Source: Parasitella parasitica NRRL 2501 (lineage: Eukaryota > Fungi > Mucoromycota). Taken from it: a stretch of DNA of 64,000 nucleotides. Below are positions 1-64,000 of this stretch, in pieces. The notes under the pieces were generated by a model. That model saw nothing but the letters and a program-made list of their open reading frames with translations. It made no database searches and was not told where the DNA came from. The position numbers and the translations under genes were made by a program. Location: positions 47,879 through 111,878 of the forward strand of contig MU619260.1 in the NCBI GenBank assembly GCA_025201805.1, written 5' to 3'. Each line of letters begins with the position of its first letter. Position 1 is the first letter of the stretch.

Positions 1-543
1 AGGTCACCTTGCTGTAAACTTACTTTTTTCAATGGTTTAAACGTAAATTGTTTACAGAACAAATATGTAAAGGCTATCATATTTTCGTTATGCATTTTCG
101 ACTATTTGAGACATGTATTTTGCATAAATATAAAGTAACAAAAGCTCGGAGCGGGACGGAACGGCGTTATCGTTGAAGATGGTAATGTCAACGTTTAAAA
201 GAACATGGTTTGATTCTGTGTTTTAGGCCCTCGAGTAAAGACATTTGGTACATTTGTGTCTGAGCTCATATATATATTGAAGATTTGAACATGTTTATAG
301 ACGCAAAACTTAATCTTCCTATCAATTATTGGAAAGCAATAGCACTATCTCGCTCTCACATGGCCATTGATAAACAAAAACATCATTAGAAGTAGCTGTG
401 TGTAACAAAGAATAAAATGATTTATTATAAATATTATGGTCTATATAAAAGGGATTTTTTTTTGACATGATGCAAATTTAAATAGCATAAAATACAAGAG
501 AGTGTATGATACAAAGAGGAGGAAAGGAGGGGAATAATATAGT

Positions 544-2382
544 TTAGACAGAAGTAGTAATAGATACATCAGGAGAAGGGGAAACGGGCTTGGTTGCTTT
601 GCCAGTGATACGATCCTTCACTTCTTCCCACATCAGTTGGCGTTCGACAGCAACGCCACCTAGTACAGAAGAATTTTCCTGAGCACGGCGTAAAAGATAA
701 GGTATCACTTCGTCGATCATGCCATATGGCAAATACTTGTAAATAGAATAACCATTGCGACCCAAAGTATAAGACAATTGGTCTTGCATACCGAACAATT
801 GGCCAAATTGAACAACACCAGACTGAGCACACACATTGTTCTTCTCCATCTCCTCAATAGTCAAGATAACACTATCACGGTTATGACTGGCCACCATAAA
901 AACGATAGGCGAAGTGGCATTAGTAACATGTTCACCAGTAGCATCTTGGTGTTCCTTGATCTTGTTTAGCAAAAACTTGACTCCACCGTTGTAAGAGGCA
1001 TGAGTGTCCTCCAGAGTATCACAAATGGGCGAGCTGTAGCCCATTTCGTCAGCGCGTTTGCGTTCAGAGACCATGTAAGCACCACGCACCAATTTAGCAG
1101 CAAAAGTAAAGTTTTCGCGTTGAGAAAGAGCCACGTCCAATTCAAGTCTTCCTTGAGCAGACTTGGTGTACATCTGGTACGTGTTGAAGATGGTGGGTTG
1201 TTGGTTCTTATTGGCATTGAACTTGCGCTGCAGGTTGACAGCAACATGGTCGATAGCATCTTGGAAGTAGGATTGTTCTGCATCGACCATTACGCCCACC
1301 TTTAAATCACGAGCCAAACTACAGGCATCTTCCAGACGAGAAATCATACGATCATAAGCCTCAAGATCCTCGCAAGTTAACAGGACAGCCTTAGCGTCCT
1401 GATTATCTGTCTTCCACCACACATCACGAGCAGGGCCTTGCAAGTTAAACAGCTTTCTAAATTCGATAATGTCCAAGGAAGCCTTGTTCTTTTTCAAATG
1501 AGCCACAAGAGAATCACGTTGCAAGGCTTGATCTTCACTTATTGGAGCAGGCAAAACGCGATTCACGACTTGGTGAACACCTTCAGCATCAATAAGGCCA
1601 TTGGCTTGGTTGTCCAAAAAGGCCTGATCCAAAGCGGCGATAACTTGATTCAAACGAAGCAATAACTCTGGAGGCGAGAAGGCAGTAACTTTAACGGCAA
1701 CCATAGCATTATCCTTGACACTGCCGGCAGCCGTAGTCATACAGGTCTTGATCATCTTGGCAATTACATCAGCCTGTTGTTCATCGCGCTGATATTTGCC
1801 ACCCTCAGCAGCAGGAGCAACGTTAGGATCAAGATGCAAGTCAGCTTCTACGGACAAATCTAAAATACAGTTGATGCCAGATTGCGCCAATTTGTCCATG
1901 CTAGAGATGCACTCTTCGGGAGTTTCACCGCCGCAAAAATGACGGAAAAACGTTTGTTTGACAAACCAGTAAACAGGAGCTTGAAGGCCTAGCTTTTCAG
2001 AGATGGAAATGAGATGGGGAGCGGCATCTACGAGCCATGGCAGGGCACACAGTCTATACACAAATAAGGCCATTGCTAGCTCTTGTGTGCTTTTGGAGTG
2101 GACAGCAATACGATTTTCTTTGTCATGCAATTCATCGACAGTGGATGCAGAAGTGGTAGCCTTCATTTGGGCTTCTGCTTGAGCCACACTCTGAGTGTAC
2201 ATGTAAAACGAAGACGTTAAAAGAACACTGGCAGTAATCGTCTTGAAAGGTAAGCGCTTTGCATTTTGTGTAGTATTGGTACTAGTAAATGTTCTAACTG
2301 GCAGACGTGGTAAACTAGCTCTGTTGAATAGCGACGTACAGCGAATGAATGGAGAAGCAGTACGAAAAGCAATACGGTGCAT
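544..2382 (-). CDS. PUT1: Proline dehydrogenase (proline oxidase), mitochondrial
   Basis: Intronless 612-aa ORF with Arg/Ser-rich presequence; motifs HFCGGET, MVDAEQSYFQ, KLVRGAYM, VASHN, FGQLFGM, YKYLPYG..EVIPYLLRRAQEN typical of Pro_dh. Confidence 0.95.
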   Translation of the reverse strand: MHRIAFRTASPFIRCTSLFNRASLPRLPVRTFTSTNTTQNAKRLPFKTITASVLLTSSFYMYTQSVAQAEAQMKATTSASTVDELHDKENRIAVHSKSTQELAMALFVYRLCALPWLVDAAPHLISISEKLGLQAPVYWFVKQTFFRHFCGGETPEECISSMDKLAQSGINCILDLSVEADLHLDPNVAPAAEGGKYQRDEQQADVIAKMIKTCMTTAAGSVKDNAMVAVKVTAFSPPELLLRLNQVIAALDQAFLDNQANGLIDAEGVHQVVNRVLPAPISEDQALQRDSLVAHLKKNKASLDIIEFRKLFNLQGPARDVWWKTDNQDAKAVLLTCEDLEAYDRMISRLEDACSLARDLKVGVMVDAEQSYFQDAIDHVAVNLQRKFNANKNQQPTIFNTYQMYTKSAQGRLELDVALSQRENFTFAAKLVRGAYMVSERKRADEMGYSSPICDTLEDTHASYNGGVKFLLNKIKEHQDATGEHVTNATSPIVFMVASHNRDSVILTIEEMEKNNVCAQSGVVQFGQLFGMQDQLSYTLGRNGYSIYKYLPYGMIDEVIPYLLRRAQENSSVLGGVAVERQLMWEEVKDRITGKATKPVSPSPDVSITTSV

Positions 2383-4041
2383 TTAATAGTTTTTTTTATT
2401 GATAAAGTATAAAAAAGTACAGTTCTTCAGAAACATCTTTGAAGGAAAAAATCTTGGTCCTTATATACACGTTTCCAGGATAATTTCTATAATGAGTTCT
2501 AACCAATCCGTTATCAAAGAAGCACTGAGAATGTGGGGGATGATTTTTAAAAAAAACCATAACAGAAGATCTCAGCTTCAAAACTGTAACTCGACACACA
2601 GTGTTGGACAAAATGACTAAATGCAGTAATTTCCCACCATTCGAACCAATCATGGCATGTACTACAGCCGTATAAACCTTGTTTAGTTTGACAGGCTTTG
2701 AAATATTTAGTAATAAAAGTCATTCATATCTCATCTCAAAGATAAAAAAAAAAAATTGATCTCGTTACATGTATAGATTAGTTTATCTTGTTTCTATGAC
2801 ATCTAAATATATAGATAAAACGTTCAAACTACATAATCTTGCATGTCGAGCAATAAACATCTAGAAAATCCTTTTTGTCCTTTTATGCGGTATATCTTTC
2901 GTGATTGGATAGATTTCGACTGGATAATCCATTTAACTACTGGGCGAACACAATTACAAGCATAAATATTGAGCGATTTATTTTCATGAACTTGTAACAG
3001 ATTTCCTGTCTCAATTACTACCTTGGATTCTAGTCTTTAGGTTTCTATCATGTATTGAACTAGAGTCATATTAGATCTCGAACGCCGCTCCAATTCCAAT
3101 GATGACTATAAAGGCTCCCAAATAAAACGAGCAATTTACATCATCTTTTTTTTTTTTTATAGTGTACATGCATATAAACAATAGTGTATATAAGCTTTTT
3201 GCATGTTTGGTTCATGGTATACTGTATGCATTTAAATTTACGTCCAAACACTGTTTCGAGTTACTCGGAAATGAAAAAATTTTCAAGTTTAATATTATTT
3301 GTAACAATGACTTTATTTTTAATGGAGATCAAAAATACATGCCACCTCAAAAATACCAGAATTCTTGAGATTCCAGTAGATACATATATCTACAGAATAA
3401 AGAGAATCATAAAAAAAGAAAATGTGTTCCCCTGGTTTGTTTTTGTTCTATATAAAAATTGCTAATGCTTATTCTTAATCTACAAGAAATGAAGAAAACA
3501 TTTCCTCGGGTGTGGGTGTGACCCCATGCTAAATCGTGTGAATTTAGTGTTACAAACAAAGCAAAACACCAAAATTTCATGACAGTGCAAACAATGTTGA
3601 AGGGCGGTTTATAAAGTTTTGGCAAGACATTTAGCAAAAGAGACGTGGAGAGCACGAGATACGGCTTAAATTACAAAGTGCGCTTTTACTATAATATGCA
3701 GAGAAGAGGGTGAGACTGAACAAGGAGCAAATATAACTTGTTGGATTAAACTAGGCTATCAATTACAAATATGGGACATGTATACAGAGAGAAAAGTATG
3801 ATTTATAGTCCAACAATTCGATGGTGATTTGCGAGAAAAACGTCTTGAAAGACTACTACTCATAGACGATTTATCGTTTGGATCACGGTCGATTGTTTAC
3901 GATCCAGCCATTTACGAAAACGAAATTAACACGAAACATTTTTAAGCAATAAAGATATCATTGCTACGTAAATTAATATTAGCGTTTTTAATTTCTAGCG
4001 TGGTATCTACATGGTGTAGGAAAATGATAATCCCGTATTTT

Positions 4042-7000
4042 TTACAAGTAATATCCGTTCAACACGAGCCTGGTAAGCAAATCCCGTACAAATACATCCA
4101 TTCCATGCTTTGCCTCATGTCTAGTGTAAAGTTCATTGAATATGCTATGCCTTGTGCTATTGAGTATATTCGTCAGTCGGCCTGAACCTTTTGTTTCCAA
4201 CAGCTGCAGTACTTTGACAAACACTTGTGTATGTTTTTGGAACTGCTCAAAGATACGGCGGCATTTGAGACTAAGCTTATCCTCATTCTCTATATCTTTT
4301 ACAGTATAGTCATCCAAGATTGCACTGAAAAATATGATATCTTCGAGGACGGGTTGTAGCACCTGAAAGATACGGGTTTGGCTTTGTTTCAAAAAGCATT
4401 GAAACAAGATGCGATCAAGTACATGCTCATGGTAATCTCGAAACGAATGTGGCTCCATGATGACCGAAACATAGTCTTTGCTGCTATTAGCGCTGGCGGA
4501 TGTTTTCTGGGCTTGCATGGCTTGGACATGTTGCATAAACGAAGACCAGGAGGCTTTAATAGCCGTATCATGAATGTAGCTTTGTAGCGCACTTGTGAAC
4601 TGATCCATCTGAAATCTGTACTTGAACAAGAGGTCGCGCGTGGATTGCCTATGCCATTTCATATCCCGTAATGGCTCGTAGCATCGCTTGATGACTGTTG
4701 CTACACGCAACAACTGCAGCAAGAATGAGAATATCCGGTTGTATTTGTCTAGAATCGCTGGTGTGATGACCATATTCAATGGGTATGTTGCATCATAATT
4801 GAGTTGTAAAAAGTTTAGTGCCTCCACAGCTAAGGTTTCTCCATCAGAAAACAAAACGGGACAAATGTGCATAAATCATACAAAAACTTACCGTGAGGAT
4901 GATTCCATTGGCTATTGGCGGTCGTTTTTCGGAAGGAAAACGTAACAAGATCGTCGTGTGTGTGCACTGCATTTTCGAGTAACAAATTTCTAAGGGCTAA
5001 AGTCAAATCAAATGATTTTGGTGGCCAGCAATTTCCCATATGATTCAATCCAATACTCGAAGAGGAGAATAGAGTTGCTTTGAGCCCATTTACAAATACA
5101 CCATTGCCAAATAGGAAATACCGATACAAGAGTGACAAATGAGATTGCAATTTAAACTGATCCAAGAAAGAGATCATGAAGGATTCATTGAGCAAAGGAC
5201 ACCAGGTTTGGATAGGTTCAATGTAGCTCTGGCGCGTGGTAGTGTCTAGAGTGGGTATAGAGTGTCTAGTTTCATCTTGGAGCAATCGTAAAAGACGCTG
5301 GGCAAAGCCACTTTGTTTGGTATCAAGTGGGGGCAGCGTAGGAGTGTCATGTTGCATAGCTTGAAGGTCATCATCAGCATCGTCATTGTTGTGGCTGTCC
5401 TGTTCATCGCTCGCATGGTGCACGTTGCCTAATGAATTGTACGATTTGATCTGATTGCATATATGCTGTAGTTTGGACGTATATCTATGGCATGGAAACG
5501 TCAAATGTCAAAAACAGACACATTTACGCATTAATGACGCTTACTCTTCGTTTTCTGTACTGTTCAATATGAATTTCAGATTGATCGAATCATCCAAGTC
5601 AAATAAAGGATGATCTGGTTTTGCTAGTTTCAGCAATCGAACGGATATACCAGACCGTAGTATATATAATGCCAACTTTTTGTCTACAAAGTAGGGCAAA
5701 TCTGCTTCTGAACGGATCTATCAATGTCCGTTGGAGTCATTTATTCTTGCCTATGCATTCTCCTCCTATCCCCCTCTTACCTTGTACCGTTGGAGCAAAT
5801 CACTTTGATTTTCTGAAACGCGTTCACCTATAAAAAATTCTGCATAAGGGTCTCCATGTTGATCAGGTGAATATGTGCTGTTTAAATGCAGCCAATTGCT
5901 CATCATGTTGGAATAAGGGACGCTAGTGTAGCTCAAAATGACTAGACAAACATCTCGGTATAGCGCAGAGTTTCCGCCGTTGGAAGCTAAATCAAATCCA
6001 CTTGTTTCACGATGCAGCAGATTCAGCAAAGAGGCGCCTTTGGGCAGTACAAATTGTCGGGATCGAACTTGACAAAATCCATGCAGTTTCTCCACAACAG
6101 CTGTTAGGCTCTGAACAGAATGATGCACTTTCAACACAGTCATTGTTTGGAAATCATGCTGCTGATCAGATGCGAATAGAGTCATCACGGCGTGTTGTAT
6201 ATACATCAAAAGCTCTTGTAAACAGCAGCCAAAAGCTACTCCCGTAAGCCCGTAAGTGTCAGGCTGGGACTGGCACTGTTGAGATACGTATTCTAATGCT
6301 CTGATGTGCGTACCGAACAATAACACCTGCTCAAGTAACGGCTGGATGGCTGCTGTGCTGACACCGAGAATGCGATACTTGGCCATCCGTTGTCTGAATG
6401 CAGAGTCTTGTTGATCCCAATAAAAGTAAATGGACGGCAGCCCTGTGATGGCTTGTATCAGGCTTTTGGCTAGCTCAGACTCGTAAATCACAGCCGTCTC
6501 AGAGGGATCCTGTAGTTGCCGGATCAGTGGTTCGAACAAACAAAGAGGTGCTTCAGTAATGAAGGGTGTTCCAATATTGCGATCAGATAATCGAGTCTGT
6601 TCATATGATGGGAATTGTGAGTTGCGAGTGTCCCAGGATAAGGTATTGAATGTGGTAGGGGGCCGCATAGTTGCTTCTAATAACCAGATATCTTGCTCTT
6701 CACCCTCCATTTCCAGGTCTTGTTCTTGCGGTTGTGGTGGTTGATGTGGCTGTAAATGTTGTTGCTGTTGTAAAAACAATGTATCCGTACTGCTACTATC
6801 TGTAGTCGAGCTCGCTATAGAAGCATTTGCATCAAAGAAATCAAACGGCTGTTCAGACAGTGGCTGTAATCGTAGTTGTGGATGGAACCAATTCAAGTCT
6901 ACTTTATTTTTTTTCCAAAATTAGATTTTTTGCTTGCACAAAACAAGCTTATACTTGCCTATAGCTTTTTCGTTCTTTTTTTGCTGCAGCTGTTGCTGTG

Positions 7001-7064
7001 TATACCACTGCATAAACCCAAGAGTTCCATTATGTTCATCGTCTATGGAATTATGTTCAAACAT
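4042..7064 (-). CDS. Gamma-tubulin complex component (Spc97/Spc98 family, probably GCP6-like), multi-exon
   Basis: GRIP2-type motifs (HLSLLYRYFLFGNGVF; LNYDATYPLNMVITPAILDKYNRIFSFLLQL; H..VLDRILFQCFL) and DPYAEFFI; putative ATG at 7064 with a first GC-AG intron (gcaagt...tag) joining in frame to ORF 5766-6896. Confidence 0.8.
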
Positions 7065-8477
7065 CTAATCCGGTAAGAAAAACGCTTCAAATGAATGCAA
7101 CAAAAACCGTGCATAAGATGGCGAGCAAGAGTCACATGTTTGTATGAGCCGTAACATCCCTTGTCAGTCAATAGGGCAATCTAGCAACCGTGTCAAGCAA
7201 AAGAGATCATCTAGAGCCACTCCTATGATCAAATCTCAAAGAGTACGCGGTTATCAAGGACATATCAACATCCTAAAAAAAATGTATTGATACAAATTGC
7301 TCACAAGTATTCACTATGCTTGTGTACATGATATTCGATGCTTGTTGTGAATTGATTTATAAAATATAAATGCCCAAAAAAAAAAATCAAGTAAAAAGTG
7401 ATTATATACATATGCACGTACTTGTAAAGATAATAGTTAACTTTTTGGAAAGTAAATAAGTGGAAAGTAGGATAAAAAAACAAGTAATCCATGTGCAATA
7501 ACTACGTTTTAATGCCGCCAACATGTTACTAATAACTCTTGAAAAGGGTAATTCACAAAGGTTTTAATCGTAGAAAAGAGCTCTAAACTGCACCAACCAA
7601 TTGCCACGACCCCAAAGCAGTATGCTGATTTAATTTTGTAGCTCTTGGAGACATTCTGTTTTTTTCAAATCTTTTCATGATCGAGTATAACGAAAAAATG
7701 GCAATTTTCTGAAAATTCACTTCTTAAGCTAAAAAGCAAAGCATATACTGAGCACAAAGGTTTGGTGTGCCTGTTTTTAGCATCGTTTCAAGATTCGACT
7801 TTATAGTTTCTTAAATGTTTTGACACCTTTTTTGAAATATTTGCAAAAGAGAAAAAAGTTTTATCGTGTAAAGCGTATCATTTATTGTATAAATCAATTA
7901 GTGGAGTAAGTATAATTACCATAAAGTTTGTCTACTTGAAATACTTTAAAAATTTAAAACTTTATTTTTTTGTAAAAATAAAACGACACTTACAAACAAA
8001 ACTGGCTTTTTTCTGCTAAGTGTTTGTGATATTTGTCTGTTGTATATAAAGCATCAATTATCAATGTTAGAAGTGATAAGAAAGTGGGTTAAGCTTTATG
8101 CATATGAAATATTTGCTACAACTAGTGTAATGATTATTATACAATACTTGATACAATAAAAATAAATTAAGAAGAATAGTTGTTTAGCTGCTAAAATCCA
8201 CCCAACTTCATTCTATGCATATGTTATATTCGATTTTGCATGTCTACAGCATCAGCATTGGGCAACTTGTACTGCAAATCAGGATAGCCAATTGTAACGT
8301 GCAGAGCAGCCATATGCGAGTAATCGCCTCTGTCTAATTATCCGAGGTCTATCTTTTACATTGTCATTGATGAACAAGCAGTGCTGCCGTCTTCAAACCC
8401 AGTTTTCAGTTATAAATCGTCAATTTAAATTTTATTCGATTGTTCTCTGCTGTGCTATTCACATCATTCCGCCCAGC

Positions 8478-10058
8478 ATGTGTCCATATCGTTTTGATCA
8501 ATTAACGCCAGAACTACAAGCTATTGCAACTGACAAGTTCATGTTTCAAAACTGGGCCAAAACCTTCAAATGTGCCCCAGAATTAATGTTTGAACCTACT
8601 ACTGAAGAGCAAGTTCAAAAGGTAAAAGAAAATTGACACAAAAAACAAACAAACAATCCAATATTGCCAAAACTAGGTCATTCTTTTAGCTAAAAGCTTG
8701 AATAAACCTCTCAAAGCATTTGGATGTGGGCATTCTCCCTCAGATTTAGCATTATCTCCCGGATTCATGGTCAACATTGATAAAATGAACAATTTGCTCG
8801 ATGTAGACAAAAAAACATGCAGAGCCACTGTACAAGCGGGCATGTCACTCCACAAGCTGCATCAGGTCTTGAGAGAAAATGGTCTTGCGCTCAGTAGTTT
8901 GGGCTCTATCTCAGACCAGACTGTCGCAGGTGTCATGGCTACGGCAACTCATGGCACTGGTGCTGAATATGGCTGCTTATCAACGATGGTATGTAATAAT
9001 AGCTTGTTTACGGGGGGGAAGTAAAAGGGCGGCGTTTAGCTTACACCTTTTTATATTTTGTGTTCTTCAGATCGTCGATTTAACTCTGATCACAGCCGAT
9101 GGAAATATCATGTTTTGCTCACCCTCAGAAAACGTCGATGTGTTTGAAGCAGCTCGTTGTAGCTTAGGGGCATTGGGCATTATCACTCGTATGACATTGC
9201 AGGCTGAGCCGGATTTCAAGCTGGAAGCAATTCAAAAGCCCTACAAATTCTCTGACATTTTGAACGATTGGGACAATGTAATTCATTCTGCTCAGCATGC
9301 TCGTGTGTGGTGGTATCCTCATACTGATGACTGTGTAGTTTGGAGAGCAAACCGCACGACCAAAGAGATATCTCGCACTGGCCCTAGCTTTTTGATGGAA
9401 AGAGGTTATGGTTTCCATGCTTATCAGGCCATGTTGAACTTTACTCGGTACAGCACTCGTCTTATTCCTTACCTGACCAGATTGATGTTCAATACGCTAC
9501 ATTCGCAGCCAGTAAACATGGTGGACGTATCCAACAAAGTCTTCAATTTCGACTGTCTTTTCCCACAATACGTCAATGAATGGGCTATTGATTGGAGAGA
9601 TGCCCCTGATGCTCTACGCAAGCTAGACAAATTCATCAACGAAAACAACCTAAAGGTGCATTTTCCTGTTGAGATTCGATTCGTGGATCAAGATGATGTA
9701 TGGCTAAGCCCTGCTTACGGCCGCAAAACATGTTACATTGGGGTCATCATGTACAGACCTTATGGCAAGCCTGTGCCTTACAAGAAATATTGGAAGGCGT
9801 ACGAGGATATCATGCGCGAGTACAACGGCCGTCCGCATTGGGCCAAGGTAAGCAGCAATCGTGAAGCATGTGTCTACGTCTAGCTTAACTTTGTTTTCTT
9901 AGGCTCATGGCCAAACAAGAGAGGATTTGGAAGCTTCATATCCCAAATTCAATGAATTTCTTTGTGTTCGCCAACAGCTGGATCCAGGGGGCATGTTCCT
10001 CAACGACTACCTGAGACGCCATGTTTTCGCTCCTCAAAAAGCAACGGCTAGACTCTAG
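8478..10058 (+). CDS. ALO1: D-arabinono-1,4-lactone / L-gulonolactone oxidase (FAD-linked), 4 exons
   Basis: NWAKTFKCAPE, GCGHSPSD (covalent FAD His), SLGSISDQTVAG..ATATHGTG, HFPVEIRF, GRPHWAK, DP.GMFLNDYL; ends ...KATARL*. Confidence 0.92.
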
Positions 10059-10071
10059 TTGTAATAAATTC

Positions 10072-10112
<41 letters not shown>

Positions 10113-11627
10113 GGAAGCTGCCCAAAACAACAATGTCTAAACAAAACTTCTCTAGATCCTTGAGTGCCTTCTTGATTTCCTCGTTTTCGAAATGGCCAGA
10201 GCATTCAACAAAGAATACGTAATGCCATGGACGTTGGCCGCTAGGTCTAGAATCGATTTTGAACAAATTTAGTCCATAGTCTTTGAAAACCTTGAGCCCA
10301 TCACACAAAGCGCCTGGTTGGCGGTGGTCGACAGTGAAAGTCATGAGCGTATGGTCGTCTTTGCTGGGCGAGTCGCTAGCAGCACCAATAATCAGGAAAC
10401 GGGTTGTGTTGGCTGTAAATGTTTAGAGTTTGCTCTCCATCTCCAAGGTATTTTGTATCATTAGCTTCTGTAATAGCAGCTTCTGCTTCTTTACGTGCTT
10501 CATATTCGATAAGCGCATAACCCTAAATTTGATCTGTAAGCAACCAACTCTATTTGAGACATCAAAAAAAAAAAAAAAAAAAAAAATTACCTGCAAGATC
10601 CTCAATGTTGGCCTCCACAATTTCCAAGCCGTATAATTCGGCGCAAATCTCACTGCAAACAGCAGCGGCTCCAGTTTCTAATGCGGCCTTTTCTGCCGCC
10701 TCTGCTGTTGATTTGACTGGAATACGTCTAGCATTTGGAATGTGTGCTGAAAGCCATTTTTGAGTCTGCCCTAATCCCTGTGGGTGGCTGTACACTTTGA
10801 TGATCTTGTCTAATTTACTGTTGGAAAGCAAGCATTGATGAACTGTCAAGTACGTCTCGGCACGAACTCTGACAGAGGTTTTAATGAAATAGTCGAGAGA
10901 CTCGACAACTGAGCCGAAAGTGGAGTTTTCAAAAGGGACAATGCCGTATGTTGTTTGACCCTTTTCAACAGCATCGAAAACATCTATATAATATATATAT
11001 TTTGCAGGTGAATAAATGCACAACCTAGTCGCCAATTTTGGATTACTTGCCATCGATTTGCTTCTGAGGCACATATGCAACGCTGTCTCCTAGACGCTTA
11101 TATGCGGCTTGGTGTGAAAAGGTGCCTGGTGGGCCGAGATATGCAATGGAGACGTTCTTTTGAAGAGCAATTGACGCAGACATGATCTAATAGACCCATT
11201 CAGCATTGAGCTGCCTCTTTTTTTTTTTTTTTTGTACTGCCTGTAACCACTCACCTCTCTAAAGATGGCCTGCAAAGAATCGTCGTTCAGGGGACCCGAG
11301 TTCAAGCGAGTCAGCTTTATTCAAATGCGCTATTAAGTCCAACATGCTGGGTTGATGCCAAGTGAAAATTGATTACCTTTTTATAGATTTCCTGCTCACG
11401 CCCGGGCCTGAATACCTGCACATCTGCCTCTGCGTTCTCGTCAGCCTGTCTGAATATACGCAACTCGTTAGTCTACATGCCTCGGCCATGATTGACACAA
11501 CTACTCACGTGTCCTTTCTTTTGGCAACGCCAATGTCTAATGAAACACGAGCACGCTCGTTCAAAATGTTTACAAGTGTTGTATCTAGTGAATCTATTTT
11601 TTGTCTGAGGGCTGGTAAATCACTCAT
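10048..11627 (-). CDS. Bifunctional chorismate mutase (AroQ type 2) - prephenate dehydratase with ACT domain (PheA/P-protein-like), multi-exon
   Basis: N-terminal MSDLPALRQKIDSLDTTLVNILNERARVSLDIGVAK (CM_2), linker IFREIMSASIALQ, AYLGPPGTFSHQAA, GIVPFENSTFGSV, YSHPQGLGQ, NTTRFLII, ACT domain KIDSRPS; 3' end runs into a 39-nt homopolymer so the stop is uncertain. Confidence 0.9.
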
Positions 11628-12008
11628 ACTGCTATGCCTATTAAAACTGGGGGGGGGAACAAAGAGTGGATTAAAAATAGGCTCAACTTGTTGCTCTTTT
11701 TTGAAGATGTGTGTATAAGAGACGTTTGCATTTTGAACATCCGGGCCATTATGAGCCAATGATGCCTGTGATTCACATTGCCCTTAAGCTGCAAAGACTC
11801 CGGATCATTAAAGTTGGACTAAAATGTGCACTGAAAGACGTGCCAGCTTCTAAGCTATCGCACCTCAATGCACGTATTGAAGCAATTTCGTTTGTTTTTT
11901 TAAAAATAGCATAAATCTACTGCAAAGTCTGAAATGCGAAATAGCCCGACATCAAATTTGAAAAGCTGACGATAAATATTCATGTATATAAATAATAAAC
12001 AAATGGGT

Positions 12009-15000
12009 TTATACGTTGACTTTACGAGCAAGCTCACTCATCATGCCCAACAGATCTTGGATTGTGAACTCCAAGTGCACGCCAGCATCTGGATAACACT
12101 TTTTGATCAAATCTTCCATTTTTTCGTGCTGGCGAATAAACTCTTCTTGGATTCCACGCCAAACGACCTGCAACAAGCCTTCTTCTTCCGAGAAATGCTT
12201 GTCCACACGCTTATAAAGCTGTTCAAGCGATTTCTTGATTTCTTTGGCTGGAAACATCATGATGACTCGACGGAGTTGGGTTTTGTTGTAGTTCATGTGG
12301 AAAGAGACCTCCTCAGGGGTGCTTGTGTGTGTCATCTGCTCGACGCCTTCGAAAAACTCTAGCAATTTGCCAAGAGGACGGCGGATGATAACCCGGATGT
12401 AAGCATTCAGGCTGTTGTCATATTGGGCCTTTGCATGTTTGATCCATTTTTCTAGCACATGGAGCTTATTTGTTCGCAAGGCATGGTACATGTGGTGCAT
12501 GTTTTCTACATGTAGAATTGCATAGGGTTAGTAGCTAATTGCTGGCTATAGTCTAATCATCACCGCTTACCAATGTACATAATGGTGGCGTTCAATTGCT
12601 CCTTGTCATCGCCTGTTTGGTCGCTCTCACGGGCAATGCTATCCAAGCTTGCCATCATGGCTTGGATAATCTTTTCATACGCTTCACTGACTGTAACGCG
12701 AGTTTCTGATTCAGGCTGCACATTGACAGCTGCCATTTCCATCCTCATGGCAAATACAGGAAAAGTACGGAAAAAGGATAGAATGCCTTTACGCTTCTTG
12801 GACGTAACTTTTGTCTCTTCGATGATGCGCACTTGGTCGGCCTGCAGATGACGATTTACGATTAGTTCTTGGATACTAACAAAGGTCAACTATCCGGTAA
12901 CTTACAATAAAGCTCTCGAACATTTTGGTCAATCTTTGAAGTATGGATTTACACAGACGCAGGGTAAACTCTTGATCGGAGCCATCCCATTTCTCTTGCT
13001 GAAATTCGACAGCTCCCAACATGCTTACTGCTTGGCTATTATGCGGGGAAGGGTAGAAAAATAGTCAGTACATCAGTGTGATATGCGCCTTTTCCATGCC
13101 TACGTGGGGTCGCTTTTAACACCATATTCCAACAAGCCAACTAAATTAGGCTCTAACGTCTCGAAAATGATTTCCATCCATGTCCTATTGGTTACGGTGA
13201 GTGGCATCTTCACATGCTGATATCTGTGCTGCTTACAGAATCTTTTTAGAGATTTTGACATCCCTAATTTTGTCTCTTCGGCTATAAAGATCAGACTTGT
13301 TGGGGACTTGTGAGTACACCATGCCTCTCTCCAAGAAAGACTTGGGCCCATTCAGAGTTTGCTCGAACAAATCACTCATGTAGTTTTGCTCCCGACAAAC
13401 CATCATTACCGCCTGGCTGATCATTTGTGCAAAGGCCTGGATTGAAAAACTCGGATTTTTAAAGACATGTCTAGCTATGATACGGGACACTTACATCGTC
13501 AGCAGCCTTTTCATCTTCATCCACACTAGTACGGCCAGTTCCATTGCTGAAGCTTCCCCCAATAACGCCTTCCACTGAGCCACGAAGCATGTGTCTATAT
13601 CGATGCGGCTTGGAGTCATCTCCTCGTAGATTAGGCGCATAAGCTAATGCTCTGGCTGGACGAGACTCCTCTGGTTTAAAGACTAGCATGGAGGGTTAGA
13701 GCATATTTTAGTATGCGTGCAGTCGGGCTTACTGTATTCGAGCTCATCAACATCTCTTTTACGCAAAGTAACGTAATACGAGCGAGAGCTCTCGATAAGA
13801 TCACAGACATCACGATCATACAAAGGCGCCATAGCCTGAGCATAGCACTGTTTTAAAGGCATTAAATACGCATATTTCTCTTGCGAACCACCAAACACGC
13901 AACTTACACTTTGCAGCTCATTGTACATTCTTGGTTCCATTTCCTTTTCCCAAAGGTTGAATCCTTGGTATTTGATCAGGTTATCCTCGATTGCTTCATG
14001 CGGCTGAGCAACGATAGAGCCACTTTTTCTGGTATCCGCAGGCGAGGCCTTGATTTTGTGATCGAAATAGTGCTTGGCTTGATATTCAAACTGACCTTTC
14101 AAGAATTCGAATATTCTTTCGCTAAACTTATTGCCGTGGATGTTGTAGGTCTCTAAACGCTGTTGAACCGCAGCCATATCTTGCAGACCGTCGCCGAGCT
14201 TTGTCTTTATCACTTTTTGCAGTATTTCTGCGGATTCCTGGATACGAATGACATCGTCTGCTGTTTCCATGGAATCGCTTTGAAGGCTGTCCAAGCATCT
14301 TCTGGGTATAGAGATGGCCGTCTACAATGATTTGAGCATAATTAGAGTCAAAGTCAAGTCGTGTACAAAAAAAGCCGCTTTACCAATAGATTATCCAGTT
14401 CATTTATCAGGGCATGTTGATTTGTATTCAATATCTGGAGAGCTCTGTTCTGAGTCTCGATCTCACGAATATCATCACCCATACTCTAACAACATAGAAG
14501 AGAGAAAATTATGTGTTTAATTCAAATGAAGCAAGTGTATTTTTTTTTTTTTTTTTTGATCAGAAAAAAGTCGAAATGTCTGTAGCAATGGAGGGATGAA
14601 TATATGTAGCAATGCATGTATAGATACAGTGTGGGTGTGTAGGTGGATGTGGAAGTGTATATTAAGCAGTTTCCGTTTTCTTATCACTTACGTTGAGCTC
14701 TGCGCCGTAAAGCGACAACCAACTTTCCATGCTATCCAGCTCCTCCAGCGACTTGTCAATGTGTTCTACGATGGATCTCACTCTCTCGTCCGATTGAATC
14801 ATGGCATGAACATTCGCCTAAAGAGACATGTCAGCCCATATTATTGCTGTCTGTCATTACTTACAGCTTCCAGTGCGTGTAGCTCGCCCAACAACCTCTT
14901 TTCTAACGCTGCAGCATTACCGCTGGCTTTCCAATTGAAATCTGTAAGCAGCTCCTCTACGTTCATCAAAGAGGCCTGCTCTGCTATCTTTTCCTGAATC

Positions 15001-16326
15001 TCCTCGGCCTTCTTTTGACGCTGTTTTTCTTCTTTTACTCGTCGCTCCATTCTGTCACGTTCTCGCTTGGCATCACGGATACGATCTCGTTCTTTGTGTT
15101 CGGCACGATGGGAGTCTTCAGGCGTAGCATAACCGTTGGAAATATCTTCACGGGCTGCTGTGGAAAATAAGTTGATAAAACATTCAAAAAAAAAAAAAAA
15201 AACGTACATGAATGGGTCGACGTCTGTGGAGGAGGAGAAGGCTTTGAAACAGGCTGCTTCTTTGACATGCTACTCTTTACAGGCGATTGATTGTAATTTG
15301 ACGACGGCTGTGAGGATGACGACGGCATGGCTTGCTCCTGCTGTTGACGCTGTTGCAGAGGAGGCGGTGTGGATTGAACATGCTGCTGGTTGTCTGAAAT
15401 TGCATTTGCTGATCGAGAACCCATTGGATTGTACCCTATGCTTGTAGACGGCGAGGGAGGATAAGGGGCATCATGGGCAACTGGAGACTGAGTCATTAGA
15501 TGATGGCTATCCGCATTACTATCAGAGAAATTGGTTGTGATCGTGCTAGTTGAACCCATAGACGGCGCTGACGGATCAGCCAAAACTAAATCAAAAAAAA
15601 AAAAAAGGTTGGCATAAAACTCGGCCATTCAATCACTAGGAGATACTTGCAGCGGAGGATACGAGCTTCGTCAATGTTGGCCAATTTTGGCATACGGGCG
15701 GCTGAACGTCTGCAAGACTATATAAATATATATATACACATTTAATCAATCAACTATCTTGTACATAGGATCCCTCTCTCACATCAATCAAAAACGCTAA
15801 AAAGATCATTTTGTCTTTGCTCCTTTCAACAGCCCACAAATAGGGTTTATTGAGTGTAATCGAAAATTGGTGAGCCTAAAAAAAGAGAGAGAGATGGTGA
15901 GGACACCGAGAGCGCATATTTTGGCAATACCAGCCTACATCAACAATTTGAATCTGCTTGACATCATCCAATGACCATGCTTTACTGATGCTGAATGTGC
16001 CGTTTTGGTTTCTCTTCACCTTCAGTAATCGAATGGCACTCTTTTTTTCTACAAGAAAACGAAATGCACAGTATCAGTAGGATGCCTAGTCAGTAAAGTT
16101 CTGTATTTACGGGTCAAACACAAATAACGGGGTGTTCCCTTGATGTCCTTGCTAGAGTCTGAAGATTGGATATCTTTGTAGGTCTTGACGTGAACTATCA
16201 GCTTTTCTTGGGAGCCTTTCCAGTAAACAAAAGCGACGATTAGCACATGCGTTGGTGGATGAATATTCATACATTACCTGCAGAGAAAAGGTTCGAGACA
16301 AGCGCTTGTCTCATGCCATCAGCCAT
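12009..16326 (-). CDS. SEC3: Exocyst complex component Sec3, multi-exon
   Basis: N-terminal PH-like domain (PRYLCLT, VKRNQNGTFSISKAWSLDD), FNWKASGNAAALEKRLLGELHALEA, IENRALQIL-type coiled coil, C-terminal LYKRVDKHFSEEEGLLQVVWRGIQEEF. Confidence 0.92.
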
Positions 16327-16527
16327 TTTCTTTTTTTCAGTGGGGGGGGGGGTTTATGAGGAAGAAAAAGAGAGGGAGAGGGGAGGCGGAAAAGCACAGT
16401 GTATTATATATACTGTACTTGTACTTGAAATCCAGACAATTGATTCTTAGAACATTTTGTCGGCGCATATTGATTCTTTCATGTTTTAAATTGAGACGCA
16501 TTAAAAGGTTTATTTTAGAGTAGAGTC

Positions 16528-18471
16528 TTATCCAACAATGTAGTCTTCTGCTGTCATTATGATATTCTTTGAATAGACAGTGTCCGTGTTATTTTCAGCA
16601 TCCGAGACACTCAGAACATCAACGCCGCAAATAAGCTTTCCACTTGTAAATGAAACAGCAACAGGGAAGAAGCTGTTGGCGTCGTCACCAGGGATGTTGC
16701 ATTCCAATAATCCAGATTTATTTGAGCTGCTGATAACAGGGAGCTGCCATTCGAGCACTCTTCTGGCGCGGTCAACAAAGTAGCTGCCATCAGCTTGCGA
16801 AACATCCGCAGTTGGTTCAGCACTGGAACTTGCGCATAAGTGAATCGAAAAAAAGACATGCAAAAAGAGTGCCATTACTTACGGTAAAGGAATAGAGATA
16901 ACAACGTCGTGTAATTCCAACTCGTCATTCTCCAGCTCATACTCTACATTGACATCGCAGGTGCCGTCTCCTGCGGGAGATGGCCAGCACGTAACTACGT
17001 GTACTGTGTGATTAGGGTGCCGTCATCTCTCTTGCTTGCCAGACTTACTTGTCAAAGGAACAGCGGTTTCGTCTCTAGTAGATAGCTTCCATCTAACCAC
17101 CTCCAAATTCTGATTAGCTGGGAATGGTCGTGACAGATCTCTCATCTGGACTATATGTTTGTCTTTCCAAGCATTCTTGTCTACGTTGGGATGGGTTTTG
17201 AATTGAATGGAAGCGTCGTCGTTGGCTTGGAGCACTAGCTTGACACGTGCGCTGGAGGGATCTGCAATCGTCAGTGTCAAAACACCTCTCGCTTCCATTT
17301 GTTCTAATCCACCGTCCTTGTTGGCAGTGACCGATACACGCTCCTCAATATCAATGTGAACACTATATGTATATCATAATTAGCCACCCGGCAGCCAGCT
17401 ATTGCACGCAATGACAAACCTTTCTTGGTTGCTGGTGGCAGTCTTTTGGCTGTGAGGAGATGCTGTGTTTAATAATGGTTCCTCGACGTCGGGCTTGATG
17501 GCGTTAAAAAGATCAGCAGCCTTTGGCTTGCGACCAAGTTGCATACCCTTTGCGCTGGATGTAGCAGAAGGTGCATTGCTGGAGGGTCTATTGTAGGATG
17601 ATGGTGATTCTCTCATAGATGGCAGCGAGTCTGACGAAGCAGAAAACCCACCATAGGCTCCCGTGCTATTGCCGGAACTAAAGTTGCCCTGCATGAATGC
17701 TTGGCCCCGCTTCTGGGCTTCCTTTCTTTGCATTTCAAATTGCTTGGCTCTTCTCTTGAGCTCTTCCTTGGCCTCTTGCTCTTTGTTCTACAAAGATGCA
17801 TTAGTATCCCTACGAGACAGCTTCACTGACGTTACCTTGGCGATAATTTCTTGGATTCTCTCCTCGTGGCTCTCCATTTCGATGGAACTCTTTACTTGAG
17901 ACAAGTTGACGTTTTCTCTGTATCCAACCGATATAATCTCGTCAAAGGCGCACAGCAGCTCAAAAGCGCTGCGAAGAATGCTAGCTTCGTCACAGGAACG
18001 GCAGATGTCAGTAACAACACGGGCAAACAGATGAAGAGACTCGATATCTTGCAAGATGTTGGACTATGGTGCATGTGGCATAGTAAGCTATCAGTGCCAA
18101 ATCCTAAGCCGTGTAGAAATTACCTGACGATTCGTAATCAAAACCATGAATAGCTCGTCCAAGGGCTGATAGACGAAGCGAACATGCTCAGTCTCAACAG
18201 TTGTATGTTGCGCACCCGTGCTAGTTAATTTGGGAAAAGAGGCTAAAAGACCCTCAATGCGAGAGCGTTGCATTTCATGGAACTGACGAGAAATAACAGC
18301 TACAGTATACAACAACGGTGAAATGAGCCTTCGAAAGCTTTAGTGTTTGGATATTGAAAATGTACCTTTTCCACTCTTGGTGACGACGGCAGCGGCTAAT
18401 ACAACCTGTTCAAGCATGTAAGAAATTCATAACGCTGTATAATTTTCCTTTGAAAAATGCGAGATTACCAT
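16528..18471 (-). CDS. RET2: Coatomer subunit delta, multi-exon (first exon is the ATG only)
   Basis: [58 protein letters not shown]-terminal mu-homology domain. Confidence 0.95.
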
Positions 18472-18751
18472 AGTATCGTTTATGCTTTAACAAAAAAAAA
18501 AAAAAAGAGATGGAGAGAGAAAAGGACACTTGGCTGTTGGCCCAGCGACGCGATGCCTCTTTTTTAATGAATCATTTGAGTGTTAATCGCGCTGGCTCAA
18601 TATGAATGGATCCAAGGCACTCTGTTTTGGAGTCACGACAACAGTAAGGATTTCATGCTCACATGTAGCACTGAAAAGTCGACAAAAGACACAACATCAT
18701 ATTTATTCGGTCTAGTAGCACAGTTTTATAGAAACAAGATGCATACAGCAC

Positions 18752-20105
18752 TTATATAGGGTTTTGAATACGAGCACGAAGCAGCTGATTGCTGTTCTGC
18801 TTGAAAGCAACCTGTCTAACAAAGTCTTGTTTCTTGGCTGTCTCTTTGATGCCCTCCGCAGTCCTCTGTACCTCCTGCTCCTTTCCGTCTGTAATTGCTA
18901 AATGTCGTCTTTCCTTTCTTCGAAGCGTTTCTGGCTGTTGCTGCGTTTCTTCAACTTCCGGCGCAACAAGCGGCTATTTACAGTACATTGCAATGGATTG
19001 ATTATCAAGTCTATTGCCCAAAATCACGAAAATACAATACCTTCCTGGCTTGATTTTTTCTGTAGTATTTGAGGAATTTTCGATGACCCAATTTGACGCC
19101 GTTCTCTAGCACAAGCTCGTACTGATTTGCATTACCCCCATCGGCATCCGCTGGCTCGATATTCTCAATGTCAAAATCGTAAAACTTCAACAACTGCTCT
19201 GGATCTTCGCTCTCGTCGTACGCCATTTTACAGTGTCCCCGATCTAGCATATGAGCACAAGCAGCAGCAGCTGAATGCCACTCTTTGCCACGGCCATTGC
19301 AATACAAGCATAGCTTTTCATGTTGGATCTTGTCGAACAAGTACTTGACTAGCCCTTGGCGATCTCTAAGGTATTCGATATCAGGTAAAAAGAAACCATG
19401 CGCTTTGGACATGTGGTCGAGGTTGGCATCCATATCACGGTTGCCTTGGTTGCAGAATAAACAATCAGTGGTAGGATAGGCTTGTCTCGACGACGCGGTG
19501 CTGTTTACCATCGCAGCATCTTGGTTGCTGTTTTCGTCTTTTTCTTCAGCCCTCTGTTCCTGTTCTAGATGCTTTTTTGACTGTACATGGTTATTGTATC
19601 CATTTTCAGAGTAATAAGATTTTCTGTACAATGATAAGCACGCTGCAAAAACGATCCACTGCCGCAACTTACTTGCAAAGAGGACATTCATATATCAGGC
19701 CTTGTCTCTCGTGTTCTTCTAAGCCCTGTTGTTGCTGAGCTATATATATATATATATACCAATGTATAAGAACAGCAGCCTTTCACTATATACTACCACA
19801 ATACTGCTGTACTCAACATACCAAGCACTTTTTGCGCAAACTGCTCAGCATTGACCGAGGATAAATTGGCAATCTTGCGCTTCAGGTTATACTTGTGCCA
19901 ACTATCATAGCAATTTCGTTGAGTATTTCAAGTAGACATGGCTATGATTCCCAACTTACTCAGTACGAAAATGATCTCGCTGCTTTCCAGAACTGGGAAA
20001 TGCTACTTGACATGAAAGGCAGGTAAAGATGGCGCTTTTGGGTTCGCTTGGTTTTGGTTGATGGTCCTTGAAAGAGGGGTTAAATTCGGTTTGAATGGTC
20101 GACAT
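18752..20105 (-). CDS. REI1: Pre-60S maturation C2H2 zinc-finger factor Rei1/Reh1 (ZNF622 family)
   Basis: FTCLSCQVAF..QRDHFRTEWHKYNLKRKIA, CLFC..LDHMSKAHGFFLPDIEYL, CLYCNG..HMLDRGHCKMAY, LGHRKFLKYY. Confidence 0.9.
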
Positions 20106-20280
20106 GGCGTCTTCTTTTCTAATGTATAAAGAGGACAAGAAAATGTTCTCTTTTTTATGTTTTTATATATGCCTCTAACCGGTATCATGCAACCGTATTA
20201 CCAAGCACGGTCACTTTGAAAGACGCAGCAAAAACTTGGCTTACAAATACAGAACATGGACCGGTTACTGTCATTTTGCA

Positions 20281-22903
20281 GTTTTTGAAGAAAAAAAAAA
20301 AGGTTCAAGTAGGTATATGATAAAGGTCATGGTGATTGTGATAATATATATTAGGGTTTCTGGTAACAAACCTTCATATTTCTGGTAAAAGCCAAGAAGT
20401 TTCTGAGAGAAGAGATATGTCTCCCTAAAAAGATTTCAAGGGAGGATTTCCATGTTTACAGTAAAAGAGTAATTACTTTTTTTTTCATTCATAGTGAAAA
20501 TAAAAAGAGAATATGTTGTGAAGTAAACTATCTATATCATATCTCCAAGTTCAACGTACCCTTTAAAAAGTTTATGGTTGTCTATTGACACACATCTGTG
20601 ATTCTGGGTGTAAGTGTGTCTGTTGAATTTTTGGATCAAAAATCTTTAATTGGATTCAGGAACGGAGAGCAAGGTTGAAGATAAAAACATTTTTGTCCTT
20701 GATATTTCATGAATTTCTATACAGACAATTTTTTTTATGAATAGGCGTGTTATCCCGGTGGCAGATTGTTTCCTTTTCTCTGGCACTTTCTTACACCTTT
20801 AGCTGATCTGGCGTCTTCTAGTGTCAGACAAGTACACCAAACTGGGTTCTCTATATCCAGTTCCATAGTAGAACAGCTGGTCAAACCTGTGCCATTTTTT
20901 CCATAATATTGGAATGGTTCAAAAATGTGTATCTTTGCAAAGCTAGCCATGTAGATTTTAGGCGCCTGATGTTTTTTTTTTTTTNNNNNNNNNNTTCAGT
21001 GTGTTGTTGTCGGAAAAAAACTGCAAAAACACTATGTACAACGATCTCAAACATAAAAGCAAGTAATTCAGAATAATGCATTAGACTAAAAGACATCTTT
21101 TGATCACACATTTGCATAGTTTAGAGTAAGATTTTGTGCTTTGTAAGTGGACATCAGATTGAAGGTAGCGACTTTTTTGACTTTTTTTTCGGAAAAGTAT
21201 TTTTCAAAATCGGAGCGTGAGATCGTCAGGTCAAGTGCAGACATGCAAGTACTATCATCAGAAAGCAGAGAAGCATACCATTTAAATAAACTAAATTTCA
21301 ATTTTTTTTCTTTTGAATTGGGTAAGATATGGCTTCCCAAAGCTAATAATTTCTTCAAAAAAAAACATCATTTTTCTTTGATAGCGGAGATTAAACGTGT
21401 CCAAAATCAGGAAAGAAAATTTCTTTCAGAAACTCCATTTGGACAAAAAGAAAACAAAATTACTCCTTTGAGGCAAGATATCATCCTCTGTTACTATGCA
21501 TACCACGGCTGTCAGTCTATGATAATAGCTGTATTTTTGGGCACGCTACACGATGGTGTTATTTTCATAATTCCCGTATGCCTATGGAAGGAACCCTGCC
21601 GAAAAATCTCAAAAACAGATTAAGAGGGAAAAGTCAATATTTTGCTTAATCAGAGCGCATTTTCAGTCTTTCAGATCATGGAATGGTCTTTTACGATCAT
21701 TTTCTTCCAGCATATGCTATAGTAAAAAGTTGCATTTTTGAGGTCAAAATTGAGGATAATGCACAATCAATGACTTTGGATGCGTGGATACAAGGAAAAA
21801 ATTGAGAAAATCCATGATTTTGCATCGAAAAAAAAATCATGCTCAAATTGCACCAAAATCATATATAATATAGTTTCTTCCCAATGGATACTATTTTTGA
21901 TGTTTTCAGGGCACTTTTGATTATAAAAATCAGCCAAAAAATGGCACACAAAGCTAAAGTTCTTGCTTTTAAGCTGTAAAAAATACCTATTTGGAGATGA
22001 TATCTCGTCATTATCAATTCTAGTACATGACGCAGCTCCACAAAGTAAGTATTTTGATGCCAAAAGTATGCCTTTTTAACTCAACAGATGTAGCATGAAA
22101 TGAAAATGCAAAGTTATGAAAATAGATACTGTCAGTTGCTTGAATATGCTATGATATTTGAAAAGACATATATATAAAGGAGAAAACAGAATGAAATGGT
22201 TATTTTAATCTTTGAATTGAGAAATAAACTGCCATTGTATAAATGCATAGTTTGACAGATTCGTAAAACTAAATGTCTTAATAGTATCTGCAGCTTGATA
22301 CTTTGACAGTTTTGTAATTAAACCATATTTTAGTTTAAATACCTTTGCAGTTCTATATACTTGTCTAAATATTTGAGCCTATTTGGATGTCTGATATCTA
22401 ACGGATATACTTGAAATAATTTATCAACATTTAAACATTATGGAATTCAAACAATTTTGTATTGTGGTCCGTTGATAATTGTTCAGTTTCAGGTTCTGAA
22501 GCGCATGTCATTAGTGTCAATAAAGAATTTTCATTGCATTGAAAAATGGATAAAAAAAAACCCTCAAATAGCCATTCATATATATATATATATATATATA
22601 TAAAACCTATTGCTCCTGCACAATGGCTGTTTAATCAAAAATAAAATAATTCAATTTCGCATATCATTATAAAATGTTCTCTATTCTTGGGCTTATTAAT
22701 TTAAAATAGAAATCTAAAAATGCGATTGTATTTAATACTTCTTGTCCCTACTTGAAATATTCTTAGGGGGGATATTTCTCTTTTCTCAGAAACTTGTCAG
22801 TTTTCATCAGAAATAAAAAAAAAAGGTTTGTAATCAAAAACCCTAATATATACAAACACCGTGACATTTTAATCATTCACTTGTACTTTTCTTTTCAGAA
22901 ACC
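20281..22903. mobile_element. Old degenerate terminal-inverted-repeat element with decayed internal ORFs
   Basis: 20345-20440 (tatatattagggtttctggtaacaaacctt...aagtttctgagagaagagatatgtctccctaaaaagatttcaag) is an imperfect reverse complement of 22751-22852; interior has only broken ORFs; no TSD found. Confidence 0.6.
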
Positions 22904-23647
22904 ATAAAGAGGCTGTATGATGCTCGCCCGAACTTGAAAAAAGCAGGCCTTCTAAAAGCTACAGATCAACATTTGCCCACAAATGGGGTTTGTCAAAAAC
23001 AAGGCGACAAAAGACAGATTCCAGCAACTAAACTGCAGTTCGATTCAATGCCAAGTGAAAAAAAGCAGCTTTTACTTGAAAACTGCATACAACAAGATTA
23101 TTGTAGTATATTTGTATCCGAATGCTTTTGTTTGGCCACTGCTTCGTACTAAAAACGACATGTTTTCAACAAGGTCTCGCTTTTAAATCCGTTGTAAAGA
23201 ATTTTGGCAGGAGGGAGGGCAACAAAGAACAATGTATTTCCAACGCCCTCTATATCACTAGTTACTATTACAAAAGTACATATCAATTGCCTTATATATT
23301 GGCAATTTACTCTTGTATATGAATATTTAATATAAGCATGCGGACATGATACAGTGCATTTACAATTAATCATTTTAGATCGGTTGGGAAGAATCCCATT
23401 ATCACAAAAGGAATAGATCAGCCGAGACAATTCATGCGGCGCAAGCACGCAATAATTATGCTGGTAGCCAAGATCAAATGAAAAAGGCTAAATATATTTA
23501 CCTTCAATATCTGCATTTCACATCAAGTAAGCAGAATCCCAGACATAGCAGGCGCGCCCTTTCGAAAGAGGGATTAAAAGTGTCACTTTTCGTATCAGCA
23601 CTTTTTCTTTTCTTCTCATACTTTATATATATATATACATAATCGAA

Positions 23648-24756
23648 ATGTTGGATAAATACGACCCCTCTACTTATAATCACCAATATGCCAAGATCAA
23701 TGGCATTCACATGCATTATGTTGACGAGAACAAATCTTCCTCAAAGGCTTTGCTGCTTATTCATGGCTGGCCTGACCTGTAAGTTGAAATAATAAAAAAA
23801 AATGTATGCATCGCCGTGACAAAAGCCAACATTTATACACCAGCTGGATTGGCTGGAGAGAGCAAATTGCCTTCCTTGCAGAGCTCGGTTATCGAGTCAT
23901 TGTACCCTCTCTTCGTGGTTTCGGTGAAACAGTAAGTAATTAATTGAGTCCAACAGAGGTAAATGTTCGTGTGCATAATTTCTCTTTGGCTACTCAGGAA
24001 GGCCCTGCAGATCCTGCTGAATACGGCTTTGGCACTGTCTCTGATGATTTAGCTGGTCTTTTGGACCACCTGCAGATTCCTACAGTTACAGTAATCGGTC
24101 ATGATTGGGGAGGAGCCGTTACATGGCGTTTCGGCCAATTTTATCCCAACAGAGTCAGAGCTCTTGCTAGTTTCTGTACTCCTTATACCGCTCCTGCCAA
24201 GCAAGATGTCACTCTGGAGCAGATTGTCCAGGTCCTTCCCAACTTTAAATATCAGTTATACTTGAACACTCCCGAAGCTGAGAAGGATATCAACGAGAAT
24301 GTCGGCAAATTCTTCCGTCGTATATTCCGTCCTGTTACTGACATGGCCGGTCAACCTTTGATTGATCCCAAGACTGGCAAGCTGGCTGAAGGCCGTCCAG
24401 ACAGACCCCGCAGTGAAAAAGTGCCTGAAAAAGTGATGGATTACTATATTGAATGGTACACTAAGCAAGGTGCTCGTGGAGGGTTGAATTGGTACAAACA
24501 AACCCACAACAACTTTGTCCAGTGCAAGGACTTGGACCCTATCATCAAGAAGCCTTCCATGATGGTCATTGCTGAGCTTGACAAGGCATTGCCTCCCTCT
24601 ATGGCTGAGAAGATGCCAGACTTTATTCCTGGCATCGAGATGCACTTTGTTGCTGGCTCTGGACATTGGATTTTGTGGGAGAAACCCGATGAGTGCAACA
24701 AGTTTTTGAGGGAATTCCTTGCCAAGGTTGATCCCATTGTCGTCAACAAGTTGTAA
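23648..24756 (+). CDS. Soluble epoxide hydrolase-like alpha/beta hydrolase, 3 exons
   Basis: HGWPDL-W, LRGFGET, nucleophile GHDWGG, GGLNWYK, GHWILWEKP; ends VNKL*. Confidence 0.9.
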
Positions 24757-25783
24757 ATATTCATAATTTCCTGAATAAAAATTAAAAATAAAAACCTTGT
24801 ACAACGATTTTTACATTATGCGGTATGTTGGCGAGTGTGTCTGATATTACACTTTTTGAGTTATATACAGATAAACACCTTGTAGGCAACACTTGACAAG
24901 ACTGGCAACCATTATCTCACGCAAATACGACCATCTAGTGCCAAACTATATTATTTCGTAGTGCTATATTACTATTCAGACTTCTCCTGATGCTGAAAAC
25001 AGTACGTACTTTATGCACCGTTTTTCAGCTTTTTTCCAATCCTTAGTTTTTTGGGTGATTTGGCATGAGGTGTCCCACATGAATTCATTGATGCATTTAC
25101 TTTATATCTTATAAAGCTAATACCATCCAAAAAAAAAAAAAAAAAAAAAAATCGTCATTTTGACAAAATGCGATTTTTGACTCCAAAAACGAGGTTTTTT
25201 GTTGCAGTAACCTTAGACTTGGATTAATTCTGGGGAATAGATGCTTTGACTCATGCAATTAATTTGAAGGTTCAGTAGTGAATATTTCGACTTTTAGCAA
25301 AAAAAAAAAAAACGCGGTTTTTTACTTTTGGATCTTTCTCAAATTTTTAAATGTAAAATTTGTAGATCTTTGCACCATTAGATGCGTTGATGAGTATAGT
25401 CCTTGGCACGCTTAATCCATATTTTGTATTAAACTAATAATATCTGGTGATAAACGTAAAATGCAATTTTTTTTTTTTTTTTTTACATTTTGGGCATTCT
25501 GAACTGTTTTGAAGAAATTCAACGAGCCGGGCCTTGAAACGATTTTGGCTGGCTGAAGCAGTTGTACTGATTACGGATGGTTTCTTTACTGATAAACTCT
25601 ACTGCAACAGCAAGCAAAATTAAAAATTACTCGTGTTGAGTGAAATGAAAATTATAGCCCTTCTTTAATGTAATGATATAACCGCTCACCAATTCCCTTG
25701 CGTACTTATGATTTGTAGTATTAGATTTGCTTATTATTACTTGCCAGCTTTATTTTTATAATGAGTATATGGGGTTTTCTTTT

Positions 25784-28313
25784 TTACAAGTCAAGAGATG
25801 GTGAGCTCAAAGCACCAGCAGCAAGACATAAATTGCGTTGTGTGAATTGTACAGTATAAACGGGTGTATGTTTGGTATGAAGCACGGTTAGGTGGTCATT
25901 GCTATTAAGAAAGATTAAAACAGTGCCCACGACAATGTGTGTCTGTAAATACCTCTCCAAGGAGCCTTTCTTTCTTTTGCTCATATCGGTGGTCGATTTC
26001 GCTTTATCCATTTCCTTTTTGTCACTTTGCTGCTTTCCATTTGCTTTATCATATTTACTTTTTTTCAGATCGGGAATCTCGTTTGCATGCTCGTACGGTG
26101 TGCCCATTTTAACGTCCCATGCGCGCACTGTACCATCTGCGCCCCCCGACACTAGCACAGTGCTCTCTGAATTAAAACTGACAGTGTAAATGAAACCTGT
26201 ATGACCTGTCATGGTCTTCAATCTCTTTCCGCTTCCTAAATCCCACAGCATAATACTCTGATCCTCTCCTCCAGACGCCATTAATCGGCCATTGGGCGAT
26301 ATAGCCACTGCATGCACAGAGCCAGTATGTCCAGTAAACACACGTACGCAAGTACCTCTTTGCACATCCCATAATCTTGCTGTATTATCGCTTGATCCAG
26401 TAACTATGTATTTGGAATTAGGATGGAAGCGGACGGTCTAAAGAAAAAAAAAGAGAGGCGCGGGAAGGGGCTTTAGTATTGCATATTGAATTCTCGCAAA
26501 AACCGCATATATTTACATTTACATCTGACAGATGACCAGCAAATATGCGAAGAGGGTTGACATGATCACAGCTCCATAATCTAGCGGTTTTGTCAAGCGA
26601 TGCTGTAGCGAAATAGAAACCATGAGGGCCAAACTCGACATCCCAAATTGGATAATTATGGCTTTTGTAACACACTAAATTTGTAAATGACTCCAGGCTC
26701 CATAGGCGAACTTACTACAAGTTAGCATATCAATGGTTTTGAGGCTGGACACAATTCCTACCAGTTTGGTCTTCAGAGCAAGAGATGAGGTACTGATTGT
26801 CATGGCTAAAGCTTAAGCCGTACACAGGGCCCGCATGGCCAATGAGTTTTTTGCAGATTGTGCCTGGCTGATGCTGGTCTTTCTCTGATTTACTGAGCAG
26901 CTTTTTGCCTTGTAAGCTCCATACTTTGATGTATGATTCTGAAAATCCACCTGCCACCAGTGTCGTGTCCTCTGAAATAGAAATACAGTTTAACCTGGTT
27001 TCAGTATCAGTATCAGTACGCTGTAAGGTGCTACACCTGCAAAACCTACATGTCGTGTGTGTTGTGGAAGGTATAAATACAAACACTCGGTAGCGCAGCG
27101 CTCCCCATGGAGACACGCTTCCTCAAATCACTCAGCGAGTCTAGTTCAGCCTGGATGTCCGTGCTGCGACTAACACAAACAAGGGTTTAGGGGTATTTAC
27201 GTCGATTTGTGTACAAGGCAGATCTTACTATGGCACTGCTGCGATATCGTCTAGTTGCATCAACTCCAAAGTCGCTTCTTCTTTCACCTTGTTTAAATCT
27301 ATGGCATCCTCATCGGAATTCTATCCTCCAAAAAACCATGAATAAAAAGATTCCCCTCTTTTGCTTGAATGCTTTGATTTACCTGACCTCTGCTTAAGGC
27401 GACACTTGTGGCTTGATGAAAGGCATCGAGCTGATTATTAGCATGTCCAGCAATACCCTCTTCCACTGCTACGGCTGATCCACTCGCAGATGCCAGCGAC
27501 AGTTTGCTAGTGACAATATGTATATTGAGATACTGGTTCACAATTCGTATCAGGTTCATAAACCTATTGTCTTGAATGTACTGAAAAAATAGCTCGAACG
27601 GGATGGAAGGGATGCGAATGTTGTACTTGTTGTTTAGGTATAGCTTTGCGATTACATTGTCTCCAACATCGTTGGGCGATCTGATCTCTTGCAGTGTCTC
27701 CAAATCTTTGTGGTGGTTCTCGGCATGATCGTCCTTGTACTTTTTGAAGAAATCTAGCGCTATTTCTTCATGTAATGAGCAACAGATAAGCTATCCAAAT
27801 GTAGAAATACTACCATGGTCGACCAGTCTTTTGGACATCATGTGGAGAAATATGTGAACAAACGCAGGATATAATACGATGCATAGATCGGTCTACATGT
27901 GTGCAGTGGATTAATATGTCTACTCTGAATTTTGATATCCCTTCTGTCTGTACCTTGTACAAATCGAGTGCGCTGTGAATCCATTCTCGTAGGCTTTGAT
28001 ACTCTAGGAAAGGCGCATCCAAATCTCCTGCTCCGCTGTGCGGGTCATCTCTGAGCATCTTGATGTAGTCGGGCAGTGTTTCGCTTGATGCAGACCCTGT
28101 TTCTGCGTTGAATTTCTTTGCTAATTGTTCGAGGGAAAGCACATTATGCTCAGAAGCGACGCTCTGCTGCTGTATAAACGCGAGCTCTGCTTGGTTGAAG
28201 CCCTTCTTTTGGAAATACGTTTGCAGCATCTGATTTACGTTGGCATTGGATGGCATGTTGAGTCTGTTTGGGCTGCCAATGGGCGTATCTCCTTGCTGCG
28301 AAGGCACTGACAT
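25784..28313 (-). CDS. TAF5: TFIID/SAGA subunit TAF5 (WD40), multi-exon
   Basis: LisH-like YFQKKGF, TFIID_NTD2 (LREWIHSALDLYK..LYPAFVH), WD repeats LIGHAGPVYGLSFS, PLRIFAGHLSDV, CVRVFTGHTG, TKHTPVYTVQFTQRNLCLAAG. Confidence 0.93.
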
Positions 28314-28487
28314 GGTTTGATAGTGGTCGTAGGAGGGAAAACCTTGAAGGCAACCATAAGGACGAGTAACAACATAGTCATACACACCATCCGGGCATGG
28401 AGACGTCACTGGTGTTCTTTTGCCTGATTCAACTAAATGAAAAAAAAAGTTTTTTTTTTTTTTCGTCTTTTTGCAATTACACACGAA

Positions 28488-29390
28488 ATGACAGAAGATC
28501 TATCTTTTATTCGAGACTCATTGACAAGAATGCTAGAAAACGACAACCAAAACGACGAGCTTATTAAAGTGATGCAGAAATTTGATAGCATGAATGCTAT
28601 CCGCCAAGCTGCCATTCGCTATGCAAGAAGACACAAATTTGCCGTATCAACCCTTAGAAGTGGAGAAAGACAGCTGGTTATGGTCTGCAAGCATTCCGGC
28701 GCATATCGTGCTACAAAAACCAAAACAGAAGGCTCTAGCGACAAAAAACCAAGCGCCTCTGAGCAAGGTTTCAATGATCTGCAGCAAGCCTCCCCCGCCC
28801 AAGAATCAAGCGTATCTGATCAGTCGGCACCCGCAAAGAAAGGCACACGCAAGAAGCTGAGCCAAAAGATCCACTGTCCATTTGAAATCAAAGCAAAGCC
28901 CCTCGAATCAAAATGGGTCATCTTCAAGGTCAACTATGAACACAACCATGAGATGGCCGCCGACATCAAAGCCTACGCTCAACATCGAAAACTCTCCCCA
29001 GAGACAAAACAATTTATCATTGACCTAATGAACTCTGGCTCTACAAACACTACCATTCTCGAATGTCTCCAGCTAAAAGGTATCGATAATGTGCTCAAGA
29101 AAGACATTGCAAACATCCGGCAAGCGCATTTCAACAGCAAATCTAAAAAGGGTAAACAGGCTCAAAAACCGCAGAAGTTTTTGCATGTTACAGTGGGTGA
29201 GAACCAGTCGTTGTCCAGCCTCCAAGCGCCACTAAACCATTCTCAAGACGACTCAAAATCATCGCCAGACTGTTCTCATGCATCCTTCAAGCCAGAGACT
29301 ATTGAGCCGATGCCTTCTGGCTCTAATCAATCGACGGAGGGCGAACAACTATATCAATTTATTTCTCAAAACAACGTGCAGGTCAATTAA
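28488..29390 (+). CDS. FAR1/AFT-like (Mutator-derived WRKY-GCM1 fold) DNA-binding protein without transposase catalytic domain
   Basis: Intronless ORF with FAVSTLRS..LVMVCKHSGAY...SQKIHCPFEIKAK..WVIFKVNYEHNHEM (C...C...HxH) followed by a short helical segment; no MULE DDE domain. Confidence 0.7.
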   Translation: MTEDLSFIRDSLTRMLENDNQNDELIKVMQKFDSMNAIRQAAIRYARRHKFAVSTLRSGERQLVMVCKHSGAYRATKTKTEGSSDKKPSASEQGFNDLQQASPAQESSVSDQSAPAKKGTRKKLSQKIHCPFEIKAKPLESKWVIFKVNYEHNHEMAADIKAYAQHRKLSPETKQFIIDLMNSGSTNTTILECLQLKGIDNVLKKDIANIRQAHFNSKSKKGKQAQKPQKFLHVTVGENQSLSSLQAPLNHSQDDSKSSPDCSHASFKPETIEPMPSGSNQSTEGEQLYQFISQNNVQVN

Positions 29391-29814
29391 AGAATCACAT
29401 ATATATTATATATTATATATAAAAATAAATGTATATACACAAAATGAATGAGGAGATGGCAAATCAGATTTGAATTTCAACATAGAAGATGGACAAAAAC
29501 TTGGTAGCAGGACACCCAATGACGAACAGGACAAATAAAATATGCTATATTTTTCAGAGGGCTCGTTTCCAGTTTTGATTAATTGCTGCTTGTGCTTGGT
29601 AGATTTTGGTTTTTAGGCCAGACAACAAAAAAGTAACTTTTTGGCAGGTCGACACCTTTTTTGAGTTGTATTTATATACATTCAAAATCAAAGAAAAGAA
29701 CAATACACGTAAAATTCTTTAGATTAAAAGGGGGGATGGGGCACGCACATTAACAAGTAAAACATGAGTTATTACTGAGAAGCTTGTACGCTCTGAGAAT
29801 CAGTAAACGACAAA

Positions 29815-30801
29815 GGACCTACACCGACAAACATTTCCACAAACTCTGAACCAGAGACGCTGTAAAAGGGGGACACCAGCTTCGCCCGCGGTATCCTTGG
29901 CCAGCAGGAGGGTTTTGCCAGTGCCAGGAGGTCCAGATAATATAGCGCCTTTAGGGAATAGTAGCGCCCAGTTTTTTCAAGAAATTAACAAACTCCATGA
30001 TCTCGGCTTTGGCTTCGTCGGCACCCGCGACATTTTTGAATTTGACTTGGACTTGGTTCTCTTGATTGAATATCTCTGCTTTGCTTTTGCCAATGTCAAA
30101 GATTCCGCCTTGAGCGCCACCATGGCCCTTCTTTGTGATGTAACAAATGACGCCAATGATCAAGAGTGTGGGTGCAAAATGGAGCAAGGTTTCAACAATA
30201 CTCACTTGATCACGGCAGGATAAAGGGACTCTTTCAAAGGACGGGATGTTTAGCTCTTTCTGCGCTTGATCGAGGTTGCGCTCAAATGCTTCTACCGACC
30301 CAATTGAAAAATAAAAGGAAGAATTGTGCGAAACACCCAAGGAATTGGCTTCATTGCGCAAATATACCCGCACTTTGTTTACGGTTGAGCACTTCCAGAC
30401 GCTCCACTAGACCCTTGTCTAGTAAATTGCAACGAAACGATTGCCAGGTAAGCTCTCGAGAGTCATCTGAGGGTGCTGTGGACTTGTACAGGATATATGT
30501 TCCAGCCAAAAGTACCTAGAATGACGTTGGCATCTGGCATTTCGGGTGGTTTTTGCTCGCTGCTGGGGTTTGGCTTGGGGTTCTGGTTAGGTGATGGAGG
30601 CGATTTTTGGCTGTCTTTGGGCTTGCCTTTAGCTTTACCGAAGAGGCCCTCGAACCCTTTAGGTGTGTTCTGGTCAGGCTTCGTATTCTCCGTAGCGTAG
30701 AGACGCATCTGCTGGTGATTTCTCAGACGTATTGTTGTTGTTGTTGCACTAGCACGCACAGCATATTCAAAAGCCGTTTTCTTTTCGTTTTGTTGGAACA
30801 A
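29815..30801 (-). pseudogene. Truncated, frameshifted m-AAA protease (AFG3/YTA12/FtsH) pseudogene
   Basis: [53 protein letters not shown], then frameshift to [37 protein letters not shown]; homology then stops, with no Walker B or protease domain. Confidence 0.85.
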
Positions 30802-31501
30802 GACGTGCTAGCATTTCTGTAGAATACATATATATATATAAAAAAAGAAAGACAATATATGGTGTATAAAATGCTACAGCTCCAGATGTCATTAAACGAA
30901 ATTATGCTAGTTCATTTGGGGGTCCCTCAATGAATGGCCCTTGTTATACTCTTGTTTGACGGCTTACGGCGCTGACACACGGAATAGCTGCTCGCACACA
31001 AGAAGCTGGAAAGCGTTACCATGCCTTTCAAATTAACATAAGTAGTCGATGATGTTCTTGTTTCGCATAGGTCTCCGCCTGCACTAATCCTGCCAGTTAG
31101 AGGCCATAACTGTAAAGCGAATGCAAATGTAAAAGCTTGATAACGTATATATTTTATGTCGTTCTCGAGACTGACAGAGTTAAAACGTTGTTGTTTTGAA
31201 ATCGTTTTTTATCATCATTTTGTGTCTGTAGGTTGAGGGATGTGGTAGGTAAGCATAATACGGCAATGCCTTATGGGAAACCAACCTTAAAATACTAAGA
31301 ATAGACTACGCTACGCTGCTACCCACCACGGCTATTGAACTTGCCAGATGTGATCAAGTTCAAATGCAAAAGCTAGCTCCCCGAAATTTGAAACTTCAAA
31401 TGTTTTGATATTTATAATCAAGGAAATCAGTTTATTATGTATAGATGGTAATGGATAGTACAAAAAAGATATGATTATGAAATAATTAAATCTCTAGGAA
31501 T

Positions 31502-33434
31502 TTAGTGCATGAAGAGCATACCAGAGCCTTCATAGACAGCAGCAATCTTTTGGATGGCGTTGATGTAAGCAGCAGATCTGAAATCAACCTTCTTGAGCTC
31601 AGCAGTTTGTCTGGTTTCTTGACAAGCTTGGATCATGGTGTCTTCAAGACCAGAGTAGACTAAATCAGCCTCCTCAGCACCGTGAACAATAGCCTTGCGC
31701 TCGGCCTCAGTCAAGGCACGACCGGCATTTTCCTCGACAAGAGCAACGACCTTGGAACGAGCACGTTCATCCCACTTCTTGTTCATACGACCGAATCTAA
31801 CGTGAGACAAGTTCTTGAGCCATTCAAAGTATGAGACGGTGACACCACCAGCGTTGAGAAGCAAGTCGGGAACAACGACCTTGCCGGAGGCTTCAAGGAT
31901 ATCGTGGGCAGAAGGAGTGACAGGGCCGTTGGCACCTTCACCGATGACCTTGGCCTTGATGTTGGCAACATTGCGCAAGCCAATTTGACGTTCGAGGGCT
32001 GCAGGGATGAGAATGTCACATTCAGCTTCCAAAATCTTGGTGGATTCTTCAAAGATTTGAGCAGTGTTGGAGTAGCCCTTGAAGGTGTTGTTGGCCTTGT
32101 AGTACTTGTGGAGCTCTTCAACGTTCAAACCGTTGGGGTCGTAGATGGCACAGTCTCTCTCACCAATACCGACAATCTTGGCGCCGTTCTCTTCAAAGAA
32201 CTTGGCGGCAAAGTAACCGACATTACCGAAACCTTGGACGACAACAGTGTTGTCAGCCATGTTACCGCTGACACCGGTCTTCTTTTGGACTTCGGGGTAG
32301 CTGAGGAACTCGCGAATACCATAGTAGACACCCAAACCAGTAGCTTCGTTACGGCCACGAACACCACCTAAGGACAAGGGCTTACCTGTAACGCAGCCAG
32401 CAGAGTTGACATCACCAACATTGAATTGAGAGTAGGTGTCCATGATCCAGGCCATTTCTCTGGGGCCAGTTCCAACATCGGGAGCAGGGACATCAACACC
32501 TGTATTGGGAAGGGGTGGGGTGGGGGTGGGGGTGTGGTTAATACAAAAGATTTTGCGTATATGTTCAAAAAGACCTAAACATTACCAGGACCAATAAACT
32601 TCTTTTGGCATAATTCCATAGTGTAACGACGAGTGATTCTTTCCAATTGCTCGACAGAGTACTTTTTAGGGTCGATCTTGATACCGCCCTTGGCACCACC
32701 GACTGCAGATGTTGTTTAGAATTGCAATATTGCCATGAATTGTCAATTTATACTTACAGGGAACATCAACAACGGCACACTTGTAGGTCATAAGAGAGGC
32801 CAAAGCTGCAAGACACGAGTGATTTAGTCCCAACCGACAATGTAGCAGCAGACGCGTGCTCCTTACCTTCAACTTCTTGTAAGTCAACTTCCTCGGAGAA
32901 ACGAATACCACCCTTGACAGGCAAACGATGGCGAGAGTGTTGAGCACGGTAACCTTTTTTCGACAAGCTATTGTCAATACAAACATTCACATTACACGGA
33001 ATTTATCTGCATTTTTCAAGTACCTTCAATTACTTCATATTTGCCATTCTCGACTTCAATGGGGAAAGTGACACGGAGGACACTGTCAACGGCACGAAGA
33101 TGGGCCAGAGTGTGAGGCTTAACTTCGCTGAGGCTAGCAGCATGGTCATAGTACTTTTCGACGGATTGCAAGAAAGAAGGCTCGTCATTTTTGCAGGCAG
33201 CTTGAGTGGCGGCTATCATAGGTGCGTAAGGATTTAATGTGAGGCATTGAATAGTCAAATGGACTTACCAGTGGTCAATGATCTGGCAACTGAAGGGAGA
33301 ACAACACGGTTAAGAGCTTGGGGGGCGACCAAGGGACGGGCAGTAGCACTATACATGTTGCAACAGCAAATTAGCCATTGAACGACATGTCGACATATGG
33401 CGACTTACGGTAAGCGTTTCAAGAGGAAAGCCAT
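31502..33434 (-). CDS. Glutamate dehydrogenase, hexameric animal/GLUD1-like, mitochondrial, multi-exon
   Basis: [99 protein letters not shown]; N-terminal presequence. Confidence 0.95.
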
Positions 33435-36400
33435 GTTGAAAAATTTGGATTAATTGGTTTTGGATAAAGAAGAAAGGGGAAAGGAAGAGGATTCCAGATA
33501 TTTATATGAAAATCACCAGCGGATAAAACGGAGTACGTTGGTCTTGACACAAATAAAGCTTCTTTTTTTTTTCTGTACCTCTGCTAAAGCGTGTCTTCAA
33601 TCGGTTCCCTAGCTTTTCTCCACATTTAGAAGTTTTCAATATCTATCTTGTCCTGCTTCTCAAAGTCTATAGATGGAAGAATACGGAAATCGCCTGGTTA
33701 TGGTCAGAAAGACCAAGTCTCTTCTTTTACCAAAAATGGCTTCTTGTTTGTAATAGGCCGTGGGAAACGTCTCTTTAACACAATTTATACTCTCACACGA
33801 TTCCAACTGCTTGAGCAGACAGAAAACGGTAGTAGATCATCGTTTTTCATGAGGCAAAGAGCAGCTGAGGAACAGGATAAAACTATTAAATGTCATGTGT
33901 TATCTATCTGCCACTCCGAACTGTGTACATCTTATTTGTTGCCTTTAAAGGACGGGTATCTTTTTTGCAACAAGAAGGGTATTTGTTGCAAGTAGTACAC
34001 CTAGCGTTTGGCTTTATCAGATTAAAGACTTGAATTCCAATTCAAATACCTCAAAATACACACTAGTATGAATATATAGCAAAAAATATAAATGTACAGG
34101 TGTATACATGGCACTGCTTCCCAAGCAGAAGATGGAAAGGGTAATATACTCGGATTACATTAAATTTTAAGAGTTGCCTTATTTTGGAGTATAGCAATGG
34201 GACCCTTTTTCTGATATACCCCTCAGATGTGCCTTTGTACCTGACTTGATAAAGATTGTAGATTCAATCATCCAATAGGCATTGTTTATACAATGTAGAA
34301 AACAAAAGGCACAGACTCTTCGGTTGATTTCGTATCCTTTATTTTCAATTACCATCATGAAACGGAACTTTTTGGTGGATATAACGAAACAGCCCAATCC
34401 GATACACTTTTTTAATACTGTACTTTAGTTTTACAGTTCAAATTTGAATAACTCTTATAGTTTTAGTTTGAGAACTTTACATTGCTTTTGTAATTATACT
34501 TGAAACCCGGCTGGTATTCTAAAATCCATTTATACCCTTTTTTTTTTTTTTACAATCTAATAAGCGAAGGATGGCTTTTACGCTGGTATATTTCTTTTGA
34601 AGGCTGTAACCTGCCTCATTGGTGTTTACGTGCTCAACTTTGTCCTCTTGAAATAGTTGCACAAAGTTATGTATAAAACTTTAAATTATCGAAAACAAGA
34701 TATTGTGTCAATTATAAGCAAGAATAGACAATGATAAGATAAACTTGGTAGTGTATTAGGAAGATCCGCGTTTTTGACGTTATAGACTTGTGGCAATGGT
34801 TGACTACATTTGTACATCTCCTTTCAGAATCGGATACTTATCAATCCAGAAATATATAAAACAAATAAAGACACAAGATGGGATTTACTAAAACCATGGT
34901 TTACATATTCACTAATCGCGAAAAAGCTCAGATTATTACCGTATCGCTCATCATATTTTAAAAGTGTAATTAAGTCCCACATTTCAATTTAAATTACTGT
35001 ATATATGCTAGCTGAGCAGGTATCTAATAACTAATGAAACTCGAGCAAATGAAATCACAATTAAATGTCCAGAAATTTTCTTTTTGCATTGGTTCGCATT
35101 ACCGTATAAAAGAATATGACATCTAAATATTCTGACCTACCTTGTCATAGATACCTGATGTGAGTTGTATTTGAATATTATAACATATACTGAAGTGGAA
35201 TACAAATCATTACATACCGCTGTTTGTATTCTGCACAAAGCTCTCCTCAGAATTAAGAATCAAGCATTGCTATCAAATTTAATTTTATATAAATACGTCC
35301 AAAAAGTAATTTTGGCCCTGGTTCCAAGGTTTAGTGTACCAAATGCTGTTTATTAAAAACACATCATGGAAGGAGAAGAGAAAATACTAGCTAACATTAA
35401 TGATAAAGACAAACTAATGTACTGCCTGCCGGTGAGAAGTCATTCTTGGGAAACAAGTTCAATCCTAAATACGGCAAAAAAGTTATCCTTGCGCGTTTTG
35501 CTTGCTTTTACAGCCAACAAGATTAACTTTGAGATGTTGCAATATAACTTATCCAATTCACACTACACCTGTATATCAGCATGGATTCCCTTTTTATGCT
35601 TCTTAACTTTCCAATGATGGCATTTGTAGGTGTGTAACTTGCCAAACCACTGCACGCTCCGAATTTGAAAATTGCCTTTGCACCTCGTATTATATGAATT
35701 TTAAACTGTAGAAACTTGCTTAAACTGGGGAGCCAAAGTACATTCTCACTGAGTCTAAGATACCCCAGATCAATATGCGCAAGTTCAGAAAACTTTTTGC
35801 TATTACTAATAATGCCGAGATAGTCCTTGAAACGTTTTGTGTTTGCTAAGTGGTTTTGTACATCCTCTCAAAAATGAGTTACACTACTGCTTTTCGTATA
35901 ATACAGCCTTGTAGATCAAAGCAGCATGTCCTTTATACATACTTCATATATTCAAAGAATAACCAAATCAAAAGATGCTTTCATTTTAGACCAAGTTGTC
36001 CTTTTTGGAACAACAATAATGGCTTTTTTCAAGAAAAAAACAAGGTTTAATGTAAGTGTAGTTGAGTCATGCACAACATTACAAGCATTAGATGAGCCTT
36101 CCATTGTCAAGAACTCCAACTTCTGGTCCAACGATGTACTTCTTTTCATTAAAGACGTTTAGCTTTAAATCTTGGTTGCTTAATTGCATTTAAAGTGAAG
36201 CAGTCGATGGTCTACAAAGCACCCACCTTGAAAGCATTTAATACTAACAATACCGTTGATTCTAACCCTGGTGATGCCGACGACTCTAGCCCTGAAGATG
36301 CAGAGGTACCGCAAAAGAATAGAAAAATTACCAAGCCTTCCCAACATCTTTAGCACTAATCTCCCGCAAACAACGTTACTAGATACTATCAAAAGAACAC

Positions 36401-36984
36401 TTGAACAAGCATCCGGTTATGAATCAACGTACAGCAAGTAAGTTGTAATTTTTTTTTATGTGGAATATCAATTTGACAACAATTAGTGGCGAGATGCAAC
36501 TAGTGCCTACAGACGGTCGAAATGCACTAGATGTCCCACTAAACCCTTAAACATATAATGTATGCGTACAAACAAGCTCTAACAAGAGTATGGTTCTCTG
36601 CTCCATCTGTCTTGTAAGGGCTTACACACTTGACATACTCTGTCCTCAAGGCACATGCCCTTGGACTATTGCGAATTGCCAATTCCATTAAGCGATACTA
36701 CAGATTTAGCCACGCATTGGTTTCCCCAGATGATTTTATCTGACAAAAATCTTGGTAACAAACTTTTGATAGATTGGACACCTCATTGGCTCCTGTCGAG
36801 GACAAACAAAGCAAGAGGAATAAGGGACCCTTGGAGTTAGACTTATAACGATGACAGAAGGTTTGCCGGGAGCTAGCATTCATCATTTAACTATATGCAA
36901 TGAGTTGGCGCAAATATTTACACGAAGCGGAGAAGGTTAGAGCTTTCAAAAAAAAAAAAAAAAAAAGTACAATATACCAAAAGC

Positions 36985-37150
36985 ACCATCTCTAAAGGTG
37001 GGGTGGTGGTTACTGGAAATAGTATTCCGTTGACCGAACGGATGGTTACCCCCCCCCCGACCCCCGAGAGTGCACAAATGCACTGATGAAGCCTTTTAAT
37101 TCTGTGGGGGTTGTTAGGCCCAGAACAGGCTGAGAGTTTCGAGCATTGAA
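36985..37150 (+). ncRNA. Structured repeat end containing a degenerate type-I hammerhead-ribozyme-like motif
   Basis: CTGATGA (37083-37089), stem II AGCCT/AGGCT with inner TTCTG/CAGAA, then GAGA (vs GAAA) GTTTC, and stem I AATGC/GCATT; follows a poly(A) tract and a TCCGTT/AACGGA hairpin. Confidence 0.4.
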
Positions 37151-37306
37151 ATGTAAAAAAAGACAACGAGATTGAACGACCAGTATCAAAATACAATACA
37201 TTCCCTTTTATGAACCTCTAAATGTTCAAAAAAATTATTCTGCCTCGTCTAAACCAATCCTTCGCATGCAGATAATGTCAAATGACAAACAAAGTATTAT
37301 AAATTA

Positions 37307-39272
37307 GAGCATCTCCAACAGCGATGCTAAACAAAAAGCCATTTAAAGCATCCCATATCCCTTTTTTTTTTTTTACAACCTGGAAATGTTTTGTCTGCTT
37401 TTTTTGGTAATTGTCTCTGCTTACTTACTGTTGCTTTGCTTTTTTGTCTCTGAAGCTCTTTGAATTACTCCCTTGGCTCTTGCATCCATTGTATTCTCTT
37501 TTACTATTTTACTCTTCTCTTTTCTTCTTTATGCAAAGTCGTTCTACTTTCAAACAGGAGCTGGTGCTCACTACTTTTATTCAGCCCACATTTATATATT
37601 TTATACTATGAACCTCACACTTCTAACATTAATATGAGCATTCAGGACAGAAATACTGGCCATTTTAGAAAATGTTAATAAAGTTTGTATAGATAGTTAA
37701 ACTTTATACACTATACCCTTTTTTTTTCGAGTATCCACTGTGTTGATCGTAATGCACTTTGAGATTTTGTATTGAGCCTAATTTTTCAAATTCAACATAA
37801 TACATCACTAAATGTTGTAAGTTCATCCCTTCTTTTTCTTTCCTGAATTTACTCCTCACACATATATGAAGCGTAAACTTAAAGACGATCCACCAGATAG
37901 GAAAGGAAAGAGAGCTATAAGAAGTAAATATCTAACACATACATTGTGAAAAGAATATATGTCTTACTATGTTTTAGGTGCAGATTTGAATCACCAAAAA
38001 AGAGGAGGCTGATTTGACAACACCAGGTATTCCCACCACCAACGATGCTTCGAGTTCAACAGCAAAGGCTTCTAGCTCAACAGAAAAGACTGCTAGCTCA
38101 TTTAATGAGATAGCTTCTTCTTCCAGCAAAACTCTTACTTTATCTAGGAAAGTCCAACAAAAAAAAGACAAAAAAGTTGATTTAGAGGAGTTCAAGAAAC
38201 AAACCAAATCCAACAAACCAATGCTGTGGCATTCATGTAAACAGACAGATCATGCGAGGTCTACCAGTAAACTCTGTCCACATCGAAAAGAAAAGAAGGT
38301 GGCTCAAGACAACGATGACGAAAAGACAGAAGCTTTCACCATCAAGTCTTCACTTGAAACCACATGCACAAATACAACATTCATGACATCAATTGACAAC
38401 TTGGTGGAGTACGCTACCAAAATTACCCATATAGGCTCATTGTTTGCAAACTTTATTATTCTGAAATGTGCAGATGCCAATGAAGATACGCCAATCATTA
38501 GTCAAGATTTTGTTTATGTTATATTTTCTACCTTAGCAGGTAATGGGAGTAGGGCTCCTGAGTTCATCCGTCAATATTTTGAAGAGTTTAAAAATGCGTG
38601 CGAGATTGACGAGCAAATTTTAAAATCATTGAAATCTATTGGTTATGCGACTATTCTTTCCATTTCTGCCAAGCAGTGTGAAACCCTTTTCCGAAATCAT
38701 CTTTGTGAAGACAACAACGAGAAACAACAATTCTTACTCCCGCCCTCCACCACTTGATGGATCAGTTAAGGCAAATAAAACCATCATTGCCTATGGAGAT
38801 GGAAGATTTTCACTTACCATGAGAGGCAAAAGATCTGGACCTACAAAGACTATCATAAAAGCCCTTCAAAAATGTAAAGAAAATCGCGGTGTTACAGTCC
38901 AAATGGTAGACGAATACCTCACCAGTCAAGTCTGCAACAACTGCAAAAAAAAAGAAATGTTGAAAACGTTGTGCAACGATCAGCAAAGCGAAGAGTACAT
39001 TCTATATTACAGTGTCAAGAAACCGCTTGTATTATTTTGGAATCGCGATATGATGGCTGCAAAACAACATCCTCAACATAATTTTACATGCAGCAAGAAA
39101 CAATGACGCTCGTCTTTCAGCGTTCTGAATCAAAAGAATAATTGCAAGCATTGTGTGTCATTGATATTACTCTTTGATACGCCATGGGTATTCGGTTTAT
39201 CCTATACACCATTACAGGTGATCATCCTCTCACCAATTTTCTTTTGGAAATTTTAGTAAAATTAGCATGCTC
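37307..39272 (+). mobile_element. Non-autonomous PIF/Harbinger-like element carrying a Fanzor gene
   Basis: TTA|GAGCATCTCCAACAGCGATGCTAAA at left and TTAGCATGCTC|TTA at right: GAGCAT termini and 3-bp TTA duplication (37304-37306, 39273-39275). Confidence 0.7.
37866..39128 (+). pseudogene. Fanzor1 (eukaryotic TnpB homologue), internally deleted and frameshifted
   Basis: IIAYGDGRF..MRGK, RuvC-II VDEYLTSQVCNNC, zinc finger completed in an alternative frame (KRRVHSILQCQETAC), RuvC-III WNRDMMAAK; N-terminal C..TDHARSTSKLCP knuckle; RuvC-I region absent. Confidence 0.88.
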
Positions 39273-39292
39273 TTAAGAAACCAAATAAAACT
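39129..39292 (+). ncRNA. Candidate Fanzor omega-RNA scaffold plus flank-derived guide
   Basis: Three consecutive hairpins between the Fanzor stop and the element end: TCAAAAGAATAAT/ATTACTCTTTGA, ATGGGTAT/ATACACCAT, GGTGA/TCACC; position matches known TnpB/Fanzor omega-RNAs. Confidence 0.55.
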
Positions 39293-39500
39293 ATTTTACA
39301 GATACGACCAAATAAAAACGCCTAGTAAAAACTCTTCTCCAGTTAAACGCGAGCAATGGCAACTTTTGGAAGCAGAAAGAATGTTGATATTGAAAGCACG
39401 ACAGAGAAAAGCAGCAATATGACGCATATAAATGAGAAAGTTTTTCCAACATGAGAAAGTTTCTTTTTCTGTCTTTCCTACTTAAAAACTTCTTTTTACA

Positions 39501-40072
39501 ATGTCCAACACAGCTCTCCCCAAGGTTTTTTTCGATGTATCTGCTAATGGAGAACCTCTCGGTCGTATCGTCATGGAATTGAGATCCGATGTTGTCCCCA
39601 AGACTGCTGAGAACTTCCGTGCTCTCTGTACTGGTGAGAAGGGTTTTGGTTACGAGGGCTGTTCTTTCCACCGCGTTATCCCCGAATTTATGCTCCAAGG
39701 TGGTGATTTCACCAATAACAATGGCACTGGTGGCAAGTCTATCTATGGTGAAAAGTTCAAGGACGAGAACTTCACTCTCAAGCACACTGGTCCCGGTGAT
39801 CTCTCCATGGCCAACGCCGGTCCTAACACCAACGGTTCTCAATTCTTCATTACTACTATCAAAACCACCTGGTTAGATGGCAAGCACACTGTTTTCGGTA
39901 AGGTTACTGAAGGGTAAGTTATCTTTTTCATAGAACGCACCAAGTGGAAATTTATCCTAACGTATATATCCTGTGTTATAGCTTGGATATTGTCAAGAAA
40001 ATCGAAACTTTCGGCTCCGGTTCTGGTAAAACCACAAAGAAGATAGTCATTGATAAATGTGGTCAACTTTAA
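39501..40072 (+). CDS. CPR1: Cyclophilin A peptidyl-prolyl isomerase, 2 exons
   Basis: [66 protein letters not shown]; intron ~39914-39980. Confidence 0.97.
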
Positions 40073-40555
40073 ACAGTTTAAATAAAATGTTTGTGCTCTT
40101 TCTACTCTGAACAGCATCTTTTAAATTGTTTTGATCATAGACAAGGCAACAGCATGCTTTCGCTAATGTTTATTGTTAGCTGAAATGGTATTTCTCCAAT
40201 TCACCTAGACAATGTATAATCTCTACTCTTGAGAGCGGCTTAAATCTTGTTTCTGAAAAGGCATGAAGTATGGTATTTTTTAAAAAATAAACTGGCTCCA
40301 ATTCAATAAGTGAAATAAATCTCGTGATGGCATATAACTTAAAGTCCTGTTGCCTCCATTGACAACCCTGGTTTTTAGCCATAAAATTTGATTTTTAAAA
40401 CATTCAAGTTGGCATAAGATCCGCTGGGCTATGTTCTGCGTAAAATGCAAGCTAATCACTGTCAGTGAGACACTGGGAAAAGTTAAATTTGAGTTCGCGT
40501 TTTCACATCAAACTAAATTTTCACTCCTGACCCCTCACCTCCAAGCGTTTCATTG

Positions 40556-41967
40556 ATGCCTGCTATCAAAGGTGTTCTTATTGATCTGAGTGGTACTATC
40601 CACATTGACAAAAAGGTTATTCCCGGTGCAATTGAAGCTATCCAACGCTTAAAAGCTAGTAAAATACCATTTAGGTGATTGAAGAACGTTCAGTTGGAAT
40701 ACTTTTTTAGAACTAACATTCTGCTGAACAAAAGATTTGCAACCAACACAACTAAAGTATCTTCGAAACAGCTGGTTGATAAGCTAAATGGATTAGGCCT
40801 TGATGTGGAAGAAAAAGAGGTAGGTCATATTGCTTGGATTACCTGCTGGCTTGAATAACCAGATTACTACGGTAGGTGTTCACTTCCTTATCTGCGTGTC
40901 GCGACATGATTGAAGCAAAGCAATTAAGGTAGGAATTCACCAAAAATGTTTCATAATGTGTGTGCGATTGATGCAGTCCTTAAGGCCATTTCTGATCATG
41001 GAAGATGAGGCTATGGAAGAATTCAAAGATGTCAATACGGCAAATCCTAATGCAGTGGTTGTTGGCTTGGCACCATCAAAATTTAACTATGAGAAGGTAT
41101 ATGCGTCCTGGACGGTTTCTACCTCTACCTTAAAGGATTTCAACACACCTACAATTATATCTAGATAGATACCACATATTTGACAACTCGACATTTTTTC
41201 AGACTTTTCTGCAAAAAAGTGTTGTCTGCACTACAGTGTTTAAATGTCGAAACACCATGTGCCCTGAAGTCTAGATGACTGATTTGATTACTATGAAAAT
41301 CCTTTAGAGTTGGGGCAGAAACCGCAGACTGCCTAGTGTAAAATACATTTAATGCATGTTTGGCTTACTTTTCATGTTAAAGTTAAACAAAGCATTCCGC
41401 TTATTATCGTCCAACACAGAAACTGAACTGATTGCTGTTCACAAGGCAAGATATTTTGCGGATAAAGATGAAAAGCTCTCCATGGGGCCTGGAGGGTTTG
41501 TTCAAGGTATTCTTGTACTGAGCAATCTACTGTGATGCTTACTCATTAATTGGTAGCACTTGAATTTGCTACAGACGTAACAGCTACTATCGTAGGTAAA
41601 CCTACTATCGATTTCTTTAAATTAGCTCTGGGACAAATGTAAGATGTGCATGCATATGTGTGTATTGCTTTAATGCTTCTAAACGCTGCCTTTTATTCTA
41701 GTGGCATGCAAAACACGCCTCGACAAGTTGCTATCATCGGTGATGATGTCTTGAATGATTTGGGAGGTGGAGCTGAAGAGTTGGGCTTACATCGCTTTTT
41801 AGGTAAATCAATGCTGAATATTGCTACCCCAATATACTGACAGCTGCATATCAGTGCAAACCGGAAAATATCGTCCAGAAGATAGCAATAGAAGCCAAGA
41901 TGTAAAGGTATTCAGGTCTGTAGTAGAGGCTATAGACCATGTCATTGCGCAATATCGCAGCCCTTAA
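40556..41967 (+). CDS. HAD-superfamily class IIA hydrolase (HDHD2/LHPP-like), multi-exon
   Basis: GVLIDLSGTIH, FATNTTK, VFTSLSAC, LIAVHKARYF..GPGGFV.ALEFA, VGKP..DFF, IIGDDVLNDLGG, VQTGKYR. Confidence 0.88.
41105..41329. repeat. Foldback/MITE-like imperfect palindrome inside an unusually long intron
   Basis: Nested inverted segments: cggtttctacctctaccttaaaggattt / aaatcctttagagttggggcagaaaccg, atctaga/tctagat, tcgacattt/aaatgtcga, cagac/gtctg. Confidence 0.65.
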
Positions 41968-42157
41968 AAAGGCAAATCAAGGGGATACAAAAGTGCAATC
42001 TCGTGCTGGAATTTTTTCAAGCCTTTTTTTTTTTCCCTCCATTCCCACTATTACACATCTCTAGCTTTGCATATATCCTTCTTCTTCTCTTTTTTTTTTT
42101 TTTGAAACAGGCAGATACAAAAAGTTAATCATTAGGCAATCATAATAAAACAAAAGA

Positions 42158-45100
42158 ATGTCAGGTTTCGACTCACATAGACGTCGTTCCATTATTGGCT
42201 CTTCACGCAATTCTGCACCAAGTAGTGCAAATCATGAAATTTCATCCGAACTGAAAGCAGGAGCTCGTGCTCAGGTACAGGGGAGGATTGGAACCATCAG
42301 GTTTGTAGGAACAACTAGTTTTCAAACAGGAAAATGGGTTGGTATTGAACTCGACGAGGCATACGGCAAAAACAGCGGTGTTGTGCAAGGTAAACGATAC
42401 TTTGAATGCAAAACAAACCATGGCGTATTTGTTAGACCAAGCCAAGTCAAAGTCATTGCCGAAGACACTGATCGTCAAGGACAACAAGAGGATGACGATG
42501 ATGATCAGTCTGATGGGCGATGCGTATCTCCCTCGCTATCTGAACGTCGATTTGCACCTGCGCAGGACCCAAACTTGGCAGCAGCAAGAACGATTCAGCA
42601 GCATACGCCTTCCAGTTCCTCCACTCTACTGCCTTCTCGCATCACATCCCCCTCAAAAATCAGTAGGCTCCCCAACGTGAATGGTAGAAAAACAAACGTT
42701 GCTGGATTAGCTGCCAATAGCCGAAAATCAGCTTCTCCCACCGCCAGTGTAACGAGCGCAAGGAAAAGCAAAGTAGCCATCCCCGCAAGACCCCGTTCCA
42801 ACACAACCACACAACAAAAAGAGGTCAAGGAAAACAAGCTGCAACAGCTGAGGCAACAACAGCAAGAAAGACTAGCTCAATTGCAACAGCAGCAACAGCT
42901 ATTACAACAACAACAACAGCAACAGCAACAAGAAGACGATGAGGAGGACGATGAGGAAGAAGCGGAAGAAGAGGAAGAAGAGGAAGAAGAGGAGGAGGAA
43001 GAGGAAGAGGAAGAGGAGGAGGGGGAGGAGGAAGCAGAGCTACAGCGTCAATTACAAGAGGAAGAGGAATTGGCCGCTAGAGATCAGGAGCGACATGAGG
43101 AATATGGGCAACAGCAGCTGTCTGAAATAGGGCCAAACAGCACCGCGTCTGATCGAGCTGGTTTGGCAACTACTGCATCTTCAAATGCTTTACCTCAAAA
43201 GCCTCAAGCGCAACCACAGCAGCAGAGCTATGGTTCGCTAGCTGCCAGCTTACCCATTAGTAAATCAGATCAAATGATACCGCTAAAAGACTACGAGGAG
43301 CTTCGGCTTAAGCTCAAGATTTTGGAAAGTAAACGCCAGGAGGACCGTGAACGCTATCGAGAACATGAAAAAGTCAAAGAAGAAGCAGAACAGTTTTTGA
43401 CGCTGAGAAACAAGCTGCAAGACAAAATCTCTGAGCTCCAGAAAGAGTTAAGAGATACAAAACGACAACTTAAGGAATCCTTGACAGAGCAGGAAATACA
43501 CGAAAACAACTACAACGACGCAGTTGAGTCGCTTGAAATGATGACGCTGGACAAGGAAGTTGCCGAGGAGAGAGCAGAACATTTGCAGCAAGAAGTCAAT
43601 ATCTTGAAGGATAAGATTGAGGAGATAAGCGTGGATCTGGATGTTTTGAAAAAGGAGGCGGATATTATCAACCGTGTGCCTGAACATGATGGCGATGAAA
43701 AGACGCCTCTGGAAGTAATTCAATTGGAGAGACATAATGAGAGGCTAAAAGAAGCTCTAATGAAGTATGTCAACTAGCTTTAGAGTTAAATCAGTGACTC
43801 AACCCTTGATTGTAGGTTAAGAGACGTGGCCAAAGTAAGAGAGGATGAGCTTAGTCATCGCATTAAAGACTTGGAGAGCGACACCCACGAATTGGAAGAC
43901 ATCAAAGGGCAGTATGACAAAATACGAAGCAGACTCGAGGAGGCTGAATACACAATTGAAGAGCTTAAGCAACGTCTGGACGATGCGCTGGGTGCTGAGG
44001 ATTTAGTCGAGCAACTGACGGAGAAGAATCTAGCTCTAACTGAAAAGATGGAAGAGATGCGTATAGTTGTCGATGATTTGGAAGCGTTGAAGGAACTAGC
44101 AGACGAACTAGAAGAGAACCATATGGAGACTGAAAAACAGCTGCAAGCTGAAATAGACCACCGAGACATGCTGTTGCGCGAACAAGTAGAGCGCCTTCGG
44201 TCATGCGAAGAGACAAACGCAGACTACGAGGCTACTACTCAACAGTTCAGAGAACTAGTGACAACATTGCAAAATGATCTAGAGCAGCTTCGACACAAGG
44301 AGGTCAGCCAACAGTCCGAGAAACGCACTCTGAGCAGTCAATCACAAGCCATGATGTCGCTTAACATGCAGCTGCAATCCACTGTCATGAAAGCCCAGGC
44401 GAAATCCATTGATCTCGAGTTGCGCAAGCTGGATGCCGCACAAGCAAATGATCGTCTCAGCTACATTCAACCGTACCTACCTGACTCGTTCTTCAAGACC
44501 GAAAACGATGCGATTTCGTGCGTCTTGTTGTACAAACGACTAGTTTTTAAAGCTGAACTCATCATCAAACATTTGGACCAAAACCATCCCATCAGTGAAA
44601 AAATCATGGATACTGTGCCAGAGAGCTTGGTGGCCGTTTGTGAAATGCGTCAGCGTGCTGGATGGCTGAGCGACCTCGGCAAACGATTTGTAACATTTAT
44701 CATCAACTGCAACCCACTGACATTTATCAAAATGGGTCAAGTGTACCACGATTTGGTGGGCACGGAACGAAGGCTGACTGGTATTGTGGATTTACTGCGC
44801 ACAGATGAAATCAACGAAACAGAGTGTGTTGTCGAGCTACAACGTATGATTGCGCAATTAGAGCATCTCAGTGAAATTCACCTAGTTCAAAGTGAAGCTA
44901 GTCATGTAGACCAGTTCTTTGGTCTAACGAGAGCTTTGGATTTGAATGCTGATCGTATGATAGTTGAGCTTACATATATCAAACAAGCTGCTGGCCATGC
45001 GGCCCAAAACGAGAGTAACTAATATACGATGTCTTTAAGAAGGAATTGAACATGACTCACACATTTTACCAATTAGACATAAGTATCGTTGAGGGAAGAG

Positions 45101-46747
45101 AGAGGTTGGACTACGATTATTTAGAACCCCTGACGAGACTCATAATACAAGCGAAAAATAGCAAAATCTTGTCAAAGTAAGCGTAAACGACGAGCCTCTA
45201 GACACAGGCAATAATAACGCCATTTCTAGGAAGTTATTGCGGCAGCTGGAAGATCTTTCTGAGCAAGCACTCACGCTAAAGTCAGAGTACCTTCATCGAT
45301 TCAAAATGCTGTACGCCATTAGCTCCAAATTGAGCAAATTCTGTTACGAGACTTACAAGCAGATATCATCTTATGTGGATGCCAAAGTTAGCAGCAAGGA
45401 AGAAATTAGCTTGGGCATCATACAGCAGATGGTATACAACAAGGCAGATGAAATACTGGAAATAGCTGAAAGCACTATGTGGGAAGCTTGTCTAAAGACC
45501 TTGAAATCCCTAACAAATGAACTGGGCACTACATTTGAGCGTATCTCTAACGAAAACAAGACTGAAAAGAGTATGTAAACCATTGAAGTATGCTATTTCA
45601 AAATTAATTCGTGTACGTAGTTGCTACTGGCGTTGCTCCGTGGGTACAAAGAGCTTCCGATATGAAGGCAGAGGTTGTCATGAATCATGATATGGAGCGT
45701 AAACTGCAACAACACTGTGATGAAATCCTCAAACTGATCAAAGATGTGAAGATCAAGGTACATTTAATACAAACTCTGTTGCCATATACCACAAAGACTA
45801 ACGTGTGTGTAGGACCAAGCACTTCAAGAATCTGGCATCAAGATTGAACTACTTGAAAAGCGTATGGAGACAGTAAAGAAACAAGCAGACCAAATAAGCG
45901 TGTTAGAGGAAACATTATCAAAAACGCAGACTCAAGAACAAATGTATGCAGAAGCAATGGAGAATCTCCAGACAGAGTACGATACACTGGAACAAGAGAA
46001 TCTGCAGCTCAAGAAGGACGCAGCTAAGAAAGAGGAAAAGAGGCTGTCAGCACCTAAAAAGGCAGATTTCGATTTGATGGAGGAGTCACCCTCTATGCTG
46101 GAGATGGACAATGCAAACATGCATGAAATGACACTTCAAATGGAATCATTGAAATCAGCTATTCGTTATCTGCGAGCTGAAAATGCTCATCTCAAGGGGT
46201 CTGATATCATCCGATCGCTTCAATTGCAAGACGACTATAGCCAAAAGAAACCAGCTGAACGCAAAGCACAAGAGATGATGCGATCTTTTGCTTTAGAGAC
46301 TCGTATGCTGGTGAAGGATATGCGTACGGCCAGTGCAACGCCCAAAGTGGTTCAATTGTCTGCCGATCGTAAAGGTGGCAAATGGCAGAGCGACAAACGA
46401 TTACCAGACTATCAATACCAAACACAACAATCTGTGTTGTATACCCTCAAACAAAGATGTGATCAGTTGAAAGATAAAATGGACAAAGTGCGTAAAGACC
46501 AACAGTGCTCTTTTATAACCACTTCCAATAATACACTTATCAACAAGGTAATTGAATTCATTTTATACAATTTTAAACAATTTATGCACCGTTTTTTAAC
46601 ATGTTCCACATATAGCCAACCATGAACTCAACAGCACTAGCAAAACTCCATTTGCCTGTCGATGGAACATTGATTAATCAAACCAGATGCATACAGCTGA
46701 ATAGTCTTTTGGAATTCGAAAAGATTCATAACATCTTTATTAAATAA
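42158..46747 (+). CDS. NIP100: Dynactin subunit 1 (p150Glued), multi-exon
   Basis: CAP-Gly domain (FVGTTSFQTGKWVGIELDE..GKNSGVVQGKRYF.C...HGVFVRPSQV), LEMMTLDKEVAEERAE, LDDALGAEDLVEQLTEKNL, dynactin domain, long coiled coils. Confidence 0.95.
42841..43035 (+). repeat. Coding poly-Gln (CAA/CAG) then poly-Glu (GAA/GAG) low-complexity tract in dynactin p150
   Basis: QQQQ...EDDEEDDEEEAEEEEE... visible in DNA and translation. Confidence 0.9.
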
Positions 46748-47071
46748 AACATTACAGACTTCAACATGGCGTAGAAGAATGAGTTATAAAGCAAACAATG
46801 TAACCATGGAGACCCATTTGATCAATCAAGCAGGTTGCATGAATTATTGGTTTTTCAAGGGTTTAGCTCACCTCCTGCACCACAATGCAATATTATAGAG
46901 CTTGAAACAAGGTTTTTTTTTTTTTTTAATGTAAAATAAAACGAAAAAAAAAAGAGAAATAGAAACAGATTATAAAATATAAGAGTAAGAGAATGAATAA
47001 ATTATCTGGTTTCTTTTTTGACATGAAAGAATGCTAAAGTATGGAAAGGAAAATGCTATTTATGGGCTTTT

Positions 47072-48265
47072 TTAAGCAAATGCAGCAACAGTGGATGTTT
47101 GGAGATCACTGATGGAAGCATGGAATCCTTCATTTTCAACCTTTTGAGCACGAACATGTTTCAAAAATTCTTCAAACAAATAAACAGTGTCTTGGGGACC
47201 ACCCTTAGCCTCGGGATGAAATTGAACAGAGAAGATAGGCTTAGACTCATGCTGGACACCTTCATTAGAGCCATCATTGGCGTTAACAAACAAACGTTTC
47301 CAACTCTTGGGCATACAAGTATCGTTCAAGGCATAACCATGATTCTGAGATGTGATGTAACAAAGACCAGTATCAACATTGAGGGCTGGTTGATTATGAC
47401 CACGGTTACCAAAAGGCAGTTTGTAAACTTGGAGACCGGCAGCCATTCCAAGCAAAAGATTACCCATACAGATGCCAAAGATTGGCTTCTTCAAGTGATC
47501 GATAGCAACCCTAAGGTTTTTGATAGTCTCAACACAAGCTACGGGAGAACCAGGCCCGTTAGATACAAATACACCATCGAATTGATCAGCAACGGCGTTG
47601 AAATCATAGTTGTAAGGCAACACAGTAACACAAGCGCCACGGCTAGCAAGACAACGGAGAATATTTTGCTTGACGCCGCAATCAATGACGGCAATTTTGA
47701 GCTCGCCTTTGGGGTTGTAAGTAATAGGAACCTTGGTGGAGACCTTGGCAACCAAATTCTCCTCATTGGGGTTGGGGAATTCAAGAGCGCTAATGTTGTC
47801 GATAGTAGATTCCTCACCGACGCAAATCTGAGCAAGAGTAGAGCCTTGATCACGCAAAATCTGGGTCAAAGCACGAGTATCGACACCACTGATGGCGGGA
47901 ACATTGTGGCGGATACACCATTCGCTCAGCGATTCAACGGCAGTCCAATGGGAGTATTCTGTAGCATAATCATTGACAATAATGCCTTCGACTTGAATGC
48001 CATCAGATTCAAAGTACTTGTAAAGACCGAATTCGTCCTTGTCTTGACCAGGAACTCCATAGTTACCAATCAAAGGCTGAGTAAAAACCAATATTTGGCC
48101 AGTATAGGAAGGATCGGTCATTGATTCAGGATAGCCGACAAGAGATGTGGTGAAGACGGCCTCACCAAAAGTGTTGACGGGGGCACCGAATGAAGTACCA
48201 TGGAAGATCTGGCCAGTCTTCAGCTTGAGAGAGGCAGGAAGAGTGTTGTCGACAGTGTTTAACAT
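47072..48265 (-). CDS. CPA1: Arginine-specific carbamoyl-phosphate synthetase small (glutaminase) subunit
   Basis: [41 protein letters not shown] (catalytic Cys), [27 protein letters not shown]. Confidence 0.96.
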
Positions 48266-48387
48266 TTTTAGAATAATTGATTTGTTGTAGATAATTTGAT
48301 AGAGATGTTTCTTTATACTTTTTTTTTTGTCGAGTATTTCACAAGTTTTTTCCTTGTAGTAGCTTAATTAATTAAATTGGCAGTTGT

Positions 48388-48539
48388 TTAAGAGAGTTGA
48401 TGTAATGATTTAGAGGTTTCTGAAGACTTCCAAACTACACAATGCTCAATTAAAAATCGGATCTAATCTCCAAAATGACAGACTTACTTTGATCGCAAAT
48501 ATAATCGGCTGAGCACTTTTCGTAGGCGTGAATATACAT
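48388..48539 (-). promoter_or_regulatory. Upstream ORF encoding an arginine attenuator peptide (AAP), split by a 53-nt intron (48435-48487)
   Basis: Spliced translation MYIHAYEKCSADYICDQIWKSSETSKSLHQLS*; D-Y-I-x-D-x-I-W-K matches the yeast CPA1 AAP core DYISDHIWK; GTAAGT...TAG intron; stop 122 nt before the CPA1 ATG. Confidence 0.88.
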
Positions 48540-51500
48540 AAAGTTACGTCTTGTGAAGAACGGTAAGATAATCGCCTATGCTATAATGTGAATTGATAGT
48601 AGAGGCTTTGTTAAAAGAAAATTTTTTGACAAAGAAGAAGAGGAAAAAAAAAAAAATCTGGGGCAGTTGATAGATCTAATATACCCATCTCAACAGTGAC
48701 TGGCCATCATGTATTTTTGGCCTTCTTTATTCACGATGTGTCATACTTGACATACCTGTCTTGAAACTCATTTGGCATCCTTAGCACTTGATTGGATATA
48801 TGTTCAAGATAAGCACTACAGGAACCGATTTTCTTGTAAACCAATCATCGTCTAATTCCTCGCAACAAACATGGAATTCAATGTAACCCTTTGTACGCGG
48901 ACAAATTTGTGTGAATGTGTATTAAAAANNNNNNNNNNAAAAAAAAAAAAAAAAAAAACATTTCTCCAAATCCAAGCATGCAATGAGCTCAAATTCATTC
49001 AAAAAAAAGAGAGGCATTTGTTAAATTTATAAAGCTTTTGATGGATCAAAGGGAATTGGTTCTCAGATGCACCAAACAAGATTGTCTCTTTACAGTTAGT
49101 GCGATGATCCCCTTGTCTATGGTTCTGCATCGATATCAGATAAATGAGTAGCATACATACAACTGCATGTCGTAGAGAACCGCTACAAATAATTGAGAAT
49201 AATCATAATGCTTTCTTCCACTGCTTTGCAAACATGAAATTAAATATTACAACAAAGGATTGCTGGATAAAATTTCTAGCTCTGTTGATGAAAAGTTTAA
49301 TCTAAATGGTTTTCTTATGGAACTAGCAACTGTAGTACGAAAAAGTAAGCCACCAAAACCAATTATGGTGCTTGACATCATCTATTCGCATCTCCCCAAC
49401 TGTAACTGGTATTAACGGAAATCGGATGCTTCGACTATTTCTAAGGTTATTGCTAAAAACTTGGAATCTAAAGGAGAAGCAAGCGCCAGAAAGTATGAAA
49501 AGAAGCTGCCTGCTGAGAAGGATGCTATTGTGAATAGAGCTCGCAATCAAGTATATTGAGCGCAAGCAAGCCAAATAAATACGCCGCTCGAACCCGCTTG
49601 AATAAATAGTTTATCGACAAAATGCTTCAATGCTATTCTCCTCTCATTTGAGGGAGGCGAGATGAAGATATATTCAAGCAGCTACTTCAATGAGTTTAGT
49701 ACGCGCATTGATAAGCTGCAGATTTAAATTTATTATCCTCTAATACATCTTGTCGGCTGGATCAAAAAGACAGGCATGGTGTTACTTACCAAGGCCGCTT
49801 TTCCCCATGGATCCAACAAGCCATAAACTTTATGAGGTGCAAGCTTGGCCAACCAGTATTAAAGTCATAATCGGACCCTTCTGGCAATGCTTTTTATTTT
49901 TCCGCAGAAGAAGAGTCCTTTGGTATTAACAAGCTATCATCATCGTTGCTGAATATCTACAATACGAAGAAGCATGAGAGGGAATACCAGAATTCTCAAA
50001 AGTACTTGACAACGAAAGAGAAGCTGGATTTTTACGGCGATTCATCAATATTCGTTACGCCAAAGCTTCGTTCAGTATTTGGAAACATGCAATACAATTA
50101 CGTTACTTCTATAAACAAAGCACTAAGTACCGTATACAATTACGCCGATGCATGACAAGCTAACGCTTACAGATTCGCTGGCTTCTTCTGGTATCGATCA
50201 ATCTAACTAATAGCAGAAATTTGCTGGTGCATGGTCAAAAGAATTGAACGATGATATCTTAATTAGAAAATAAAAGCTGATTTGCAGATAACTTTGCGGA
50301 AATAAAGTTATGCTCAGATAGCGATGATCATGCCTGATTTGATGGCGCATAAGATGTAGACTTTGATTTGCTCTTTACGGCAGCCTATCAGCGATTATAG
50401 GCTGTTTTCATATTGTTTTTGCCAACTTTTCCTTTAGATCCATGCCTCAGTCTATGTCATCTTTCTTTCACCCTATGTTTCAATCTCTTCTAAAATTCAA
50501 CTCTATGCCACCACTTATAGCTCAAAATATGCAATCATATATTATCATTGAGTTTATTTGGCTCAGCTGACAACAATATTGATGCAATAACTCGCCAAAA
50601 GTGTAGAAAACTTGATTACCCTGGTGCTCCTAGAAAATTTTGCATAAACAATTATTGTATCTAGAAGAGCTTTTATACCGTATTGAACAAGCTTTTTATA
50701 TGATATATGTGTTGTTATATAGTGTTCTTGTTGCGCTGAGGGTATTATTTTTATTTCCTCGAATACATGCATTTAAAAGCCCATAATCTCAAATGTTGGC
50801 TAATTGATAGACCAAGATAGTTTTGCTCGCCTCAAAATGACATCGGAAGCAAATACATTTAATTCAATACTTTCTTCATTATAAATATAAGCTTCCATTC
50901 CATAAGTTATGCAAAAAGGGCAAATCTCTCTACCAATTTCTCTAATGATTTTCATGCAAAGTAGTTCCAAATGCGTCAAGTGCCTAGTGGCATAAATTTT
51001 CTCAGGCATCTAATAGCTTTAGCTTCAAAGAATCATTGATGGACGAACTTTGAAATAATATGTTTAGGCCAATTGCAATTTGTTTTTAGCATTTAGCTGG
51101 ATTTGGCAATAATGGTAGATTTTAGATCCTGAAGCTATCAGTTTTTATTATTACTATTATTATTATTAATAACCAAAGAATGATAAAAGTATTAATAAAC
51201 ACAAATTAGATAACGAATCGCAGAAAATAAGCGCATTAATAAGGGTATAGATCAAGATAGGAGCAGCTCCAAGTGGCATAATACTATATACTACCCAGAA
51301 AGATATCTTTTTGCTATATGTCGCTGTAATCAATAAGCCTGACTTGATATAATAAGTACTTGATTTACGGTTCTTTTACAGCAAACATCATTACTTGCTA
51401 ATTTTTGCATCATTTAAAAGGAGTCTAACTTACTGACTAATCACAACTATTCAACACGGCCCTAATAGTAATTTAATGCGTACAAGACGAATAAAACTCG

Positions 51501-51656
51501 CTCACGATCATGGAAGCTAATAACTATGTGCATTTAATAACATGTATTCTGCGCTATTTTAATTTCAAGATTGTAGTCATATGAGACAAAATAACTGATA
51601 CTGGCAAAGGCTCAATTAACACTGGATTAAGCTGTTGCTCTTAAAATTGTATACTG

Positions 51657-53888
51657 CTAATCATTTAATTTCTTCTTGACGACATTTGCCAGCTGAAGAC
51701 CGTACTGAGATAGTTGATCGGCTGTCACTTCTGAAGGACTATTAACAACAAAATCTTTGCCACCAGCAGCCTTTGGAAAAGCAATGACATCTCTGATAGA
51801 GGTAGAATCACACAGGATGGCCATGAGTCTATCAAAGCCCAGAGCAATACCACCATGAGGAGGACACCCACCCCCTAGAGCATCAACCAAATGATCGAAA
51901 CGCTTATACTCGTACTTTTCCAGCTTCAAGATTTTTTCCAAGATGAATGTTTGCATCACAGGCGAATGAATACGGATTGAACCACCACCAATTTCCATGC
52001 CGTTTAACACCAAGTCGTAATGCTGACCTCTGACACTTTCGGGATGAGTGGCCAATAACGGGATATCTTCATCGTATGGAGCTGTAAAGGGGTGGTGTGT
52101 TGCTTGCCATGTGCGAATGCCTTGCTCATCAGGCGTAAACAATGGGAACGACTCTACCCACAAAAATTTATACTTTTCTTCTTGATTCAATGTCAAAAGA
52201 CCCTTTTTCTGCATGATATCAGAAACATGGAGACGAACACGGCCCATAGTAGTGTTGCCGCCGTAAAGATAACTGGGACGTTTGTGAATCAGGACTAAAT
52301 CACCTTGCTCAATGTCGAGCGATTGATTGAGCTGTGCATGTCGCTGGGGTTGTGATATCTGCTGCGAATGGCGTAACGGGCCGCATTTGCTTGACCAAGA
52401 TTGGATGTTGGCTTCGTTAATTTTGACGAATGCAAAGTTCTTGTCGTCAGTCAAGTCGAGCACTTTCTGCATGGCTTTCAGCTCGCCGCCAGTTAACGCT
52501 GATCCCTTTTTGACCACCATGCAATCTACAGAATCGTCTCCCACTACATCCTTTACGCTAGATCCAATCTCATTGATCTTCATGTTGAATCGAATGTCTG
52601 GTTTGTCAGAGCCATACTATTTTAAATAAGCTGTTATTTAAATGCTGATCAAATCAGATGTTAAGCGCTTATACCTTGGACATGGCTTCATTGTAAGTCA
52701 TGTGAGGGAAATGCTCCTTTGTCAGCTTTTTGCCTAGAGCTTTATCCCAGATGGCAGTTACCATGCCTTCAATGATTTGCTGGATGTCTTCAATTTTGAT
52801 AAACGACATTTCCAAGTCAATTTGAGTGAATTCAGGCTGTCGATCAGCTCTCAAGTCTTCATCTCTGAAACAACGAGCAATCTGAAAATAACGGTCGAAA
52901 CCAGCAGCCATCAGCAATTGCTTGTGCTAAGATGCACAATATATGATTAGTATTGCCGTCAAGGCTCGCAAAAAAGATATTTACCTGCTGTGGGCTTTGT
53001 GGCAATGCATAAAAAGCGCCTCTCGTTCTAGTAGGCACAATAAACTCACGGGCTCCTTCTGGCGTGGATTTGAAAAGCGTAGGCGTCTCGATTTCTGTAA
53101 ATCCATTCTCTGTCAAGTAATTTCTGACAGTGTTTGCTGTCAGCGACCGAAGGCGAATATTGTGCTGAAGCTCTTGTCGACGAAGATCCAAATAGCGATA
53201 ACGAAGCCTGACTTCCTCGTTGGGCAATTGAGCCTGGTTTGGCCAGAACGGTAGCAACGGTGTAGCAGGATTCAAGCAGTAGATTTTGGAAATTTCGACT
53301 TCAATAGAGCCAGCAGCTTGGTTTTTATTTCCCATACCATCTGGTCTCTTCCTTACATAACCCTCGACACAGACGACACTTTCGGCTGATAAGGCTTGAA
53401 TTTGTGATTTCAGTTGTTCATCATTGGAATTTCTATATACAAGCTGTGTAACACCTGAGTGATCTCTCAAGGGCAAAAAGATCAAATTTTGAGACAAATC
53501 TCTGCATCATCATTTAACAGCTAGCTCATTCAATCATAATTATCTCATGGTATATTCACCTTGAAGATTGGGCCCAGCCGCATAGTACAACTTTTTCGCC
53601 TTCATTGGAAGCACGCAATTCTCCACAGTAATGTGTTCGACTAGGGTACTCACCTATCGATCAAACGTTATCAAAGTTTTTCTGTGGGCGATATTGGCTT
53701 AGTCAGGTACCATGATATCTTTGGTTATCTTTATAGCCATGTAAGTACTGCTCCCTCACTACAGTTGTAGTTGTTAATTTCCTTGGCCGACAGGCTTTTG
53801 TCACATGAAATGTGGTAGATCTAGGTGCGTTTCGTAGTAAAAAAGCTCCATTGGCCGACAAAATCACTCTACTGAATCTAGACGTCAT
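51657..53888 (-). CDS. MSD1: Mitochondrial aspartyl-tRNA synthetase, multi-exon
   Basis: [89 protein letters not shown]; presequence. Confidence 0.96.
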
Positions 53889-54495
53889 GTGTATTAAATA
53901 GCTTTTCGTACTTGTGGAAAGGATAAAGTAAGACAGCTCTTTGGGGGGGGGGACATGGATTGAACAGGGCGTTTGGGTTATTCCGCTTGTGACTAATTTA
54001 TTAAGGATAGTATCGCTTGCAGACCTGCTGGCTCCAGCACATGCCCCGTGGCAAATTTTGCACTGGACGCTCTCAACATTTATCAAAACATGTCTGATGT
54101 AATGGACAAAGTATTGTTGCACTTGATTATTAATTTGTCTAATAAAATAAGAGATATTTAAAGTATCAACAGAACCAATGCATCAAAACCGACAAAAGGT
54201 ACACATTATAACGGCAGATTTTATTGAAAACTCTGATTAGCAAGACCACCCACGAGCAGGACGAAATACAACCATCAGATCCTATTACTTTATCTTAAAA
54301 TCTAAAACATGTACCTAAGCACATACGAGCTTCGAGCACGTAGCAGAACTGCTCACGTCAATAAGATATAGAGTGAATATTTTTGATGTCACTAGATAGC
54401 TTACACTCGAATTAATGAAAAGGAAACAATTTTTTATTTTTTGTTATTTACAAATTTGCATGAAATGAAATGATAATAAATAGGTTGCGGGATGA

Positions 54496-56519
54496 TTACA
54501 TGTCCTTGCCATCACAATTTCCAACAACGACTTCGGCAGGCTTCAATTTGGTGTTGTCTCTAGTGTGTCTTAAATGGCCTTCTTCTTCTTCAGCGAATTT
54601 CTCACCACGAATGACATGGCCAGTGTAGCCCTTTTTGTTAGGATCTTCTCTACCAAACAAACGATCGACTTCTTCCTTGGCGCTAGAGATGCCCTCAGAG
54701 ACCTTGTCTTCGGCCCAACGGAGGTCGTTGTCGGCAGCTGTCTTTACATTGTCAAAACTACTCTTGATTTGGTCTGTGCCCTTTTGGTACCAGCTCTTTG
54801 CGCTTTGTTCAGTCTGACGTTTCCATTCCTCGGCATTGGCAGAAACTTCTTTATGCATGTCCTTCAGGCCGCTGCTAGCACGGTTCTTTTGGTTTTCAAT
54901 GTGATCAGATGCATTGCGCTTCAACTGCTCGGCTTTCTTTTCAGCTTCAGAAGCTGCTCGATTTGTTTCACGCTTCAAATTAGCAGAGACATTCGAGGCA
55001 GTGTCAGAGGCAGCATTATAGGCTGACTGAGCGTCGTCCTTGATTTGAGACTTGACGTCGCCCCATTTGCTTCCTAGGCGGCTGGCTTCAGCAGAAGCTT
55101 TTTCTTTGGCGTCTTGGTAAGTTTCGGAGGCTTCTTGGGTCGAGAGACCGACCTTGGTCTTGACATCTTGCCAGCCTTCTTCAACCTTGTGTTCGACGTC
55201 CTTGGCTTGACCATAAATACTAGACCAGAAGGATCCAGTGTTATCTCGAGAGGCAGGATGGCCGCCATTATCGCGAACTTGCTTCTCTTCCCAGACACCT
55301 CTTACTTTTTCGGTATCTTTGCCAACAAGCGTGCTGGTGTCGTGGACGTTTTCTTGAGCATAGTTTTCTAAACGGGACTCCCATCTAGGCTTAGTCTTTT
55401 CAAAGCTATGCTTTTCATGTACCATCGGGTTTCCATGATCGGTGGGGGCAGAATCAAACTTTTTCTTTTCGGTTTGGTCGCGAGGAACAGAGGGGAGATT
55501 GGACGACTTGGTAGGAGCAGGATGAGCAGCTTCATTCGACGTGCTACTGCCGCCCAAAAGACCCGACCAGAAACCCTTGGACTCCTCTTTCCGCGAGCCA
55601 TCGCTATTAGTGGACTTTTCCTGTTCAGTCTTGTCGTCCCAGACCTTCTTGACCTTGTCAGTATCTTTGGCGACAAGCTTGGAAGTATCACGAACAACGT
55701 CATTAGCGTACGACTCCAGACCGCGTTCGGAGCCAGACTTGGTCGTGCCAGCAGAAGCCTTCTCGTTCACCATTGGGTTGTGGTCAGTTTTGCTCACAGC
55801 AGAGTCCTTTGCTCCCTTGAACTTGTCGGCAGCATTGAATGCAGCTTCGTTTGCGTCTTGCTTCAATTTGCTGGCCTTGGAAGAGACCTTACTAGCAACG
55901 TCGTTGGACGTGTGAGACAGGATATCTTCAGGTGTGTGATCGCCTTCTTTCAGGTGGTGTTGCTGGCGGAACCTGTCGATTTCAGAGGCGAGTTCGTTTG
56001 TCTCCTTTTTGAAGTTGTCAGAGAGTTGCTCGCCTTCCCTTTTGGCAGAAGAGACCATGTTTTGATAGGCATCCTGAGCAGCCTGGCCGGCTAAGCTAGC
56101 AGATTCCTTGATATGCTTACCAGCTGAATTTATTTCATTAGCGGCGCCACGGGCTTGGGGCTCTGCGCTTCGAGCTACATTGTCGCCTACACGGGACAGG
56201 CTCTTTTTGGTTTTTTCGTAGGGATCTGAATCACCGTTATAAAATGCTGGGACAAGAGCAGTAAAAATGTCAGCGGAATGTCTTGCATAAACTGCAACAT
56301 GAGGGGGCGGGAGGAAGAAGACTTACTTTTTTCATCGGCAGTACGTTTGTAATAAGCGAAAGCAGCAGCAGCAACAAAAAGAGATGCAACAAAGCCTTTA
56401 CTAACGCCACCTTGACGCACTTGCTGGCGGTGCAAAGTCGACATGAAACGTCTGTTGTGAACGGCAACAGGCCGACATCTCGTCAAAGAAGATGGTTTGT
56501 TGAAATTGACTTGATTCAT
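54496..56519 (-). CDS. LEA-like hydrophilic protein with putative mitochondrial presequence and single TM helix
   Basis: Arg-rich N-terminus, hydrophobic FVASLFVAAAAFAYY, then A/K/E/D/S-rich amphipathic repeats (AADKFKGAKDSA, YQDAKEKASAEA) and an internal ~100-aa duplication. Confidence 0.65.
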
Positions 56520-56692
56520 GGTTAATAATACAAGTAGGAAAAAAAAAAGAAATATACAAATTCCACAGCTGTCAGAGGAAACGGCTCTCTTTTTATGCCT
56601 GTTTCTTATGGTGCATAAATTACCATATCATCATGACCTCATTTGACTAAAATCTTATAACATCATTTTTCTGATTCGGATAAAAAAAACAT

Positions 56693-58406
56693 TTATTGTT
56701 TTGGGCTCCAATTGAGGAAGCGAGTTAATGGCGTTGTGGGGATCTCGAAAAACGAGTAGCCTAGCGTAAAAATGAGTACAACATCTTGGGGTTTGCGTTT
56801 TCTTTTTTAAAAAAAAAAAACTTACCTTTTCCTGCAATCAGAATGTCAAGCAGAGGCTGTAGCAGCTTCTCGTAATCGACAGACAAATCATTTAGTTCGG
56901 GCTGTCCTAAAGCCCAAGAGTCGGTCTGAATGCCCCAATTCAACATGTCTTGCTTTGAAAACACACAAGGAAACATGTCTAATAAAGGCCCAAATATGTC
57001 TGGTCTAGTTTCAGGCGCAACACCCATATCATTCATCAGGTAGTACACTGGGTAGCGCTGCTCCACGTTCTTGTGGTAGTCAATGCAAGCGTCCAGCAAT
57101 TGGCGGCGATCTTTGGGCCGATTGGATAAACTTAAAACATCGGCTAATTTGGATGGCTTTATGGGCATTGCAGCAGAGACGGCTTGATTGATTGGAATAT
57201 CGCCAAATATCTCGAGAACTACAGCCTCCATCAGCTCTTTTCGAGCCTTCAGCTCTAAATCATCCATAGTAGAAGGGCCGCTCTCTACGAGTCTGTCCTC
57301 GCCGTCCTTTTTCAAACCGTCTACTGCCAAATGCTGGATCGTGCCAGCGCGAGCATCCATAACCACTAGCTTGGACAGATTCAAAATCAATGTGCTGTAC
57401 TGAAATTTGCCACCTAGAGTGTCGATGATTTTGGCTGATTGAGCTGTCAATTGAGCCATTTGGTCAGGAACAACAAAACGAGTCTTCATCAATGCTTTCC
57501 TCAGCTCTTGCTGAATATCAGAGGGCGTGGTCAAATAACGAGCAGCTGAATTGAGTGCCCCAAACTGGATGATTTTTGCATCGATGGCGTGCAGCTGGTC
57601 GACGTTGAGCACAAACTTCAAAGGCTGGGTCGGTTTTTCTGACTGTTTGGGCGTCAAGTGCGACTGAAGCCAGCTCGAGAACCGAGATGGCCTTTGCTTT
57701 AAAGCCTCTTCTGCTGGATCGACATGTTCCCAATCAGTGCCGTTTTCCTTGAACGACATGACATCAACAACAGCTACGTCTTCTGGATCAATCTGGCCAC
57801 CAAGCGCGGATTCATGAATACCCCAGCCATGGCCGTTTGTGCGCTCAATGATGCGGATGCCATATTCCCGTTGAATCACTTTCAAGTCCATAATACTTGA
57901 CCACGGTATTTCTATCCAGTCATGGATGGAGTCGCAGGGTTCGAGCTCTGTCTGCCAGTTGGTGTGATGTGCATCGCATGCCTCTTTTAAAGTTGATTTT
58001 TCTTGTGCCTCGTAGCGCTTGGCTAGGTCTTCAAACGTCATCCATGGATATATTTTGTTTATTCTGAGCATCGGTGCAATGATGGTACGTTTGGTCTCTA
58101 GGGCAAGGCGGAGTGCATTTCTAAATGATTCCTGTTGTTCAGGAAAGTCGCTGCAGGCTTGTGGATGAATATCATGACGAGAAAAAGCAGGCGCAAGTCC
58201 ATCCCTTACCTGTGAGGAAACCACGATAAATATCTTTCTTGGTTTGGATCTGCTACTTTTTTCTTTGGTGTGCTGCTGTGTTCCTTGAAAGCGGCGTTGG
58301 CAGAAGAAGCGCTTGGTTCTTTCAGATACGGAAACACCACGATAGACACAAAAGCAAAAAACGCCAATATAACGATATAGTAAAGTAGTCTCTGCACTCT
58401 AATCAT
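56693..58406 (-). CDS. Type II membrane O-fucosyltransferase-like (CigA-like) glycosyltransferase, 3 exons
   Basis: N-terminal signal anchor; YLSWFPHS-DFPEQQESFRNALRLALETKRTIIAP resembles the O-FucT N-terminal motif; WIEIPWSSIMDL; C-terminal PLLDILIAGKG. Confidence 0.6.
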
Positions 58407-58537
58407 ACTGCCTCTTTTGTTATTTTCGGTTTGGAAACAAGAGAAAAAGAGGTTTGTATTTTAATTTAGCTGGGCGTTTATTAAAACTACTAATGAGGGG
58501 GTGGTGCTGGTTGTACAAGGGAGATACTATAACGGTA

Positions 58538-58853
58538 CAGTGCTTACGGTACCAATTTGCGTGATTTCAAATAATTTTGCGTACTTGTAAATATCAATTT
58601 GCGCTAATTTAATTGGCCAGTTCGCGTCAGTCCAAAAATCAAATCGCGCTTTCCGAAATCTCTATTCGCGCAAAAATAAAAATCAATTTGCGTGGGATTC
58701 AGCTGAATTATTGTTAAGTGGATGCATTGTTATTTAGTGTGGTAAAAATACGATTATGTATTGAGCTGCTGGATAAAGACAGGTTTTTTTTTGAATTATG
58801 AGCCCAGACAGCAGCATTTCGACTGGCAAACAATCTCGTGTTAAAGACTGACA
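58538..58853 (+). repeat. Left terminal inverted repeat (316 bp)
   Basis: Reverse complement of 63339-63654; contains repeated AATTTGCG/TTCGCG motifs. Confidence 0.95.
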
Positions 58854-59868
58854 GAACATTCAAACTTTCTTCAGTGTTGTAAAACACTGCCAATCGTTCT
58901 AATAATAAACATGGCCACCAAGAAAGAAAAAAAAGGAGGGATACGCTTTACTACTGCCTCTCCATTGCATTAACTCTTTACTTCTGAGAAAGATGATTGC
59001 CAAAGTATTTTTTTATGAATATGTGATCTAATATGACTATCTGCTGGACATAGATAAATTATGGTGCAGTTTCCTAAATTTACGTGTAGTTGACTTCGAT
59101 CATAAGATCACATTCTATTCATTCACAAACTAAGCGAGGAAGATTTGTACTGATCCAGTCCTTTTTAGAGAGCGGTCTCTGTTCTTTCCCTTTAAAACTA
59201 TCAAAGAGATCCCATACCTTTTTTTTTTCTGTTACTCGTTTGCCAATACTAAAGGCTTCTTATTGGTTTTTTGCTTTTCTGCCAGAGCAACACGATATGG
59301 TTGGTGATATGCTTGCTGTCTCTTCCAAGCCATCAGATATGATTATCCGTCTGACTGATGCTTTTCCAAGTACCGCCGCGTTCACAGAAAGAGTATTTAC
59401 AACAGCATTCAAAAATGTAGACAGGAAGCAATAGTTGGTAAGACTGCTGCTCAGCATCTTATTGAAATTATATCAGAAGACGTTCTCTGGCCACCAATTT
59501 ATGAGAGATAGTATACGACTACGTTCCAGCCTTGGCTAGTTTCATAGAACACTGGAAGTATTGTGGAAACTTCCCTGATCCAGGAGCTATTAATAAGAAA
59601 GACTCAGTTAACACAGCCACATTTAGAAAATTTTCAGATGAAGAAGAGGGATACGATACTACTGAGTCGTCCTTTTAGACTTTTTTCTTTTTGCCTAATG
59701 ACTTTTTTATTGTTATTACTAAACACGTATCATTATTCACTGAAAACGCATTTATCTTGTTGGTATATTAAGCGTAGAGAATATTGATTTGGCTTTTTAT
59801 TTTCGGAATAAATAGTAAAAAGTGGGGAACAAATTGCAGTTCCCTTATTGAAAACACGGTATAAAAAA

Positions 59869-61609
59869 CTAATGTTCTAGAAGACCATTAGTGAAACAGA
59901 TCATTTCTTCATCAGCAACTTCAGTCAATCCCAGCTGCTCTGCTTCCAATTTTTCGAATATTTTAACTTGATTGCTAAGATCTTTCTAAAGTTTGGAATA
60001 TTAAACATTATTAACGTTGAAATTTCAATAAAAAAATGCAAAACTTACATATAAATACGCAAATATGTCATAAACTGACATTAAGTAGATTCTTTCTTCA
60101 AATGAGCATGGAATTAAAGCGGAGCTACACTCAATTGCTTTAAATGTGTCCTTATCTTTTAGCGAGTATTTGATAAGTGTCATCTTTGTTTGGATGATAT
60201 GAATAGAATACACATTGGCTAGTTTGACTGTGTTCATGCTTGCATTAGGGAATCTGCACATGATATTCTTCAAAGCATCCGTAGCACTTTTAACATTCTT
60301 AATGGAATCTTCAAGTAAATGATTTATATCAGTGGTTACTTTTAATCTGTGTAAAGGGGATTAAGTATTTTCTCTACTAACATCATAAGATCATTTAGTT
60401 CTTACCCTGAGGACTCAATAACCAAGCAAGGAAATTTTTTGTTATTAGTACCAATCCCATCTAAGAGAGTTGTCGAGCTTTTTTCTTGAGTAACGAAAAA
60501 AATACTTGAAGCTGACTCTTTGTCCTTTCTTTCACACCTAAACTCGATCATTGAAGTTAACTTCAGTATCAGCTTACATATAATACGTACTTACCAAGTG
60601 AAAGACATTAGGGCCGTAATATTACTAAAATATTTAACTATCGGGACAATATATTCAACATACATCGTTCTTTCATCATTTGCAGGTATTGGTGTTATTC
60701 TCATCGAGTTGATAGTAAAATCAATTAACAAGTATTTCATGAACTGATTAAATTTGTGATCACCACAATCCAAAGCTGCAACACGCTGTAAGGCGTTTTC
60801 ATTTCCAATACCCATAAACTTTTCAAACAAACCATATGAGGACTCTATTGCTAATAGATTTTTGTTTTGCCTATGATCTGTTTGAAGCTTTCTGAACTCT
60901 TGGAGCGTTGCTTGAGTTGCATATGTTGTGTTTGTTCCCAAGCAAATATCTATTCTTGTTGCGATTTTTGAAAAATTATATTCTTCAATAACAGGTGAAT
61001 TCAATGGTATGATTGTACTTGGCGATTGTATATTATAATTTTTTGATTTGACGTTCACTTCCAATGGTATTCGTTTTTCTTTATCATCTAAACCTTCACA
61101 CTTAAAGAAAACAAGTAAATAAAAAAGTGTACCTATTAACAATTACCTTGGTTACATCATACCTTTCGCTTTTGACCTTTGGATCGTAAATCTTCACTTA
61201 CAAGCTCATTACTTGTAATTTCAATTTCTTCATTCATTTCGATTACAGATTCCTTAAGCCTATTAGCCCTTTCACGCTTCTGATATAATTGTAAAAACGA
61301 TTTCTTGATTTGTGGCTGATTTAAATAGGCAAGGAATTTTGTGGCAAATGTCTTCTCTGCTTTGGTGCCAAGATCCCTTGATTCACTATAGAGTCGTAGA
61401 ACTTTAACGGCTTCGTCATAAAGAAAATGCCCAGTTGTGAGTGGGGTATCCACAAATAAGAAATAGTCATCAAGTATGTTTTCAATATTCCAACCTCCAT
61501 AGTCCGCAAGGAATAGGTATTCAGGTATACCCAAGGCATTTCTTGTTTGATTATTTATCTTTTTAGCTAATAGTGCTTTACTACATTTTGGCTTTCGTGC
61601 TTCTGACAT
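59869..61609 (-). CDS. Intact 5-exon ~499-aa protein with C-terminal PD-(D/E)xK restriction-endonuclease-like (Crinkler REase-type) domain
   Basis: Exons 61609-61163, 61100-60595, 60537-60406, 60346-60049, 59985-59869 join in frame via GT-AG introns (1500 nt); motifs NDERTMYVEYIVP, FTWCE, LLDGIG, LVIESSG, HLLEDSIK. Confidence 0.7.
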
Positions 61610-62025
61610 GATGTTTTTTTTTAACAAGCTCTGTTATGAAAAAGTAATAGATTATTACAAACGTAACAGTTCGAATTTTAAACTTTTTTTTAAGCTTTTG
61701 CTATTTCTTCTAATTTGCACTTCAGTGACGTAGAAAACCAGTCACAGAAACTTTAACCCACTTATTTTTCCCTTGCAACAAATAACTGTTTCTTCCTGTT
61801 TAATTTTTATATCAAAAAGGTAATTACAACAAACTAGATTTCCTAAATCGCAATACCTAGGAAACCAAAGTATTTTTTTTGCTAGTTACTAGTTGAAGCC
61901 TTCAATTTCAATGGTCAGCATTTTGTCTAAACGCCTCATAGTAAGCCTCCTTGAAACGACTGAGTTCCACTGTGCCAAGTCGGTTCGCAGTACTTTCATA
62001 AGCAAATGAGGGCGGCATGATGCTC

Positions 62026-62735
62026 NNNNNNNNNNNNNNNNNNNNNNNNNNNNNNNNNNNNNNNNNNNNNNNNNNNNNNNNNNNNNNNNNNNNNNNNNNN
62101 NNNNNNNNNNNNNNNNNNNNNNNNNNNNNNNNNNNNNNNNNNNNNNNNNNNNNNNNNNNNNNNNNNNNNNNNNNNNNNNNNNNNNNNNNNNNNNNNNNNN
62201 NNNNNNNNNNNNNNNNNNNNNNNNNNNNNNNNNNNNNNNNNNNNNNNNNNNNNNNNNNNNNNNNNNNNNNNNNNNNNNNNNNNNNNNNNNNNNNNNNNNN
62301 NNNNNNNNNNNNNNNNNNNNNNNNNNNNNNNNNNNNNNNNNNNNNNNNNNNNNNNNNNNNNNNNNNNNNNNNNNNNNNNNNNNNNNNNNNNNNNNNNNNN
62401 NNNNNNNNNNNNNNNNNNNNNNNNNNNNNNNNNNNNNNNNNNNNNNNNNNNNNNNNNNNNNNNNNNNNNNNNNNNNNNNNNNNNNNNNNNNNNNNNNNNN
62501 NNNNNNNNNNNNNNNNNNNNNNNNNNNNNNNNNNNNNNNNNNNNNNNNNNNNNNNNNNNNNNNNNNNNNNNNNNNNNNNNNNNNNNNNNNNNNNNNNNNN
62601 NNNNNNNNNNNNNNNNNNNNNNNNNNNNNNNNNNNNNNNNNNNNNNNNNNNNNNNNNNNNNNNNNNNNNNNNNNNNNNNNNNNNNNNNNNNNNNNNNNNN
62701 NNNNNNNNNNNNNNNNNNNNNNNNNNNNNNNNNNN
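62026..62735. other. Assembly gap (N run) flanked by an identical ~41-nt sequence
   Basis: tcgcagtactttcataagcaaatgagggcggcatgatgctc occurs immediately before and after the Ns. Confidence 0.9.
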
Positions 62736-63338
62736 TCGCAGTACTTTCATAAGCAAATGAGGGCGGCATGATGCTCTAAGGATAATATTGAACGTATCTT
62801 AGGGTGATGGCAAACCGAGCTCATGTCTGTATGAAACTAGAGATTTTTCTTTTTGGTTATAATTTAAGGTAATTACAACAAAAGTATTTTTTTTGCTGCT
62901 GATACTAACGTTTACATATTATAGCAAAAATATGTGAAATATGTTCAAAAAGTTTTTTAAATGCAGAAGAACAGGAAATGGCGCAACCAGCGAGAAAGCA
63001 AATAATTGGAAAGCTTCATGTCCACCACAATTAATTCTAGTTTGAACTACTTCATCATAATATAACCCTGATTTATCGTTTTAAATAAATGCATAATTTA
63101 CTTGTCATAAACTTTCAGCCTGTTAGAAGTCTTCCTGTAACTGTAAGATGTTATACTAAATATAATAGAGATATTGTTAGCCGATTTTGGTAGCTTTCTG
63201 GCCTGCATATAATACACCTGATTCATGTCATTCAAGTAAGTCCCAAATAAAACGTCAAGACTCAATCTCACATCGCCACTTGAACTAGTTGAACCTTCCT
63301 CTAGAAACAATTACGTCATAGCAATTTATTTGCTGTCT

Positions 63339-63654
63339 TGTCAGTCTTTAACACAAGATTGTTAGCCAGTCGAAATGCTGCTGTCTGGGCTCATAATTCA
63401 AAAAAAAACCTGTCTTTATCCAGCAGCTCAATACATAATCGTATTTTTACCACACTAAATAACAATGCATTCACTTAACAATAATTCAGCTGAATCCCAC
63501 GCAAATTGATTTTTATTTTTGCGCGAATAGAGATTTCGGAAAGCGCGATTTGATTTTTGGACTGACGCGAACTGGCCAATTAAATTAGCGCAAATTGATA
63601 TTTACAAGTACGCAAAATTATTTGAAATCACGCAAATTGGTACCGTAAGCACTG
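63339..63654 (-). repeat. Right terminal inverted repeat (316 bp)
   Basis: Reverse complement of 58538-58853. Confidence 0.95.
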
Positions 63655-64000
63655 TATATCAAGCTAAATTCCAGAAGAAGAAACAGATGATTTTTGGTTA
63701 CTTTTTATAAACAATTTATAAGTGGGAATGTCACTTACCCAATAGTATTAAAAGGTCAAAGTTATATTTCTTTACTAACCTTCAAAGAGTATTGCCTCCA
63801 TCGAAAGGCGAGCCCAGTATCTGTTTTCTGTACAAAAAAGATAGGGCTAAATTGTTGAATTGTATGCGCTTGGCAGTGGTGGGGTTTGGGTCGAAGCAGG
63901 GGAAAGTTACTCCAAACAAAAGGCAACCAAGACCAGCAAGACCAATTGCAAGTGCTGAGACTTGGTCGCGGCACATTGTCTTGAAGGCATTGGGGCATTC

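Follow-up and report, generated by a model that had tools for sequence, protein, structure and literature searches.

Layout of the locus

The window, a stretch of 64,000 nucleotides from contig MU619260.1 of the Parasitella parasitica NRRL 2501 assembly (GCA_025201805.1), contains a 1,966-bp unit at 37307-39272. Its two edges read TTA/GAGCAT and ATGCTC/TTA, the slash marking the boundary of the unit. Within these edges lie the remains of a nuclease gene, read on the forward strand and placed between a 5' and a 3' non-coding part, with a terminal inverted repeat (TIR) at either side and a TTA triplet outside each TIR as target-site duplication (TSD). The features and the lesions of this copy are collected in Table 1. 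Private lesions were called against the majority of copies, drawn from the unit's own genome and four other samples.

Table 1. Features of the unit and lesions of the window copy, in window coordinates.
Feature	Position	Strand	Remarks
Left TSD, TTA	37304-37306	.	Identical to 39273-39275
Left TIR, 24 bp, palindromic, GAGCATCTCCAACAGCGATGCTAA	37307-37330	+	Two mismatches against the family form
5' non-coding part, presumed promoter and leader	37331-37865	+	Private indels at 37355-37365, 37400 and 37551
Putative exon 1, MKRKLKDDPPDRKGKRAIR, with a basic, possibly NLS-like start	37866-37923	+	From sequence; same start in relative L067
N-terminal coding remnant: Ser-rich stretch, degenerate CCHC-like knuckle, first part of REC	37978-38709	+	
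Frameshift in A-run	near 37996-38001		Private to window copy; other copies have one base fewer at 37996 or 37999; open frame 38014-38757 afterwards
Junction of 1.41-kb internal deletion, 6-nt overlap	38704-38709	+	Absent: remaining REC, WED, RuvC-I, linker
C-terminal Fanzor1 remnant: IAYGDGRF, DEYLTSQ (RuvC-II Glu), CNNC...CQETAC zinc ribbon, WNRD (RuvC-III)	38710-39128	+	Stop at 39126-39128
Insertion of 2 nt (A-run)	38945-38946		Private to window copy
Loss of 2 nt	39035		Private to window copy
Insertion of 1 nt	39065		Private to window copy
Loss of 8 nt	39117		Private to window copy
3' non-coding region, candidate omegaRNA scaffold	39129-39261	+	About 34 nt absent at 39220
Loss of about 34 nt	39220		Private to window copy
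Right TIR remnant, TTAGCATGCTC	39262-39272	+	13-nt middle of the palindrome deleted
Loss of 13 nt	right TIR		Private to window copy
Right TSD, TTA	39273-39275	.	Junction spanned by a contig of sample X6 with 0 differences

Identity of the coding remnants

The preliminary description of this DNA had recognized a Fanzor/TnpB protein from several short peptides, all of which are in place. IIAYGDGRF, VDEYLTSQVCNNC and WNRDMMAAK lie in an open reading frame at 38639-39106, the alternative-frame peptide RRVHSILQCQETAC lies in a second frame at 38971-39081, and the C-terminal end (...AARNNDARLSAF) runs into a TGA stop codon.

We searched the protein pieces singly and unspliced, as they stand in the sequence. 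The profile PF07282 (Cas12f1-like TNB / OrfB zinc ribbon) matched the C-terminal piece of the window copy at E = 1.8e-5 and 25.3 bits, just below its cut-off of 26.3 bits. The same piece, present in one frame in a long sister copy (L031), scored 36.9 bits and thus exceeded the cut-off. When the 185-aa C-terminal piece of the copy on C106 was run against the full library with phmmer, 372 proteins were returned at E ≤ 0.001, many of them 600-860 aa in length and carrying PF07282. An alignment of 22 homologues displays the blocks IAFGDGxF, DEYLTSQxCxxC, HxVLxC..C and WNRD. The profile made from this alignment (A1) was compared with the PDB, where the best matches were SpuFz1 (8GKH, 2.1e-16), GtFz1 (9CER, 7.4e-14) and PpFz1 (9CF0, 2.9e-13), followed by the mimivirus Fanzor2 L79 (6.6e-10) and by TnpB and Cas12f at 3e-6 or weaker. 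Because Fanzor1 ranks ahead of Fanzor2, and Fanzor2 ahead of TnpB and Cas12f, the family is placed in Fanzor1. Judged by its sequence, the family gene is a Fanzor1 gene, that is, one for a eukaryotic TnpB-type nuclease with RuvC and zinc-ribbon parts, and the profile searches agree with the original assignment in both the sister copy and the structural matches.

Long copies of the family carry a RuvC-I-type motif, QVWAVD(S/P)GIS. Bao and Jurka described the Fanzor1 motif as D-X(125-275)-[TS][TS]-X-X-C4 zinc finger-X(5-50)-RD (PMC3627910), and it is found in the long copies as VWAVD(S/P)GIS ... LTSQVCNNC ... CQETAC ... WNRD. The window copy keeps only TSQVCNNC, CQETAC and WNRD, spread over three frames, and its RuvC-I Asp is deleted. 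Used as a single sequence, the RuvC-I piece had no match in the PDB.

The N-terminal Zn knuckle proposed earlier exists in the family, where it takes the form CX2CX4HX7C in sister copies and in one relative; in the window copy it is degenerate, the first Cys having been lost (PMLWHSC). No Pfam model matched the knuckle. The N-terminal half as a whole has a single outside relative, a fragment (P0151) with 67% identity.

The long copy contains a canonical-looking intron (GTAAGT...TACTAAT...TAG) ahead of the NVIYTDG block, and the closest full-length homologue, P0009 (863 aa, GCA_041956525.1), is collinear in five segments. From its sequence, the family gene looks to be split by at least one intron, in which case some of the frame changes seen in the family would not be damage. 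The genomic surroundings of P0009 contained no element with the family ends, and these ends were likewise absent from the metagenome relative L066.

Ends and target-site duplications

Only a 6-bp inverted repeat had been noticed in the window copy. Alignment of the ends of all copies gave a TIR of 24 bp, with GAGCATCTCCAACGGAGATGCTAA at the left and TTAGCATCTCCGTTGGAGATGCTC at the right. The TIR is itself palindromic, having a 9-bp stem (AGCATCTCC / GGAGATGCT) and a 3-nt loop, AAC. Compared with the canonical right end, that of the window copy has lost the middle of the palindrome, and the earlier view of it as the left end minus 13 nt was correct.

The same boundaries recur in sister copies, several of which align from element position 1 to 1961/1962 in the search of their own genome. 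Allowing up to two mismatches, we counted 57 occurrences of the 22-nt terminal motif across the genome and 0 of its reversed control. Family ends have the form of GAGCATCTCCAACGGAGATGCT; TWA followed by GAGCATCTCC was found 50 times in the genome against 0-1 times in the control, and when TWA was combined with the outer 10 nt, only family ends were returned. TTA or TAA stands beside every listed end (50/50 TWA). Hence the boundaries originally drawn around the window copy are common to the other copies, and the genome-wide look at the ends revealed neither divergent boundaries nor flanks lacking TWA.

Nineteen element pairs were available for comparison of the two flanks, consisting of pairs read in loci and paired coordinates from the search with TWA plus motif. 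Identical direct triplets (TTA/TTA or TAA/TAA) were present on both sides in 15 of the 19, and TAA on one side with TTA on the other in the remaining 4. If the TTA and TAA sides were independent, at least 15 matches would be expected with a binomial probability of about 0.01. We conclude that insertion of the element produces a 3-bp TWA duplication. The TTA/TAA duplications originally proposed accordingly stand for the pairs with the same triplet, and the mixed pairs depart from them. Duplications of two other lengths were ruled out: a 4-bp TTAA duplication by copies such as that of the window (ATTA versus TTAA), and a TA duplication by the right end, which is not abutted by TA.

Hairpins of this kind at each end could also signify that the element moved as single-stranded DNA through an HUH enzyme, like IS200/IS605 or Helitron2, with TWA serving as a target motif instead of a duplication. 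IS200/IS605 and Helitron2 are known carriers of Fanzor/TnpB, and among the carriers of Fanzor1 are Helitron2 elements having a hairpin at either end (PMC3627910). However, the ends are true inverted repeats of one another over 24 bp, and the triplets match in direct orientation, as from a staggered DDE cut, which makes the HUH route very improbable.

One other sample, X6, covers the flanks. Its contigs span both junctions with 0 differences, so the insertion is present there as well; in more distant samples the flanks were unaligned. Neither the other samples nor the loci examined for paralogues yielded an empty site with a lone TWA, and the left flank is unique. Two samples of other species contain copies about 95-96% identical to that of the window, with flanks unaligned. 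These copies include 1,447 nt that are absent from the window and lack its private C-terminal indels.

Family members and deletion derivatives

We searched the window's own assembly (32.8 Mb in 450 contigs) with the 1,966-bp unit as query and obtained 60 matches. The family comprises at least 28 elements and 57 ends. In principle, the unit could be a host gene in decay whose terminal similarity arose by chance, and no mobile element at all, an idea that gains from the window copy showing just 6 bp of inverted repeat, but this census, with its differing flanks and a control of 0, refutes it and leaves the idea a negligible chance.

Only one copy was seen to span the full element, a 3,655-bp sequence at G000:C70:62495-66149 (hereafter C70). 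The window copy aligns to its positions 1-89, 365-1670 and 3083-3638, with 1,412 bp absent at the internal junction. The same 1.41-kb deletion occurs at five places with different flanks (the window, C147, C41, C4 and C231), which implies that the deleted form was itself mobilized. Further size classes measure about 1.5-1.6 kb (C86, C122, twice on C50, and C97) and about 2.1 kb (C85 and C96), and a miniature class has end pairs 585-637 bp apart (C32, C37, C46, C112 and C116). On C8, two paired ends, each flanked by TAA, are separated by 10 kb. Within the window's subfamily, copies share 92-96% identity with the window copy. Judging from contig depth in another sample, the 3' end may be present about 40 times and the N-terminal coding part about 10 times.

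Damage in the window copy and in its relatives

The internal deletion of the window copy takes the second half of REC together with WED, RuvC-I and the linker. With RuvC-I and WED gone, the C-terminus frameshifted at four places and the right TIR without half its palindrome, this copy is non-functional. The preliminary description had likewise called it dead, citing loss of RuvC-I and homopolymer frameshifts, one of which is the A-run insertion at 38945-38946.

The full-span copy C70 is also broken. Its first exon has lost 1 nt, two frameshifts interrupt its REC part at points where the frame of the window copy is open, 43 nt are deleted ahead of KTIIAYG, and a zinc-ribbon Cys has become Ser. 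No intact copy of the family is visible in the readable stretches of the assembly, other stretches, including other Fanzor loci, being composed of N. Three loci considered as intact long Fanzor frames (C104, C9 and C185) were dropped because the frames are runs of N. A 3,956-bp contig of sample X8 is the first candidate for a copy with all exons open. The search for full-length copies that had been recommended thus supplied one full span, itself broken, and the RuvC-I motif in long copies. The suggestion that intact copies might supply a new programmable nuclease was overstated, as none is visible and a Fanzor1 of P. parasitica has already been characterized.

Candidate carriers of the element

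PIF/Harbinger elements are defined by a TWA duplication and by inverted repeats that are mostly shorter than 60 bp and have A or G as first base, and they encode a DDE transposase together with a Myb/SANT protein (PMC4482050). The present family has the TWA duplication and a 24-bp inverted repeat whose first base is G. Seven loci in the genome scored above the cut-off for PF13359 (Harbinger transposase), one of them an open frame of 358 aa. None of the seven is near any of the 57 ends, and neither the terminal motif nor convincing inverted repeats were detected within the readable 1.5 kb of their flanks; a Harbinger transposase or Myb partner with the family ends was not found among these loci. 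As far as the sequence goes, PIF/Harbinger is the best reading, resting on the TWA duplication and the inverted repeat, and we give it about two chances in three. The membership put forward in the preliminary description is therefore likely rather than demonstrated: it fits the duplication and the short repeat beginning with G, and finds no counterpart in the PF13359 loci, none of which has the family ends.

The same dead Fanzor1 transposon might alternatively be carried by another or undescribed DDE superfamily with 3-bp duplications (Zator-like or unclassified), TWA then reflecting a preference for AT-rich targets. Family ends not seen on any Harbinger transposase or Myb gene would fit such a carrier, as would the palindromic inverted repeat, which to our knowledge has not been described as a Harbinger feature. 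The Harbinger transposase of MCi-5 was likewise not tied to typical ends by Bao and Jurka (PMC3627910). Nevertheless, strict TWA at all of the listed ends is a published hallmark of PIF/Harbinger (PMC4482050), and the genome does have Harbinger-type transposase genes, so that a carrier outside this superfamily appears unlikely.

Under the PIF/Harbinger reading, the element would be moved in trans by a DDE transposase of that kind recognizing its inverted repeats. The Fanzor gene would be dispensable for movement, given that deletion derivatives and miniature copies of about 600 bp have spread too. An intact Fanzor with its omegaRNA would be predicted to cut DNA beside a TWA-containing motif, the sequence past the right end acting as guide. 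By analogy with TnpB and characterized Fanzor1s, such RNA-guided cutting may help the element to persist or home. In sum, with a probability of roughly 0.8 we read the 1,966-bp unit in the window as a dead copy derived by deletion from a non-autonomous P. parasitica DNA transposon of about 3.65 kb, which has Fanzor1 as cargo and would depend for movement on a PIF/Harbinger-type transposase acting in trans.

The 3' non-coding region

Conservation within the element is highest over the 140-190 nt from the stop codon to the right end, which are partly kept in a metagenomic relative whose protein is 58% identical. The canonical 3' region folds with z = -4.3, none of 200 shuffles being as good, and the TIR hairpin is part of the fold. 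Covariation is sparse: one stem is changed in a compensatory way in C70, and the relative has another sequence there that also pairs. The region was unmatched in Rfam. In Fanzor1, the omegaRNA scaffold is reported to continue into the right transposon end (PMC10530073), and by analogy we infer that the present 3' region would fit an omegaRNA scaffold reaching into the right end.

Relation to known Fanzor and Harbinger systems

Xu et al. (2024, PMC11423790) solved the structure of a Fanzor1 from the same species, PpFz1 (PDB 9CF0-9CF3), by cryo-EM and showed that it cuts DNA, its TAM being 5'-ATN. It resembles the present family in being a Fanzor1 with RuvC and TNB zinc ribbon, in line with the profile match reported above. 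Nonetheless it forms a separate family: single-sequence searches from the present family miss PpFz1, and the published omegaRNA of PpFz1 lacks the present terminal motif, for which reasons we rejected the possibility that the two are the same. Moreover, PpFz1 is intact and active, whereas every copy of the present family that we saw is broken. Two pieces of the family, from C70 and C50, are in NCBI as hypothetical proteins of Parasitella parasitica.

SpuFz1 (8GKH) and GtFz1 (9CER), the best PDB matches, share with the family the DPG... block of RuvC-I as well as DEYxTSQxCxxC and WNRD, at about 30% identity or less. The N-terminal half of the present family, with its Ser-rich stretch and CCHC-like knuckle, sets it apart from both, the 67%-identical fragment being its one relative.

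Ten Fanzor1 families have been described in Mucor circinelloides (Bao and Jurka 2013, PMC3627910). One of them, MCi-5, is like the present family a Fanzor1 element of Mucorales with a link to the Harbinger superfamily. In MCi-5 a Harbinger transposase is present, clear inverted repeats are absent, and the duplication is putatively 6 bp long (PMC3627910). The present family is the reverse: its TWA duplication and inverted repeats are of textbook form, and it has no transposase. Non-autonomous PIF/Harbinger elements and their miniatures (Tourist/mPing type) are similar in TWA, in the short inverted repeat starting with G, in the many internally deleted and ~600-bp derivatives, and in movement in trans. 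Unlike them, the present family bears a nuclease gene and guide-RNA-like 3' cargo, has a palindromic inverted repeat, and showed no autonomous partner among the seven PF13359 loci.

The association of Fanzor with Harbinger is already known (PMC3627910), Harbinger also being named among Fanzor carriers in a 2026 review (PMC13565253), and a P. parasitica Fanzor1 has been solved; the novelty of the window copy is low. By itself, this copy is a minor find, a pseudogene in a species whose Fanzor1 nucleases are abundant, previously described and of solved structure. The family carries more weight, as it places Fanzor1 in an element with the textbook PIF/Harbinger signature, which the sole earlier Harbinger link, MCi-5, is without. 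With this family, the range of transposon types associated with Fanzor1 becomes better established, and a TWA-containing TAM is predicted.

Possible horizontal transfer

The genome of Cokeromyces recurvatus (GCA_025118155.1) contains a 1.13-kb internal fragment of the element with 88% identity to the long copy. Over an open piece of 155 codons, the Cokeromyces and Parasitella sequences are 89.9% identical, and the three codon positions carry 14, 14 and 16 of the differences, an even spread typical of neutral decay. By comparison, the RRP5 and WD40 neighbours on the same Cokeromyces contig are 66-71% identical to their Parasitella counterparts. Since the identity of the element is far above that of the host genes, the element copies would have separated long after the species did, and the sequence comparison points to passage of the element between lineages. 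It is conceivable, at slightly less than even odds, that this Harbinger-type Fanzor1 family recently crossed species boundaries within Mucorales, possibly by way of the cell-fusion parasitism of Parasitella. This reading also takes in the copies, about 95% identical, in two further species. Similarity of the Parasitella and Cokeromyces elements that greatly exceeds that of housekeeping genes is a testable lead on horizontal transfer in a host-fusing fungus. If borne out, it would lend concrete sequence support to a role of Fanzor elements in transposon-mediated gene transfer within this parasite-host system, as has been speculated in the literature.

Transcripts across the element

RNA-like contigs are deepest over the 5' non-coding part (37331-37865), this depth being the sum over all copies. 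The sense intron proposed at 37924-37977 (GTAAAT..TTTTAG), between the putative first exon and the N-terminal remnant, was unsupported by RNA contigs. A hidden Myb-like gene on the other strand was considered and dropped, the antisense exons being without an ORF in the window copy. In the RNA-like sample X7, three CT..AC joints correspond to GT-AG introns on the opposite strand, at 37656-37716, 37915-37967 and 38144-38218. According to the RNA contigs, splicing in the 5' half of the element is antisense and not sense.

Relatives of the element beyond the Parasitella genome

The long copy is the sole full-span member seen in the Parasitella genome. An internal fragment of the family from Cokeromyces recurvatus was 88% identical to the long copy, whereas the host genes adjoining the fragment shared only 66-71% identity between Cokeromyces and Parasitella. 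Mismatches between fragment and long copy were evenly distributed among codon positions. Because the fragment is more similar than the genes beside it, with differences even over codon positions, these sequence comparisons suggest that the family may have undergone horizontal transposon transfer among Mucorales.

Sample contigs from two further species (genomes ~60 Mb) carried element copies at ~95-96% identity. These copies retained the 1,447 nt deleted from the window copy and were free of its C-terminal frameshifts. More distant relatives, L067 and L066, shared 74% DNA identity and 58% protein identity with the element family. The N-terminal exon of L067 was open over 305 aa and contained an intact CX2CX4HX7C motif.

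Coordinates of features in the window, the Parasitella genome (G000; C numbers are contigs) and other sources. L numbers, individual loci; X7 and X8, other sequencing samples; A2, alignment of family copies.
Feature	Location	Source
Stretches absent from RNA-like contigs	window 37656-37716, 37915-37967, 38144-38218	X7
Intron-like GTGAGT ... TTAG	window 39170-39265 and sister copies	A2, columns 145-228
Cyclophilin A-like gene, highly expressed	window 39501-39917 and onward	
Copy aligned to window 37407-39246		X8, record 26
Internal fragment of family	L068:7918-9040	Cokeromyces recurvatus GCA_025118155.1
Distant relatives of family	L067; L066	Logan SRR10989976; JGI metagenome 3300048868
Copy interrupted by Tc1/mariner-like ORF	L032:1672-2544	G000:C2
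Pair of family ends, 10 kb apart	C8:351939-362014	G000
Subfamily members	L011, L014, L027, L028	G000:C2, C42, C155
Other Fanzor1 families	C104:70573-70893, C9:391556-391846, C185:30090-30446, C25:22058-22420, C158:36829-37158	G000

Unusual copies and other Fanzor1 families

The subfamily shared its inverted repeats, first ~44 nt and 3' half with the family, while its 5' kilobase was unlike the rest and the spacer preceding its right end was 13 nt shorter. At L032, a Tc1/mariner-like DDE transposase ORF broke in after the N-terminal exon, and this copy looks like a nested insertion or chimera. The end pair on C8 was flanked by matching TAA on both sides; it represents a composite or, alternatively, a single element that carries large cargo or nested insertions. 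Other Fanzor1 families in the genome showed 22-46% identity in the RuvC-I piece; a Tc1/mariner-type transposase ORF adjoined one such locus, L055.

Transcripts and the downstream gene

The three stretches skipped in RNA-like contigs all had CT..AC ends. Read on the opposite strand they are GT-AG introns, belonging to an antisense transcript that crosses the element's 5' half. No ORF was found in these antisense exons. In canonical copies, the GTGAGT ... TTAG stretch lay in the 3' non-coding region directly before the inverted repeat. By its sequence it looks like an intron, and it remained unspliced in RNA contigs.

The cyclophilin A-like gene began 229 bp 3' of the element. The FRI domain of PpFz1, a characterised Parasitella parasitica Fanzor1 from a different family, binds cyclophilin (PMC11423790), and its pairing with this neighbouring gene is most likely a coincidence.
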